Positions 1-64,000 of a stretch of DNA of 64,000 nt are shown here, one piece after another (positions within the stretch are counted from its first letter, which is position 1; each line of letters begins with the position of its first letter). This DNA is from an uncultured Nitrospiraceae bacterium (GTDB lineage: Bacteria > Nitrospirota > Thermodesulfovibrionia > Thermodesulfovibrionales > UBA6898), in the NCBI GenBank assembly GCA_963811165.1, contig CAWEQH010000008.1, positions 512,001-576,000 on the forward strand, written 5' to 3'. The translations under genes and the position numbers were made by a program. The notes below the pieces were generated by a model. The model worked only from the letters and a program-made list of their open reading frames with translations, was not told where the DNA came from and searched no databases.

Positions 1-981
1 GATAGTTGTGGTCCGGTCCATGACGACCGAAAGCCTGACAGCGCCGGGGATAGACGCCTCCAACTGAGGGAGCATTGCCCTGATACGGTCTACAGTATCT
101 ATAATATTTGCGCCGGGCTGCCTGAAGATAATCACAGGCACGGCCGGCTTGCCGTTTACGAATCCCGCATTGCGGATGTCCTCCACCGAGTCCTGCACGT
201 CGGCAACGTCCGAAAGCCTGACTGCCGCGCCTGATCGGTAGGTGACAATGAGAGGCTTGTATTCTTCGGCTTTATATAGCTGATCGTTAGTCTTGATCTC
301 CCAGGTCCTGTTCCCGTTTGCCAGTTGCCCCTTGGGTCGGTTCGCATTGGTGCTGTTTAGCGCGGTCCTCACGTCATCGAGGCCGATACCGTACTTGTTC
401 AGCGCAGTGGGGTTCAGCTCCACGCGAACTGCGGGCAGCGAGCCGCCGCCGACTATCACCTGGCCGACGCCTTCAACCTGTGAAAGCTTCTGCTGCAAAA
501 TAGTTGAAGCAGCGTCATACATCCGCTCTCTGCTCACCGTATCGGAGGTGAGGGCCACAATGAGGACCGGCGCATCGGCAGGATTGACTTTTCTGTAGGT
601 CGGATTGCTCGGAAGCGCAGCCGGCAGGTAACTTCGCGCTGCATTGATTGCTGCCTGGACATCGCGGGCAGCGCCATCGATATTGCGGCTGAGATCGAAC
701 TGCAGGGTGACGGAAGTTGCTCCAAGAGTGCTGTTTGACGTCATCTCGGTCACGCCTGCGATATGGGCAAACTGGCGTTCAAGCGGAGCTGCAACGGATG
801 TTGCCATGGTCTCGGGACTGGCTCCCGGCAGCGCCGCCTGCACAGAAATGGTCGGAAAGTCGACCTGGGGCAAAGGAGCAACCGGCAGCAAACGGACGGA
901 AACGATTCCCGCAAGGACCAATCCTACCGTCAGGAGTGTTGTGGCAACAGGTCTTTTGATGAAGGGCGCCGAGATATTCAT
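1..981 (-). CDS. mdtC: RND efflux permease MdtC-like, 5' part only (runs off left edge)
   Basis: Manual translation from ATG at 981: [17 protein letters not shown]...LPQVDFPTI...APLERQF; paralogous to MdtB N-terminus; start overlaps mdtB stop (TGATG). Confidence 0.85.
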
Positions 982-3900
982 CAACTCCTCCTCGGTCCTC
1001 CCTTATCAGGGGGAAGATTGGCTCCTCCCCTGAAAGGGAGGCTCGGAGGGATTTCGTCGCGCTTCCCAATCCTCTGTGCCAGGCGGTCGAACCAAAGGTA
1101 AATAACGGGGGTTGTATAGAGTGTAAGTATCTGGCTGAAGATCAACCCGCCGATGATGGAGATACCCAGCGGCCTGCGCAACTCCGAACCCATCCCCGTA
1201 CCCAGGGCCAGTGGAAGCGCCGCCAGCAGGGCAGACATCGTGGTCATAATGATCGGCCGGAACCTCAACAGACACGCCTGATAGATTGCATCAACCGGGC
1301 TTTTCCCTTCCCTGCGTTCTGCATCGAGGGCAAAGTCGACCATCATAATCCCGTTTTTCTTCACAATGCCTATCAGCAAAATGATGCCGATCAACGCAAT
1401 AACGCTGAATTCCGTGCGGCAGATCAGCAGCGCCAGAAGCGCGCCAACCCCGGCCGACGGCAACGTCGAAAGTATTGTAATAGGATGGATGTAACTTTCA
1501 TACAGCACCCCCAGCACAATGTAGACAGTAATCAGCGCAGCCAGGATCAGAAAAGATTCGTTGGCCAGCGAGGATTGAAACGCCTGGGCCGTGCCCTGAA
1601 AACTGCTGCGGATGCTTGCGGGCAGTCCCATCTTCTCCGTGGCGGAATCGATCTCCTTTATCGCCTTGCCGAGCGACTCCCCGGGAGCCAGATTGAACGA
1701 TATTGTCGTTGCCGGGAACTGCCCCTGATGGCTTATGACAAGCGGTCCGGTAGACTCTTCCGTACTTGTGATAGCGCCCAGCGGTACCTGTCCTCCGCCT
1801 GAGTTGCGGATATAGATGTCTTTCAGCTTGCCGGGGTTTTGCATGAATTCAGGCTTTACCTCCAAGATGACACGGTACTGGTTCAACTGCGTAAACATGG
1901 TAGAAACCTGTCGCTGCCCGAAGGCGTCGTAAAGGGTGTCATCGATGAGCTGCGGGGTGATCCCTAAGCGTGAGGACGTGGTCCGGTCTATGTTCAGTGA
2001 AGCACGCAGGCCCTGGTCCTGTTGGTCGCTGCTCACATCGCGAAGCTCCGGGAGTCCGGCCAGCGCATCGACGACCCTGGGGGTCCAGCTATTGAGTTCG
2101 TCCAAGTCGGGGTCTTCGAGGCTATACTGGTACTGTGTCTTGCTCACCCTGCTTTCAACGGTAAGGTCCTGCACCGGCTGCATGTAAAGCCTGATCCCTC
2201 TGAGTTTCGCAAGTTCCGGCTGCATCCTGCGTATAATATCGCTGGCGCTCATTTTTCGTTCTTCCATCGGCTTGAGGTTGATGAGCACGCGTCCGGTGTT
2301 GAGGGTCGTATTCGTCCCGTCCACTCCGATAAACATGGAGAGACTCTTGACCGCCGGGTCCTTAAGTATTACTCTGCTTAGGGCCTGCTGCTGCTCCGCC
2401 ATTGCGGTAAACGAGGTCCATTGGGGGGCCTCGGAAATCCCCAGGATAAAACCCGTGTCCTGAACGGGGAAAAAACCTTTCGGTATCACTATGTAGAGAA
2501 ACACGGTAAGGACCAGAGTCCCCACAGCCACAAAAAGCGTAGCGGTCTGATGCCGAAGCACCCATTTCAGCGACTTCCCATACGACTCGATGGCCTTGTC
2601 AAACAGCCGCTGAGATACCAGGAAAAGCTTTTTTTGCTGGTCTTCAGGCTTATGTTTCAGCAGTCTTGCGCACATCATCGGCGTAAGAGTAAGCGAGACT
2701 ACCGCTGAAATCACAATCGTGACTCCGAGCGTGATTGCAAATTCCCGGAACAACCGTCCCACGACATCGCCCATAAAGAGAAGCGGAATAAGCACCGCTA
2801 CAAGCGAGACCGTCAGGGACATGATGGTAAAGGCTATCTGTTTTGAACCTTTTAGCGCTGCCTCAAGAGGCGTTTCTCCCTGCTCGATGTACCGGGCGAT
2901 ATTTTCGATCATGACAATCGCGTCATCGACCACAAATCCGGTCGCGATCGTCAGCGCCATCAGCGAGAGGTTATTGAGGCTGAACCCCGCAAGATACATT
3001 ATTCCAAAGGTGCCCACAAGGGACAAAGGGACCGCAACGCTGGGAATGGATGTTGCCGCCAGTGTCCTGAGAAACAAAAAGATCACCATCACGACCAGCG
3101 CCACTGCCAGCATAAGCTCAAACTGAACATCTTTGACTGAAGTCCGGATGGTTGTTGTCCGGTCATTTAAAATGGAGACTTTAACGGTAGAAGGCAGCGA
3201 ACCCTGAAGTTGAGGCAGCAGTTTCTTAATACGGTCTACGACTTCTATGACATTGGTGCCGGGCTGCCGCTGTATGTTTACTATGACCGCAGGGGTATCG
3301 TTCATCCATGCCGCCAGTTTCACATTTTCCGCATCGTCAATGACGGTGGCCACATCGGAGAGCAATACCGGCGCGTTATTACGATAGGCAACGACCAAAG
3401 GCCTGTATTCCTTGCTCGAAAGAAGCTGATCGTTCGCGCCTATGATGGAAGACTGCCGGGGACCGTCGAAGCCGCCCTTGGCCTGATTGACGTTTGCGGC
3501 TGAAAGGGCTGTGCGCATGTCTTCGAGTGTAAGGCCATAGGCCGCCAGAACAGTCGGGTTTGCCTGTACTCTGACCGCAGGCCTTTGCCCGCCGCTGATA
3601 CTGACCAGCCCGACTCCTGAAAGCTGGGATATCTTCTGCGCAAGCCTTGTGTCGGCGAGGTCCTCTATTTGGGGCAACGGCAAGGTGTCTGAAGTCAATG
3701 CCAGGGTCAGAATCGGTGCATCCGCGGGGTTCACCTTGCTATAGACGGGAGGATTCGGAAGGTCCCTGGGAAGAAATGTGGTTGCGGCATTGATGGCTGC
3801 CTGCACTTCCTGTTCTGCAACATCGAGGCTCAGGTCGAGACTGAATTGCAGAGTGACCACCGAACTTCCGCCGGAGCTTGTGGATGTCATCTGTCTTAAT

Positions 3901-4127
3901 CCGGGCATCTGCCCGAACTGGCGCTCCAGAGGGGCAGTGATTGATGAGGCGGCGACGTCCGGACTTGCGCCCGGATAAAAAGTCACGACCTGGATCGTAG
4001 GGTAATCCACCTGCGGTAAGGCAGAGACAGGCAACAGTTTGTATGCCACGGCGCCGGCAAGCAAAATGGCCACCATCAAAAGCGTGGTTGCCACCGGTCG
4101 CAATATGAAAATACGAGAAGGATTCAT
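981..4127 (-). CDS. mdtB: RND efflux permease MdtB/MuxB
   Basis: 1048 aa; [50 protein letters not shown] motifs. Confidence 0.92.
997..1054. repeat. Short palindromic CCCCTT-N-AAGGGG type element inside mdtB 3' end
   Basis: cctcccttatcagggggaag...tcctcccctgaaagggaggc aligns by eye with 59819-59879. Confidence 0.65.
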
Positions 4128-4141
4128 CTTCCTGTGTTCAA

Positions 4142-5353
4142 CTACTTGGCCTTGCGGGGTTTGTTTTCCGGCTGACCCTGAATTTCGACCTTGCTTCCCT
4201 CCCGCAGTCTGTCTGCGCCTTCCACAACTACCGACTCCCCGGGCGCCAACCCCTCTACGGTGATATCGTCTCCCTCAGAGGGACCCGGACTGACCGGACG
4301 CACCTCCGCGGTCTTGTCGGCCTTCACTACATATACGAACGCCCCCTTTGGGCTTCGCTGTATCGCGGCCTGCGGCACAATAGTGGTTCCATGTTTTGTG
4401 TCCAAAAGAAGCTGGGCGTTTACGAATTGATTAGGGAAAAGTTCATTTTCCTTATTTGGAAACATTGCCCTGAGACGGACGGTGCCGGTTGCAGGATCGA
4501 TCTGGTTGTCGACGGTTGCGAGATATCCCGTGGCCAGTTTCTGCTTTTGCTCCCGGTCATAAGCCTCGACCGGGGGTTGCTTACCCGATTTGAGTTTGGC
4601 GAGCACCTTCGGGAGACTGTCCTCCGGAATAGAAAAAATAACGGTTATGGGCTGAAGCTGTGTGATCACGATGAGCCCGTTTGGATCGCTTGTGTGGACG
4701 ATATTGCCGGGGTCCACAAGGCGTAGCCCCACTCGCCCGCTAAGCGGCGCAGTGATACGGCAGTAGACGAGCTGCAGTCTTGCATTATCGATCTGCCCTT
4801 GGTCCACTTTGATAGCTCCTTCATACTGACGCACCAGAGCCTCCTGCGTATCCAACTGCTGCTTCGGGATAGAATCCTGCTCAGACAATACCTGATAGCG
4901 TTTCAGATCGAGCACCGCGTTTTTCAGGAGTGCCTGGTCGCGGGCCATCTGTCCCTCAGCCTGTGTTAACTGCACTTCGAAAGGGCGTGGATCGATTTCT
5001 GCCAGCAGATCCCCGCTATGAACAATCTGCCCTTCCCGGAAAAGGACCTTCATCAGTTGCCCGTCAACGCGGCTTTTTACGGTGACGGCATTGAGCGGGG
5101 TTACCGAGCCGAGTCCGTTGAGGAATATCCTGATGTCGCCCTTTCTCGCTGCCGCCGTCACAACGGGGACGTTGCGAACGTTTGGTCCTTTCTTGGCTGA
5201 ACGGTCCTGCGCATTAGTGAAGTAAAAGTATATGCCTGCCACAAGGACGAATACCGCAAGCAGCCAGATCCCCCAGCGTTTGCGTGTCCGGGAGGAGAGG
5301 GGCTGTCGGGGCGTGTCGTTAGTCTTTTTGTCACTTGAGAATGTCATAGTCAT
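4142..5353 (-). CDS. mdtA: RND membrane fusion protein MdtA/MuxA
   Basis: N-terminal [39 protein letters not shown] motifs; upstream of mdtB. Confidence 0.9.
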
Positions 5354-5637
5354 AGCCTCGCTTGGACCGGGATTGGCAATCTGATATGTTTATAACGCAT
5401 TTTTATTTATTTTTCAATTAATTATTGGAATGCGTGCGCATAAAAGGCTTTTACCGGGCTATCCGCTGAGGTGCCCTCTCCTTATGCCGTCCGGACGATC
5501 TTCCCAACTTAAAGAGAGACGATGATGACGGGCAGAAGGTTACAACGAGTAGAACAAAAAATCATTGAGCGGCCCCGGCGATTCTCTCCTCACTAACGGG
5601 GTGAATTCAAATAACGCTCCTATGTTAAAATGACGGT

Positions 5638-5979
5638 ATGCCGGAAGATAACTCCGAATTGGTCTATTCGACTGAAAGGGCGGTCCCGAGGAAGGAAAAG
5701 CCTGCTGATCGCAATTTTGCGCAAGCCGCCGGTCCCGCAAAATCCAGAACGATCGTGCGCTTAGACAGAAAGGGCAGGGGCGGCAAATCGGTCACCATAA
5801 TAGAGGGTCTTCTGATGTCGGGTAAAGAAAGCGAAAAACTCCTAAAACAATTAAAGTCAAAACTAGGTACCGGCGGGACCGTTAAGAACGGCTCGATCGA
5901 AATCCAGGGAGACCATTGCGATACCGTCATGGCCGAGTTAACCAAGATGGGCTGCAAGCCGAAGCGTTCGGGCAGATAA
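5638..5979 (+). CDS. yciH: SUI1/YciH family translation factor
   Basis: LVYST, RKGRGGKSVTIIEGL, LGTGGTVKNGSIEIQGDH motifs. Confidence 0.9.
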   Translation: MPEDNSELVYSTERAVPRKEKPADRNFAQAAGPAKSRTIVRLDRKGRGGKSVTIIEGLLMSGKESEKLLKQLKSKLGTGGTVKNGSIEIQGDHCDTVMAELTKMGCKPKRSGR

Positions 5980-6032
5980 AAAATAAATAAATCTGCCGGG
6001 CAGAATGTGTTTCTCTGCCGTTTACATAAAGA

Positions 6033-8957
6033 TTAGGGGGAAGTATTTGACGTTTTGTCCAGTTCGGTCCGGACGGCAACTCCTATTTTTTCCATGGTGT
6101 AGGGCTTCTGGATATAGACGCCGGCGCCTAGCCTTTGCAGCTCTTTCACCCGGTCGGACTCTGAATATCCACTGGCAATGATCGTCTTCTGGCCGGGGTA
6201 GAGGGAGACGATAGCCTGATAGGTATCGAGACCGTCCATACCGTTTGGCATGATCATATCGAGCACAACCAGATCGACGGGATTGTCTCGGATGAGTGCC
6301 AGGGCTGCCTCCCCGCTTGTGGCCGAGAATACCGTGTACCCCAGTTTGCTGAGCATGTTGACCGCAATTTCCCGCTGCTCCTGGATATCGTCAACCACCA
6401 GGATCTTTTCGTTGCCAAGATAGTCTTGCAGGACAATTCTGCGATCTTTCTCCGCAATGGCCTCACGGGTGGCCGGCAGATAGATATCTATCCTTGTCCC
6501 CTCGCCTTCCGTGCTTTGCAGATCGATATAACCGCCCTGATCCTTGACCGTGGCCCAGATAACCGTCATTCCCAGCCCTGAACCGCTGCCTCCCATCTTC
6601 TTCTTCGTGTAAAACGGTTCGAATATCCGTTGAAGATCTTCCGCTGAGATACCAATGCCGTTGTCTTCCACTCTCAAGCAGACATACTCACCTTCGGGGA
6701 TCTCCTCGTAAGCCAGTCTGGATGTGTCCAGATAGCTGTTGGCACTGGAGATGACAACGCGTCCACCAGCCGGCAAGGCCTCGACAGCGTTGGTGACGAG
6801 ATTCATCAGTCCCTTGGACAAATGAAGAGGGGACCCTTTCACATTCAGGAGATCCGGACTAAGGAGGGAACCAAATTCTATCTGCGGGTGCTTCTCCTTC
6901 AGCCCGGCGAACTCCGGCGATTCCAGATACTCCTGGATAATCCGGTTGGGGCAGAAGATCTCCCGGTTGGCCACACCTCTTCTGGCAAGGGTCAACATGT
7001 CCTGAACAATGGCGGCCGCTCGCTGGCCAGATTGTTTGATAGCCTCTATTTGTGTTCTCAAGGGGCTGTCTTCAGGGATCTCCAGTAAAAGAAGATCCGG
7101 GTAACCGACCAGACCGCTGAGGATATTGTTCAAATCATGGGCGACTCCAGCGGCAAGGCTACCCACCGCTTCCATCTTCTGTGCCTGCAGAAGTCGCTCT
7201 TCCAGTTTCTTCTGTTCCGTAATATCCCTGATGATTCCCTGGGTGCCGATAAAGGTCTTGCGGGAAGGATCATGCTGGTAAAGCCCCTGGGCGGAAACGC
7301 TGAAATAACGTTGTTCCTCGGCCGATCCTATGGATTGTTCCTTGTTCAAAAGCAGGCGAAGTTGGAGATCATGGGTCGCCCTTCCTCCGGTACGCCGTTC
7401 ATTGACTCTGTGGGTTGCCTTCTGCCGGTCTTCAGGGAGGACAAGGTCAAAAATCGGCCGCCCAAGCAGTTCATCTGCATCGCGTTTGTATTGAGTGATT
7501 GCCGGGCTGACAAAAGAGACATTGCCGGATGGATCGAGGCGGAAGATAATGTCCGGGATCGACTGGATGATTGAATTCAGTTCGGTTTCGCTGCGTTTTA
7601 AGAGCATCAGGGCATTACCGGCTGTCTTTTCAGCGTGACTCTGGCCCTCTCTTGTCTTGACTATGGTCAACACCGCGTATGTTACGAAAATGATCAGGGT
7701 GGGCAGGAGCGGCGACAGAATATAACCGGTAGCTTGAAAGATCATCCTTGCTATCAGCCAAAGCGAGACGATGGCTGTTCCACCGGCTATGGCGCTTGAG
7801 ATCACCCCGGTTCTGGTGATCAGAAGACTGAAAAGCAAGGCCAGCAGCAGAGAAAAGCCCACTTCCCAGAAGAGGGACCTCTGATCGCGCTGCCAAAATT
7901 TTCCAGTCAGAAGGGCCTCCAGCATGCGGGCATGAATGCCGACGTGTGAAAAAACAGGGTTGCCAGGTGTCTGATAGGTTTGGTCCAAACCTGATGCCGA
8001 CGAGCCGACCAGGACGATTTTACCAGCAATGGCAAGTTTGGGAACCTGACCCTCAAGAATATCTGCTGCGGAAAACCGCGGGATTTGCCCGGTGCTTGCC
8101 CTGAAATCTATGAGGACGTTTCCCCGACGGTCGATGGGAATGCTTCTGTCGCCGACCAGAACAACCCTGGAACCGGTCCCGGTTGTTTGCAGTTGAATGG
8201 CGGAGGTTGCCTTGAACCGCATAAAGGCGGCAAGGGACAGTGAGGGGAACAACTCACCCTTATATCTGATAAGGAGAGGTAAGCGCCGCAAGACCCCATC
8301 CCGGTCGGGGGCTGCATTTAAAAAACCACTGAAGGAAACGGCCTTGGCAAAAGGTTCGAGATTACTGACAACGTCTGAGGCTTCAAAAAACTCTCCAGCT
8401 GCTGGTAACCCTTTTTGCTGCACCAGGACGACTTTTACCGGGTGCAGTTGGCTGTCCCGCTTTTCTTCGCCACTCTTTTTGAAAAGGAACTCGTATCCGA
8501 GGACGAAAGGGCCTTGGGTCAGTGTCTTTGCCAGATAGTCGTCATAATCCTTGTAGTGGGCAGGCAGCTTGTTTATTTCACCCTTGTACCCCAGGTAACG
8601 CTCTGACTCCTCCTGCAATTTCATCGGTGAGGTTCGGTCAGGCTCGGCAAGAATCATGTCAAGGGCAATGCTTCTGGCTCCCAGTTCACTGACCTTTTGC
8701 AGAAGATGAGCGAAACGATAGCGCGGCCATGGCCATTGCCCGAATCTGGCAAGGCTCTTATCATCCAGGTCAATGATGATAACAGTCCCGGAGGGCGGCC
8801 TTTGGCCTGAGCCTTGAGTGATAAGATCGGTTACCCGGTTATTCAGCGAGGTGAACGAGGGGACGACTAGAAAGAGTGCAGCCAACAAAAAACTGATGAG
8901 CAAACCTGTTGCAACGATTTTCGGGGCAGTCCTGTTTATGATATTCCGTGTCGGCAT
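6033..8957 (-). CDS. CHASE2-PAS hybrid sensor histidine kinase with receiver domain
   Basis: CHASE2 motifs (FGQWPWPR, DGVLRRLPL), 3 TM, PAS, H-box VAHDLNNIL, HATPase FEPFYTKK/GSGLG, REC LVVLDMIMP. Confidence 0.9.
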   Translation of the reverse strand: MPTRNIINRTAPKIVATGLLISFLLAALFLVVPSFTSLNNRVTDLITQGSGQRPPSGTVIIIDLDDKSLARFGQWPWPRYRFAHLLQKVSELGARSIALDMILAEPDRTSPMKLQEESERYLGYKGEINKLPAHYKDYDDYLAKTLTQGPFVLGYEFLFKKSGEEKRDSQLHPVKVVLVQQKGLPAAGEFFEASDVVSNLEPFAKAVSFSGFLNAAPDRDGVLRRLPLLIRYKGELFPSLSLAAFMRFKATSAIQLQTTGTGSRVVLVGDRSIPIDRRGNVLIDFRASTGQIPRFSAADILEGQVPKLAIAGKIVLVGSSASGLDQTYQTPGNPVFSHVGIHARMLEALLTGKFWQRDQRSLFWEVGFSLLLALLFSLLITRTGVISSAIAGGTAIVSLWLIARMIFQATGYILSPLLPTLIIFVTYAVLTIVKTREGQSHAEKTAGNALMLLKRSETELNSIIQSIPDIIFRLDPSGNVSFVSPAITQYKRDADELLGRPIFDLVLPEDRQKATHRVNERRTGGRATHDLQLRLLLNKEQSIGSAEEQRYFSVSAQGLYQHDPSRKTFIGTQGIIRDITEQKKLEERLLQAQKMEAVGSLAAGVAHDLNNILSGLVGYPDLLLLEIPEDSPLRTQIEAIKQSGQRAAAIVQDMLTLARRGVANREIFCPNRIIQEYLESPEFAGLKEKHPQIEFGSLLSPDLLNVKGSPLHLSKGLMNLVTNAVEALPAGGRVVISSANSYLDTSRLAYEEIPEGEYVCLRVEDNGIGISAEDLQRIFEPFYTKKKMGGSGSGLGMTVIWATVKDQGGYIDLQSTEGEGTRIDIYLPATREAIAEKDRRIVLQDYLGNEKILVVDDIQEQREIAVNMLSKLGYTVFSATSGEAALALIRDNPVDLVVLDMIMPNGMDGLDTYQAIVSLYPGQKTIIASGYSESDRVKELQRLGAGVYIQKPYTMEKIGVAVRTELDKTSNTSP

Positions 8958-8980
8958 GGATGGAATTTCGGAGGAAATGC

Positions 8981-9598
8981 CTACCTGATAATGACCTCGA
9001 CCCGGCGGTTTCTTGGTTCGCTGACATTATCTCCAGTTGGAATGAGCGGATTTCTTTTTCCATGAGAGGAGATCCTGATGTGCCCCTGCTCCACCCCATG
9101 GGCGACAAGATAGGCGGCAACCGCCTCTGCCCGTTCCTGGGAGAGTTTGTAGTTGTGTTCATCGCTGCCGGTGGTGTCGGTGTGGCCGATAACACTAATA
9201 TCAACAGAGTTCCGTTCTTCAATGGTTTTGAAAATGGCGGGCATGCTTTCGAGGGACTCCGGTCGTAATTCCTTGGAATCGCTGATGAAATAAAGGATGA
9301 AATGCACTGGTGGTTTCGGCTGAGCCGCAAGCGCCCGGGAAAAAACTGCGTCAATCTCCTCTTTTGTCATAGGTTCCGGCGCCTTGGGCGCCGACTGCCG
9401 TCCGGAGATGGTTGTGGCCTGATTGGCGGTGTTAATGTCAACAGTACCGGCGTCATTTGAGACGATTACCGCACCTGTTTTGCCATCGAGGTCGGGCACC
9501 AGGACAACCATGGTCCTGCTGCAACCGGAGATCAGTATCATTGCCAACAGGAGGAAAAGAAACTCGACGGAGTAAGCAAAAGAGGAGCAGCGACCCAT
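8981..9598 (-). CDS. OmpA-family peptidoglycan-binding lipoprotein
   Basis: Lipobox ISGC; VIGHTD...NYKLSQERAEAV...NRRVEVII. Confidence 0.88.
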   Translation of the reverse strand: MGRCSSFAYSVEFLFLLLAMILISGCSRTMVVLVPDLDGKTGAVIVSNDAGTVDINTANQATTISGRQSAPKAPEPMTKEEIDAVFSRALAAQPKPPVHFILYFISDSKELRPESLESMPAIFKTIEERNSVDISVIGHTDTTGSDEHNYKLSQERAEAVAAYLVAHGVEQGHIRISSHGKRNPLIPTGDNVSEPRNRRVEVIIR

Positions 9599-9603
9599 AG
9601 CAC

Positions 9604-10056
9604 CTAGTTCCCCTCAACCTTAACCAGGACATGGGTGCCCCGAATTCCGATCGTGGCGTCCGGGGTTTCCAGACGAACAGCACCTGGGACTAACTTGGAA
9701 ATCTGCCCTGAAAGATAGGAAAAAGTTCCCTGAAGCATTCTGACCACAAAGGATAATTTTTTCTCGGAGGGATTGAAAAGAAAATCTTCGACCACAAATT
9801 CACTGTTTGGCCCCATCGAGACAAGCGTATCATCATCAAAGATCAGGCCAATGCTGCCGCTTGGTCCGGTTTTGACCACATCGCCATTCATGATCTTCAT
9901 ATTGGTCTTAGCTGCTATCGACGTTTTGTTGCGAAGGATATGTGCATCCATTGAGACCGAGCGGACGATGCCGACTGAGGCCGGTGCAGCTTGGGAGCCT
10001 AATGTGCTCCCAAGCATGATGAAAAAGAAAAAGAAGATGGAGGTGATTTTTTTCAT
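9604..10056 (-). CDS. Secreted FecR-domain protein
   Basis: Signal peptide; GDVVKTG, DDTLVSMGPNS, LETPDATIGIRGT. Confidence 0.85.
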   Translation of the reverse strand: MKKITSIFFFFFIMLGSTLGSQAAPASVGIVRSVSMDAHILRNKTSIAAKTNMKIMNGDVVKTGPSGSIGLIFDDDTLVSMGPNSEFVVEDFLFNPSEKKLSFVVRMLQGTFSYLSGQISKLVPGAVRLETPDATIGIRGTHVLVKVEGN

Positions 10057-10278
10057 GCGGTCCTCCTCGTTGCCGGCAGAATTGCGACAGCCCTTATGGG
10101 TACTGGTACAACCAGAACTTTCCGAGAAAAGGCTTCGCGCGGTGATGCATAATAATAATCCTGCAAAGCAGCATATCTGGTAATCATAGTATCAGTTAAA
10201 AAGTATCTCGGGGCCGGGACAAAGTCAAGAGAGAAACTTTTTGCGGTGTACTGTGGAAAAGTCCGTTTCGGTTCCCGA

Positions 10279-11013
10279 TTACCGTGTATTGATCTTGTGT
10301 GCCAGGCAGCCGGCGCCGAAGCCGTTGTCGATGTTCATGACCGCTATGCCCGGGACGCAGGAGTTGAGCATCGCAAAAAGGGCGGTAAGACCCCCGAGGC
10401 TTGTGCCGTATCCGGTAGAGGTGGGGACCGAGATGATCGGCTTGTCCGTCATACCTCCGACCACGGAGGGAAGCGCGCCCTCCATGCCGGCAACGACGAC
10501 GATCACTCGCGCCTTGCGCATGAAACCGGAGGTGTCGAGCAGTCTATGAAGCCCCGCGACGCCGACATCATATACCGTGCTCACCTTGCTGCCCAGGAAT
10601 GACGCGGTAACCGCCGCCTCTTCGGCAACGGGCATGTCGGACGTACCGGCCGTCAGCACCAACACATTTCCGCTCTTTTTCTTCGTCTCTCCAACAGCGA
10701 TCACTCCCGATGCCTTATGAAAGACCGCGCCCTTTATTCCGAGGGCGTCAAATATCTCTTTCGTGCCCTTCGTGACCAGGAAACTGCCGCTTCTTTTATA
10801 CATCGCAGAGGAGATGGCCACGACCTGTTCGGTGGTCTTTCCCGAGGCATACACGACCTCGGGGATTCCCTGCCTGATATGTCTGTGGTGGTCGACCTTC
10901 GCAAACTTCATGTCCTCATAGGGCAGGTGTCGTAACCTGCCGAGCGCATCTTCTATGGATACGGTCCCTTTTTTTACGGAATCCAGAAGCAGCTTGATCT
11001 TGCCCTTGTCCAT
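10279..11013 (-). CDS. larB: Nickel pincer cofactor biosynthesis protein LarB (AIR carboxylase-like)
   Basis: AKVDHHR..RQGIPEVVY, TAGTSDMPVAEEA, VAGMEGALPSVV, NIDNGFGA. Confidence 0.9.
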   Translation of the reverse strand: MDKGKIKLLLDSVKKGTVSIEDALGRLRHLPYEDMKFAKVDHHRHIRQGIPEVVYASGKTTEQVVAISSAMYKRSGSFLVTKGTKEIFDALGIKGAVFHKASGVIAVGETKKKSGNVLVLTAGTSDMPVAEEAAVTASFLGSKVSTVYDVGVAGLHRLLDTSGFMRKARVIVVVAGMEGALPSVVGGMTDKPIISVPTSTGYGTSLGGLTALFAMLNSCVPGIAVMNIDNGFGAGCLAHKINTR

Positions 11014-11020
11014 AGGCGGG

Positions 11021-12010
11021 TTAAAATTCGGAGCGCAGGGCCCGGTTCATAAGTACATTCACCGCCTCAGCAGGGTTTTTGTCTTTATAGATGACTTTAT
11101 ACACCTGTTCCACAATCGGCATCTCGACGCCGAACTTTTGTGAAAGCTCGAAGGCCGATAGCGCGGTCGCGACCCCTTCGGCTACACTCTTTGTCGATGA
11201 GAGGATGTCGGACAATTTCATCCCCTGCCCTAATTTGATACCGACCGAATAATTCCTCGAAAGTGCTCCCGTACAGGTAAGCACAAGGTCCCCCATGCCG
11301 CTTAGACCGGAAAAGGTCCTCTTGTCCGCTCCCATGTTCTCCCCCAGTCTCGTCATCTCGGCGATGCCCCTCGTGATGAGTGCGGCCCTCGCATTATGGC
11401 CGAGGCCGAGACCGTCTGAGATCCCGGATGCGATGGCGATCACATTCTTTAGCGCGCCGCCCAGTTCCACCCCTAAGATATCGGAGTGCGTATAGACCCT
11501 GAAATAACCGGTATTAAATATCTCTTGAAGGAGAAGACCGGAATCGGGATTGTTCGTCGCCAGCGTGACCGCGGTAGGCAGCTTGTTGATCACCTCTTTT
11601 GCGAAGCTCGGTCCTGACAGCACCGCACTTTGGTTGCCGGATATTTCATTTAAGACAGAAGATACGGTGAGGAGCGTCCCGTGTTCGATCCCTTTCGATG
11701 CGCTGACCACGACCGCGTTTTCATGAATGTATTTCACCGCTTCCTTAAAGACCGAACGGGTAAACTGAGTAGGCACGACGTTGAGGATATACCGGGCCTT
11801 TTTCACGGCGTCTTCCAGATCGTTTGTCGCATGTAATCCCCGCGGCAGGGTCACGTCCGGCAGATACGTCCCGTTTGTGAGACGGTCATTTATCTCATCG
11901 GCAATCTCTTTTTCGAAGGCCCAGAGGGAAACATCGTACCCCTTCTCGGCAAGAAGACTGGCCAGCGTGGTTCCCCAGCTCCCGGCCCCCATGACAGCGA
12001 TATAGCTCAT
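11021..12010 (-). CDS. gpsA: NAD(P)H-dependent glycerol-3-phosphate dehydrogenase
   Basis: GAGSWGT, SGPSFAKEV, GGALKNVIAIA, GDLVLTC..SRN. Confidence 0.95.
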   Translation of the reverse strand: MSYIAVMGAGSWGTTLASLLAEKGYDVSLWAFEKEIADEINDRLTNGTYLPDVTLPRGLHATNDLEDAVKKARYILNVVPTQFTRSVFKEAVKYIHENAVVVSASKGIEHGTLLTVSSVLNEISGNQSAVLSGPSFAKEVINKLPTAVTLATNNPDSGLLLQEIFNTGYFRVYTHSDILGVELGGALKNVIAIASGISDGLGLGHNARAALITRGIAEMTRLGENMGADKRTFSGLSGMGDLVLTCTGALSRNYSVGIKLGQGMKLSDILSSTKSVAEGVATALSAFELSQKFGVEMPIVEQVYKVIYKDKNPAEAVNVLMNRALRSEF

Positions 12011-12157
12011 GAATTACCCCCTATTCCCCAACCCTTATGTCCCTCGCGTAAGGACGGCATCAGAGCGGTTTCAGCGGCGCGTATTGCATCACCCCCGGGT
12101 GATGCGCGACGGAGCTGTCCTCATGCATACATTGTTGGCGGCGGATTCCGATCCTTC

Positions 12158-13873
12158 TCACTGTTTCTTCTGCGCCTTCTCGATCTTCGCCCACGTGTCC
12201 TTTAAAGTCACTATGCGGTTGAAAACGAGTTTCTTGTCCGTGGTGTCGACAGGATCCACGCAAAAATAGCCCTGTCTTTCAAACTGGTAGCGGCTTCCCA
12301 AGTCAGCCCCCGAAAGAGTCGGTTCAACAAAACACCGGTCAAGTCTCTCAAGAGAGTTCGGGTTGAGAAGGGACTTAAAATCCTTCCCCTCCTCCACATC
12401 TGCTGGATCGGCCTTCATTAAAAGATGGTCATAGAGACGCACCTCAGCGTGGACGGCATGCCTGGACGAAACCCAGTGCAACGTTGCCTTCACCTTCCGT
12501 CCGTCAGGGGAGTCGCCCCCTTTGGTCTTTGGATCATACGTACAGTGCAGCTCCATGATTTCTCCGCTCTTTTCGTCCTTGACGACCCCTGTGCAGGTAA
12601 TATAATATGCGTACCTCAACCTTACTTCGCGCTGGGGGGCCAGGCGGAAAAATTGCTTCGGCGGGTCTTCACGAAAGTCGTCTCTCTCGATGTAGATGAC
12701 ACGCGAAAAAGGGACTTTTCTCATGCCCATCGACGCGTCTTCCGGATTGTTCACGGCATCGAGGTCCTCCACAAGGTCCTCCGGATAATTATCGATGACC
12801 ACCTTAAGGGGCCGGAGCACCGCCATCACCCTTGGGGCACGCCTGTTGAGGTCCTCCCTTACGCAAAATTCCAGGAGTGCGATATCGACTATGCTGTCGC
12901 GTTTCGCAACGCCGATGCGGTCGCAGAAATTTCGGATCGCCTCGGGCGTATACCCGCGTCTCCTGATACCCGCGAGGGTAGGCATCCTGGGGTCGTCCCA
13001 CCCTGAGACATGCCCTTCCTGTACCAGCTGGATGAGCTTCCGCTTGCTGAGCACGGTATGGCTGAGGTTCAGGCGTGCAAACTCGATCTGCCGGGGCAAC
13101 GGGCTTTCCAGCAGTCCACCCCCGGCAAGCCGCTCAAGCAGCCAATCATAGAACGGCCTCTGGTCTTCGAACTCAAGGGTGCAGATCGAGTGGGTGATGC
13201 GTTCGAGCGCGTCCTCGATCGGATGGGCGTATGTATACATCGGATAGATGCACCACGTGCTGCCTGTGCGATGGTGGTCTGCATGCTTGATGCGATAAAT
13301 CGCCGGGTCCCGCATATTGATGTTGGGTGAGGCCATGTCTATTTTTGAGCGTAGCACCATCATGCCGTCGGGATGCCTGCCGTCGCGCATCTCCCTAAAC
13401 AGACGCAGGTTCTCCTCCACGGAACGTCCGCGAAAGGGAGAATCCGTCCCCGGTGACGTCAGCGTGCCCCGGTTCTCGCGCATCTCCTCGGCGGACTGGC
13501 TGTCCACATACGCATGGCCCGCAGTGATAAGGTATTCGGCAGCCCGGTACATGAAGCCGAAGTAGTCGCTGGCATAGAGCGGCTCAGGGCCGAAGTCAAA
13601 ACCGAGCCATCTGACCGACTCTATGATCGAGTCAACATACTCCTGTTCTTCTTTTTCCGGGTTCGTGTCGTCAAAGCGCAAATTGCATTTGCCGCCGAAT
13701 TCGGAGGCGATACCGAAATTAAGGCAGATCGACTTGGCGTGTCCCATATGCAGGTATCCGTTGGGTTCCGGCGGAAAACGGGTATGGACCCCGTCGTACT
13801 TCTTCGCCGTTATATCGTTTTCCACGATCTCCCGTATGAAATCTGCGGGTCTCGAAGGATCATTTTCGGCCAT
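12158..13873 (-). CDS. glnS: Glutamine--tRNA ligase
   Basis: [44 protein letters not shown] at 13873 chosen (alternative GTG 13891). Confidence 0.95.
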
Positions 13874-13887
13874 GTCTAAGGTTCCTT

Positions 13888-15312
13888 TCACGGTTTTTTT
13901 TCTTCTATCGTCTCGATCGCCTTTTCAATCCTCTTTATCGTCTTTTCCTTGCCGACGATCTCCAGTACCTCGAAAATACCCGGACTCTCGGTGCCGCCGG
14001 TCAACGCCACCCTGACGGGCTGCGCAAGACTGCCGAGCTTGACGCCGTGTTTTTCGATAATGGACCTAAAGACAGCCTCAACCGATGCATGCGAAAATTC
14101 GGAAACACCGCCCAACGCCTCTTTAAGCTCGATCAAGAGATTGAGGCTCTTCTCGTTTAAAAACTTGTTCCGGGCCTTTTCATCGTATTCAACGTATTCA
14201 ACGATATAGTACCGCAGGGACCCTGCAAGTTCCACCAAAGTCTTCGCCCTCTCCTGGAGGGTCTTCACCGCCCTGGCGAGCCAGCCCATATCAAGCGCCT
14301 GACCCTCAGCGATAATTTTTTCCTTCCGGAGAAAAGGGACAACCAGCTCGGCAAGCCTCTCGGGGGTCGATGAGATTATATATTGCTGGTTCAACCAGGT
14401 GAGCTTTTCGGGGTTGAATACCGCGGCCGCCTTTCCCACGTTTTCGAAGGTGAAATATTTTATTAACTCCTCTTTCGTAAACACCTCCTGGTCCCCATAA
14501 GACCAGCCGAGCCGCACGAGATAATTGATGAGCGCATCCGGGAGATATCCCATCTCATAATAGGCCATCACCGACGTTGCGCCGTGTCTCTTCGAAAGCC
14601 TCGCCTTATCGGCCCCGAGTATCATCGGCAGGTGCGCGAACTTCGGCATAGGATATCCGAAGGCGCTGTAGAGCTGCATCTGCCTCGGCGTGTTATTGAG
14701 ATGGTCGTCCCCCCTGATGACGTGCGTGATCTTCATATCGACGTCATCGACCACTACGGTAAAGTTATAGGTAGGCGTCCCGTCGGAACGGAGGATGATA
14801 AGATCGTCGAGCTGGGAATTCTCGAACTCGACCTTGCCGCGGATCATATCATCCACTACCGTATGCCCTTCCTGGGGCATCCTGAACCGCACCGCAGGGG
14901 TCCTGCCGGGGACGGGTCCCTTAAGGAGCCTGCACCTGCCGTCATACTTGGGGGTCCCGCCCTTTGCAAGCGCCTCCTGGCGTCTCGCCTCAAGTTCTTC
15001 GGCGGAACAGTAGCAGTGATATGCCTTTCCTTCTTCCCTCAGCTTCGCGACATAGCCGCGGTACAGATCGAACCTGTCGGTCTGCCTGAGCGGCCCCTCG
15101 TCCCAGTCGAGGCCGAGCCATTTCATCCCCTCGATGATCGCATCGATATATTCTTCAGTCGACCGTGTCCGGTCGGTATCCTCGATCCTTAATATAAATG
15201 TGCCGCCGTGGTGCCTCGCATAAAGCCAGTTAAACAGCGCAGTTCTTGCCCCCCCTATATGCAGGAACCCGGTCGGGCTAGGCGCAAAACGAACTCTCAC
15301 TTCCTCAGCCAA
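13888..15312 (-). CDS. gltX: Glutamate--tRNA ligase
   Basis: [14 protein letters not shown] (HIGH), LSKRHG (KMSKS equivalent). Confidence 0.96.
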
Positions 15313-15324
15313 GATGTCCTCCTT

Positions 15325-16779
15325 TTAGCAATTGCCCTTTACAATATCGAGTCTAATAAATTTTTCCGTGTCGCCCCGTACCCTGAACCTGTCGTCGGCA
15401 CGATACCCTGCGACCCATACAATATCATCTCCTGAAACGACGATCGGGACCATGTCCCTCTCGTCCCTCGGGACCTTTGCGTCAACAAAAAAATCCTGCA
15501 GCTTCTTCCGCCTCCCGAAACCCAGCGGGAAGAAATAATCTCCTGCCGACCTCGGCCGTATCTTTAGGGGGAATTTCATCGCGCCTGCATCGAGAAGTAC
15601 CGCCGATCTTCCGTCTCCGGCGTCTCCCTTCACGTCCTCAAGATGCGCCCTGATCACCGTCCCCGTCCCCTTAAGCGCAATTTCGGAAGGAGGACGGAGT
15701 TCATATTCGCCGATCCTCTCCGCCTTCTGAGATGTAATGACCAGGAGTGCATAGTCCTTTATGACCCTTATTCCCCTCGGCAGATACAATCTGCTTCCGG
15801 AGACGCCTTTTCTAAGGAGGCCGATAATGTCTTCCACATGGGTAAAGCTTATTCCTCTTAGGCTGTCGGTCTCCTCTATGGCCCTTCTAAGGACACGACG
15901 CAAGATCACGGTATCCATACTTTGCATCGGGGAAAGGAACAGTTCGATCCTGTTGTTCGTCTTTCTGCTGATCATCTTCATCAGCGCCTTGGTAACGACA
16001 AGACCGAAATAACGTTCTTCTTCCTGAAGTATGGATGCGGTATGAGTCATCGTGACCAGCAGAGACGGATTAAGCTCTTTCATCACGGGGACGAGCAGAC
16101 GTCTGATCCGGTTGCGGAAATATTCCATCCCCAGGTTAGATGAGTCAACGACGAACGGAATGTTTTCGGCAGAGAGGAAACCCTCGATATCGGCCCTCCC
16201 GATTTCGATGAGGGGCCTGACAACCTTGCCTCGCTTCACAGGCATTCCGGAAAGACCGCCCGGGCCGGCCCCCCTAAGGAGCCTCATGCATATCGTCTCG
16301 GTCTGATCGTCTGCGTTATGGGCGAGGGCAATTTTGCCGGCGCCCACATCAAGGGCCGCCTCATCGAAGGCGCCGTATCTCAGTTCCCGCGCAGCCTCCT
16401 GTTTGTTGAGTCCAAAGTTATCCACCCGGGAGAGCACGTCCACGGACTTGACGAGAAAATTTACCCCGAGCTTTCTGCAAAGATCTTCGCAGAATTCGAT
16501 TTCTTTAGAGGTCTCCTCGGGTCTCAGGTTATGATTCACATACATGGCATGAACGGTCAGTCCGTATGTGTCCCTCAGCCGGACCAATATGCTCAGAAGA
16601 CTGACCGAATCCGGTCCGCCGGAAAGCCCCACAAGCACAGTCTCACCTCCGTGAAACAAGCCGTGTTTGTCGATCGCAGCCGCTACCCTCTCCGTAAGAT
16701 TGCGGCCTCCGGTCACTGGCCCGGCCTTAATGCCTCTCATCTGCCCGCGCAGCCTCTCCCTATCATTAGGATGTTTCAT
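15325..16779 (-). CDS. tilS: tRNA(Ile)-lysidine synthetase
   Basis: PP-loop SGGPDS, ARELRY, AHNADDQTET, TilS C-terminal domain; exact start uncertain. Confidence 0.93.
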   Translation of the reverse strand: MKHPNDRERLRGQMRGIKAGPVTGGRNLTERVAAAIDKHGLFHGGETVLVGLSGGPDSVSLLSILVRLRDTYGLTVHAMYVNHNLRPEETSKEIEFCEDLCRKLGVNFLVKSVDVLSRVDNFGLNKQEAARELRYGAFDEAALDVGAGKIALAHNADDQTETICMRLLRGAGPGGLSGMPVKRGKVVRPLIEIGRADIEGFLSAENIPFVVDSSNLGMEYFRNRIRRLLVPVMKELNPSLLVTMTHTASILQEEERYFGLVVTKALMKMISRKTNNRIELFLSPMQSMDTVILRRVLRRAIEETDSLRGISFTHVEDIIGLLRKGVSGSRLYLPRGIRVIKDYALLVITSQKAERIGEYELRPPSEIALKGTGTVIRAHLEDVKGDAGDGRSAVLLDAGAMKFPLKIRPRSAGDYFFPLGFGRRKKLQDFFVDAKVPRDERDMVPIVVSGDDIVWVAGYRADDRFRVRGDTEKFIRLDIVKGNC

Positions 16780-16858
16780 ATCGAATAATAATTATATTAT
16801 TATAGAGTACATCCGCACAAGCTGCACCGGCAAGAAGTGCTGCGGCTGCGAAAAACAC

Positions 16859-17032
16859 ATGAAAACAAAAAAAACACCTGCAAATACCAACCGCCCGGGG
16901 AAACTGAAATCTAAACGCCACGAAAGCGCGTATGGAGACAAGGTCCCGATATGCGCAAACACCGGATGCGTACTCAGGAAAAAGGCAACGTGTTTCGGGT
17001 TCGAGGGTTGTCCGGGCTTTAAGGGGAGGTAA
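16859..17032 (+). CDS. Putative small basic four-cysteine protein (57 aa)
   Basis: MKTKK...CANTGCVLRKKATCFGFEGCPGFKGR fills the tilS-rodZ gap; no clear RBS. Confidence 0.45.
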   Translation: MKTKKTPANTNRPGKLKSKRHESAYGDKVPICANTGCVLRKKATCFGFEGCPGFKGR

Positions 17033-17741
17033 TAGAAGAGCCGGCTTCACCGGGGGGAAGGGAAAGTGTGATTACCTGACCCGGTTCCCCCGGAACACCT
17101 AAATCCCTTCCATCAAGTCTGACCCTGATTCCCCCGGCATTCCCTACCTTCAGAAGCGCCTTATCCGAAAACCTCATCTCTTTTGAACTGCCCGGTCTTA
17201 GAATCATCTCCTCTGATCTGCCATCGGAAAATTTAAGGGAGATCCAGGTCGTGGCGGTCGCCGCCATCTCCAGGTGGTGTTCCCCTTCGTACTGCCTTTT
17301 GCCCACTGCCGACGGCCGGCTTGCGCGCGGAGGGACGGTCTCAACGACCCCGACAGGGCCCGATGGGACCTTCACTGTTTCTCGATGTTTGGTCCTGCTG
17401 TGTGCTACAAAAAAGAAAACAGCCAAGGCGCAGACCCCCAGAAAAACGATATAGTATATCCTGGGGACTTTCTTTTGTGAAAAGGCAATCGGGACGATCG
17501 TCGAATGTGTTGGTCGGGAAAGGTTCTTCGTGTAATAGTTGACTATGGATTCGGCATCCAGATCAAGATATTTCGCATAGCACCTTATATAGCCCATCGT
17601 GTAGACCGGGGCGGGGAGTTCTTCGAACGCGTCATTTTCGATGGCATCAAGATAGGCAGCGTTGATCTTGAGCAGGTCTGCTATTTCCCGGATATCACGG
17701 CCTAAATCTTCACGTCTTTTTTTTAAGATCTCTCCGGCCAA
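17019..17741 (-). CDS. rodZ: RodZ-like HTH membrane protein (DUF4115)
   Basis: N-terminal HTH (GYIRCYAKYL), single TM, C-terminal LKVGNAGG. Confidence 0.85.
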   Translation of the reverse strand: MAGEILKKRREDLGRDIREIADLLKINAAYLDAIENDAFEELPAPVYTMGYIRCYAKYLDLDAESIVNYYTKNLSRPTHSTIVPIAFSQKKVPRIYYIVFLGVCALAVFFFVAHSRTKHRETVKVPSGPVGVVETVPPRASRPSAVGKRQYEGEHHLEMAATATTWISLKFSDGRSEEMILRPGSSKEMRFSDKALLKVGNAGGIRVRLDGRDLGVPGEPGQVITLSLPPGEAGSSITSP

Positions 17742-17885
17742 GTCCGTCCCTTAAAAGTTTTCACTAAAATAACACATAGGTTGCGATATTTTCAAAGTAA
17801 TAATTTGCATGGCATCATCCCAAGAAAACCAAAAAGGGACCTCCCGTCACTGTTTTTTTGGACCGGAACTTCCATGCTATTATAG

Positions 17886-19127
17886 GTGAGGATGAAACGG
17901 GTCGTCATAACAGGGATAGGGGCGGTAACACCGCTTGGCAACAGCTTCGGGGAATCCTGGAAAGCCGCAAAGGCAGGTGAGTGCGGGATAGGGCCCATCA
18001 CCAGATTTGACGCTACACCTCTGCCCTGGAAGGTGGCGGGAGAATTAAAGGGCTTTGATGCTTCCCTCTACCTCGGAGAAAAAGAGATGAGGCGGGTCGA
18101 TCCGTTCGTACACTACGCGGTCGCAGCGGCGATGATGGCCGTCGAGGATGCGGGGTTGACAACGTCTTGTCCGTCGCGTGCAGACCGTCACCCCTCCCTT
18201 TTTTCCGGCGGCGTCATTATCGGTTCGAGCAGGGGCGGTATAAGCACCCTGGAGTATTCTCTGACACGGAACCTTGTCCATAAGAAGCGTTTCTCAGCAT
18301 ATCTTATGCCCGCCACGACTATCAGCATGGCGTCGTCTTACATAGCCAGGAAGTTGGGAGCCTGCGGATACTGCCTCGGTATTTCAAATGCATGCGCCTC
18401 CGGCGCAAACGCCATCGGCGAGGCATTTAGACTGATAAGAGACGGCTTCAAGGGGCCCGTGATTGCGGGCGGATCGGAAGCCCCTCTCTGCCGGTTATGC
18501 CTCGAAGGATATGGCGCGGCCGGCGCATTGTCCCGGACAGACGGTCCCTCTGCAAGCAGGCCGTTCGACGAAACAAGAGATGGTTTTGTGCTCTCCGAGG
18601 GCGCCTGCGTCGTGGTACTGGAAGATGAGAAGAGCGCGCTTTCAAGGGGGGCATCCATTCATGGAGAGGTCTTGGGCTACGGCAATACGGCCGATGCCTT
18701 CCATCAGACAAGGCCGAGCAGGGACGGAGTACTACGGGCGATGAGGGTCGCGATCGAAGAAGCGGGACTCTCTCCGGAGGACATCGGGGTCATCAGTGCT
18801 CACGGCACATCGACCCCCAACGGGGACAGGGCCGAATCAGAAGCCATTACCGCCCTCCTTGGGAATAGGTGTCCGGAGGTCATGGTGAGCGCAGCGAAAT
18901 CGATGACGGGGCATATGCTGGCTGCCTCGGGGGCCTTGGAGGCTGCGTTTGCGGTCACTACTTTGAAGGAGGGCATAGTACTGCCCACGATCAATCTTAC
19001 CGGAAGGGCTGATTGCGGGCTAAGCCTGGCGACTGAGAAAAAGGAGGTTTCCGCCGAAATCGCCATCTCCAACTCCTTCGGTTTCGGCGGAGTAAACGCA
19101 GTGCTTGTCCTTGGCCGTTATTGGTGA
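17886..19127 (+). CDS. fabF: Beta-ketoacyl-ACP synthase II family protein
   Basis: RVVITGIG, catalytic NACASG, AHGTST, KSMTGH, SNSFGFGG. Confidence 0.85.
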   Translation: MRMKRVVITGIGAVTPLGNSFGESWKAAKAGECGIGPITRFDATPLPWKVAGELKGFDASLYLGEKEMRRVDPFVHYAVAAAMMAVEDAGLTTSCPSRADRHPSLFSGGVIIGSSRGGISTLEYSLTRNLVHKKRFSAYLMPATTISMASSYIARKLGACGYCLGISNACASGANAIGEAFRLIRDGFKGPVIAGGSEAPLCRLCLEGYGAAGALSRTDGPSASRPFDETRDGFVLSEGACVVVLEDEKSALSRGASIHGEVLGYGNTADAFHQTRPSRDGVLRAMRVAIEEAGLSPEDIGVISAHGTSTPNGDRAESEAITALLGNRCPEVMVSAAKSMTGHMLAASGALEAAFAVTTLKEGIVLPTINLTGRADCGLSLATEKKEVSAEIAISNSFGFGGVNAVLVLGRYW

Positions 19128-19160
19128 GCGGGTAAAGACATTACGGGAAGTCCTCACACC

Positions 19161-20261
19161 CTATAACCGCTTCTCATAGACCCTGTATTTCTTGTACAAC
19201 TCCGCTCCAAACATCTCGATAGTGCGCTGAACCGCGACATTATCTTCCAGTATCCAGGAAAACTCCACCCTCTTATACCTTCCCTCTTTGATAGGGCCAA
19301 ACCCTTCCCTAAACAGCAGTGCCTCAATGCCTTTGTTGCGGAACTCTTTTTTGACGCCCAAAAGCATTACCCGCAGGTCCTTAATCTTCTTCGAATAATA
19401 CAGCGCCCGGGCGATACTCACTGGGTTCATCTTGCCGCCCATATGTTTGAGAACAAAGTTAAAATCAGGGACCAGACCCATGAAGCCCACGGGTCTGCCT
19501 TCCTCTTCCGCGATAAGGGTCATCCTGGGAATAATTATCTGCTTTAGTCTTGCCGCTGAATAATCAAGCTCTTCATCCGTCATGGGCAGGAAACCCCAGT
19601 TTTTCTCCCAGGCCGAGTGATATACCTCTTTGAATATCATCATGTCCGATTTGAAATTCTTCATATTGATCGGCCTCACGGAAATCCCCCTCTTTTCCAC
19701 AATGGCCGCAACTCTCAGGATCTTCTCAGGCAGTCTGTCCCTAAGTGTATAGAGATACGCGTAGAGGTCCTTGACTTTCCTGAAGCCGTAATCCTCGGCA
19801 AGATCGTTGTAATAAGGGGGATTATAGGGCATCATGATAAAGGGAGGTTCTTTGAACCCTTCTAAGAGGAACCCGCATTCCTCATTCGTCGAAAAGTTCA
19901 TCGGGCCCCGCACCTCTTCCATCCCTTCCTCCTTGAGGTAGGCCGCCGCCTTATCGAAGAGGGCGCGGGAAACGGACCTGTCGTTGACCGCCTCAAAAAA
20001 ACCGAAGAAGCCCGTTTTCTCGTGATGGAACTCGTTATGCCTTCTGTTGACAAAAGATAGTATCCTGCCGGCTGTGCGGCCTTCTTTCTTTGCCACAAAA
20101 AATTTGGCGCTGGCATGGGCGAAAAAAGGATTTTCTGAAGAGAAATGCGTACGCATCTCTTTTGTAAGCTGAGGCACAAACAGGGGATCGTCCGCGTATA
20201 AGGACAGGGGAAATTTGATGAAGTCATCGAGAGACCCCCGCGCCTCAATGACTTCGACCAT
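19161..20261 (-). CDS. GNAT-fold N-acyltransferase, candidate bacterial ceramide synthase (bCerS-like)
   Basis: GFFGFFEA, RGPMNFSTNEECGFL, MMPYNPPYY, EFSWILEDN; directly after SPT-like gene. Confidence 0.75.
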   Translation of the reverse strand: MVEVIEARGSLDDFIKFPLSLYADDPLFVPQLTKEMRTHFSSENPFFAHASAKFFVAKKEGRTAGRILSFVNRRHNEFHHEKTGFFGFFEAVNDRSVSRALFDKAAAYLKEEGMEEVRGPMNFSTNEECGFLLEGFKEPPFIMMPYNPPYYNDLAEDYGFRKVKDLYAYLYTLRDRLPEKILRVAAIVEKRGISVRPINMKNFKSDMMIFKEVYHSAWEKNWGFLPMTDEELDYSAARLKQIIIPRMTLIAEEEGRPVGFMGLVPDFNFVLKHMGGKMNPVSIARALYYSKKIKDLRVMLLGVKKEFRNKGIEALLFREGFGPIKEGRYKRVEFSWILEDNVAVQRTIEMFGAELYKKYRVYEKRL

Positions 20262-21457
20262 CAGATAATGCCCAGGGCCTTGCCTACCTTTTCAAAGGCG
20301 CTCAGCACCTTCTCAATATGTGCATCAGTATGCGTGGCCATGTAACTCGTCCTGATAAGGGCCTTGCCGCTTGCCACGGCAGGACTGACGGCCACATTGG
20401 CGAAAACGCCTTCCTGCTGGAGCATCATCGCCATGGTAAATGCCTTGAGGTCTTCGCCGACAAGAATTGGAATAATCGGCGTTTCCGTGGGGCCTATCTC
20501 AAAACCGAGTGACTTGAAGCCCTTATGCACCTTCCGCGTATTTTCCCACAGCTTCTTGATCCGCCCGGGCTCGTTTTCGATAATGTCGAGTGCGGCGCTT
20601 ACCGCGGCTATAGACGCAGGGGGAGGGCTCGCACTGAAAATCAGGGCCCTTGCGAAATGTTTGATGTAATGGACCACATGTTCATCCCCGGAGATAAATC
20701 CTCCTATAGAAGCAAGGGATTTACTATAGGTGCCCATGATAAGATCGACGTCCTTTTCAAGTCCGAAGTGTTCGGCAGTGCCGCGGCCGGTCTTTCCCAG
20801 GACACCGATCCCGTGTGCATCGTCGACCATGATCCTCGCACCATATTTTTTTGCAAGCCCCACCACCTCGGGCAGGTTGATAATATCGCCTTCCATACTG
20901 AAAACGCCGTCAACGACTATCAGTTTTTTCCGGTCCTTGTTCTCAAGGAGGATCCTTTCCAGGTCGGTCATATCGTTATGCCTGAACTTCCTCACCTCAG
21001 CATAAGAGAGCCGGCATCCGTCTATGATGCTCGCATGGTCCATCTTGTCGATGATGATGACATCGTCCTTCCCTGCAAGGGCCGATATCACACCGAGATT
21101 TACCTGAAACCCGGTCGAAAAAACAAGGGCGGCCTCTTTCCTGATAAAACGCGCAAGTTTCTCTTCGAGACGCACATGGATATCAAGGGTCCCGTTAAGG
21201 AATCTCGATCCTGCGCAACCCGAACCATATTTTTTTATGGCATCCAGTGCAGCGTCCTTGACCTTCGGATGGTTTGTGAGACCCAGATAATTATTGGAGC
21301 CGACCATGATCATCGTTTTCCCGTCAATCACGACCTCGGGGTCCTGGGCGCTCTCGATCACCCTGAAATAGGGATACATTCCGGCGGTGATCAATTCCTT
21401 CGCCTTGGTAAACTTGTAGCACTTATCGAAAAGGTCTGCTGACCTCTCTATAGCCAT
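20261..21457 (-). CDS. spt: Serine palmitoyltransferase-like PLP enzyme (alpha-oxoamine synthase family)
   Basis: MYPYFR N-terminus, [47 protein letters not shown]; resembles Bacteroides-type SPT from recall. Confidence 0.8.
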
Positions 21458-22410
21458 CGGTGAATTTTGTACCAGTCTGCCGTCCATTTTATTCCTTCCC
21501 TTAATGTTATTCTTGAACGAAACCCCAGCTCATCTGTTGCCTTGCTCGAATCGCAAGTCCAGTTGGAATATCGGAAATCATTTATCCTGTCACGGTTAAT
21601 TATACCTTTTTTGTCAATTTTTTGACCCAAAAAAGCTAATAAAGGCAAAACCGATTTGGGCAACCGGATTTTCATCGCTTTCACGCCGATTGCAGACGAT
21701 ATCTCGGCCGCTATAGTCTCGTTAGTATAGACCTTCCCGTCCGATAGAAAGAATGTCTCTCCCTCGGCTTTTTTGCTCTCCGCCGCAAGTATGATGCCCT
21801 GGACCAGGTCTTCTACATAAAGCATCGAATATACGCACTTTCCCCAGAACGGGAATAGCCCCTTCTTTATCATCTTAAACATGACGAAAAAGTCGGTGTC
21901 CCTCGGCCCGTACACCGCAGGAGGCCTTATGATCGTAACAGGGCACTTACTCCTGTACCTAAGCACCGCCTTCTCCCCCTCGAGCTTGCTCCTGCCATAG
22001 TGAGATACCGGCAAAGGAGGTGAATCCTCTTTCACGGCCCCGCCGCTCCTGCTTGGCCCCGTAGCAGCAAGGCTGCTGACGTAAACGAACCTCTTAAGCC
22101 CTGCGCCCCTACCAGCCGCCACGCGCACTAAGTTCTCCGTGCAGTCTGCATTGGCGTGAAAAAAATCTCTCTCGCAGAGCGCCTTGGTCACCCCGGCAAG
22201 ATGAAATATGTAGTCGAAGCCGCTGATTTCGCCAGCCCGCGATTCAACATCCGCAAGGTCACAAATAATATATTTCAGACCGAGATGTTCTATCCATTTG
22301 AGGTTGGAAGACCTTCTCGTGAGGCACGTCACTTCATAGCCTCGTTCTTTCAAGGTTTCCACAAGATAGCTTCCGATAAAGCCTGCAGCTCCTGTCACCA
22401 GGGCTTTCAT
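21448..22410 (-). CDS. NAD-dependent epimerase/extended SDR, candidate ceramide reductase (CerR-like)
   Basis: TGAAGFIG Rossmann motif, YGRSK catalytic motif, [10 protein letters not shown]; overlaps spt start. Confidence 0.75.
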
Positions 22411-22513
22411 GAGTTACTTATTGTTATGGAAAGGGCCAATAATAGTCAAGAAGAAATACGCGCTTCGCGAACTCTCCCCGACTAACCCCTCACGTCCTTC
22501 ATCAAAACTTTTT

Positions 22514-23608
22514 TTACTGCGACCCGTAACTATGAAGGCCCGAAAGCAGGAGATTTACGCCGAGATAAGTGAAGATCACCGCGATAAATCCCAGGACGGC
22601 AACCATGGCGACTCTTTTCCCCCTCCACCCGCGCATGAGGCGACTGTGGAGATAGAAGGCATAAAAAAACCACGTGATAAGCGACCAGGTTTCCTTCGGG
22701 TCCCAGGTCCAATACTTCCCCCACGCCTGGTCGGCCCAGATCGCCCCGAATATGAGCCCTCCCAGGGTAAAGATCGGAAATCCCATCGCAATGCTTTTAT
22801 AGGTTATTTCATCGAGGGTCTCCGCAGAGATATTGAGGGCGGTAATGATTTTCTTAAGTGCGCCGCCGAACCTCCAGACGACGAAGGTAAACGCCGCCGA
22901 CACGCCAAGGCTCAGGAAGGCTATTGCGGATGAACTGTTCCGGAACGTGGCCTTAAAGAGATAGCTCTTTATCAGTTCCTCCTGGCTCTTTACCGAGACT
23001 TTGAAAGTCATATAATCCAAACCCATTGCGCAGAGTACTATGATAAAGACGCTGAGCATGATCGTCCAAAACAGATACGCAGGCTCGTTTCTCTTTTCGG
23101 TCTTCACGATGAGATACATAAGTCCCGTGCTGAAGGAGACCGCAAACATCGAATATGAAATAAAGCTCATCATGACATGGGCCAGCAGCCAGTTGCTCTG
23201 CAGGGCGGGCACGAGAGGCTGAATGTCCTTAGACATGCCGGATATATCGATAAACGCAAGGACGAGCGCTGCAACCGGGGTGATAAAGGCGCCGAACGAG
23301 CGGTTTTTGTATCTGAACTCTATCACCAAATAGGCCAGTATCAGACACCAGACGAAAAAAACGAGGGACTCATAGAGATTCGTGAGGGGTACGGCCCTCA
23401 GCCATCCCATCTGGCCGATCTCGTAAAACTCTTTCCATCTGAGCAGGATAGCGAGCGTCTGTGATATAAAACCCGCAACAGTGACCGTCGTCGCCACTAT
23501 CCCCACCTGACGGTTTCTGAACGCAAGATACCCTATGTATAAGACCATGGCAAGGATATATGCGATAGTGGATAACCCGAAAAATACCGAACTTGATGAA
23601 CCGCTCAT
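22514..23608 (-). CDS. ccsA: System II cytochrome c biogenesis protein CcsA/ResC
   Basis: PLTNLYES, LVPALQSNWL..HV, WWD motif WADQAWGKYWTWDPKETW, GLHSY. Confidence 0.93.
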   Translation of the reverse strand: MSGSSSSVFFGLSTIAYILAMVLYIGYLAFRNRQVGIVATTVTVAGFISQTLAILLRWKEFYEIGQMGWLRAVPLTNLYESLVFFVWCLILAYLVIEFRYKNRSFGAFITPVAALVLAFIDISGMSKDIQPLVPALQSNWLLAHVMMSFISYSMFAVSFSTGLMYLIVKTEKRNEPAYLFWTIMLSVFIIVLCAMGLDYMTFKVSVKSQEELIKSYLFKATFRNSSSAIAFLSLGVSAAFTFVVWRFGGALKKIITALNISAETLDEITYKSIAMGFPIFTLGGLIFGAIWADQAWGKYWTWDPKETWSLITWFFYAFYLHSRLMRGWRGKRVAMVAVLGFIAVIFTYLGVNLLLSGLHSYGSQ

Positions 23609-25051
23609 CTATTTTCCCCCTTTGTGGCCTTCGCCGAGAAGACCCGCAAGCTTTTCTATGTCGCGTTCAAAGGCCGCCCTGTTTCTGTTGGCAGAGGCGC
23701 CTATCACGATTTTCGAAGCGCCCTTTTCCTCAGCCACGTTGACCCATAACCTCTTATGGCTCATAAAGAATGTGATATAAAGACCTAAGGCCATAATGAT
23801 GCATCCAAGATATACAATCCATACCCCGGGGTCTTTTCTCACCTGTAACCCGGTATATTCCACCCCCCAATAGTCGAGAAACTCGACGCTGCTTCCATCG
23901 GGCAGGCGCCAGGACTGAGGATATCTTTTAAATATCCAGCCCGAGTAGGGTTTGCCCCCCACGTTGGGCAATTCCACGTATATCGCCGGGTTTTTCAGGT
24001 TCGAATCATAGGTGAAGGGCCTGCCTGATTGATCAAAAGAGAGCGCAGGGCTGAAATTAGACACATGCCCTTCCACGGATGACCCCGGCATCGTGAAGGT
24101 CCCGCCTATCCGTATGTTGGCCTGGGTGCTCTTTCCGTCACTTGAGACGATGCGCAGCACAAGTATCCCGTTGCTCATGTTCTCCCGTACAGGACCGTAG
24201 CTCGATTGGTAAAAAGTGATGCCGCCGTACGAAAGCGGATCGTTTACCGATATGACTTTTTTCAGCACCTCTTTGCCGTCCTGTAACACGGTAAGCCAAC
24301 TCTTGTATGACTTGGGCATGTCGCTGTCGCCGTAATATTCCACTTCAAAGTTGTCACATCGCAACTGGAACCCCAGCGGCACTTCTGTCCCTCTGTCTTT
24401 GTAAGCCACTGAGGTAGTTTCACCTTCCGGCAGATTGAGGACCGCGTTGAAACCGAACTTCAGGCCTATGATCGCCCCGGCCAGGATTATCAGGATGCTC
24501 ATATGCGTGATATACACGCCCAGCCTCGTAAAGTTGCCTTTTTCCGCACGGAACTGGAAACCATTTTCTGCGGAAGATTCGACCGGCTTAAACCCGATCT
24601 TTCCTATCGCGGAGGACACATCCTCCCTGCTTCCTGAGGCCTTGCCTTTTATCGCAAAACTTTTTCTTATGGACATCTTTTCAAGATGCTCCATGGATAG
24701 CGGCCGGATAGTCTCCCGGACAAGTTTCAAAATCCTGGGCAGTCTGTCCAGGGAACAGACAATCAGGTTTGCGGCAAACAGGAGAAGGAAAGTAACAAAC
24801 CACCACGAGTGGTACATATTCATGAACCCGAGGCTGTCAAGAACGCCGTAGATGCTGTGGGCAGTTTCATGCCCCACCCCGAATATCTTGATAAGGACCT
24901 GGATATTCTTCTCCGGCTCGACGTTTTGCTCGATAACCGTCCCGACCATGGATGTCAGCGCGATGAGTGAAAAGATGACAACAGCTAGCTTGACCGACGC
25001 AAAAAGATCCCAGACGAGGTCTATTACCGACTTATTTTTTCCCTTTTCCAT
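23609..25051 (-). CDS. resB: Cytochrome c biogenesis protein ResB/CcsB
   Basis: YHSWWF, CSLDR, YITHMS, VNDPL..GITFYQSSY, GLQVRKDPG. Confidence 0.92.
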   Translation of the reverse strand: MEKGKNKSVIDLVWDLFASVKLAVVIFSLIALTSMVGTVIEQNVEPEKNIQVLIKIFGVGHETAHSIYGVLDSLGFMNMYHSWWFVTFLLLFAANLIVCSLDRLPRILKLVRETIRPLSMEHLEKMSIRKSFAIKGKASGSREDVSSAIGKIGFKPVESSAENGFQFRAEKGNFTRLGVYITHMSILIILAGAIIGLKFGFNAVLNLPEGETTSVAYKDRGTEVPLGFQLRCDNFEVEYYGDSDMPKSYKSWLTVLQDGKEVLKKVISVNDPLSYGGITFYQSSYGPVRENMSNGILVLRIVSSDGKSTQANIRIGGTFTMPGSSVEGHVSNFSPALSFDQSGRPFTYDSNLKNPAIYVELPNVGGKPYSGWIFKRYPQSWRLPDGSSVEFLDYWGVEYTGLQVRKDPGVWIVYLGCIIMALGLYITFFMSHKRLWVNVAEEKGASKIVIGASANRNRAAFERDIEKLAGLLGEGHKGGK

Positions 25052-25121
25052 TAAGAACTCCCCTCAACATTATTCAAATATAATAGAATATTGTTTTTGT
25101 ATAAAACAAGGGAAACGGAGG

Positions 25122-25147
25122 GGTAGTGTCCCAATTAGGACACCACC
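25122..25147. repeat. GTAG-type short palindrome
   Basis: ggtagtgtcccaattaggacaccacc; related copies at 59276 and 59313. Confidence 0.5.
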
Positions 25148-25165
25148 AACGGAAGCATATCGGCC

Positions 25166-25633
25166 TTACGCGAGGACCTTCGGTTTGTCTCTTCTTGCGT
25201 CGACGATACAGAGGAAGCCAAAGGGGCTCTTATAGGGGTTGGTCAACTGGTGTACTGTATCGGGGGGAATATAGAGAACATCCATAAACCCCATTTTCCT
25301 CCTCGATTTCCCCGTCCTGACGATACCCTCACCTTTGACGCATATTACGACATGCTCGTGTTTGTGTCTCTCCAGACTGCTGGCCCCCCCGTGGGCGATC
25401 TCGAAATATCGGACATGGAACTTCGTTGATTCCCCATGGGCGCCGATCAACACCCGTCTGATGATATCGGACCATCCCCCTGTCACGGTCTTATACGGCT
25501 CGTCCGAAACACCGCGCCAGACCATATCCCCCTTATGCCTGTAAAGCGCACATCTGTTTGCCTTCTTCGCAGACGATTTCTTTATGCCGCCTATTTCACA
25601 AAAAGATACCTGCTTCACGATTTTTTTCCGCAT
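25166..25633 (-). CDS. Cupin domain protein
   Basis: ERHKHEHVV and YIPPDTVHQL cupin motifs; true start may be downstream. Confidence 0.85.
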   Translation of the reverse strand: MRKKIVKQVSFCEIGGIKKSSAKKANRCALYRHKGDMVWRGVSDEPYKTVTGGWSDIIRRVLIGAHGESTKFHVRYFEIAHGGASSLERHKHEHVVICVKGEGIVRTGKSRRKMGFMDVLYIPPDTVHQLTNPYKSPFGFLCIVDARRDKPKVLA

Positions 25634-25665
25634 ACTCTAATATCTCCTGCTACCAAGCACTCCAG

Positions 25666-26694
25666 TTAATGATCAAACACTATCAAGGCCTTCAGTGAGT
25701 CACCGGGCACAGAAGTGAGCCTGAAGGCCTCCTGCGTCTGCTCAACCGGGAATCGGTGTGTCACAATCCTTTCGGCCGACACAATCCCTTTTCCTATCAT
25801 CTCACAGGCATCAGCGGTATCGGAGGGTCCGCAGGAATAGCTCGTGATGATATTAATGTCTTGGAAATATAGCCTGTTGGGATCGATTACGAGAGTTTCC
25901 CCCGGCTTTGCAGGCGTAAAAAAGAGGACCTGCCCGCCGGGGCGGACACACCGCAGCCCCTGCGCCATCACCTCCGCGCTATTGGGGCCAACGACAACGA
26001 GTTCGGCCATCTCTCCGCGGGTGATCTCTTGAAGCCCTTCAAAAACTCCGGTGCGCGATACGTCTATTACGTCATCGGCCCCGAATTTACCCGCCATGTC
26101 GAGTCTGAATTTCACCATGTCGGCGCCGATTACCCTGCCGGCGCCCAAGTGCCTGGCCGCAATCATATTGATCATGCCCATTACGCCCAGGCCGATGACC
26201 AGCACGGTATCGCCGCGCCTGATACGCGCCCTTTTGAGACCTTTTAGGACGCAGGCAACGGGTTCGATCAGGGCCGCGTCATCGAAACCCATGTATTGAG
26301 GAATAAGTATCGTATCATTTTCGAGATTCACCGAAGGAACAAGGATGTATTCAGAGACACCCCCGGGGATTATGCGCGAATTTTTCCACGTGTCGCATTG
26401 CACGTAGTCTCCGCGTCTGCAGAACCTGCAGGTGAAGCAGGGGGCGTGATGATGGGTAAAAACCCTGTCGCCCCGTTTAAAGGAGCGGACTTCGCTGCCG
26501 ACTTCCACGACCTCGCCGGAGGGTTCATGGCCTAAAACGAGCGGGGCCTTTTTTTCTATATACCAGGGCATCACGTCACCCGAACAGATCCCGCAGGCCT
26601 TTGTCTTTATCAGGGCATCGCGCGGCCCGATCCCCGGGACAGGGATGTTCTCGATGCGGATATCATCAAAACTATATAATCTCGCGACCTTCAT
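25666..26694 (-). CDS. Zn-dependent alcohol/polyol dehydrogenase (MDR family)
   Basis: CGICSGD, GHE, CFTCRFC...C, GLGVMG. Confidence 0.9.
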   Translation of the reverse strand: MKVARLYSFDDIRIENIPVPGIGPRDALIKTKACGICSGDVMPWYIEKKAPLVLGHEPSGEVVEVGSEVRSFKRGDRVFTHHHAPCFTCRFCRRGDYVQCDTWKNSRIIPGGVSEYILVPSVNLENDTILIPQYMGFDDAALIEPVACVLKGLKRARIRRGDTVLVIGLGVMGMINMIAARHLGAGRVIGADMVKFRLDMAGKFGADDVIDVSRTGVFEGLQEITRGEMAELVVVGPNSAEVMAQGLRCVRPGGQVLFFTPAKPGETLVIDPNRLYFQDINIITSYSCGPSDTADACEMIGKGIVSAERIVTHRFPVEQTQEAFRLTSVPGDSLKALIVFDH

Positions 26695-26944
26695 GTGTGG
26701 GATTTATTTTAGCATTTCAGGGCAAAGATATAGGTTGCAGAAATAATTGCGCTCTTAGGTGTTCCCTTGAAAATACTCCTTGGGCAGACGTTCGGACATT
26801 TCCCCGTTGCCGTAACACCGTTTCATTCAGGCTTGACGATAGGTTTATCGGCGACTAATATATGTATCCATAACAGACGAATGGGTGATGATTAATGGAT
26901 AGTAAGCAGACGTTGAAAAATCTTGGAAGATTCTCCGGAGCGAA

Positions 26945-27736
26945 ATGCGAGGCAGGTTGAAGACAGCCGGAGTTGAAACGGTCCTCGTCGTCGTTGGTGT
27001 GCTTCTTTTTATGGGCGCGGCATGGGCGGGGCCTCCTTTCTTTACGGACGACCCGGAGCCGGTAGAGTACCATCATTGGGAAGTCTACCTGGCTTCGCAG
27101 TGGGCCCATGACAAGCAAGCGGGGACATCGGGTACGCTGCCTCATCTTGAAGTCAACTACGGACCGGCCCAGGATCTGCATCTGCATGTCCTCATCCCGG
27201 CGGCCTACTCGGCGCCCAGCGAGGGTCCGACGCAGTATGGCCTGGGAGATATGGAACTGGGGATAAAGTACCGCTTCATTCATGAAGACGAACAGGGGTG
27301 GAGACCCCAGGCAGGGACCTTTCCCATTGTTGTCCTTCCCACGGGCAGCAGTTCGCGGGGACTGGGTGAAGGCCGCGTGAAAGTCTTATTTCCCCTCTGG
27401 CTCCAGAAGAGTTGGGGACCATGGACGACATACGGCGGCGGTGGATACTGGTATCACCCCGGCGAAGACAATAAAAACTACTGGTTTGCCGGATGGCTTC
27501 TGCAGCGTGAGTTCTCCAAGATGCTGACGATCGGGGCTGAGATCTTTAATACCTCGCCCAAGGCAAAAGGCGAGAGCGACGAAACAGGGGTTACCGTAGG
27601 AGGGTATCTTAACCTGGGTGAAGAACACCATATCCTTTTCTCCGCAGGCCGCGACGTAAAGGGGCCGAACACCTTTTTGGGATACCTTGCCTTCCAGTGG
27701 ACATTTGGTCCCAGGGAAGAGAAAAAAGCTGAGTAG
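26945..27736 (+). CDS. Exported protein, probable outer-membrane beta-barrel
   Basis: Signal peptide, GPPFFTDDPEPV, GLGDMELGIKYRF, aromatic C-terminal strand YLAFQWTF. Confidence 0.7.
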   Translation: MRGRLKTAGVETVLVVVGVLLFMGAAWAGPPFFTDDPEPVEYHHWEVYLASQWAHDKQAGTSGTLPHLEVNYGPAQDLHLHVLIPAAYSAPSEGPTQYGLGDMELGIKYRFIHEDEQGWRPQAGTFPIVVLPTGSSSRGLGEGRVKVLFPLWLQKSWGPWTTYGGGGYWYHPGEDNKNYWFAGWLLQREFSKMLTIGAEIFNTSPKAKGESDETGVTVGGYLNLGEEHHILFSAGRDVKGPNTFLGYLAFQWTFGPREEKKAE

Positions 27737-27842
27737 TCCAAGTTCCCCATCTTGTTACCGCATGATCCATATCGGCATTAGGAATGCCCGCTGGATGAAG
27801 GAGATAATCAAGCCGGGAGGATAAGGGGCAGGAGGATGGCTT

Positions 27843-28859
27843 TCACGGAGCCAGGGCATACTTGATGCCGTCGCCCTTGACCAACCTTGCAAAAACTTCC
27901 TTGATGTCCTTAAGCGGATACGTCCCTGAGATCAATTTTCGCACATCTACTTTCCTGTCCTTCAGAAGTCCGAATGCCTTTGCAACATCATGAGGGGTAA
28001 AGTGAAATGTGCCCGACAGGGTTATTTCGTCGTAGTGAAGTCTCTCGGCCTTAAACCTCACGACGGCCCCGCTCTTGCACCCGCCGAAAAGAACAATAGT
28101 CCCTCCTTTGCGTACATACTCCACCGCGGCCTCCCAGATGTCAGGCTGTCCGGTACATTCGAAGATATAATCCGCTCCGATGCCCTCGGTAAAATCGCGC
28201 ACCGCCTTTATGGTTTGAGAAGGGTCGAAAACAAGATCTGCGCCAAGTTTTTTGGCGGTCTTCAGCCTTTCTTCCTCGAGGCCGGTTATCAGCACCTTCG
28301 CCCCTTTTGATTTCGCAAGAATCAGATGAAGAAGACCGATAGGCCCGGCCCCGATAATGAACACCGTATCGCCTTTCTTTATCCCCAGGGGCTCCATGCC
28401 GTGGACCACGCAGGACAGAGGCTCCAGGAATGCGGCTTCATCGAAACCCAAAGCTTTCGGCTTCATGAAGACATTTTGCTTGACAATATGCCTGGGAATC
28501 AGAAGGTATTCCGCGTAGGCGCCAAGCACCTTTGTCGACATCAGGTTTTCACAAAGATGAAAAAGTCCTTTTTTGCAATAGCAACATTTCAGGCACGGTG
28601 CGCTATGGACCGCCATAATCGGGTCTCCGATCCCGAACTTACTTGCGCCTTTGCCCCTTTCAACCACAATGCCGGAAAATTCGTGTCCGAAAGGCCCCGG
28701 CATGGGGATAAGGGAATGGCCCCTTATAAAAGCCTTAAGATCGGTCCCGCAGGTAAGGGATGACTTTACCTCTATCAGCAATTCCCCCTCGCCTGGTTCG
28801 GGTATGGCTGTTTCCTGCAGCTCTATTTCGCCGGGTTTAGCTAAGATCGCTGAGAGCAA
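27843..28859 (-). CDS. Zn-dependent alcohol/polyol dehydrogenase (MDR family)
   Basis: TCGTD, GHEFSG, CLKCCYC...C, GAGPIG. Confidence 0.9.
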   Translation of the reverse strand: MLSAILAKPGEIELQETAIPEPGEGELLIEVKSSLTCGTDLKAFIRGHSLIPMPGPFGHEFSGIVVERGKGASKFGIGDPIMAVHSAPCLKCCYCKKGLFHLCENLMSTKVLGAYAEYLLIPRHIVKQNVFMKPKALGFDEAAFLEPLSCVVHGMEPLGIKKGDTVFIIGAGPIGLLHLILAKSKGAKVLITGLEEERLKTAKKLGADLVFDPSQTIKAVRDFTEGIGADYIFECTGQPDIWEAAVEYVRKGGTIVLFGGCKSGAVVRFKAERLHYDEITLSGTFHFTPHDVAKAFGLLKDRKVDVRKLISGTYPLKDIKEVFARLVKGDGIKYALAP

Positions 28860-28863
28860 CGGG

Positions 28864-29112
28864 TTAGAACTCTATCTTCCCGCCGACGATCTGGCCGGTG
28901 AGTGCGGCAGCAACGAAGATCGGGACGTATTGGAACCCAAGATGAGAAGAGACCCTGGCGAAGAAGATAAGCGGGATCGGCAGATGTATGCACAGGAACC
29001 AGTTAAGAGAAAATTTCTTCGTCCGGTTTCTGAGGTGGCCGAACAACAGGTTGATCATGACCGTCAGGGAAAAAAGACCGAAAATAACGGCCAATTTAGA
29101 AGTAGTATCCAT
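28864..29112 (-). CDS. Small membrane protein
   Basis: MDTTSKL...; three hydrophobic segments, KKFSLNWFLCIHLPIP. Confidence 0.7.
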   Translation of the reverse strand: MDTTSKLAVIFGLFSLTVMINLLFGHLRNRTKKFSLNWFLCIHLPIPLIFFARVSSHLGFQYVPIFVAAALTGQIVGGKIEF

Positions 29113-29302
29113 TTTTTTAAAAATAGCGCAAATAAGGGGATAAGTCAAGCGCGGACAGCATAAATGTGACTTTTCGGCCGCTTTTTGGCCGGTTGATATC
29201 CCGACAGTCAGGGCAATTTTTTACTCATGCCCGGTCTCCCCACTATCCTTAACGGAAGTGCCCCCTATTGACACAACCGATATTCGTTTGTAGCATGAGT
29301 AC

Positions 29303-29881
29303 ATGCAAGTACCGATCAAGGTAGTGTATAGGAGTCTGCTGCCTCAGTATAAAGAAGGCATCGAAGGCGAGGTCCGGCTTCTGGCCGGAAAACTCGACAA
29401 GTTTCATCCGGGCATCATCAGTTGCAGGATAGTAGTCGAGATGCCTCATAAACGCCACCATGAAGGCAACCTCTTCAGGGCCACGATAACACTGAACGTC
29501 CCGGACAAACAGATCGTGGTGAGCCGGGAGCATCCGGTCAGTCAAATCAATGAAAACATCTATGTCGCTGTCCGCCACGCCTTTGACGATGCGATACGCC
29601 AGCTTGAGGAGTACGACCTTATCAAATCCAGGGACGTCAAAGACCATGACCTTCATCCCCACGGGGTCGTCTCCAAGCTTTTCACAAAGGATGGGTACGG
29701 TTTTATCGAGAGTTCAGACGGCAGGGAGATCTATTTCCATAAAAACAGCGCACTGGACGGGTTCAAGAAACTCAAGATAGGGGTAGCGGTCCGCTTCGAG
29801 GAAGAGGAAGGGGAGAAAGGGCCGCAGGCAAGCACGGTAAAGGTCCTCAGAAAGGTCCCCGCCTTCCACAGGCGTCACTGA
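29303..29881 (+). CDS. HPF/RaiA ribosome-associated protein fused to cold-shock domain
   Basis: SCRIVVE...AVRHAFDDAIRQL, then GVVSKLF.KDGYGFI..DGREIYFHKN..GPQA. Confidence 0.9.
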   Translation: MQVPIKVVYRSLLPQYKEGIEGEVRLLAGKLDKFHPGIISCRIVVEMPHKRHHEGNLFRATITLNVPDKQIVVSREHPVSQINENIYVAVRHAFDDAIRQLEEYDLIKSRDVKDHDLHPHGVVSKLFTKDGYGFIESSDGREIYFHKNSALDGFKKLKIGVAVRFEEEEGEKGPQASTVKVLRKVPAFHRRH

Positions 29882-29916
29882 CCCTGTATTTGTTGTCTGT
29901 GTAAAGTGGGTTCTAA

Positions 29917-29992
29917 GTCATTCCGGCGGTGTGTTGAGCCGGAATCCAGGCTTTTTCAATACTTCTGGATGCCGGATCAAGTCCGGCATGAC
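29917..29992. repeat. Intergenic palindromic element GTCATTCCGG...CCGGCATGAC, copy 1
   Basis: Near-identical arms to 43417-43495. Confidence 0.85.
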
Positions 29993-30038
29993 GGCACAAG
30001 GAAATGAACACAGGCCTTAAATTTTCCGCCAGTATGAA

Positions 30039-30371
30039 TCAGAAATCGGGAAACATCTTGAGATAGAAAAACCTGTCCTCTCCGATCGATCTGCGCGCCG
30101 AAAGGATACCGCCCTCTATATACTCTAGTTGAAAGTCTTTATAGCCTCTTGAAACGAAGCCCTTCGCATCTGCCGGGCAGCCGCGCTCGCATCCCACTAC
30201 CCCTTTGATCATCGCAGGAATAAGACCTCTAACATCCGCCCCGGCAATGGCGATTCCCTTTGAGGAAGCAAATCGATCGATTTTGCCTACCACTTCGTCG
30301 AGGTCAAGATGAAAGGGGTCCGAGATCTCTATCGATATCGAATCTTTATCTATAGCGGCATCAAGAATCAT
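30039..30371 (-). CDS. Hypothetical protein (110 aa)
   Basis: ORF with upstream GGAGG RBS; GCERGCPADAK motif. Confidence 0.7.
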   Translation of the reverse strand: MILDAAIDKDSISIEISDPFHLDLDEVVGKIDRFASSKGIAIAGADVRGLIPAMIKGVVGCERGCPADAKGFVSRGYKDFQLEYIEGGILSARRSIGEDRFFYLKMFPDF

Positions 30372-30746
30372 GAACTAAACCTCCCGTTATTTCGCGCAGT
30401 GACAACTTATCAGAAAATCATATTGCAAGTCTATTGTACACATCAAGATCAGTCAGAGCAAAAAGAGGGCGTCACAGGCCGTCATATAGCCGCTTTGCAA
30501 CTTCCCATCTATACGAATATCCGGGGCCATTCCGGCCAACTGCGTCCACTCACGGGAGCGGTAAGTCTATTTCGCCAGGAACCACTCCTGGAGATGTACT
30601 TCCTCCTACCGACTGAGACCTGCAATCGTCTTGTCGGCACTGAAAGTTTCAAGCAGAAATCGGTGGGATAAGACATTTGTCTCAATTTCTAAGATAATTT
30701 GACAATTGCGTCTTTCCATGATAAAGGTTGACCGGATGGGGAAAAT

Positions 30747-30824
30747 CCCGATAAAGCCAAACAGCCTGTAAGAACGGGACGGAAAAAGGCGGATCTTAAA
30801 TGGATAAGATGGGCAAGCTGCTGC
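30747..30824 (+). promoter_or_regulatory. Degenerate c-di-GMP-I/GEMM-like riboswitch candidate
   Basis: GCCAAAC...GGGACGGAAA...GGATCTTA-N6-TAAGAT order of elements; first stem pairs poorly; TTGACA at 30699. Confidence 0.4.
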
Positions 30825-30892
30825 AGGATTAAACAGGAAATTATGAGCGGGGTATTTTTATGATGACTACGTAGGGAGAGGAAAGAGACGCA

Positions 30893-31753
30893 ATGCCAAA
30901 GTCGCTTATCGTTTATTTTTCCCAGGGCGGTACAACCGCTGATATTGCAAATGAAATTGCCTCCGGCCTTAAGTCTAAGCAATCGACAGTTGATCTGTGC
31001 AATTTAAAAGATGCCCAGCCGCCGAGCATCACAGGCTATGAATTGTTGGGCATCGGTTCCCCTGTATACTATTTCCGCCCCCCGTCAAACGTTATGGACT
31101 ATATCAATAACTTGCCGGACTTAAAAGGGGTTAAGTTTTTTCTGTTTATGTTACATGGGACAAATCCCTTTGATGCCGGCAGTGCCATGCGGGAGGCACT
31201 GCTTCGGAAGGGAGCTCAGGAAATTGGTTTTTACCAGTGCTATGGAGCTGACTTCTTTCTTGGGTACCTGCAGCGCGGCTATTTATTCTCGCCCAATCAT
31301 CCGACAAAGGATGAGATAGAGCAAAGTCATACCTTTGGTAGGCACATAGTAGATACCTTTGACGGCAGGCAGGCTTATGTACCAACGCCTGAGCGTCCGG
31401 CACCTCTGATCTATCGGTTAGAGCGTTTCTTGACATCACGGTGGTTAATGGAGCAAGTCTATAGCCGTTTATTCAGAGTAAGTCCAAAGAAATGTACATC
31501 TTGCGGACTTTGTATGAAATTATGCCCTACTAAGAACATTCGCGAAAATGAGAAAGGACGGCCGGTATGGGGGCGCAATTGTCTTTTATGCCTGACTTGT
31601 GAAATGAAGTGTCCCGTTGAGGCTATTACCTCTGCAGTCGGTTGGCAGCTCTTTCTTCCTTTTATCATATACAATGTGCGCGCCGCATCTAAGGACTCAT
31701 CCCTTGATTATAAGAGGGTTAAGGTTAGTAAAGGCCGTGTGCACGAATCTTAA
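30893..31753 (+). CDS. EFR1-family flavodoxin/ferredoxin fusion
   Basis: YFSQGGTT flavodoxin motif; CTSCGLCMKLCP and CLLCLTCEMKCP 4Fe-4S motifs. Confidence 0.9.
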   Translation: MPKSLIVYFSQGGTTADIANEIASGLKSKQSTVDLCNLKDAQPPSITGYELLGIGSPVYYFRPPSNVMDYINNLPDLKGVKFFLFMLHGTNPFDAGSAMREALLRKGAQEIGFYQCYGADFFLGYLQRGYLFSPNHPTKDEIEQSHTFGRHIVDTFDGRQAYVPTPERPAPLIYRLERFLTSRWLMEQVYSRLFRVSPKKCTSCGLCMKLCPTKNIRENEKGRPVWGRNCLLCLTCEMKCPVEAITSAVGWQLFLPFIIYNVRAASKDSSLDYKRVKVSKGRVHES

Positions 31754-32165
31754 AAACAGCGGCACAGAGGTAGGCTGCCCCGCCGAATAGGCTGACGCCG
31801 GAATGAATAAAATTGTCCGTGGACTTGTGAGGCAATAATCCTTCCTGGAGTCCACACCGATGGGTTTTTGCTTCAGAGGCGAGGTTTCTTCTGGAAAGAA
31901 ATACCTCGATAGGTGTACCTTCTGCTCTGCAAAATCATAAGACAGCTGCTTTCATCAGATTCTCCCTAAAGTTGTTAGGCAAGCAAATCATCCGAAATAT
32001 CGGATGACTATAACGTGCGCTTAGGCGATCAATTGAGAAAGAGGATTTTCGCTCGTTACATCTAATAACATGGGTAAGCTGGTTAATTTGCTATTTGAGT
32101 TTTTTGGAGATAACATTTAAACAATCGGAAGCCTGGCCTGAAAGTACAAATAATAGTCTAGAAGG

Positions 32166-33620
32166 ATGGGCGATTATATGTATAAATTATTCTTGCTCGC
32201 TTTAATATTCTTAATGTGGCCTATTAGTGACGCTAATGCATACACACTGCCCGACACCGGACAGACTACCTGTTATGACGCCTCAGGCAATGCCATAGCC
32301 TGTCCTGTCCCCGGCCAGCCCCTGGCACAGGACGGCACATACAACTTCTTGCCACTTTCCTATACCGATAACGGAAACGGCACAATAACGGACAATAACA
32401 CCGGTTTAATCTGGCAGAGGCAGGATGACGGGACATTAAGGACATGGGATCAGGCGATTGCCTATTGCACCGGGCTTAATCTTGGCTCGCTCTCGGGCTG
32501 GCGGCTTCCCAACAGACTTGAGTTGACCGGTATCGTCAACTATGGTCCGCCCTCTCCCGGACCTGCTATTCATACCGCCTTTACAGGGACCAAGTCGTCA
32601 TATTATTGGTCCGCTACGCCCTGGGCGATAAATCCTGTCCTGGCGTGGGAGGTCTACTTTGACGATGGCGAAGTGCTGCCTGCTGACAAGGGTTTGGCGA
32701 GGTATGTTCGATGTGTTTTAGGCGCAGAAACCCAGGGCCCGAATTTTGTTTATAACCCTGATGGTACGGCGACTGATACAACGACGGGTTTAATATTAAC
32801 GTCTGCACCGGCCGCAGCATGGGAGGGGGCCATTGCCTATTGTGAGGATCTGAGTTATGCAAATGAATCAGACTGGCGGCTGCCGAATATCAGGGAAATT
32901 GGGTCTATCTATGGAATGCTTGTTACCGATGAGACTTTGGTATTTATTAGTTCCAGTACGAATTCGGCCAGTCGGAGCAAGGCTTGGGGAGTCAGCGCCA
33001 ATGTTGTAAATAGCGGCAGCGTGTATTACTATGATAAAGGCATCGACACTTTTAGCGTCTTTTGTGTCCGGGAGGGGTACCCCGGGCTGTACAAGTTGGA
33101 CATTACGAAGACTGGCAGCGGCGCAGGAACAGTTATGAGTACTCCCCCCGGTATTAGCTGCCCGGATCCAATGACCTCATGCCATACGTGGTTTCCGGCC
33201 AACAGGCCTGTAAAGCTCACCGCAATCCCTGATGTCGGGCCGTTAATCCTTGGACCATATGTCTTCGGAGGATGGAGCGGAGACGCAGACTGCACCTATG
33301 GGCAGGTCACAATGGACACGGAGAAGGCATGCACCGCAACTTTTTCTCTCTGTGGGAACTGGGACAGGGCGCGTGTCCCGGGCGCAACAAGAGATTCTAT
33401 TAACCAAGCATATATTTGGGCGGTAAACAACGACGTCATTAAGGTAAAGGCTTCAAACAAGGCCGAATCCGTGTCTTTTTCATTGCCAATAAACGTTTAC
33501 CTTATTGGCGGATATGACTGCAATTTTACTCGCGTGAAGGGGGCATATTCCGTAATTACCGGCTCCGTGACTATTCAATCAGGCGCTTCTGTAATATTCG
33601 ACAATATCGTGATCATGTAA
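32166..33620 (+). CDS. Secreted double DUF1566 (Lcl C-terminal) protein with beta-rich C-terminal domains
   Basis: Signal peptide; LPDTGQTTCY, DNGNGTITDNNTGLIWQ, WRLPN twice, YWS, VRCV; KTGSGAGTV...FGGWSG repeat-type domain. Confidence 0.85.
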   Translation: MGDYMYKLFLLALIFLMWPISDANAYTLPDTGQTTCYDASGNAIACPVPGQPLAQDGTYNFLPLSYTDNGNGTITDNNTGLIWQRQDDGTLRTWDQAIAYCTGLNLGSLSGWRLPNRLELTGIVNYGPPSPGPAIHTAFTGTKSSYYWSATPWAINPVLAWEVYFDDGEVLPADKGLARYVRCVLGAETQGPNFVYNPDGTATDTTTGLILTSAPAAAWEGAIAYCEDLSYANESDWRLPNIREIGSIYGMLVTDETLVFISSSTNSASRSKAWGVSANVVNSGSVYYYDKGIDTFSVFCVREGYPGLYKLDITKTGSGAGTVMSTPPGISCPDPMTSCHTWFPANRPVKLTAIPDVGPLILGPYVFGGWSGDADCTYGQVTMDTEKACTATFSLCGNWDRARVPGATRDSINQAYIWAVNNDVIKVKASNKAESVSFSLPINVYLIGGYDCNFTRVKGAYSVITGSVTIQSGASVIFDNIVIM

Positions 33621-33884
33621 AAGAACAATTCCTGGGGATGCATCGGACTCTTCCTATGAAGATCAGAGAGATGCTCGATGGACTCCTTCTGGATAGGGGA
33701 TTCTCATAGACACCGCTCAATCATCATCGCAGCGTTATCCCGGATTTCTTTTGTAAATCCGCAATAGTTTCGATTTGAAAGACCTGTTGGTTCGTCGGTG
33801 CTATACGTAACAAAATTAATTGATTCTTAGAACCACCGAGGGTCATGATCAATCCTGCTTTTTCAAAGAGAAAGAGGAGGAACA

Positions 33885-34883
33885 ATGACCCAGGCAGGTT
33901 CAATTCTCAGAGCAAACAGCAGTGAAATCGAAGCAGTAAATTATCAGGCACCCTCCTATTGATCGCATTCTCCAGAAGATCTCGAAGATGGAGCTTCCCG
34001 ACAGGGAGCACATCGAGAGCTACATGCGCCACAAGTGGAGAATGAACCACAAGCCAAGCACTCTTAAAGGCAGCTTCACGCTGTGAGTTCCTTTCTCATT
34101 TTCTATGCTGGCTTAGGGAAGAGTCAATTAAAGATATTGTCAGTGACGATATGGAGGCATTTATCGAACATGAGCAGGATCGGGGGCTCAAAGTCACAAC
34201 GGCCAGAACACGACTTCATAGCAACTGTGGGCTTTCATGAGGTTTCTGATCGATCAGGATATCATTAATGAACATATACTTAAACGCAAGATCAAACTGA
34301 AAGTGCCGGATTTCCTGCCAAGGGCCATTGCCCCTGGCGATGTCAGAAAGCTTCTCGGTGTCATTAAAGAGATTCGTGACCGTGCCCTGATCCTCGTACT
34401 CTTACGAACAGGCATGAGAATCGGTGAACTTCTCGGCATGAAGATGATAGATCTTGATGTCCGTGAGAAAAAGATACACATCTATGAGGGGGAAAAGAAC
34501 TGTCTTGGACGAGTGGTCTATCTCAGCGATGATGCACTGATGGCCTTAAAGCTCTGGCTCAGCAAGAGAGAAAGACAAAAGAATATCTCTTCTATGGCCT
34601 GAGGAGTCACTTATGTTACACCACGGCCCGGAATATCTTCACACGATACTTGAGGGAAACAGGGCTGCAGGACAAAGGCTATACGATCCACAGCCTCCGG
34701 CATACCTTTGCAAGTGAACTGCTCAATGCCGGCATGCGCCTGGAATGTCTGCAATTGCTGTTGGGGCATCGCGACATAGAGATGACCCGGCGATATGCTC
34801 GCCTGACTGATAAAAGCCGGGAAGAGGAATACTTCCGTGCCATGGTGATTATCGAGCAGGGAGGCATTCATGGAGCCTACTGA
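33885..34883 (+). pseudogene. Tyrosine recombinase, multiply frameshifted
   Basis: GAGGAGG RBS + ATG 33885; fragments in shifting frames include RTGMRIGEL, HSLRHTFA, LLGH, TRRY. Confidence 0.8.
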
Positions 34884-35778
34884 TGCGATTGCCAGGTACC
34901 GGAGATTCCTGAAGCGAAGGAACTATTCGGCACACACGGTGAAAAACTACATGAATATTCTCGGTCACTTCAGTGTCTGGCTGCAGGTTCCTATAGAGCA
35001 GGTAACCTCCAAAGAAACCGACGCATATATGGATCATCTATTGAGAAGGAGAAAGAAACCAAAGACTATCAACTGTCATTTCGGCTGCATCCATGCCTTC
35101 TACGAGTATCTGATCGAAGACGAGGGAATGCCTCTTACCAATCCGGTAAGAAAGAATTATAGGCTGCGTCTGCCCAGGCCACTGCCCAAACATCTCAGAG
35201 ACGAACAGGTTGTGGCACTCTTCAACGAAATCAGTGATGCCAGAGATCGGGCCATGTTCATGCTGATGCTCAGGTGCGGTCTGCGTGTTGAAGAGGTTGC
35301 ACGACTGACAGTAGATGCGATAGAGTATCGCAGCAGACAGCTTTATGTCTTCAATGGCAAAGGCAGCAAGGACAGGGTTGTCTATCTCAGCGACGATGCG
35401 CTGAGCGCCTTAGAGGCGTATATGCAGAAACGGAAATGGTCTAAGGAGAAAAGAGTGTTCTTAGTGCAGAAGGGGCCGCTGAGAGGAAAGCCGATATCGG
35501 TTCGCGGCATTCAAAAGAGGATTGAACACTATGCACAGAAGACCGGGATACAGGTATCCTGTCATCACTTGAGACACACTATGGCAACCCAGCTCTTGAA
35601 CGCGGATGCCGATCTCGTCACCATTCAGGATCTGTTGGGCCACAGCCTGATTACTACAACCCAGTGTTATTGTAGAGTCTCCAATCTCAAAGTACAGAGA
35701 GATTATTACAAGGCCATAAAGGTTGTAATGCAGAGGACCCAGCCAATAAGAGAAGATGACTTTGAATTGGAACGATAA
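34870..35778 (+). CDS. Tyrosine recombinase/integrase (XerD-like), apparently intact
   Basis: SAM-like N-terminus; RCGLRVEEV, GKGSKDR, HHLRH, LLGH, TTQCY. Confidence 0.92.
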   Translation: MEPTDAIARYRRFLKRRNYSAHTVKNYMNILGHFSVWLQVPIEQVTSKETDAYMDHLLRRRKKPKTINCHFGCIHAFYEYLIEDEGMPLTNPVRKNYRLRLPRPLPKHLRDEQVVALFNEISDARDRAMFMLMLRCGLRVEEVARLTVDAIEYRSRQLYVFNGKGSKDRVVYLSDDALSALEAYMQKRKWSKEKRVFLVQKGPLRGKPISVRGIQKRIEHYAQKTGIQVSCHHLRHTMATQLLNADADLVTIQDLLGHSLITTTQCYCRVSNLKVQRDYYKAIKVVMQRTQPIREDDFELER

Positions 35779-36008
35779 AAGTGCTCATGGAGAGCAGGCT
35801 TAACTAACTGAAAACACAAGAAAAAGCAGGTTATGTTACGTATAGCGTGGTGGATCTGATAAAGGGACGGTGCATGGTATGGGGAAAAGCGTGGACGCCG
35901 GCCTTGTTAACTGCTGGGTCTTTTCCCTTTGCGACTGGCAATCGCGGAAATAGGTGGCCGGATTCGCGGGAATCTCCACTATGATATAATTTCTTAAGGT
36001 CCTTAGTC

Positions 36009-37130
36009 ATGGAGACTATCGAAAAACTTAAAATTCTGTCCGAAGATTCCCAGTACGATCTGGCCTGTGCATGCGGCACAAATAAGTATGACCGCCGCAA
36101 AAGAGGACTCGACGGCAAATGGCTGTATCCGGTCTCGCTGCCCCAGGGCGGATATTCGGTCCTTCTAAAGACGCTTCTTTCCAATGCATGCGCTAACGAC
36201 TGCAAATATTGTCCCCTCCGCTTTGAGTCGAACGTGCGGCGCTGCACGCTTACGCCCGAAGAGATCGCCAATATATTTATGGGTTATTACAGAAGGAGAA
36301 AGGTCTTCGGTCTCTTCCTGAGTTCCGCGGTCATCGGCAATCCTGATTTCACGATGGACAAGATAAACGCCGTTGCGCGCCTCCTTAGAGGACACCATGA
36401 ATACAGGGGTTATATCCACCTAAAGATCATCCCGGGCGCTTCTGATGCTGCGATCGAGCAGGCCCTTTCCCTGGCCACCGCTGTCTCACTCAACATCGAA
36501 ACACCGGGCAAGAAACACTGCGACACGCTGTCGGGCAAAAAGGATTACGACAGGGACATTATCAGGCCCCTCAGGCTTATGAGCAGGCTGACCGGAGAAG
36601 GCATGAGATTTTCGAGGAGGAAATGCACGACCCAGTTCATCGTCGGGGCCTCAGACGAGACCGATTCGGAGATCCTAAAATATGCATTCAAGCTCTATAA
36701 GGGGCTGCATTTCAACCGGGTCTATTTTTCGGCCTATCAAAAAGGGCTCGGCAATCCGGGCATCCCTGGTGAAACCCGGCCGATCGCAAATCCAAACGGA
36801 CATTTCATCAGGGAGCATCGGTTATACCAGGCCGACTTCCTTTTGAGGAGGTACGGCTTCAGGGAAGAGGATTTCCTCCTCGGTGAAAGCGGCAACCTGC
36901 AACTCGACAAAGACCCAAAACAGGTCTGGGCTGACAGCCATCCGGGATTTTATCCGGTCAGGGTCAACACCTCCGATAAGGAGGCCCTACTCAAAGTGCC
37001 CGGCATGGGACCTGAAACCGTCCGGCGGCTTCTTACGGCAAGGAGAGAGGGAAGGATCGGACGCATCGAGGACCTGGGCGTCCGGGGGAAAAGGGCGGAG
37101 ACGATCAGGAAATATGTGATCTTCGAATAG
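36009..37130 (+). CDS. Radical SAM protein with C-terminal helix-hairpin-helix (putative DNA modification/repair family)
   Basis: CANDCKYC, GLFLSS, GYIHLKIIPG, REHRLYQADFLLRRYGF, LLKVPGMG. Confidence 0.88.
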   Translation: METIEKLKILSEDSQYDLACACGTNKYDRRKRGLDGKWLYPVSLPQGGYSVLLKTLLSNACANDCKYCPLRFESNVRRCTLTPEEIANIFMGYYRRRKVFGLFLSSAVIGNPDFTMDKINAVARLLRGHHEYRGYIHLKIIPGASDAAIEQALSLATAVSLNIETPGKKHCDTLSGKKDYDRDIIRPLRLMSRLTGEGMRFSRRKCTTQFIVGASDETDSEILKYAFKLYKGLHFNRVYFSAYQKGLGNPGIPGETRPIANPNGHFIREHRLYQADFLLRRYGFREEDFLLGESGNLQLDKDPKQVWADSHPGFYPVRVNTSDKEALLKVPGMGPETVRRLLTARREGRIGRIEDLGVRGKRAETIRKYVIFE

Positions 37131-37281
37131 CCGATCAAAATTTACCACGGAGGCGCTGGGGCTCAGAAATAGATCTGTGGTGATAACGGGTCTTTCTCTA
37201 TTTCCCGGCGTCTTAGCAGTAAGGTCATGTGCCGCCTATAGGATGTTGGCTATAGTTGATAAAACTTTCGGGAGAATGTGA

Positions 37282-38520
37282 ATGGAACCTGCGATTACCT
37301 TTGAGATGGCCAAACAACTGCTGTCTTCTTTTGCGGTTATTCTGTTCGCAGGGGCGATATCCGGATTCCTGTCTCAGAAGTTTAACCTTCCCGACGTAGT
37401 GGTATACCTGGTGGCCGGCATAATCCTCGGGCCCGAGGCGGCAGGATTATTGCGAGTTCCCGCCACTTCTGCGCTCAATCAAATCATACTCATCTTCGGC
37501 GCCTGCTATATCCTCTTTGACGGCGGGGCCTCGGTAAAATTAGGAGTCCTGAAAAAAATCTGGATCACACTGGCAGCCCTTTCCACTTTAGGGGTCCTCA
37601 TCATGACGGCGCTGACGGGGCTGGCATCGCATTATGTCCTCGGACTCCCTTTGATCACGTCCATGCTGCTTGGGTCGGTCATTGCTCCGACCGACCCTGC
37701 GACGATAATACCTATCTTCCGTCAAGTCAGCATAAAAGAAAGGGTTTCCCAGGCGATGATCAGCGAATCGGCGTTTAATGACACGACCGGCTCGGTCATT
37801 GCATTTGCGATCCTCTCCGTTGCCATGGGCTCAGCGGGTTTTTCACTGGGCACATCCCTGTTGAACCTTTTGAAGCAGTCCGTTGCAGGGGTTATTATAG
37901 GGTCGGCAATGGGGTATCTGGGCCTGCTGCTTATCGCCCATGAAAAGTATGACTTCCTGGCCAAATATGCCCCCGTCATAACGCTGATGGCTGTCGTCGG
38001 GACCTATCTTGGTGCAGAGGACCTGCAGGCCAGCGGCTTCACGGCGGTCTTTGTATTCGGCATAATGCTTGGCAACAAGAGGACCTTCGGCTTTCAGATG
38101 AAGCGGGAAGATAAAGAAAGGCTGGACGAATATGTTGCCAGAACAGCGATGATCATGCGGATGTTCATATTCATACTTTTAGGGTCGCAGGTTGATTTCG
38201 GTCTTATAAGTAAATTCGTGCTGCCCGGGACCATCATTATTATATTTTTTATGTTTGCTGCGAGGCCGGCTACAGTCCTTTTATGCTCTCTGCCGGACAG
38301 GCGCGCCCGATGGAGTTTTAACGAAATGCTTTTTATGTGCTGGACAAGAGAGACAGGCGTTATCCCTGCCGCACTTGCCGGACTGGTGCTTGGAAGGAAA
38401 GTGCCGGGAGGCCAGACGATCGCTGCCATTACATTTATCGCCATCCTTATGACAATACTTATTCAGGCCACCACCGCTAAATGGCTGGCGGGGAAGCTGG
38501 GACTGCTCGAAAAAAGATAA
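37282..38520 (+). CDS. CPA1/NhaP-type cation:proton antiporter
   Basis: Multi-TM; ILFDGG, APTDPA, ESAFND motifs. Confidence 0.9.
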   Translation: MEPAITFEMAKQLLSSFAVILFAGAISGFLSQKFNLPDVVVYLVAGIILGPEAAGLLRVPATSALNQIILIFGACYILFDGGASVKLGVLKKIWITLAALSTLGVLIMTALTGLASHYVLGLPLITSMLLGSVIAPTDPATIIPIFRQVSIKERVSQAMISESAFNDTTGSVIAFAILSVAMGSAGFSLGTSLLNLLKQSVAGVIIGSAMGYLGLLLIAHEKYDFLAKYAPVITLMAVVGTYLGAEDLQASGFTAVFVFGIMLGNKRTFGFQMKREDKERLDEYVARTAMIMRMFIFILLGSQVDFGLISKFVLPGTIIIIFFMFAARPATVLLCSLPDRRARWSFNEMLFMCWTRETGVIPAALAGLVLGRKVPGGQTIAAITFIAILMTILIQATTAKWLAGKLGLLEKR

Positions 38521-38640
38521 AAGCTGTATATTCCAAGCTGAACCTGCCAGTTTCAAATACCTTGTCATAACGAACCCTTCTGATAATCGCCTTGAGAGCG
38601 GTCAAATTTTAAGAAAATCTTTAGCCTGTAGGCTATTTTC

Positions 38641-38658
38641 TTTACGCCTATTTTACGC
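38641..38658 (+). promoter_or_regulatory. Candidate KdpE-binding direct repeat
   Basis: TTTACGC at 38641 and 38652 (11-bp period), resembling the E. coli KdpE TTTATA/TTTACA site. Confidence 0.5.
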
Positions 38659-38680
38659 GCCTTCTTGATAAGCTTGAATC

Positions 38681-39193
38681 ATGAACAGCAAGGACTCTGT
38701 CATGTTTCTGGACTATATGGAAGAGGTCTCCGTCGACAACCCGGATTTTTTCTCAAAGCGAGGAAATCATTTTATTGTGATCCCTGTCGAAGATGTGGAC
38801 AAGATGTCGATGAACGCAATTCGCTATGCAAACATTCTTGGCGGCGAAATTGTGGCAATCCATATACTTCTTAATCCTTCAGACGAGGACGAAATCGAAT
38901 ACCGCTGGAAATTGCAAAATGTAGGTATTCCCCTCATGATCCTCGAATCTCCCGTCGGCTCCATCATCCGGCCGCTCACGGCATTTGTTGAGGGAATACG
39001 TAGTCGCCGCAAGAAAAGTGTCGTCACTATCGTGTTGCCGGTGCTTATAGGGCTGAAATGGTGGCAAGGGTTTCTGCACAACCAGACAGCCCATTTAATT
39101 GAAAGGGCTTTTCAGGAAAAGGCAGGAGTAGTAACCATACGCGTTCCGTTTTTTTTAACCGATGCTTCTTCTAAAGGAAGTTGTGCTCTTTAA
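38681..39193 (+). CDS. Stand-alone cytoplasmic domain resembling C-terminus of KimA/YdaO K+ transporters
   Basis: NAIRYA, ILESP..SIIRPL, VTIVLP, KWWQGFLHNQTA, VPF; no transmembrane part. Confidence 0.75.
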   Translation: MNSKDSVMFLDYMEEVSVDNPDFFSKRGNHFIVIPVEDVDKMSMNAIRYANILGGEIVAIHILLNPSDEDEIEYRWKLQNVGIPLMILESPVGSIIRPLTAFVEGIRSRRKKSVVTIVLPVLIGLKWWQGFLHNQTAHLIERAFQEKAGVVTIRVPFFLTDASSKGSCAL

Positions 39194-39268
39194 CACAATG
39201 GGATACGATTTTGCTAGCCCCATGATGATCGTAGAAATGAATAAGTATTTTCGCAAAGGAGGTACGTT

Positions 39269-39349
39269 ATGGACATTGTCTATATCGGTATAGTGGCCGC
39301 ATTATTTGTCCTCAGCATGCTTTTCGTGAAGCTGGCTGAGAAAGTATAG
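39269..39349 (+). CDS. 26-aa hydrophobic peptide upstream of kdpF
   Basis: AAGGAGG RBS; MDIVYIGIVAALFVLSMLFVKLAEKV. Confidence 0.75.
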   Translation: MDIVYIGIVAALFVLSMLFVKLAEKV

Positions 39350-39359
39350 GAGAATAACT

Positions 39360-39452
39360 ATGGAATTGTTCTACTGGATAGGCGGCATTGTAGCGTTAGG
39401 TCTTCTTGTGTATCTTTTTGTGGCTCTCTTGAAGCCGGAGGTGTTTTCATGA
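39360..39452 (+). CDS. kdpF: K+-transporting ATPase subunit F
   Basis: AGGAG RBS; MELFYWIGGIVALGLLVYLFVALLKPEVFS; ATGA overlap with kdpA. Confidence 0.9.
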   Translation: MELFYWIGGIVALGLLVYLFVALLKPEVFS

Positions 39453-41251
39453 CAGGGAATGACATATTCCAGATTGTCCTATATTTTGGCGTCCTCCTGC
39501 TTCTTGCGAAGCCGCTGGGAGATTATATGGCGAGGGTTTACGAAAACCAGCCATTCGGCCTCGACCGGGTGCTTGGGCCGGTGGAGCGTATTTTCTACCG
39601 GATTTGCGGCATCAAGCCCGATGAGGAGATGGATTGGAAACAGTATACAGTCGCGGTGCTAGTCTTCAGTGTAGGCGGGCTGTTTGTGGTATATCTCCTG
39701 CAGCGCATGCAGGGCATACTGCCGCTTAATCCGCAAAAGTTGCCGGCCGTCTCCCCTGATTCTTCTTTTAATACGGCTGTCAGTTTTATCACGAACACCA
39801 ACTGGCAGGGTTACGGCGGAGAATCGACGATGAGCTATCTCACCCAGATGGCCGGGCTCGCTGTCCAGAATTTTCTTTCTGCAGCGGCAGGTATGGCTGT
39901 TCTCGTAGCGCTGATCCGTGGGTTCAGCAGACATTCTTCAAAGACGATCGGCAACTTCTGGGTCGATCTCACGCGCACGACACTGTACATATTGATGCCT
40001 CTTGCGCTGATCTGGTCTCTGCTGCTTGTATCGCAGGGCGTAGTGCAGACCTTCAGTGAGTATAAGAATGTCGCTCTTACACAGACTATGACCTATGATA
40101 ATCCGAAGCTCGATGTCCAGGGCAATCCGGTCAAGGACGAAAAAGGCAATCCGGTGACCGAGAAGGCTGAGATGAAGGACCAGACCATACCCCTTGGTCC
40201 TGCTGCGTCACAAATTGCGATCAAACAGCTCGGCACGAACGGCGGCGGATTTTTCAATGTAAATTCCGCCCACCCCTTCGAGAACCCGACTCCGTTTTCG
40301 AATTTCCTTGAGGTATTGGCGATACTTCTGATACCAGCGGCGCTCTGCATCACCTTCGGGAAGATGGTCGGCGACAAGCGACAAGGCCGGGCGCTGCTGG
40401 CTGCGATGACGATCGTTCTCGTCGTACTGATGACGCTCTGCGTATGGAGCGAACGCCAGGGCAATCCTCATTTCGCCGCGCTTGGTATTGATCAAACGGC
40501 GAGCAACTTACAGTCCGGTGGCAATATGGAAGGGAAGGAAGCGCGCTTCGGGATCGTGAATTCTGCGATCTGGGCAACCGCCACAACGGCTGCATCGAAC
40601 GGTTCCGTCAATTCCATGCATGACTCATTCACTCCCCTTGGCGGCCTTTTCCCGATGTGGCTTATCCAGCTTGGAGAGATCATATTCGGGGGCGTCGGTT
40701 CCGGGCTTTACGGTATGCTGATATTCGCTATCCTTACCGTATTTATTGCGGGCCTCATGGTCGGACGCACCCCTGAATATCTCGGCAAGAAGATCGAGAT
40801 GTTCGAGATGAAGATGGCCGCACTGGTGGTATTGATCGTCAATGCCCTGGTCAAAATAGGAACGGCAGTCGGCGTCTCGACAAAGGCCGGGGTAGCGGGC
40901 ATCGCCAATCCCGGGCCGCACGGTTTTTCTGAGATCCTCTACGCTTTTTCATCGGCCGCAAACAACAACGGCAGCGCCTTTGCAGGTCTGAGCGCCAATA
41001 CTGTTTTCTTTAATACTGCGCTCGGCGTTACCATGTTCATAGGCCGGTTCTGGGTGATCATCCCTGTATTGGCCATTGCCGGCTCGCTGGCTGGGAAAAA
41101 GAAGGTACCCGCAGGATTAGGGACGTTGCCGACACATACCTCCTTGTTCGTGACCTTTTTGATCGGCGTCATCCTGATCGTCGGCGCATTGTCGTTCATG
41201 CCGAGCCTGGCGCTCGGGCCGATAGCGGAACAGTTGATGACAGGAAGATAA
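39449..41251 (+). CDS. kdpA: K+-transporting ATPase subunit A
   Basis: TNTNWQGY, KQLGTNGGGFF, NNNGSAFAGL. Confidence 0.97.
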   Translation: MTGNDIFQIVLYFGVLLLLAKPLGDYMARVYENQPFGLDRVLGPVERIFYRICGIKPDEEMDWKQYTVAVLVFSVGGLFVVYLLQRMQGILPLNPQKLPAVSPDSSFNTAVSFITNTNWQGYGGESTMSYLTQMAGLAVQNFLSAAAGMAVLVALIRGFSRHSSKTIGNFWVDLTRTTLYILMPLALIWSLLLVSQGVVQTFSEYKNVALTQTMTYDNPKLDVQGNPVKDEKGNPVTEKAEMKDQTIPLGPAASQIAIKQLGTNGGGFFNVNSAHPFENPTPFSNFLEVLAILLIPAALCITFGKMVGDKRQGRALLAAMTIVLVVLMTLCVWSERQGNPHFAALGIDQTASNLQSGGNMEGKEARFGIVNSAIWATATTAASNGSVNSMHDSFTPLGGLFPMWLIQLGEIIFGGVGSGLYGMLIFAILTVFIAGLMVGRTPEYLGKKIEMFEMKMAALVVLIVNALVKIGTAVGVSTKAGVAGIANPGPHGFSEILYAFSSAANNNGSAFAGLSANTVFFNTALGVTMFIGRFWVIIPVLAIAGSLAGKKKVPAGLGTLPTHTSLFVTFLIGVILIVGALSFMPSLALGPIAEQLMTGR

Positions 41252-41255
41252 GAAT

Positions 41256-41284
41256 GTAGGGGCACGTTGCAACGTGCCCCCTAC
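41256..41284. repeat. GTAG-type REP-like palindrome between kdpA and kdpB
   Basis: gtaggggcacgttgcaacgtgccccctac, near-perfect palindrome. Confidence 0.75.
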
Positions 41285-41316
41285 GGTATGAATCATAAAT
41301 TATTTGTGAGGAAATT

Positions 41317-43389
41317 ATGACCAGAAAAACTAATAAAAGATCTCTCTTTGAACCGGCAATCGTACGTCGGGCCTTATGGGATTCGGTCAGAAAAATGAAT
41401 CCGATACATCAGATAAAGAACCCGGTAATGTTCGTCGTAGAGGTCGGAAGCGTTATCACAACCCTCCTTTTCTTCCATGCCCTTTCAGGCAAAGGCGAGG
41501 CGTCACCGGGTTTTATCCTTCAGATATCGATCTGGCTCTGGGTAACAGTGCTCTTTGCCAACTTTGCCGAGTCGATGGCTGAGGGGAGGGGAAAGGCCCA
41601 GGCGGAATCATTGCGCAAAACGCGAAGCGACGTAACAGCAAAACGCCTCGAAAAAAATGACCGGAAGTCCGAAGTCACCAAAGTGTCTTCTGCCCAGCTC
41701 AAGAAAGGCGATATCGTGCTTGTTGAGGCCGGCGATACGATTCCTATGGACGGCGAAGTTATCGATGGCGTTGCCTCGGTGAATGAAAGCGCCATTACCG
41801 GAGAGTCCGCTCCAGTGATCAGGGAAAGCGGCGGAGACTTCAGTTCCGTGACCGGAGGCACGAAGGTGCTGTCCGACTGGATTGTGGTGAGAATCACCGT
41901 AAATCCCGGTGAGACGTTCCTCGACAGGATGATCGCCATGGTCGAAGGCTCAAAGCGGCAGAAGACGCCGAATGAGATCGCCCTGGACATACTTCTTGCA
42001 GGCCTGACGATCATCTTTCTGCTGGTGACCGTGACATTGCTTCCATTTTCGATCTTCAGCGTTCAGGCGGCAGGCCAGGGAAGCCCTGTCACCATAACCG
42101 TGCTTGTCTCACTTCTGGTCTGTCTGATCCCGACCACAATCGGCGGGCTTCTTTCCGCTATAGGCATCGCAGGTATGGACCGGATGATCCAGGCCAATGT
42201 GATCGCCATGTCCGGCCGTGCGGTGGAAGCGGCAGGAGATGTGGACGTGCTGCTCCTCGACAAGACCGGGACGATCACACTCGGCGACCGGCAGGCCACC
42301 GCGTTTTTTCCCGTCGCGGGAGTAGACGCACGGACCCTCGCCGATGCTGCCCAGCTTGCATCTTTGGCAGACGAGACTCCTGAAGGGAGAAGCGTCGTTG
42401 TTCTGGCAAAAGAAAAATATGGGATCCGCGAAAGGGACATCCATTCCCTCGGCGCGGAATTCGTTCCTTTCACCGCGCAGACAAGGATGAGCGGCGTCAA
42501 TCTGGACGGACGTCAGATCCGCAAGGGCGCGGCGGACGCGGTCGAAAAATATGTCCAGTCACAGGGTGGAACGTTTCCGTCTGATATCCGCTCAATCGTC
42601 GATGATATCGCAAAACAAGGTTCAACACCGCTCGTCGTGGCCGAAGGACAGAAAGTGCTCGGCGTCATCCAATTGAAAGACATTGTCAAGGGCGGCATTA
42701 AAGAGCGATTCGCCGAGATGCGGAATATGGGGATCAAGACGATCATGATCACCGGAGACAACCCGCTCACCGCCTCTGCGATTGCTGCCGAAGCTGGGGT
42801 CGATGATTTTTTGGCGGAGGCAACGCCCGAGGCAAAGCTGAAGCTCATCCGTGAGCACCAGGCAGGCGGCAGGCTTGTGGCGATGACCGGCGACGGCACA
42901 AACGACGCCCCGGCCCTTGCCCAGGCCGATGTAGCTGTTGCGATGAATACAGGCACTCAGGCAGCGAAGGAGGCGGGCAATCTCGTGGACCTCGACTCCA
43001 ACCCCACGAAGCTGATCGAGATCGTCGAGATCGGCAAACAATTGTTAATGACCAGAGGCACGCTCACGACCTTCAGCATCGCAAACGATGTGGCGAAATA
43101 TTTCGCGATCCTGCCGGCGGCCTTTCTTTCGATCTATCCGGCGCTGGGCGCGCTCAACATTATGCACCTGGCCACGCCGCAGAGCGCAGTGCTTTCGGCC
43201 GTGATCTTTAACGCCCTGGTTATAATTTTTCTGATCCCGTTAGCGCTTCGCGGCGTGAAATACCGGCCGCTCGGCGCTGAGGTTGTTTTACGCAACAACG
43301 CTCTGATCTATGGGGTAGGCGGGCTGATCGTTCCGTTCATCGGCATCAAGCTGATCGACATGCTTATAACGGCGATGGGAATTGTGTGA
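41317..43389 (+). CDS. kdpB: K+-transporting ATPase subunit B
   Basis: [28 protein letters not shown]. Confidence 0.97.
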
Positions 43390-43416
43390 TGAAAGATCGA
43401 ATGGTCGCAAGTTTCT

Positions 43417-43495
43417 GTCATTCCGGCAGTGTGTTGAGCCGGAATCCAGTTGTTGGCTCTAAAGTCGCTGGATGCCGGATCAGGTCCGGCATGAC
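43417..43495. repeat. Intergenic palindromic element GTCATTCCGG...CCGGCATGAC, copy 2
   Basis: Near-identical arms to 29917-29992. Confidence 0.85.
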
Positions 43496-43524
43496 GGTCA
43501 AAAAGATAATTAGAAGAGGAGAAA

Positions 43525-44112
43525 ATGATGTCTAACTTAATTCGTAACGCTTTTATGTCTTTGATACTCTTTACGGCGCTGACGGGTCTCATCTACCCAC
43601 TGGCGGTAACCGGGCTCGCCCAGATAATTTTTCCGGGCAAGGCAAATGGGAGCATCATAACGAAGAACGGCAAGCCCGTGGGCTCCGAACTGCTCGGACA
43701 GCAGTTCGAAGACCCGAAATATTTCTGGGGAAGACTTTCGGCGACGACCCCCTATCCCTATAATGGAGGTTCGTCATCCGGCTCTAATCTCGGCCCGAAT
43801 AACCCTGATCTCATGAAGGCCGTGAAAGCAAGGATTCAGGCCCTTCACGAAGCCGATCCGGACAACACGGCAAAGATACCGGTGGACTTGGTCACTGCCT
43901 CAGGCAGCGGCCTCGATCCCCACATCAGCCCCGCTGCTGCGGCGTATCAGGTGCGAAGGGTCGCAAAGCTTCGCGGCATGGATGAGGCAAAAGTCAGCGC
44001 ATTAGTGGCTGCCAATACCGAAGGGCGGCAATTTGGGTTTCTGGGCGAGCCTGTGGTGAATGTGCTTAAACTGAATCTGGCGCTCGATGAACTCGGGCAG
44101 ACTGAGAGGTAA
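43525..44112 (+). CDS. kdpC: K+-transporting ATPase subunit C
   Basis: [31 protein letters not shown]. Confidence 0.96.
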
Positions 44113-44116
44113 ACAG

Positions 44117-44527
44117 ATGAGAGAGATTGCCCTAAAGGGAGATAGGAGCAGGACAATAATTGCGATCCTACTGCTGTTGGCTATCACTGTCAGCGCCCCA
44201 TTGGCAGCATTCGGCGTGTCCTATCCGCCCTCGCTTTATCATAAGGCGGAAAGACACGACACGTTTGTAAAGGGGGACGTAGTGTACCTGTTCCATAGCG
44301 GCACCACCGACATAATGAAGACCATTCATGTCGGCGACACCCTGGCCGTTTACCGAACAACTCCGGAATGCGAAGTAGTGCCTATCGGAATAATCAAAGT
44401 GATCTCTTTCATAGGAGAAACGTACCTGAAGGGAGAGGTCTTCGCAGGCGAGATCAGGCCTGATGACATAGCAAAGAAGGAGAAGGTATCATGCCTCGTC
44501 ATCTCTGCGGGCATATGCGGGAAGTAA
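44117..44527 (+). CDS. Exported hypothetical protein between kdpC and kdpD
   Basis: GAGG RBS; signal-peptide-like segment; VYLFHSGT. Confidence 0.7.
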   Translation: MREIALKGDRSRTIIAILLLLAITVSAPLAAFGVSYPPSLYHKAERHDTFVKGDVVYLFHSGTTDIMKTIHVGDTLAVYRTTPECEVVPIGIIKVISFIGETYLKGEVFAGEIRPDDIAKKEKVSCLVISAGICGK

Positions 44528-44584
44528 TGCATTTGCCTGCCTGTCTCAGAAGTGCGAAAATACAGGTAACCATGGGGACTGAAA

Positions 44585-47275
44585 ATGGAAGAACGCAGGC
44601 CTGATCCTGATCTGATCCTGAATCGCTTACGCCAGGAGACCGAGCGGGGCCGCGAGGGGCAGCTCAAGATCTTTTTCGGGGCCGCCCCTGGTGTGGGAAA
44701 GACGTATGCGATGCTTGAGGCCGCTCAGCGGAAGCGTGCAGAGGAGATCGATGTGGTTGTGGGGCTTGTGGAGACCCATAAGCGGAAAGAAACCGAAGCC
44801 CTCCTTGCGGGACTTGAAGTGATGCCGCGTCATCCCATCGAGTATCGCGGCACGGTCCTGTCCGAATTCGACTTAGATGCTGCGCTTAAGCGAAGGCCCG
44901 CGATACTCCTTGTCGATGAACTTGCCCATACAAATGCCCCGGGCTCGCGCCATAAGAAGAGGTGGCAGGACGTATATGAATTGCTTGGCGCAGGCATCAA
45001 TGTATATACCACGATGAATGTGCAGCACCTCGAAAGCCTCAACGACGTCGTCACACAGATTACCGGCATTAGCGTACGCGAAACCGTTCCTGATTTTCTC
45101 CTCGACAGGGCAGACGAAATCGAGCTTGTCGATCTTCCTCCGGATGATCTGCTGCAGCGGCTTAGGGAGGGCAAGGTATATGTCCCCGAGCTCGCGGCCC
45201 AGGCAAGGCAAAACTTCTTCAGGAAGGGGAATCTCCTTGCTCTGAGGGAATTGGCGCTTCGCCGCACCGCCGAACGCGTGGACGATCAGATGCAGAGCTA
45301 CAGGGAGGTAAAAGGCGTCAAAGAGGTTTGGCCTGCGGCGGAGAGGATCCTGGTATGTGTGGGGCCGAATCCCCGCTCAATCCGCCTTATCCGCGCCGCA
45401 AAGCGAATGGCCGCCGGTCTTAGGGCGGAGTGGATCGCTGCATACGTCGAGGCCCCTCACAAGGTAAAGCCTTCCGAGAGCGACATGAGGCAGCTTTCCG
45501 AACATATGCGGCTCGCTGAGAGCCTGGGGGCCGAGACCGTAACACTCTCCGGCACGAAGGCGAGCGAAGAGATACTAAGTTACGCCCGCGACCGCAATGT
45601 CACAAAGATCATAGTGGGTAAGCCGACGCATCCCAGGTGGAAAGACAAGGTGTTCGGCTCAATGCTCGATGAGATGGTCCGGGGAAGCGGGGATATCGAA
45701 GTCTATGTAATAACCGGCGATACCGGAGAGCCGGTGACACCACTCGCTGCTAAACCGGCCCGCACCAGACCCAGGGCAAAGGAATGGATCTTCAGCCTTG
45801 CCGTTATCGCGGCTTGCACAGTCCTTGCCTTCCTTATGGCCCCCTATTTCGAAGTCGTTGACCTTGCCATGATTTATCTCCTTGGAGTAGTCATTGCCGC
45901 AGGGAAAACAGACCGGGGTCCTTCCCTGTTCGCCGCCTTTCTCAGCGTGGCTTCATTCGATTTCTTTTTCATTCCGCCCTACTACACCTTTGCGGTAAGC
46001 GACGTCCGTTATTTTATTACGTTTATTATGATGTTTCTGGTCGCATTTGTCATAAGCCGGCTGACGCATAGGGTACGGGACCAGGCGCAGGCAGCCAGGC
46101 AGCGGGAGAAAAGAACGGCCGCCATGTACAGTCTGAGCCGGAAGTTTGTACATGAACGCGGAATCGATAGACTAAGCGCAATTGCCGAAAAACACGTAAG
46201 CGAGGTCCTCTCGAGCCACGTTGTGGTACTTGTGCCTGATGACAGAGGAAGCCTTATCGTGCCGGCGACCGGACAGGGTACGTTTGCCCTCGACCAGAAA
46301 GAATTGAGCGTTGCGCAATGGGTCTTTGACCATCGGCAGAGGGCCGGGCTCGGGTCGGATACGCTTTCGGGCGCGAAGGCGCTCTATCAGCCACTTGTGG
46401 CGGCGACAAAGACCGTGGGAGTCATAGGTGTTATGCCGGTCCATTCGGGAAGCTTCTTCGACCAGGAGCAGATCCATGTTTTGGAGAGTTTTACAAACCA
46501 GATCGCCATGGCGATCGACCGCGCCATGCTCTCCCGGGAGGCCCAGGAGGCCCTTCTTAAGGCCGAGACCGAGACATTACGGAACACACTCCTAAGCTCG
46601 GTTTCTCACGACCTGCGCACTCCACTGGCTGCCATCACAGGGGCCGCTTCGACTCTCTTACAGAAAGACGTGGCGTTTGAGACCTCAGAGAGGCATGAGT
46701 TGTTGATGACCATTTATGAGGAGGCGGAGCATCTGAACCATATCATCCGGAACGTTTTGGATATGACGCGTCTGGAGGCCGGGGCGATAAAGGTGAAAAA
46801 GGAATGGCAGCCGGTCGAAGAGATTGTGGGTGCGGTGCTGAACCGTCTCTCCGAAAGACTCAAAGACAGGCCTGTAAAAACCGCATTGCCCGAGGACTTG
46901 CCGATGGTCTCTTTCGATCCCCTTCTCATAGAGCAGGTCTTAATGAACCTCCTCGATAATGCCATAAAATATACACCGCCGGAGACGCCGATAGAACTCT
47001 CCGCATCGGTGCAAGAGGGAGAGATCATATTTGAGATTGCAGACAGAGGACCGGGGGTCCCCCCCGGGGAGGAGGAAAGGATCTTCGACAAGTTCGTGCG
47101 CAGCTCTGCAACCGGCGCCGGGATCGGGCTCGGCCTTACGATCTGCCGGGCGATTATCACCGCGCACGGGGGACGCATTTGGGCCGAAAACAGGCAGGAC
47201 GGCGGTGCGGTATTCCGATTCTCTCTTCCGCTGGGTGAGCAGCCGCCCATGCCGGAACTGCCGCCTGGGGAATGA
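44585..47275 (+). CDS. kdpD: Sensor histidine kinase KdpD
   Basis: GAAPGVGKTYAML, USP domain, 4 TM, GAF, SHDLRTPL. Confidence 0.96.
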   Translation: MEERRPDPDLILNRLRQETERGREGQLKIFFGAAPGVGKTYAMLEAAQRKRAEEIDVVVGLVETHKRKETEALLAGLEVMPRHPIEYRGTVLSEFDLDAALKRRPAILLVDELAHTNAPGSRHKKRWQDVYELLGAGINVYTTMNVQHLESLNDVVTQITGISVRETVPDFLLDRADEIELVDLPPDDLLQRLREGKVYVPELAAQARQNFFRKGNLLALRELALRRTAERVDDQMQSYREVKGVKEVWPAAERILVCVGPNPRSIRLIRAAKRMAAGLRAEWIAAYVEAPHKVKPSESDMRQLSEHMRLAESLGAETVTLSGTKASEEILSYARDRNVTKIIVGKPTHPRWKDKVFGSMLDEMVRGSGDIEVYVITGDTGEPVTPLAAKPARTRPRAKEWIFSLAVIAACTVLAFLMAPYFEVVDLAMIYLLGVVIAAGKTDRGPSLFAAFLSVASFDFFFIPPYYTFAVSDVRYFITFIMMFLVAFVISRLTHRVRDQAQAARQREKRTAAMYSLSRKFVHERGIDRLSAIAEKHVSEVLSSHVVVLVPDDRGSLIVPATGQGTFALDQKELSVAQWVFDHRQRAGLGSDTLSGAKALYQPLVAATKTVGVIGVMPVHSGSFFDQEQIHVLESFTNQIAMAIDRAMLSREAQEALLKAETETLRNTLLSSVSHDLRTPLAAITGAASTLLQKDVAFETSERHELLMTIYEEAEHLNHIIRNVLDMTRLEAGAIKVKKEWQPVEEIVGAVLNRLSERLKDRPVKTALPEDLPMVSFDPLLIEQVLMNLLDNAIKYTPPETPIELSASVQEGEIIFEIADRGPGVPPGEEERIFDKFVRSSATGAGIGLGLTICRAIITAHGGRIWAENRQDGGAVFRFSLPLGEQPPMPELPPGE

Positions 47276-47282
47276 AAAAGGT

Positions 47283-47984
47283 ATGACACAGGATAAAGAA
47301 TTGATCCTGCTCATTGAAGATGAACCGCAGATGCGGCGTTTTCTCCGTGTCACGCTCCAAAGCCATGGATACCGGCTCGTTGAGGCCGCGTCAGGACAGG
47401 AGGGTCTTATGCAGGCCGCCACCAGGAACCCCGACGTATTGCTCCTGGACCTGGGGCTTCCCGATATGGACGGCATAGAGGTTACCAGAAAGATTCGTGA
47501 ATGGAGCGAAGTACCGATTATAGTCATTTCCGCAAGAGAGCAGGAAATGGATAAGGTGAAGGCATTGGACGCAGGGGCAGACGATTATTTGACCAAGCCC
47601 TTTGGCGCGGACGAACTCTTTGCCCGGATACGCGTTGCACTGCGTCACCTGGCATTGCGATTCGCGGGACAGAGAGAGCCGGTGTTTATCGTAGATGAGC
47701 TGAGGGTCGACCTTTCATCAAGGCAGGTCTTCCTGAAAGATAAGGAGATCCATCTTACCCCTATCGAATATCGTTTGCTTGCCGTCTTGATCAAGCATGC
47801 CGGAAAGGTTGTGACCCATACCCAACTCCTCAAGGAGGTCTGGGGGCCGGTGTATGCGGACCAGCAGCAATATCTGCACGTCTATATGTCGCAACTCAGG
47901 CGTAAGCTCGAATCAGAACCCGCCCGCCCCAGATTTTTGATAAACGAACCGGGAGTCGGTTACAGGCTCAAACTGGCCGTATAA
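47283..47984 (+). CDS. kdpE: Response regulator KdpE
   Basis: MTQDKELILLIEDE, LDLGLPD, GADDYLTKPF, EPGVGYRL. Confidence 0.94.
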   Translation: MTQDKELILLIEDEPQMRRFLRVTLQSHGYRLVEAASGQEGLMQAATRNPDVLLLDLGLPDMDGIEVTRKIREWSEVPIIVISAREQEMDKVKALDAGADDYLTKPFGADELFARIRVALRHLALRFAGQREPVFIVDELRVDLSSRQVFLKDKEIHLTPIEYRLLAVLIKHAGKVVTHTQLLKEVWGPVYADQQQYLHVYMSQLRRKLESEPARPRFLINEPGVGYRLKLAV

Positions 47985-48017
47985 TTGTTCTCCATCCATG
48001 AATAAAACAGGGGTAAC

Positions 48018-48395
48018 TCATTCGTATTTCCTCAGGTCTCTCTCTGAAAGGCCGAAATAATGGCCCACCTCATGGACAAGGGTCTTTTGGATCTCTTCCA
48101 CGAGCTCTTCCTCGGAAGAAGAGATCTTCTCGATATTCTTCTGAAAGAGGATTATCTTGTCGGGCATAGGATAGGGGACATCGAAGAAACCCCCCTTATG
48201 GGGATAAGGCACCCCGCTGAAGAGACCCAGCAATAGGCCCCCTCCCGGGTCCAGCCGTTTCGTATCCTCAGGTCCCGGATAATCTTCAACGATGATCGTA
48301 ATATTGCTGAAATATTTGATGTATTCTTCCGGAAGTGTCTCGACCGCTTTTTCTACGAGGTTTTCAAATTTTTCTCTGCTCGTCTTATATGCCAT
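48018..48395 (-). CDS. Minimal zincin-like metallopeptidase family protein
   Basis: LLGLFSG, PDKIILFQ, HEVGHYFG. Confidence 0.85.
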   Translation of the reverse strand: MAYKTSREKFENLVEKAVETLPEEYIKYFSNITIIVEDYPGPEDTKRLDPGGGLLLGLFSGVPYPHKGGFFDVPYPMPDKIILFQKNIEKISSSEEELVEEIQKTLVHEVGHYFGLSERDLRKYE

Positions 48396-48399
48396 AAGC

Positions 48400-49395
48400 T
48401 TATGCAGATCGCCGGGTCCGTGAAGCGGACCCATACAGCAGCAGACAGAGCAAGGCAAAAAAAATAGTATCCAGAAAATGCTCGAAATAATGAGAGGCCA
48501 GCAGATAGGGAATCCCCAGTTTGCCTCCTTTGGCGAAAGCAGGTTTTTGCGCGAGGCTGCCGATTCCCTTTGAAAGAGGGATGAGCGCCTCATAGAAAAG
48601 TCCAGCCGTGAATATAATAAGCAGACATATGATGCCGGCTGCGAGTTTCCTGTCGGTTGCGCTTCCTGAGGCGGGGCCTCTTTCTTTTTCTCCCCTCAGA
48701 AAAAAATACAGCGGAATAGGGAAGTAGGTCAAGGGGAAGGTCAGCAATTCCCTCACGCCGTGTGCGAGGTATCTGGGATCGGTCAATATAAAACAAAGCG
48801 TTTCCGTGATATTGTGTCTGTTGCTGAGCAAAGTGAAAGAGATGAATAAAACACAACTGACTGTAAGGTAGCGCAGTCCGGCCGTCCCCGGCAGGACATT
48901 CCTCCCGCAGATTCTCCTTACCACGTATATATAAACGGGCATGAACGCAAAAAGAAGCACTGTGCTTGGAAGATGCAGGTCCCAGGCGCCTCCGTCCCGG
49001 TAAATTCCTACTCCCTGTTTTTTCTGGGCGATGAATGAAAGAGTATCTTCGTATCCGAAAACAGTCACACTCAGGATTGCAGCCGCCATCAGGAAAATTA
49101 CGAGGACCCCTGAGAGCATTTGCATTTTCCTTTTCGGCCATCTCACAGGAAGATCGCCTGATAGGCACATATAGCACCCGGTAAAAAAGAAGGCAAGTAC
49201 GACGTGGACGGGGAGATGCCCGAGAAAATGTGAAGCGTAACACACGGTTTGGAGCAGCGTATATGTCCCCCCCTCATGAACGACCGTATTGAAAAGGAAG
49301 GCCCTGCCATGGTACAGGGCAAGATACATATATGATGCAGCATACGTCAGGAAAGGGAGTGCAATGAGAAATGCGGTATACTGGGCAGGCATCAT
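48400..49395 (-). CDS. Polytopic membrane protein of unknown function
   Basis: About 8 hydrophobic segments, several His-containing motifs; overlaps upstream gene stop. Confidence 0.75.
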   Translation of the reverse strand: MMPAQYTAFLIALPFLTYAASYMYLALYHGRAFLFNTVVHEGGTYTLLQTVCYASHFLGHLPVHVVLAFFFTGCYMCLSGDLPVRWPKRKMQMLSGVLVIFLMAAAILSVTVFGYEDTLSFIAQKKQGVGIYRDGGAWDLHLPSTVLLFAFMPVYIYVVRRICGRNVLPGTAGLRYLTVSCVLFISFTLLSNRHNITETLCFILTDPRYLAHGVRELLTFPLTYFPIPLYFFLRGEKERGPASGSATDRKLAAGIICLLIIFTAGLFYEALIPLSKGIGSLAQKPAFAKGGKLGIPYLLASHYFEHFLDTIFFALLCLLLYGSASRTRRSA

Positions 49396-51065
49396 CGGTT
49401 TGACCGCCCGGTACCCTGCCTGCCGTTTCTCACATAGAGCCCGTCGAACCTTGTTTTGGCATACACCTCATCCAGCCCGCACTTCTTCACATCAACTCTG
49501 TAATCGGAAATAAAAGCAGGTCTTTTTGATCTGATCAGGGTGCAGATATCGTAGTCGGCATACTTGCCATTGGTCAGCCTGTTATAGACAGGGAGCTTTT
49601 CAAAGTTGTACCAAAAATAATGGAGGTCATGCCTGTAGAGATTAAATTGATTGCTGCCGTCGTAAATGTAATCGTCTTTCCCTGAGTTTCGTATGACATA
49701 ATTTGCCTTATCCAGCTGCATATCGTTGGTATTATGCAGCCCCAGGTGCGACAACCACAATAGCGGTACGGCGATAACAACCAGTATTACGGTCAGGCTT
49801 TGCGCCTCATTCAGGGTATCTCTGCTACGGAGGGAACCGAACGAGCCGCCCACCAAAACGCAGAGTAACGGGATGGCCTGCATGAAATATTGCTCGTAGG
49901 GATGCTTGACGACAAATATGGAGAGCAGGAGGACTGATGCAATAAACGCCACGGTCTTTAGTTCTTCGCTCAGTCGGCTTGACAGCAATGTGTATGCCAG
50001 GGAAAGGAGGGCAAAAATCCAGAATACGCCGTTTAGAACCAACGCCGCCTTTACGTGCACAAAAGGCGAAAAAGAGGCCAGTGAAGGGTCCGTATTAAGT
50101 GCCATGTTTGTCACCAAGTAACTGCCCGATGAACCGGACATTAAGATAGCCGCAAAAAAGAGCGACACCGGCAAAGAAAAAAAGATGGCGAAATAAATAA
50201 TGGGCCTGAGGGACATCTTCCCCTTCAGGAATCTAAATGCGAATATCAGCGCGTATGCCGCAAGGAGAAAAACAGTCTTTTGCAGGAAGATAAACGAAAC
50301 GGAGGCGGCAAGTGCGGAAGTCACCAAATCTTTCAGTTTCCCGGACCGGAAGTGGCCTATCAGGGCATAGACCGAGACCATTCCGAAAAATACCTGGGGG
50401 ACATCCGGTCTGATTTCTATGCTCCTGCCCACAAACATCACCACCGACAACAGCAAAATCGCCGAAAGAAGTCCGACCTCCGCGGACGCCGATAATTTTT
50501 TTGAGAGCCGGTATGTCCAGTAGACTGTTCCGATAGTCAAGAGAAACATCAATATACGAAACATCAGCACCGACCGGACCGTGTATCCGAACACGCGCAA
50601 AAAAGGGGCCAAGACATACCACAGCAAAGGATTGTGGTGCTGAAAAAAATCCGTATACGGGCGATAACCCTCGGCGACGTACCAGGCGCTATGGACATGC
50701 TCAAATTCATCAGGACCGAACGCCCTGTTTAACGAAATTGCGAGCGCCAATAAAGATAAGACGCCACAGAGAAAAAGTAAGATACGGTTATAGTTCCTGC
50801 TTACCAGATGATCCATCTGCCGTTTTTTAAAGACATAAGCCAGATACAGGGAGGACAGTATGATCATCTCTACCCCAAAATAGCCAACGAGCGGGAGATA
50901 TGAACTGTCGAAATTATTGTCCGGCGCAAGGAAAGCGATCAGCGACGTAAGGGATTCGACCCGGAGAAGGTGCACACATACAGCCAGTATTCCCAATACC
51001 ATACCGCCTATACAAAAGCCTATTTCTGTCGTCTTGCCGGAAGGTCTTTTGGCCACGGCCGTCAC
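49392..51065 (-). CDS. GT-C fold (ArnT/PMT-like) membrane glycosyltransferase
   Basis: PDEFEH, PYTDFFQHHNPL, EIRPD, many TM segments. Confidence 0.75.
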   Translation of the reverse strand: MTAVAKRPSGKTTEIGFCIGGMVLGILAVCVHLLRVESLTSLIAFLAPDNNFDSSYLPLVGYFGVEMIILSSLYLAYVFKKRQMDHLVSRNYNRILLFLCGVLSLLALAISLNRAFGPDEFEHVHSAWYVAEGYRPYTDFFQHHNPLLWYVLAPFLRVFGYTVRSVLMFRILMFLLTIGTVYWTYRLSKKLSASAEVGLLSAILLLSVVMFVGRSIEIRPDVPQVFFGMVSVYALIGHFRSGKLKDLVTSALAASVSFIFLQKTVFLLAAYALIFAFRFLKGKMSLRPIIYFAIFFSLPVSLFFAAILMSGSSGSYLVTNMALNTDPSLASFSPFVHVKAALVLNGVFWIFALLSLAYTLLSSRLSEELKTVAFIASVLLLSIFVVKHPYEQYFMQAIPLLCVLVGGSFGSLRSRDTLNEAQSLTVILVVIAVPLLWLSHLGLHNTNDMQLDKANYVIRNSGKDDYIYDGSNQFNLYRHDLHYFWYNFEKLPVYNRLTNGKYADYDICTLIRSKRPAFISDYRVDVKKCGLDEVYAKTRFDGLYVRNGRQGTGRSNR

Positions 51066-52387
51066 AGATAATCTGAAATAATTTCTTTGCCGAAGCTCAT
51101 CATATTATGGATCCACGCGTAAACGAATTTCCCGTTTCTGCCGGAGACCTTCAGGTTGCTGAAGTTGTGCAGAAAGTCACTGATCCGCCGAACGGCCTCT
51201 CCTGTTCCCGTTTCAAGTATGGGGTAGGCATATCTCATCCTCTTCACTGCGGAACCCATGATCTCTTCTTCCTTTATCCATCCGATCCGCATGAGATGGG
51301 AACGAACAAGGCCGGCCAGCTCATTATCATCAGCGCCCCAGAGTTCATCCTGGGGCTGGCAAGGAATCTCGGCAACAAGCGAAGTCTTTCCAGGGGGAGA
51401 CATACACGCGCTTCTGTTCTTGGGCTCGTATATCCTTGTAAACGGGAACTCACCAGAGGGGAAGTAGACGGTGGCGGCAGAAGTAACCGACCCCCTGTTG
51501 AGGAAAAGTGCAACCAGTATTACATTCCGGAAACGGAGGCTTCTCGAACAGTCCATAATATCGCCCGGCGGCAAAGGGTCCATCAATTGAAGGAATGCGT
51601 TCATCGGTAACGTACTTACCACTTCCTTGGCGGGAATCAGTTCCTTCCCTTTGACTTCCAGCGCCACTATGCGCCGACGATCATGAATAATGCGGCTGAT
51701 TTGAGAGCTTGTCATGATATTGCCTTCCCCGCAAAACTCCGCCATCTTTTTTGCTATAATGCCGATCCCCCCGGCAGGGTAATAAAACGAACCTTCCACA
51801 TGCGCTGCCTCGGCGTTCTTTTGAAAGATTGCGCCGGTAAGAAACGCCCTGATGTCCAGCCCCTTGAGTCTCTTGCCCGATATCTGGACAGAAAGCTCGC
51901 TGCACGGTCTTCCCCACAATTTCTCCGAGTAGTTCAGCAAAAAAAGGGAAGCTATCGTTTTCCCATACGTGCGCGTTGCAAAGTCCCCAAAGCTCCTGAA
52001 ATCCGTTCTGTCTTTTATCTTCGAAGCTATGACCTCACCGGCCGCCCTGGCAAGAGTGGACAACCCCAGGTTTCTCATCAAGTTCAAAGGCGAAAGTGGA
52101 AAGTCTATGGATTTTCCATTGTGATAAATCAGGCTGGGGATATTGATCCTCTGTAAATCTTTCCCGATAAGACCCTTAACCTCCTCGGTAATTTCGTCAT
52201 CCTTATCGTGAAAGCGGTGGGCCCCGGAGTCAAAGAGGAAGTCTCCGTGCCTGAAGGTAACGGAATTCCCCCCCGTCCTGTCTTTTGCCTCATGGATCGT
52301 AAAAGGTATGCCGCTCTTCGTCGCATAGTATCCGACTGAAAGACCGGCCAGCCCCCCGCCTAAAATTGAGATATGTATATCTTTCAT
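51062..52387 (-). CDS. FAD-dependent oxidoreductase (HemY/amine oxidase/UDP-galactopyranose mutase-like)
   Basis: GGGLAGL, FDSGAHRF, YSEKLWG, RYAYP, GRNGKF. Confidence 0.85.
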   Translation of the reverse strand: MKDIHISILGGGLAGLSVGYYATKSGIPFTIHEAKDRTGGNSVTFRHGDFLFDSGAHRFHDKDDEITEEVKGLIGKDLQRINIPSLIYHNGKSIDFPLSPLNLMRNLGLSTLARAAGEVIASKIKDRTDFRSFGDFATRTYGKTIASLFLLNYSEKLWGRPCSELSVQISGKRLKGLDIRAFLTGAIFQKNAEAAHVEGSFYYPAGGIGIIAKKMAEFCGEGNIMTSSQISRIIHDRRRIVALEVKGKELIPAKEVVSTLPMNAFLQLMDPLPPGDIMDCSRSLRFRNVILVALFLNRGSVTSAATVYFPSGEFPFTRIYEPKNRSACMSPPGKTSLVAEIPCQPQDELWGADDNELAGLVRSHLMRIGWIKEEEIMGSAVKRMRYAYPILETGTGEAVRRISDFLHNFSNLKVSGRNGKFVYAWIHNMMSFGKEIISDYL

Positions 52388-52516
52388 ATGTGTGACCGAC
52401 TATATCAGACCCTTCGTAAAAGTGGACATCAAACAGTCTGCAAGGCGTTTAGTGTAACAAGATTTTATTTCGAAGTCTATCACTCCGGCGTAAGACGGAG
52501 TATTGAACCCGTTGTT

Positions 52517-52990
52517 TCATCCTTTGGGCCTATGAATTAAAAGCAGGCGTAGTTCTTTAAGCAGGGGCAGTTGTCCTTCGTTTATTTTCTCCTTTGCCTC
52601 CCCCATGCCGAACCAGGCTGCCCGGTCGATCTCGGGAAATTCCTGCTTCCTGCCGGACCTGGGCGGCCATTCCATCGAAAAGGTGTTGCTCTTGATTGCC
52701 TCCGGATCGCAGTCGCCCTCAACGGCCCATGCCTGAACGACCTTCCCGCTTTTGAGTTTCACGGATGACAGCGGAATAAATCGGCCGGAGACTTTCATCC
52801 CCGTCTCTTCCTCAAACTCCCGTTTTGCTGCAGAGAGAGGGTCTTCCCCTTGATCAATCTCTCCCTTCGGGATCGACCACGCGCCGGGATCTTTTTTCGC
52901 CCACAACGGGCCGCCGGGATGAACGAGAAAGACTTGAAGTATGCCGTCGTGTTTTCGGTACATAAGAATGCCCGCGCTGATTTTGGCCAT
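52517..52990 (-). CDS. NUDIX hydrolase
   Basis: HPGGP, WSIPKGE...AAKREFEEETG Nudix box, FPEIDRAAWF. Confidence 0.9.
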   Translation of the reverse strand: MAKISAGILMYRKHDGILQVFLVHPGGPLWAKKDPGAWSIPKGEIDQGEDPLSAAKREFEEETGMKVSGRFIPLSSVKLKSGKVVQAWAVEGDCDPEAIKSNTFSMEWPPRSGRKQEFPEIDRAAWFGMGEAKEKINEGQLPLLKELRLLLIHRPKG

Positions 52991-53264
52991 GCGCATATTG
53001 TACCGCAAGGCGCCTCGTGAAAAAATGCAGAGGACACTCAGCAACTTCACAGACACTGACTGCTCGACTTCCACATTCTTTTGCACGTGCACTCTCGTCC
53101 TTGTCATGCACCTACCCGCACCATTCACCCTTGACCCCGGGAGAGAAAAGCGATATAAGATAACTGTAACCGGCGGTATCATCGCAATCGTCCCTCAGGT
53201 GATAAAACTGAGGTGTTCTGCGGGAACTAATATCATTCAAACCCATTTTTGAAAGGAGCGTGTC

Positions 53265-53756
53265 ATGAAAGCGAAGTCGGCGTTATTTCCAGTATTGATG
53301 GTCCTCTCTTTAATCGTGTGTGTTGTGGCATCACCGGGGCGTTCATATGCCGGAACGCCTGAGGGGACGGTCTGCTTTGAGGACGATCACGGAGATTTTT
53401 GGTTCCTGGATTTTGGAAGCTTTTTGTCCGGGCAGAACTTCGACATCCATGGATTCATGACAAACAGTAGCGTATTATGTAATGGGACATTCGTTCAGCC
53501 TGTCTCGGGTACGGCAACCATTGACGGTGACACGATAGTTGTCGGGGTATGGTCGATAGCGACCGGTCCAACCTGTGTGAGTGTATCCTGGCAAGCGGTC
53601 GTCGACCTGTCCACATTTCAGAGCATCAGTGGTTCGTTTATGACGCAGCTGGGTTATGAAGGGACATTCGCCCTCTCGGAGATTGATTGCTCTTCCGTAT
53701 TGACGGCTGCCAAGAAAAGATCTCAGGACATGAAAGGTCCCGCACAACGTAAGTGA
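53265..53756 (+). CDS. Secreted hypothetical protein
   Basis: AAGGAG RBS, signal peptide, Cys-containing beta-rich body. Confidence 0.7.
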   Translation: MKAKSALFPVLMVLSLIVCVVASPGRSYAGTPEGTVCFEDDHGDFWFLDFGSFLSGQNFDIHGFMTNSSVLCNGTFVQPVSGTATIDGDTIVVGVWSIATGPTCVSVSWQAVVDLSTFQSISGSFMTQLGYEGTFALSEIDCSSVLTAAKKRSQDMKGPAQRK

Positions 53757-53781
53757 ATTAAGGTAGCCGTTCTTATTTTCG

Positions 53782-53810
53782 CAGGGGCCCTATATTGCAC
53801 AGGGCCCCTG
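53782..53810. terminator. Hairpin, possible terminator
   Basis: caggggccct...agggcccctg 10-bp stem between convergent genes; no clear U-tract. Confidence 0.4.
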
Positions 53811-54054
53811 AAGTCCGCAAAAATCCCAATATTCACGCTGCGTGTTTTATTGACTCAAAGCAGCGTAAGTCTCTTGCCATCCTGGTATTGAGGCAAATGT
53901 TTGATTGGTGAGAAGCAGAAAAAACGGGGTTTCTTTAGAGGCTTTAAGAACCGCCGGATCGAAGTATTCCGGCATGGTCCTTCCATCCCTTACAGTGATA
54001 CTCTTGGCTGAGGTTGGCCGCCTCATTGTCTACGATAAGTGTCTTTCCCTTCAT

Positions 54055-56274
54055 TTAATACAAAATCTCCCTCACCTTAGTCAAAAGGTCTTGCGGCCTG
54101 ATGGGTTTATGGATGAAGTCAAAGCCTGATTCCGCCAGTTCCTTGTCTTTGATAATGTCCATCGTATATCCGCTCACGAAGAGTATTTTTGTCAGAGGCC
54201 TCGCCTTCCTGAGTACCTCACTGACCTCCTTTCCGTTTTTCTTAGGCATGATCATGTCAAGTATGGCGAGGTCGATCCTTTCCCTGTTTTCCATGAATTT
54301 TGTTATCGCGTCTTCCCCGTCTTCCGCGGTGATGACGCGGTAGCCGAAAGACTCCAGGACCGTCCTTGTCAATTCCCTCAGGGAGGCATCGTCTTCAGCC
54401 ACGAGGATTGTCTCATTTCCACCCTTGACGGGGACAGCAGCCTCAGCCCTCTTCTCCAGGTATGCCGGTTCCTCAATGAGGGGGAGATATATTTTAAATA
54501 CAGTGCCATGCCCCGGTTCGCTGTAGACCTTAACGTATCCGCTATGCTGTTTTATTATTCCGTAGGAGATCGCAAGCCCGAGCCCGGTTCCTTCTCCAAG
54601 ACCTTTCGTTGTAAAAAAAGGCTCAAATATCTTCTTCTGAGTTTCAGCATCTATTCCGCGCCCTGTATCAGAAACCGTGATAAGGGCGTACATTCCGGTT
54701 TTTCCATATCCATTCACCGCAATATATTCATCATCCATTTCCTGAAGACCGGTGCCGATCGTCAGCCGTCCGCCGTTGGGCATTGCGTCTTTGGCGTTTG
54801 AAACAAGGTTCATCAGGACCTGCTCTATCTGCCCGGCATCAGCCAGTACTATCAAGGGCCTCTCCTCAAGGGCCAAGTTAAATTCGATATCTTCGCCGAT
54901 GATCCGGACAAGCATTTTCTGGATATCTGTGATAAGTTCATTGAGATTGGTGGGCTTCACTTCAGCAAGATGTTTTCTGCTGAAGGCAAGAAGTCTCTTG
55001 GTGAGTGCTGCAGCCCTCTCGGCGGCGGCGAGCAGCTCATTCATTTGGCTCTTTGAAGGACTATCGGCTTCCAGCTTGTCAAACACCATGGAGCCATATC
55101 CTATTATCACATTGAGGATATTATTGAAATCGTGGGCAACGCCTCCTGCCAGCGTGCCGACGGCCTCCATCTTCTGCGCGTGCCGGAGTTGGTCTTCAAG
55201 TTTCTTGCGCTCGGTTATGTCGAGTAAAGTTCCTATCACGGCGGCGCGTGCCTTATATACTGTTTTGGAACCATAGGCCTCTAAATAGATGATCTCTTTA
55301 TTTTTTTTGATGCCCTTAAACCTATAATGACTGGATTCTATTTCTCCGGATATCCGTTTCCTCAAATTTTCCTTTACGATCGGCCAATCTTGCGGCAAGA
55401 CCAAATCCTCCGGCCCCTTTTTTTCTATTAACTCCCCGACTGCATAACCAAATATCTTAGCCAGCATCGGATTGACATAACTAAATTTTTCGTCCTGTAT
55501 AAGGTAAATACCGACTACCGATTTCTCCGCCAGATCTCTAAATTTATTCTCGGACTCCTGCAGCGATTTCTCCATCAGCTTACGCGTGGTGACGTCTCTC
55601 ACCACTTCGATACCTGCTATGATTTTCCCTTCTGAGTCCTTTAAGGCAGATGTGGTGTTCTCGAAATACTTCATCCCCTTATCAGTGAGCAGAGACCTTG
55701 CCACCGTGTGAATCTTGCCATCCTTGAAAGACATTGCTATGGGGCACTCTTCGCAGATGTCCTTCAGGCCTCTATAGGCCATGTAACAGTACTCTCCAAC
55801 GTGGTTCCCGGTAAAATTTATGTGAACCTGGTTTTGATAAAGAATCTTGAAATCCCTATTCTGGATGGAAATACCATCGCCGATCGCCTCAATAATAGCC
55901 TCCGACCTGCCCTTTTCGTCTTCAACTCTCTTGAGGGCATGACGCAACTCTTCTTCGGCCTTTTTGCGTACGGTGTCAGCTAAATGAATAGATCGAAAAT
56001 AATGCCTTATGTGCAGAACTCCCAGCAGCATCAGAAACGAAGTCACCAAGGCAATTAGTTCTGACATGTCGACGGTAATCTGTTTGCCGCCGGTGAGAAT
56101 TGAAATGAGCGCTACTACGCGGCGCCAGGTCATCAGAGTCAGCGCAATGGAGATTGAAATCCATGCCAGCTTGCGGCCCGTCAAACGAATCAGCAACAGG
56201 GCGTATATCGAAGCCGCCAGCTGTGTAGCGATAGAAATGAGCAACAAAATAACGGGAATCGATGCAGTTCTCAT
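54055..56274 (-). CDS. Membrane-bound PAS-PAS hybrid histidine kinase
   Basis: 3 TM, two PAS, AHDFNNIL, FEPFFTTK/GTGLGL, REC domain. Confidence 0.92.
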   Translation of the reverse strand: MRTASIPVILLLISIATQLAASIYALLLIRLTGRKLAWISISIALTLMTWRRVVALISILTGGKQITVDMSELIALVTSFLMLLGVLHIRHYFRSIHLADTVRKKAEEELRHALKRVEDEKGRSEAIIEAIGDGISIQNRDFKILYQNQVHINFTGNHVGEYCYMAYRGLKDICEECPIAMSFKDGKIHTVARSLLTDKGMKYFENTTSALKDSEGKIIAGIEVVRDVTTRKLMEKSLQESENKFRDLAEKSVVGIYLIQDEKFSYVNPMLAKIFGYAVGELIEKKGPEDLVLPQDWPIVKENLRKRISGEIESSHYRFKGIKKNKEIIYLEAYGSKTVYKARAAVIGTLLDITERKKLEDQLRHAQKMEAVGTLAGGVAHDFNNILNVIIGYGSMVFDKLEADSPSKSQMNELLAAAERAAALTKRLLAFSRKHLAEVKPTNLNELITDIQKMLVRIIGEDIEFNLALEERPLIVLADAGQIEQVLMNLVSNAKDAMPNGGRLTIGTGLQEMDDEYIAVNGYGKTGMYALITVSDTGRGIDAETQKKIFEPFFTTKGLGEGTGLGLAISYGIIKQHSGYVKVYSEPGHGTVFKIYLPLIEEPAYLEKRAEAAVPVKGGNETILVAEDDASLRELTRTVLESFGYRVITAEDGEDAITKFMENRERIDLAILDMIMPKKNGKEVSEVLRKARPLTKILFVSGYTMDIIKDKELAESGFDFIHKPIRPQDLLTKVREILY

Positions 56275-56358
56275 AATTGTATTTAACCGTGTGTGATGTT
56301 TGCTCTATTCGAAACAGGAAAAACCATGAGCAGATATGAATTTTCTGAGTCTCTCGGG

Positions 56359-58890
56359 TCAGGCACTTTTGGTCCCCCGGCCGGCCCTGGAAGACTTCGT
56401 CAGCCGGCCATGAAACTCGGCTTCTATTTCAGCTTCGATGCCGAGTATCTTTTCTCTGAAGACGGCATACTCGGCGTCGCTTGCGGGCACAAAACCCGTA
56501 CAGTCCCTGCCCAGTGACGTGAGAACAATCGCCTCATCGTTTTTTGAGACATTGAGAGATATCAGCGCATCCCTGATGGCGCCCATAGTATTTACGTCGA
56601 CCGAGTTGTTGCAGCTCACATTGAATTCAGGAATCTCGGGTGATAACTGGAGGACTCTCAGCCCCTTTTCCCTGTAAACATGCGCCGTTTCCTCCATCAA
56701 TCCGCCGGCATCAAAATCTCCTGCGAGCACGGCCTTAGCGACTTTGTCATGGCTCCCGAGGAACTCGTAAGTCATGAAGTCGTGAACGGTCATCCCCGCC
56801 TCCTTGAGGGCGGCAAGCGGCATAATATGTCCGGTTGCGGACTTCGGACTTACAAGGGCAAAGGTTTTTCCCTTCAGGTCCCTTACGGAATGCGCTGACG
56901 ATCCGGCTCTGACGACGATCGCGGCGCGGTGGAAAGGCTTGCCCTGCCTCAGTGCCTTGGCAATCACCTTCACTCCGTATTTTGAATGCGCCTCGACATA
57001 GTTTGCGGGCCCCATTGCGCATAACTGGGTCACGTTTTCGCCCAGGTCCTTCACCGCGCTTTCCATATCAATCGCAACCTTGAGGTCGACCTTTCTCCCG
57101 AGCTTCCCGGCAAGGTATTCCGAAAGAGGGGTGAATTTCCTGAACATTAAAGACGGCTCCTGCAGGGGAACGACCCCGAGCCTCAACGAATGTCCTCTCT
57201 CTCCGGAGAACTTGAAACGTTCCATCTCCGCCCTGAGGAGCTCTGCGTCCTTCTGAAGGTTCCAGAGCGTATTGCTGATTCTGAAGGCGAGTTCCCTGTT
57301 TTCGACCGGTATGTCCTTTACCGCCTCGATGCTGCTGAGTATGCTGAGGGAGCCTTTCCTGTTTTCGCCCAGGGAGTTGGATATCTGCCGGCTTCTCTCG
57401 GAAAAGAGTTCCGTGGTCTGCGCTATCAGTCCGCTGCTCATCGCCTGTTCTCCGGTTGCCTTGCTTACCTGGTGAGAAAGCGTCTTCATCCTTTCCGCAG
57501 CTTCCTTGATGAGCACGGCACCCTCAGACTGTTCCGCCGCGGCCTTTGCCACGCGCCCTATCATTTCCCTCACCCTCTCCGTGGCCTCTGCAACCAGGCC
57601 CGCGGCCCGCGCCTGCTCGCCGGTAGTGCGCTTGATGGAGAGGGTCATCTCCGAAGATTTCTCTGAGCTCTGCATGACCTTCTTCAGTGCCTCCTCGGCC
57701 TCTTTCGCCAGTCTGAGTCCTCCTTCCACATCGGTGATCCCCTTCTGCATGGCATCCTGTGCATTCCCTATTTCCGTCTGAATAGCCTGAATAAGCGATG
57801 CTATCTCTTTTGTTGAATTACCTGTTCTCTCTGAAAGCTCTCTCATCTCGGCGGCGACGACCGAGAAGCCCCTGCCGTGTTCCCCGGCCTGTGCGGCCAA
57901 TATCGCGGCATTTAGCGAGAGAAGGTTCGTGTCTTCATTCACCCCCTGTATGACACTCAATATCTTTTCTATTTCCCGCGACCTGTTTCCGAGGACGCGA
58001 ATGCACTCCGCCGTGTTCTGCACCGAAGACGCTATTCCCTTCATCCCTTCAGTCGTCTTGGCGATCGAGGCCATGCCGAGGTTCGCCGCATCGCTCGTGG
58101 CCTTCTCGGAAAGCATCGCAGATTCCTTCGCATGATCCTCCACTTCCTTTATTGTCTCGGTTATTTCGGAGATGGCGGCGAGGGTCTCCTCCGACGCGGC
58201 GGCCAGTGCTTCAGATTCGGACGCAACCTCTTTCGTCCTTCCCCAGAGCTGCCCGACCGAGGCGGATGTGGACTCCACGATCCCATCCAACTCCTGAATG
58301 TTGTCGTTGATATTCTTGATGCTCGATACCATCTGTTCAATGGCGGCCGAAGCACCTTCAGCCGAAGAGGCAAGACCTTCCGTGTTGTTCGCCATCTCGG
58401 CCGCCGTTCCGTTGAGTTCCCCTACCGAACTTGAGATGCTCTCGATCGCCTCGGTCTCGGTCTCGGCCCCCTTCAGTACCTTTTCGGATACCTGCTCCAC
58501 TTCCTCGACAACCACCAATATCCTGTCGGACAGCTCTTTGATTCTCTGGAGAACCCCTTCGACGGCCAGGAAGGCCTCCTTCAGCAACATGCTGGCCCTT
58601 CCGATCTCATCAGTGCTTCCACCTTCCGTGCGGAAGGAGAGATCACCCTGCGCAACCTTTCTCGCGGCGGCCTCGATCGACCTGATTGGGGCGACAACCA
58701 TTTTTCTTATGACCATAATGTTTATAGCGAGAGGCAGGAGAACTGTTGCCGCGAAAACCGCCGCAACGCCTATTTGGCCTGAAAGTCCCAGATAAGCAGT
58801 AAACGCCAGACAGAAGAAAAAGGGAATGACGACAAGCGGAGTAAGCTTCAGCTTTCCCGTTATCCGGAGATTACCTAAATGGCGCCCCAT
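56359..58890 (-). CDS. Methyl-accepting chemotaxis protein with C-terminal PhnD-like solute-binding domain
   Basis: 2 TM, HAMP, TNLLSLNAAILAAQAGEHGRGFSVVA; C-terminal LRLGVVP...PKSATGHIMP...GSHDKV. Confidence 0.88.
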   Translation of the reverse strand: MGRHLGNLRITGKLKLTPLVVIPFFFCLAFTAYLGLSGQIGVAAVFAATVLLPLAINIMVIRKMVVAPIRSIEAAARKVAQGDLSFRTEGGSTDEIGRASMLLKEAFLAVEGVLQRIKELSDRILVVVEEVEQVSEKVLKGAETETEAIESISSSVGELNGTAAEMANNTEGLASSAEGASAAIEQMVSSIKNINDNIQELDGIVESTSASVGQLWGRTKEVASESEALAAASEETLAAISEITETIKEVEDHAKESAMLSEKATSDAANLGMASIAKTTEGMKGIASSVQNTAECIRVLGNRSREIEKILSVIQGVNEDTNLLSLNAAILAAQAGEHGRGFSVVAAEMRELSERTGNSTKEIASLIQAIQTEIGNAQDAMQKGITDVEGGLRLAKEAEEALKKVMQSSEKSSEMTLSIKRTTGEQARAAGLVAEATERVREMIGRVAKAAAEQSEGAVLIKEAAERMKTLSHQVSKATGEQAMSSGLIAQTTELFSERSRQISNSLGENRKGSLSILSSIEAVKDIPVENRELAFRISNTLWNLQKDAELLRAEMERFKFSGERGHSLRLGVVPLQEPSLMFRKFTPLSEYLAGKLGRKVDLKVAIDMESAVKDLGENVTQLCAMGPANYVEAHSKYGVKVIAKALRQGKPFHRAAIVVRAGSSAHSVRDLKGKTFALVSPKSATGHIMPLAALKEAGMTVHDFMTYEFLGSHDKVAKAVLAGDFDAGGLMEETAHVYREKGLRVLQLSPEIPEFNVSCNNSVDVNTMGAIRDALISLNVSKNDEAIVLTSLGRDCTGFVPASDAEYAVFREKILGIEAEIEAEFHGRLTKSSRAGRGTKSA

Positions 58891-59275
58891 ATTTTACCTT
58901 TTTTAATATCGCTGTGGGGCGCACCGGCTTTCATCCGATGCGCTGCGTCAGAACAGCTCAAGCAATTATCAGTCGCGAACCGCATTAATACCAAAATAGT
59001 TGGTAACCCTGTAAGCATTCTTTATTAAATATACCTTAAGAGGCGTGAAATTGCTCAATTGTACCTACAAGCGGTAAAACAGAAGACGAGCGACTTCACG
59101 TTTCAGACTCGGCAAATGGTCTTTAACGTCTGCTGTCGATGAAGGTTTCTTCCGTAAGTTCTCACGGGAAGAAAAAAGCCCGAAACTCCTCTTAGTAAGA
59201 GACCGCATGCCTCATACATGGGAGATGGTAAAGTTTTTGGGCATACTCCGCAGTTATGTGAGAATGGAAAAGTGT

Positions 59276-59335
59276 GGTAGTGTCCAGGACACTGCCAAAA
59301 GTGTCGAGAGTTGGTAGTGGGGTTACCCCACTACC
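59276..59335. repeat. Two tandem GTAG-type palindromes
   Basis: ggtagtgtccaggacactgcc (59276-59296) and ggtagtggggttaccccactacc (59313-59335). Confidence 0.55.
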
Positions 59336-59342
59336 CGAGAGT

Positions 59343-59372
59343 TTGACAATAAATTCGTTCCTGAACTATACT
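59343..59372 (+). promoter_or_regulatory. Sigma70-type promoter of the thi operon
   Basis: TTGACA-18 bp-TATACT immediately before the TPP aptamer. Confidence 0.7.
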
Positions 59373-59380
59373 TGAATTGA

Positions 59381-59473
59381 CCCTTGGGGGAGGCCATGGA
59401 GCCTGAGAGTTTCTCGTGTTACGGGAGAGACCCCTTGAACCTGATACGGACAATTCCGGCGTAGGGATTAGGG
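59381..59473 (+). promoter_or_regulatory. TPP riboswitch aptamer
   Basis: GGGG...GCCTGAGA...ACCCCTTGAACCTGAT.CGGACAATTCCGGCGTAGGGA consensus, upstream of thiS. Confidence 0.93.
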
Positions 59474-59487
59474 ATGAGTGCTGAGGC

Positions 59488-59523
59488 GACCGTATCCCTT
59501 TAGGGATGCGGTTTTTTATTTTT
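59488..59523 (+). terminator. Riboswitch expression-platform terminator
   Basis: accgtatccct-tt-agggatgcggt stem followed by T-run, ending at thiS ATG. Confidence 0.8.
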
Positions 59524-59724
59524 ATGAGACTGAAGATAAACGGCGAGACAGTCGATAACCTGAGGGCGAAGACGGTCATGGAGCTTCTCGATGAGCTCAA
59601 GATCCGGTCGGGAAGGGTTGCCGTTGAAGTGAATCTTACGATTGTCAAAAAGGCGGACTACGGCGGTTTTGCACTGAAGGACGGAGATGCGGTTGAGATA
59701 GTCAACTTTGTCGGAGGAGGATAA
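59524..59724 (+). CDS. thiS: Sulfur carrier protein ThiS
   Basis: MRLKINGE...VAVEVN...EIVNFVGGG. Confidence 0.95.
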   Translation: MRLKINGETVDNLRAKTVMELLDELKIRSGRVAVEVNLTIVKKADYGGFALKDGDAVEIVNFVGGG

Positions 59725-59770
59725 AACGGTGATAAGAACCTGTCTCAAAATAGAGGCTCGCTTAAAGACT

Positions 59771-59985
59771 GTCATTCCCGCAAGCGTAGCGCGTCGGGAA
59801 TCCAACCCCCCTTTACATCCCCCCTTATCAAGGGGGAAGGGGCTGATCCTCCCCTGATAAGGGGAGGCAGGGAGGGGTTATCGGACCCACCACAAAGACG
59901 GCGGGCACGCAAGCCGGAATGACACAATAGAGGCTTTTGCCTCACCCCCTCTGTCCCCCTTGATAAGGGGGGATGTAAAGGGGGG
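59771..59985. repeat. Composite palindromic element between thiS and thiG
   Basis: GTCATTCCCG...CCGGAATGAC (59771-59923) interleaved with a perfect 32-bp inverted repeat (59806-59837 / 59954-59985). Confidence 0.8.
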
Positions 59986-60059
59986 GTACTGTAAGAATTG
60001 CGGGCAAAAAAACCGCTCAATGGCAGTCTCCTGCCATTACTTTTATTGCGAGGTGAGAA

Positions 60060-60836
60060 ATGGAAGATAAGCTGATCATCAGGGGAATAGAGTTTGCCTC
60101 ACGGCTTTGGGTTGGCACAGGTAAGTATAAGGACTTCGAAGAGACAAAAAAGGTCATCGAGGCCTCAGGTGCCGATGTGGTCACGGTTTCCGTACGACGG
60201 GTAAATATTCTAGACAGGAAATCCGAGAACCTGCTGGACTATATAGACCCGAAAAAATACAAGATCCTTCCCAACACGGCAGGCTGCTATACGGTGGAGG
60301 ACGCGCTCAGGTATTCGAGACTTGCCAGGGAAGCAGGCATCTCAGACCTTATAAAGCTCGAAGTGATAGGAGACGAGAAAACTCTCTTCCCCGACACGAT
60401 CGGCCTTCTGAAGGCGACGGAGATACTTGCGAAGGAGGGGTTTATCGTTCTTCCCTATACCAATGACGACCCGATCATGGCGAAGCGCCTCGAAGATGCA
60501 GGCGCGGCCGCCGTGATGCCGCTGGGTGCCCCGATAGGTTCCGGTCTCGGCATCCGAAACCCGTATAACATACGCATCATAATCGAGACCGCGGTGAAGG
60601 TCCCGGTCGTGGTCGATGCGGGTGTCGGGACGGCCTCCGACGCTGCGATTGCGATGGAACTGGGGTGCGATGCAGTCCTTATCAATACCGGTATCGCAGG
60701 CGCAAAGGACCCGGTAGCGATGGCCTCGGCCATGAAACACGCGGTGATCGCGGGGCGTCTGGCACATCTGGCAGGGAGGATGCCTAAAAAGCTGTACGCG
60801 ACTGCGAGCAGTCCGCTTGAGGGAATGCTCCTCTAG
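60060..60836 (+). CDS. thiG: Thiazole synthase
   Basis: [37 protein letters not shown]. Confidence 0.97.
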
Positions 60837-60843
60837 ACTAGCG

Positions 60844-61476
60844 GTGGACCGTAAGAGGATAGATTTCAGGCTCTACCTGATAACCGACAGAAAATTGCTC
60901 GCGTCCGGTTACACCCTGCCGGCAGCCATAGAGGAGTCTCTAAAAGGAGGGGTGAGGGCCGTTCAATTAAGGGAGAAAGACGTTGGGACAAAAGAGTTGC
61001 TCCATATGGCGTATGAGCTTCGTGGTATTACAAAAAGATATCAGGCGAGACTTTTCATCAACGGGAGGGTCGATATCGCCCTTGCCGTGGGTGCTGACGG
61101 CGTCCACCTCGGAGTATCGGACATCCCCGTACATGCCGCAAGAAAAGCTGCGGGAGACGACATGCTGATCGGTGCGTCGGCGCATAGCGTTTCGGAGGCC
61201 AAAAAAGCAGAGGAAGAGGGCGCCGACTTTGTGACGCTCGGGCCCGTCTACGAGACTCCGTCGAAGATGCGATACGGAAGGCCTGTCGGACTTCAGGTCG
61301 TTGTAAAGGTGAAGGAAGAAGTCTCGGTCCCTATCTTTGCGGTGGGGGGCATCAAAAAGGAACGGGTCGGTGAGGTGGTAAAGGCAGGGGCTTACGGGAT
61401 AGCGCTTATTTCCGCTGTCCTGGCATCGGAAAACATAAAATCAAGTACAGAGGAATTTGTGAGGCTATTGAAATGA
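60844..61476 (+). CDS. thiE: Thiamine phosphate synthase
   Basis: LYLITD, VQLREK, GADGVHLG, GPVYETPSK, AVGGI; start (GTG 60844) uncertain. Confidence 0.92.
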   Translation: MDRKRIDFRLYLITDRKLLASGYTLPAAIEESLKGGVRAVQLREKDVGTKELLHMAYELRGITKRYQARLFINGRVDIALAVGADGVHLGVSDIPVHAARKAAGDDMLIGASAHSVSEAKKAEEEGADFVTLGPVYETPSKMRYGRPVGLQVVVKVKEEVSVPIFAVGGIKKERVGEVVKAGAYGIALISAVLASENIKSSTEEFVRLLK

Positions 61477-62759
61477 CGAGAATCGAACTGGCAAGAAAAG
61501 GGATTATTACTGATGAAGCAAGGGAAGTCGCTTTGGCGGAAGGCGTGTCGGCAGAAGCCCTCTCCGAAGACATCGCCTCAGGCGTAAGCGTTATTCCGAT
61601 CAACAAAAAACATGGCATTAAGCCTATCGGCATAGGCAGAAACCTAAGGACGAAGATCAATGCCAATATCGGCACATCGAAAGACAGGGTCTCGATAGAA
61701 GAGGAGATGGAGAAACTCGATGTCCTCGTCAGATACGGTGCGGACGCGGTAATGGACCTCTCTACCGGAGGTCCGATAAAGGAACTCCGCGCCATGATGC
61801 TTAAGAGGTCTCCTGTTGCCGTCGGTACGGTGCCTGTCTATGAGGCCGCGGTCATGGCCGCCGCGGAAAAAGGCGCGATAGCCAGGATGACTCCCGACGA
61901 CCTCTTTAGAGTAATAGAGGAACACGCCGCATCAGGCGTCGATTTTGTCACTGTTCATTGCGGCCTTACGATGAAGGCCGTGGAGAGGTTAAAGAGTGAG
62001 GGCAGGGTCCTGGACATCGTCAGCAGGGGCGGGTCGCTTCTTCTTGAGTGGATGGTATATAACGAACAGGACAATCCCCTCTTCCTCCAGTTTGAAAGAC
62101 TCCTTGAAATCGCGCGGGAGTATGACATGACCCTGAGCCTGGGTGACGGCATGCGCCCCGGCTGCCTTGCCGATGCTACCGACCGTACGCAGATCGAGGA
62201 ACTCCTTACCCTTGGGGAATTGAGGGACAAGGCGGTGGAGGCCGGCGTGCAGGTCATTATCGAGGGGCCGGGCCACGTGCCTCTGAATCAGGTAGAGCTT
62301 AATGTGAAGATCGAAAAAGAGATTTGCAAGGGCGCTCCTTTCTATGTCCTTGGCCCGCTTGTTACCGACATAGGCATGGGATACGATCACATCACGGCCG
62401 CAATCGGCGGTGCGGTCGCGGGCGCTGCAGGCGCGGATTTTCTCTGCTACGTAACGCCTTCGGAGCATATTCGGCTGCCGACCGTAGAAGATGTGAAAGA
62501 AGGGGTCATCGTATCCAAGCTTGCGGCGCATGCCGCCGACATCGCAAAGGGGATAAGGGGCGCCATGGACGCCGATCTTAAAATGGCGAGATGCAGAAAG
62601 GCACTCGACTGGAACGGCCAGATCGGTCTGAGCTTAAATCCCGACAAAGTCAGAGAGTGGCGTGCGGAGGTCCCTCCGACAGAATCGGATGTCTGCAGCA
62701 TGTGCGGCGAATTCTGCGCGATAAGGACTGTTGAGAGGGCGCTTAAGAAAGAGAAGTGA
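61473..62759 (+). CDS. thiC: Phosphomethylpyrimidine synthase
   Basis: KINANIGTS, MDLSTGG, SRGGS, EGPGHVP, CSMCGEFC. Confidence 0.96.
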   Translation: MTRIELARKGIITDEAREVALAEGVSAEALSEDIASGVSVIPINKKHGIKPIGIGRNLRTKINANIGTSKDRVSIEEEMEKLDVLVRYGADAVMDLSTGGPIKELRAMMLKRSPVAVGTVPVYEAAVMAAAEKGAIARMTPDDLFRVIEEHAASGVDFVTVHCGLTMKAVERLKSEGRVLDIVSRGGSLLLEWMVYNEQDNPLFLQFERLLEIAREYDMTLSLGDGMRPGCLADATDRTQIEELLTLGELRDKAVEAGVQVIIEGPGHVPLNQVELNVKIEKEICKGAPFYVLGPLVTDIGMGYDHITAAIGGAVAGAAGADFLCYVTPSEHIRLPTVEDVKEGVIVSKLAAHAADIAKGIRGAMDADLKMARCRKALDWNGQIGLSLNPDKVREWRAEVPPTESDVCSMCGEFCAIRTVERALKKEK

Positions 62760-62870
62760 GAGGATGAGCCTCGATTCACTATCAGGAAAGCTGCTGCTAC
62801 TTGTGCAGAGACGGCATCCTCTCTCATTCTCACACACAAATTTTGATGGCGGATTTCGGATGAGAAAAAT

Positions 62871-63500
62871 ATGAGGCCCTGCGCGATGCTCCTTATAGGC
62901 CCCACGGGAGTGGGGAAAACACCCTTCGGCTCCTGTCTTGAACAAAACGGCTTCAGAGGGCGGCGGTGTCTGCATTTCGATTTTGGGCACGAGTTGCGGA
63001 CGGTCGCGCAACAGGAGATTGCACCCGAAGGATTCAGTCTCAGGGAGCATCTTTTTATCCGGGACGTGCTCGAAAAAGGGCTGCTTCTTGAAAATGAACA
63101 TTTTCCTATAGCCGAAAAAGTGATCGATGCCTTCCTCCTTAAAAACGGTTTTGGGCGTGATGATATCTTGGTCCTCAATGGATTGCCGCGGCATAAGGAC
63201 CAGGCGAGGGACATAGACCGAAAGATGGATATAACCGGTCTTATTGTCCTTGAGTGCGCCGCGGAGGATATTTTCGAAAGGATAAGGTGCAACGCAGGGG
63301 GAGACCGTCTCGGAAGATCCGATGACGGGGTCGAGATGGTGCGGAAAAAACTCGAGATATTCCACACACGCACGGCGCCCCTGGTGAGTCATTATTCGAA
63401 AGCGGGGAAGGTTGTGTTTAGAGTAACGGTCGCGTCTTTCTCGACCGCCGAAGACCTTTACTCGGATTTCTTGTCCGTCGGGCGTCAGTCCCTGACCTAG
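62871..63500 (+). CDS. Divergent adenylate/nucleoside monophosphate kinase family protein
   Basis: P-loop IGPTGVGKT, LNGLPRH..QA, GRSDD...KKLEIF...TAPLVSHY. Confidence 0.8.
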   Translation: MRPCAMLLIGPTGVGKTPFGSCLEQNGFRGRRCLHFDFGHELRTVAQQEIAPEGFSLREHLFIRDVLEKGLLLENEHFPIAEKVIDAFLLKNGFGRDDILVLNGLPRHKDQARDIDRKMDITGLIVLECAAEDIFERIRCNAGGDRLGRSDDGVEMVRKKLEIFHTRTAPLVSHYSKAGKVVFRVTVASFSTAEDLYSDFLSVGRQSLT

Positions 63501-63661
63501 AATGGTTCAGTCATGAACGAGGGCGACCCGTGTCGCACTATCTCAAATTCCATAGTATTTTATGATAGACTTGGAACTAGCGCTGTTTTTTATCATGCGG
63601 TGGTTGTCATGGAAAAAGTCGATGAAGATAAAACCGGGAAGGAGATTGGTTTTGAGGCGGG

Positions 63662-64000
63662 ATGAGAATTAATATTGCAGATTTGCCGACCCTTACGAGA
63701 CTGCTCAACCGGAAGAAAAAGTCCCGGGGCACCGCCTACGAGTTGAACCTCGGCGTGATATTGGGCGAGATCCTTACCTGGGCCAACAAACTTGTCCCCT
63801 CAGAAGCCGGCTCCATTTTGCTTGATGACCCCCTGCTTAAGTGGGAACCTGGGTGTCGTGAACAGCTCTATTTTGCTGCGTGCTACGGAAAGGGCTCCCG
63901 GGCCCTTACCGGCAATTCGCTGCCGGAGGCGAGCGGGATAGCCGGGGTGACCTACCGGAAGGGGAAACCCTATATAAGTAAGGACGTAATGAAAGACCCG
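63662..64000 (+). CDS. GAF-domain signalling protein, 5' part only (runs off right edge)
   Basis: Manual translation MRINIADL...VPSEAGSILLDD...LYFAACYG...GIAGVTYRKGKPYISKDV; open to the window end. Confidence 0.7.
   Translation, partial: MRINIADLPTLTRLLNRKKKSRGTAYELNLGVILGEILTWANKLVPSEAGSILLDDPLLKWEPGCREQLYFAACYGKGSRALTGNSLPEASGIAGVTYRKGKPYISKDVMKDP

Follow-up and report, generated by a model that had tools for sequence, protein, structure and literature searches.

A minimal element of two tyrosine recombinases belongs to an apparently undescribed transposon family and probably inserts into a repeated intergenic host site

Two tandem tyrosine recombinase genes between short inverted repeats, found in a 64,000-nucleotide stretch of DNA from an uncultured Nitrospiraceae bacterium (the window), raise the question of whether so little can make up a transposable element, and of how and into which sites such an element would move. 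An earlier note on this DNA had proposed that it is a minimal transposable element with two recombinases, from a poorly described family. We find that the window copy is a real but degenerate member of what is apparently an undescribed family of minimal tyrosine-recombinase transposons.

The 16-bp terminal inverted repeats with one mismatch, as first described, lie at 33800–33815 and 35831–35846; a comparable pair is present in 2 of 300 random 3.1-kb windows of the genome. The arms proper extend from 33801 to 35845, the outer G and C of that repeat being part of 7-bp words. By the inverted repeat, copy comparison and end alignment, the left terminal arm, CTATACGTAACAAAA, occupies 33801–33815 (plus strand) and the right terminal arm, TTATGTTACGTATAG, 35831–35845 (minus strand). 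At 33801–33807, the TATACG after the first C corresponds to the inner six bases of the loxP arm, possibly by chance. A promoter-like pair, TTGATT and CATGAT separated by 18 bp (33820–33849, plus strand), is kept across the aligned left ends and may function as a promoter. The sub-terminal motif CCTGCTTTTTC follows at 33854–33864 (plus strand), and its inverted copy lies directly inside the right arm at 35820–35830 (minus strand). Both occurrences had been pointed out before and prove to be conserved in the family: allowing two mismatches, the motif is recognizable in 87 of the 90 left ends and in 80 of the 84 on the right. It is likely an accessory protein-binding site. The additional AGCAGG reported near the right end (35793) recurs in a single one of 84 right ends, which is the window's own.

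Between the arms are two tandem tyrosine recombinase genes, intA (33885–34883, plus strand) and intB (34870–35778, plus strand), which overlap by 14 nt, and no third gene. The gene content and the overlap thus stand as the earlier note gave them, but the first gene is not intact. intB encodes 302 residues without interruption. In intA, about 335 codons long when intact, five frame-shifting indels near 33950, 34075, 34130, 34215 and 34570 distribute the coding sequence over three frames, as scored against the nearest intact relative (L024, 92% alike). Against the nearest relative, the four copies in the genome carry 5, 1, 2 and 7 such indels in intA (15 in total), and three in intB, all in copy D. 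The intA frameshifts may be assembly or sequencing errors; if they are real, loss of IntA may be favoured. The window copy appears to have lost intA, or to have been mis-sequenced there, and would need IntA in trans.

The two proteins are 30% identical to each other and measure about 335 (IntA) and 310 (IntB) residues across the family, within a range of 300–340. Neither reaches the cut-off of the XerC, XerD or integron integrase models, an intact relative being used for IntA. The catalytic residues R, K, H, R, H and Y are kept in 59–60 of 60 IntA and 67–68 of 68 IntB sequences; these counts exclude L102, in which a deletion fuses the two genes. In a quick tree, IntA and IntB form separate clades with similar branching, the IntA branches being longer. 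Among the best 150 relatives, 35 (P0124, P0127, P0130, P0135 and 31 more) are proteins of 600–790 residues with two or more recombinase stretches. In the top ones the first half resembles IntB more closely and the second half falls with IntA in a quick tree, so that a fused sister family in reverse order is possible.

The genome (G000) holds four full copies, the window copy included, which are 85–94% alike and have unrelated flanks, together with one short fragment. Homology among the copies ends at the termini, a few bases past the inverted repeat as first drawn. In a scan of species genomes that gave 243 stretches, the best 80 came from Nitrospirota, deltaproteobacteria or Thermodesulfobacteriota, and one Gemmatimonadota. 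When 20 of these genomes were searched whole, each held 1 to 12 matches, with 12, 6, 6, 5, 5 and 5 in six of them. Even samples of two phyla gave matches in 17 of 401 genomes of another phylum, at 30 loci that lie outside the family analysis, and in 1 of 301 genomes of the window's phylum (E 1e-60, at most seven candidates scored per genome), the sole match being the window's own genome; this scarcity is not evidence of absence, because short-read bins lose repeats. A protein search yielded 7,995 matches among 8,000 scored, the top 120 at 85–93% identity and many on contigs of 1–3 kb, as expected of a repeat that breaks assemblies. A plasmid or phage vehicle was sought in 72,556 plasmid and 50,697 phage records, with no match at E 1e-30. 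The 15-base left arm occurs in 51 viral contigs, none with a recombinase match within 2.5 kb, and there was no RNA holder among the matches listed.

We assembled 161 loci, which reduce to 105 distinct flank pairs (a few one-ended rows repeat a site), 70 of them with both ends. One locus with a false right end (L030) was left out of all counts, another with an insertion in intA (L027) lost its left end, and copies within one genome or lineage are non-independent events. The complete elements have a median length of 2,070 bp, 64 of 70 falling between 2.0 and 2.3 kb, and none has a third recombinase. At least 450 nt outside IntA and IntB homology were found in three, two of which have 1.2-kb insertions; the odd elements comprise these two, one with a deletion and three with a tail ORF of 85–96 codons. 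Both reading frames are long in about 60 of the 70, a figure biased for intB, which was the query, and 27–133 nt separate intB from the right end in most. Terminal arms are 11–15 bp. Left ends consist of the arm, a TTGAY-18-CATNAT promoter-like pair, CCTGCTTTTTC and a ribosome site, and right ends of the arm with the motif directly inside. IntB diverges within the two-gene family down to about 60% identity. The proposal of a minimal element has thus survived the observations that could have spoken against it, a constant third recombinase, larger cargo, or homology running on past the repeats.

This anatomy recalls the RIT elements, which are cargo-free, occur in several copies per genome and have overlapping tyrosine recombinase genes between inverted repeats (PMC3414803; PMC8138268, each in part). 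RITs differ in having three genes, about 3.5 kb and repeats of 28–34 bp (same sources), as against two genes, 2.05 kb, arms of 11–15 bp and a defined 7-bp word here, a distinction of description and not of protein comparison. Three adjacent tyrosine recombinase genes, the hallmark of RITs, are not present, and 67 of 70 elements lack any 450-nt stretch outside IntA and IntB. The tandem overlapping genes between inverted repeats, and the RITs with missing genes that PMC3414803 records in the part available to us, would allow for a RIT that lost one gene or for the decayed remnant of a larger island. We find this hardly credible, given that both ends are intact and the two-gene form is constant in 70 complete elements; the best matches among the 72,556 plasmid records are about 33% identical, and several of them are XerD.

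The right end had also been likened to the E. coli dif site, through a 9 of 11 match to the XerD arm. The match exists, but equal matches number 763 in the genome, and it is not conserved: the TTATG form is present in 22 of 84 right ends and 0 of 90 left ends. Its polarity is wrong as well. The TTATG end of the XerD-like 11-mer points into the element and lies 15 bp away from the crossover. In the dif-like site of the host at C10:322034 (minus strand), which has a perfect XerD arm and is likely the chromosomal dif site, TTATG abuts the centre instead. That the element ends are dif-like and that host XerC and XerD take part is therefore highly improbable, even though the host has XerD along with this dif-like site and a GAT core is common to the host target arms and the left arm of the C10:322034 site. 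The centre is 7 bp, not 6 bp, and the element encodes two enzymes of its own with intact active sites. A pdif-type crossover of XerC arm, 6 bp and XerD arm does not fit the 7-bp centre, the symmetric arms and the polarity of the 11-mer, and a dif reading of the host target was rejected. Besides XerD, the host has an XerC-like gene, an integron integrase and a few more recombinases, and no host site has any of them nearby. The XerC-like gene (C9:89891-90729) is broken in the assembly; the integron integrase (L231; G000 C10:705647-706939) has 431 residues and scores over the NCBIfam cut-off.

The earlier note had reported no clear target duplication and did not mention that the host target is structured, that 7-bp words mark the crossover or that the first gene is broken. 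For the family, the absence of a duplication is wrong: a 7-bp word lies outside each arm. In 42 of 63 copies the two words are identical, and in 21 they differ. In the window, the left word is GTCGGTG (33794–33800, plus strand) and the right word CGTGGTG (35846–35852, plus strand), which share GGTG. Identical words are fixed per lineage, for example CACCTAC, CTTGCCA and CATGTCG. Mismatch is concentrated among copies near the window's IntB (19 of 27, versus 2 of 35 distant copies). Read from the 3′ base to the 5′ base, the left and right words of the 21 mismatched copies agree in 21, 19, 19, 14, 4, 6 and 7 cases; L051 and L102 are the mismatched copies that differ within the last three bases. 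The right word of a mismatched copy recurs as the right word of another copy in 19 of 21 cases, the left word in 2 of 21.

The origin of the two words can be read from the genome itself. The right word is CGTGGTG in every one of the four copies, and the left word is either GTCGGTG or ATCGGTG. Among the 36 free host sites, 13 have GTCGGTG as their word and none has CGTGGTG. In a congener, G002, the counterpart of copy D's left flank can be followed for 1,309 bp (89% identity), GTCGGTG included, after which the DNA is different and holds no element. Since this element-free orthologue carries GTCGGTG, the left word is the host's; the right word is carried by the element. A fully orthologous empty site with both flanks was not found. 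An exact TCGGT-GTGGTG junction, tried as the empty site, gave three chance matches, the empty site keeping the host word only. Some near-identical elements have different words (CGCGGTG, CAGGAAG; among L025, L047 and L029, and L077, L089 and L169), and some words are reverse complements between lineages (CAGGAAG and CTTCCTG; words starting with CACC and words ending in GGTG). The word is therefore replaceable or can be flipped.

A joint of right end, 7-bp word and left end is seen on one metagenome contig, L118, where the word is the right word of L118, the one word available for comparison there. It is the sole clean right-left joint among 19 matches to the joint pattern and could represent a circle, a tandem copy or an assembly product. 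In three or four of the others an end stands beside a degenerate arm, and the rest are unrelated. Such an end adjoining a degenerate arm is found at L106, L113, L116 and L117, an arrangement that one element inserting into another's end would leave. Contigs of eight public runs gave no circle joint among the joints listed. Two further loci, L104 (1092-1118) and L107 (1913-1939), have a perfect joint of arm, CACCTGC and arm with no recombinase gene in the locus; these may be solitary core sites or joints of non-autonomous relatives.

Taken together, these data make it probable, on balance, that a widespread 2-kb element with two recombinases moves as an arm-7-arm circle and inserts into a repeated intergenic host site. 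That it is a tyrosine-recombinase transposon in the broad sense is suggested by the dispersed copies and the partly orthologous empty site, and a two-enzyme element is supported by the four copies at unrelated flanks and by the catalytic positions kept in both proteins. First, the ends would be joined into a circle that keeps the right word. Tyrosine recombinases cut strands at the borders of the overlap, and pairing is needed next to the cut. In the window's clade, three or four matching bases at the 3′ side of the word would suffice, and one strand pair would be exchanged at that border. Exchange of the bottom strands there would leave the host word at the left end and that of the element at the right end. 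The second exchange would be blocked because the 5′ bases of the word are mismatched, so that replication would finish the reaction by resolving the junction. The other exchange would yield the mirror image, in which the two words trade places and which is not seen among the family copies. In distant lineages, where the words match fully, an ordinary two-step exchange would be possible. A precedent for a single exchange with one-sided overlap homology followed by replication is the CTX phage at dif, as described in part of PMC3442271; CTX differs in using host XerC and XerD and a folded single strand (same source), and no folded substrate was seen here. Several observations count against the proposed mechanism, among them that just one of the 19 joint-pattern matches is a clean joint, that L051 and L102 differ within the last three bases of the word, and that all four copies in the genome have at least one intA frameshift. 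The mismatched copies may move again or be dead ends; static genomes are compatible with both.

It is possible, if doubtful, that the element excises and integrates by two ordinary exchanges as a phage does, the mismatched copies being dead ends and the fixed right word reflecting perfect donors elsewhere and biased repair. The 42 of 63 copies with identical words, 33 of 35 among distant copies, fit such a cycle, and in G323 one perfect CAGGGTG copy could be the donor of five mismatched copies. A strand bias would still be needed for the one-sided outcome, however, and G324 has no perfect copy among its three copies with both ends. Nor does the window's genome have a perfect copy, yet the right word is common to its four copies, which differ by up to 15%.

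A copy-out reaction of the kind known from strand-biased circularizing elements (SEs) and Tn554 would give the same final geometry. In these systems, as set out in the available part of PMC10214605, two catalytic tyrosine recombinases, short inverted ends and target specificity are combined with a word of 6–7 bp, the target's at the left end and the circle's at the right, and each new insertion receives at its right end a copy of the left word of its donor. The two-recombinase family shares the two enzymes, the (here putative) promoter at the left end and the placement of target word and circle word, but it keeps its right word. We consider copy-out very unlikely, as the right word would change with each move whereas here it stays the same, and no copy in G000 or G324 has it as its left word; a Tfp, Srap or TnpC gene is also lacking. 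SEs have four core genes and a median length of 15.7 kb (PMC10214605, in part), in contrast to 2 kb and no cargo here, and the core genes of SE and GInt (intA, tfp, intB, srap or ginA-D) are absent from the family. Tn554 has TnpC and one large recombinase (PMC10214605, in part); here there is no TnpC, and in place of an ordinary and an abnormally long recombinase both proteins have 300–340 residues. Tn554-like pairs without TnpC have been reported in Actinobacteria, with one protein of 611–828 residues (PMC3414803, in part).

Across 149 non-redundant flanks, the sequence outward from the word shares wAATCnnCA on both sides. This half-site differs from the element arm at the second, fifth and eighth base; the second base out is A in 116 of 149 target flanks and T in the element arm. 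A second, inverted half-site is found 21 bp further out, at an offset of 30 from the word (149 flanks; permutation p 0.0002). It is on the left where the word ends in GGTG and on the right where the word begins with the reverse complement, CACC. The side thus flips with the word, which ties this accessory half-site to the host site and not to the direction of the element. At the window copy, the accessory half-site AAATCCGCA lies at 33755–33763 (plus strand), 21 bp left of the left core arm and inverted relative to it. The left core arm, TGTTGGTTC, identified from the flank profiles, occupies 33785–33793 (plus strand; family consensus TGnnGATTw), and the right core arm, GATCTGATA, which matches its consensus wAATCnnCA weakly, 35853–35861 (plus strand). 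The adjoining genes are an Lcl-domain gene and a radical SAM gene. The former (32166–33620), directly left of the host site, encodes a 484-residue protein with two Lcl C-terminal domains and is a typical variable surface-protein gene.

A target profile trained without the four sites of this genome ranks all four within the top 45 of 7.3 million positions. Before iteration, the profile gave 20 sites versus one in shuffled DNA at a score of 20; the iterated profile gave 40 (4 occupied, 36 free) versus none, a contrast that iteration inflates. A strict target pattern found 11 sites in 5 of 41 genomes, and a reversed control one. The free sites are intergenic, 6 of 36 lying inside an ORF compared with 119 of 150 random places, and the host sites are clustered, 22 of 40 lying within 12 kb of another against a random mean of 8.8. 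Among pairs of sites, five share only the left flank, two only the right and none both, several of the breaks falling at the word; G001 and G006 have the same break within a shared host site. By these sequence comparisons, flanks are reassorted at the host target sites. Neighbouring genes are of many kinds: accessory-looking genes for metabolism, signalling and defence predominate, and some are core genes (60 of 131 nearby ORFs scanned). At L309 (G000 C8:2500-22499), four host sites lie in 14 kb with a ThiF/DUF6791 gene, a piece of a restriction-modification methylase, a NERD nuclease and many unknown ORFs, and the locus resembles a defence-island-like array of modules. A 1.25-kb IS3-like element with HTH_21 and rve domains is present in G000 in five near-identical copies (C1:481417-482665, C8:90618-91868, C10:814063-815312, C4:710137-711386 and C4:55193-56442), two of which end 44–45 bp left of the word of a host site, one beside copy B.

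Other identities for the target were tried and rejected. The attC sites of integrons have the core consensus GTTRRRY/RYYYAAC at the crossover. An attC core was present in 2 of 36 free sites; in 85–92-nt windows, the mean fold z-score was about −0.3 on both strands, unlike an attC hairpin. Nor is there an attC array: the nearest site is 41 kb from the host integron integrase, and flanking genes are in both orientations. A riboswitch or other RNA was sought with Rfam at seven loci, which gave one tRNA and one sub-threshold match.

How the two enzymes share the work is the weakest step of the proposed mechanism, a guess in which one would act on the element arms and the other on the host half-sites. 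Both stay catalytic, and the element and target arms are each symmetric but different, which suggests one enzyme per kind of site. Under the target profile, element arms score mostly about 0, compared with 2.6 for targets and −2.9 for random flanks; as the element arms outscore random flanks, one relaxed enzyme could bind both kinds of arm. Target-type half-sites inside the element ends gave no clear peak, and palindromy of the target arms at individual sites, beyond the consensus, was weak. In a bolder extension, which we judge unlikely, a pair of split specificity and a 7-bp word, no more than three or four bases of which must match, would program landing. The host sites, neither integron nor pdif, would then be joints for the shuffling of gene modules, driven in trans by the target-binding enzyme of the element, which would be both parasite and motor.

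Two further systems invite comparison. TnPZ of Helicobacter, with XerT, has a 7-bp direct repeat, inverted ends of 13–14 bp, many insertion sites and a Xer-like enzyme, but measures 39–55 kb and has type IV secretion genes and one recombinase (PMC2731543, in part). The family described here shares the 7-bp repeat and the short inverted ends; its length is not tens of kilobases, it carries no type IV secretion cluster and, in place of a single XerT, two recombinases and nothing else, and its word differs between lineages. IS1202-family elements at pdif are likewise small elements homing on recombination sites that border gene modules, but are described in the available parts of PMC10132070 and 10.1101/2022.12.17.520857 as having DDE transposases and inserting beside Xer sites, whereas the two-recombinase element inserts into the 7-bp centre of a non-pdif site. 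By gene content, the family is not RIT, Tn554, SE or TnPZ. We did not find it in the parts of the literature on tyrosine-recombinase elements available to us, nor in the available part of a recent preprint (10.64898/2026.01.13.699239), and the supplements of PMC3414803 and PMC8138268 may list members; a 2-kb family of two recombinases is thus apparently undescribed in print.

Five groups of prokaryotic tyrosine-recombinase transposons were listed in 2023 (PMC10214605, in part), and from the portions of PMC10214605 and PMC3414803 available to us, neither the need for several such enzymes nor the movement of RIT and GInt is settled. The two-recombinase family is the smallest form, with two enzymes in 2 kb, no helper gene and a sharply defined set of arms, word and target, so that two purified proteins and short DNA would be enough to test the division of labour directly. 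An integrase pair this compact, with a requirement for only a few matching bases, could have uses as a tool too. The element behaves like an insertion sequence without the usual transposase, and is therefore annotated as XerD and breaks short-read assemblies. Its target would reveal a repeated intergenic site for the exchange of gene modules in uncultured bacteria of sediment and soil.
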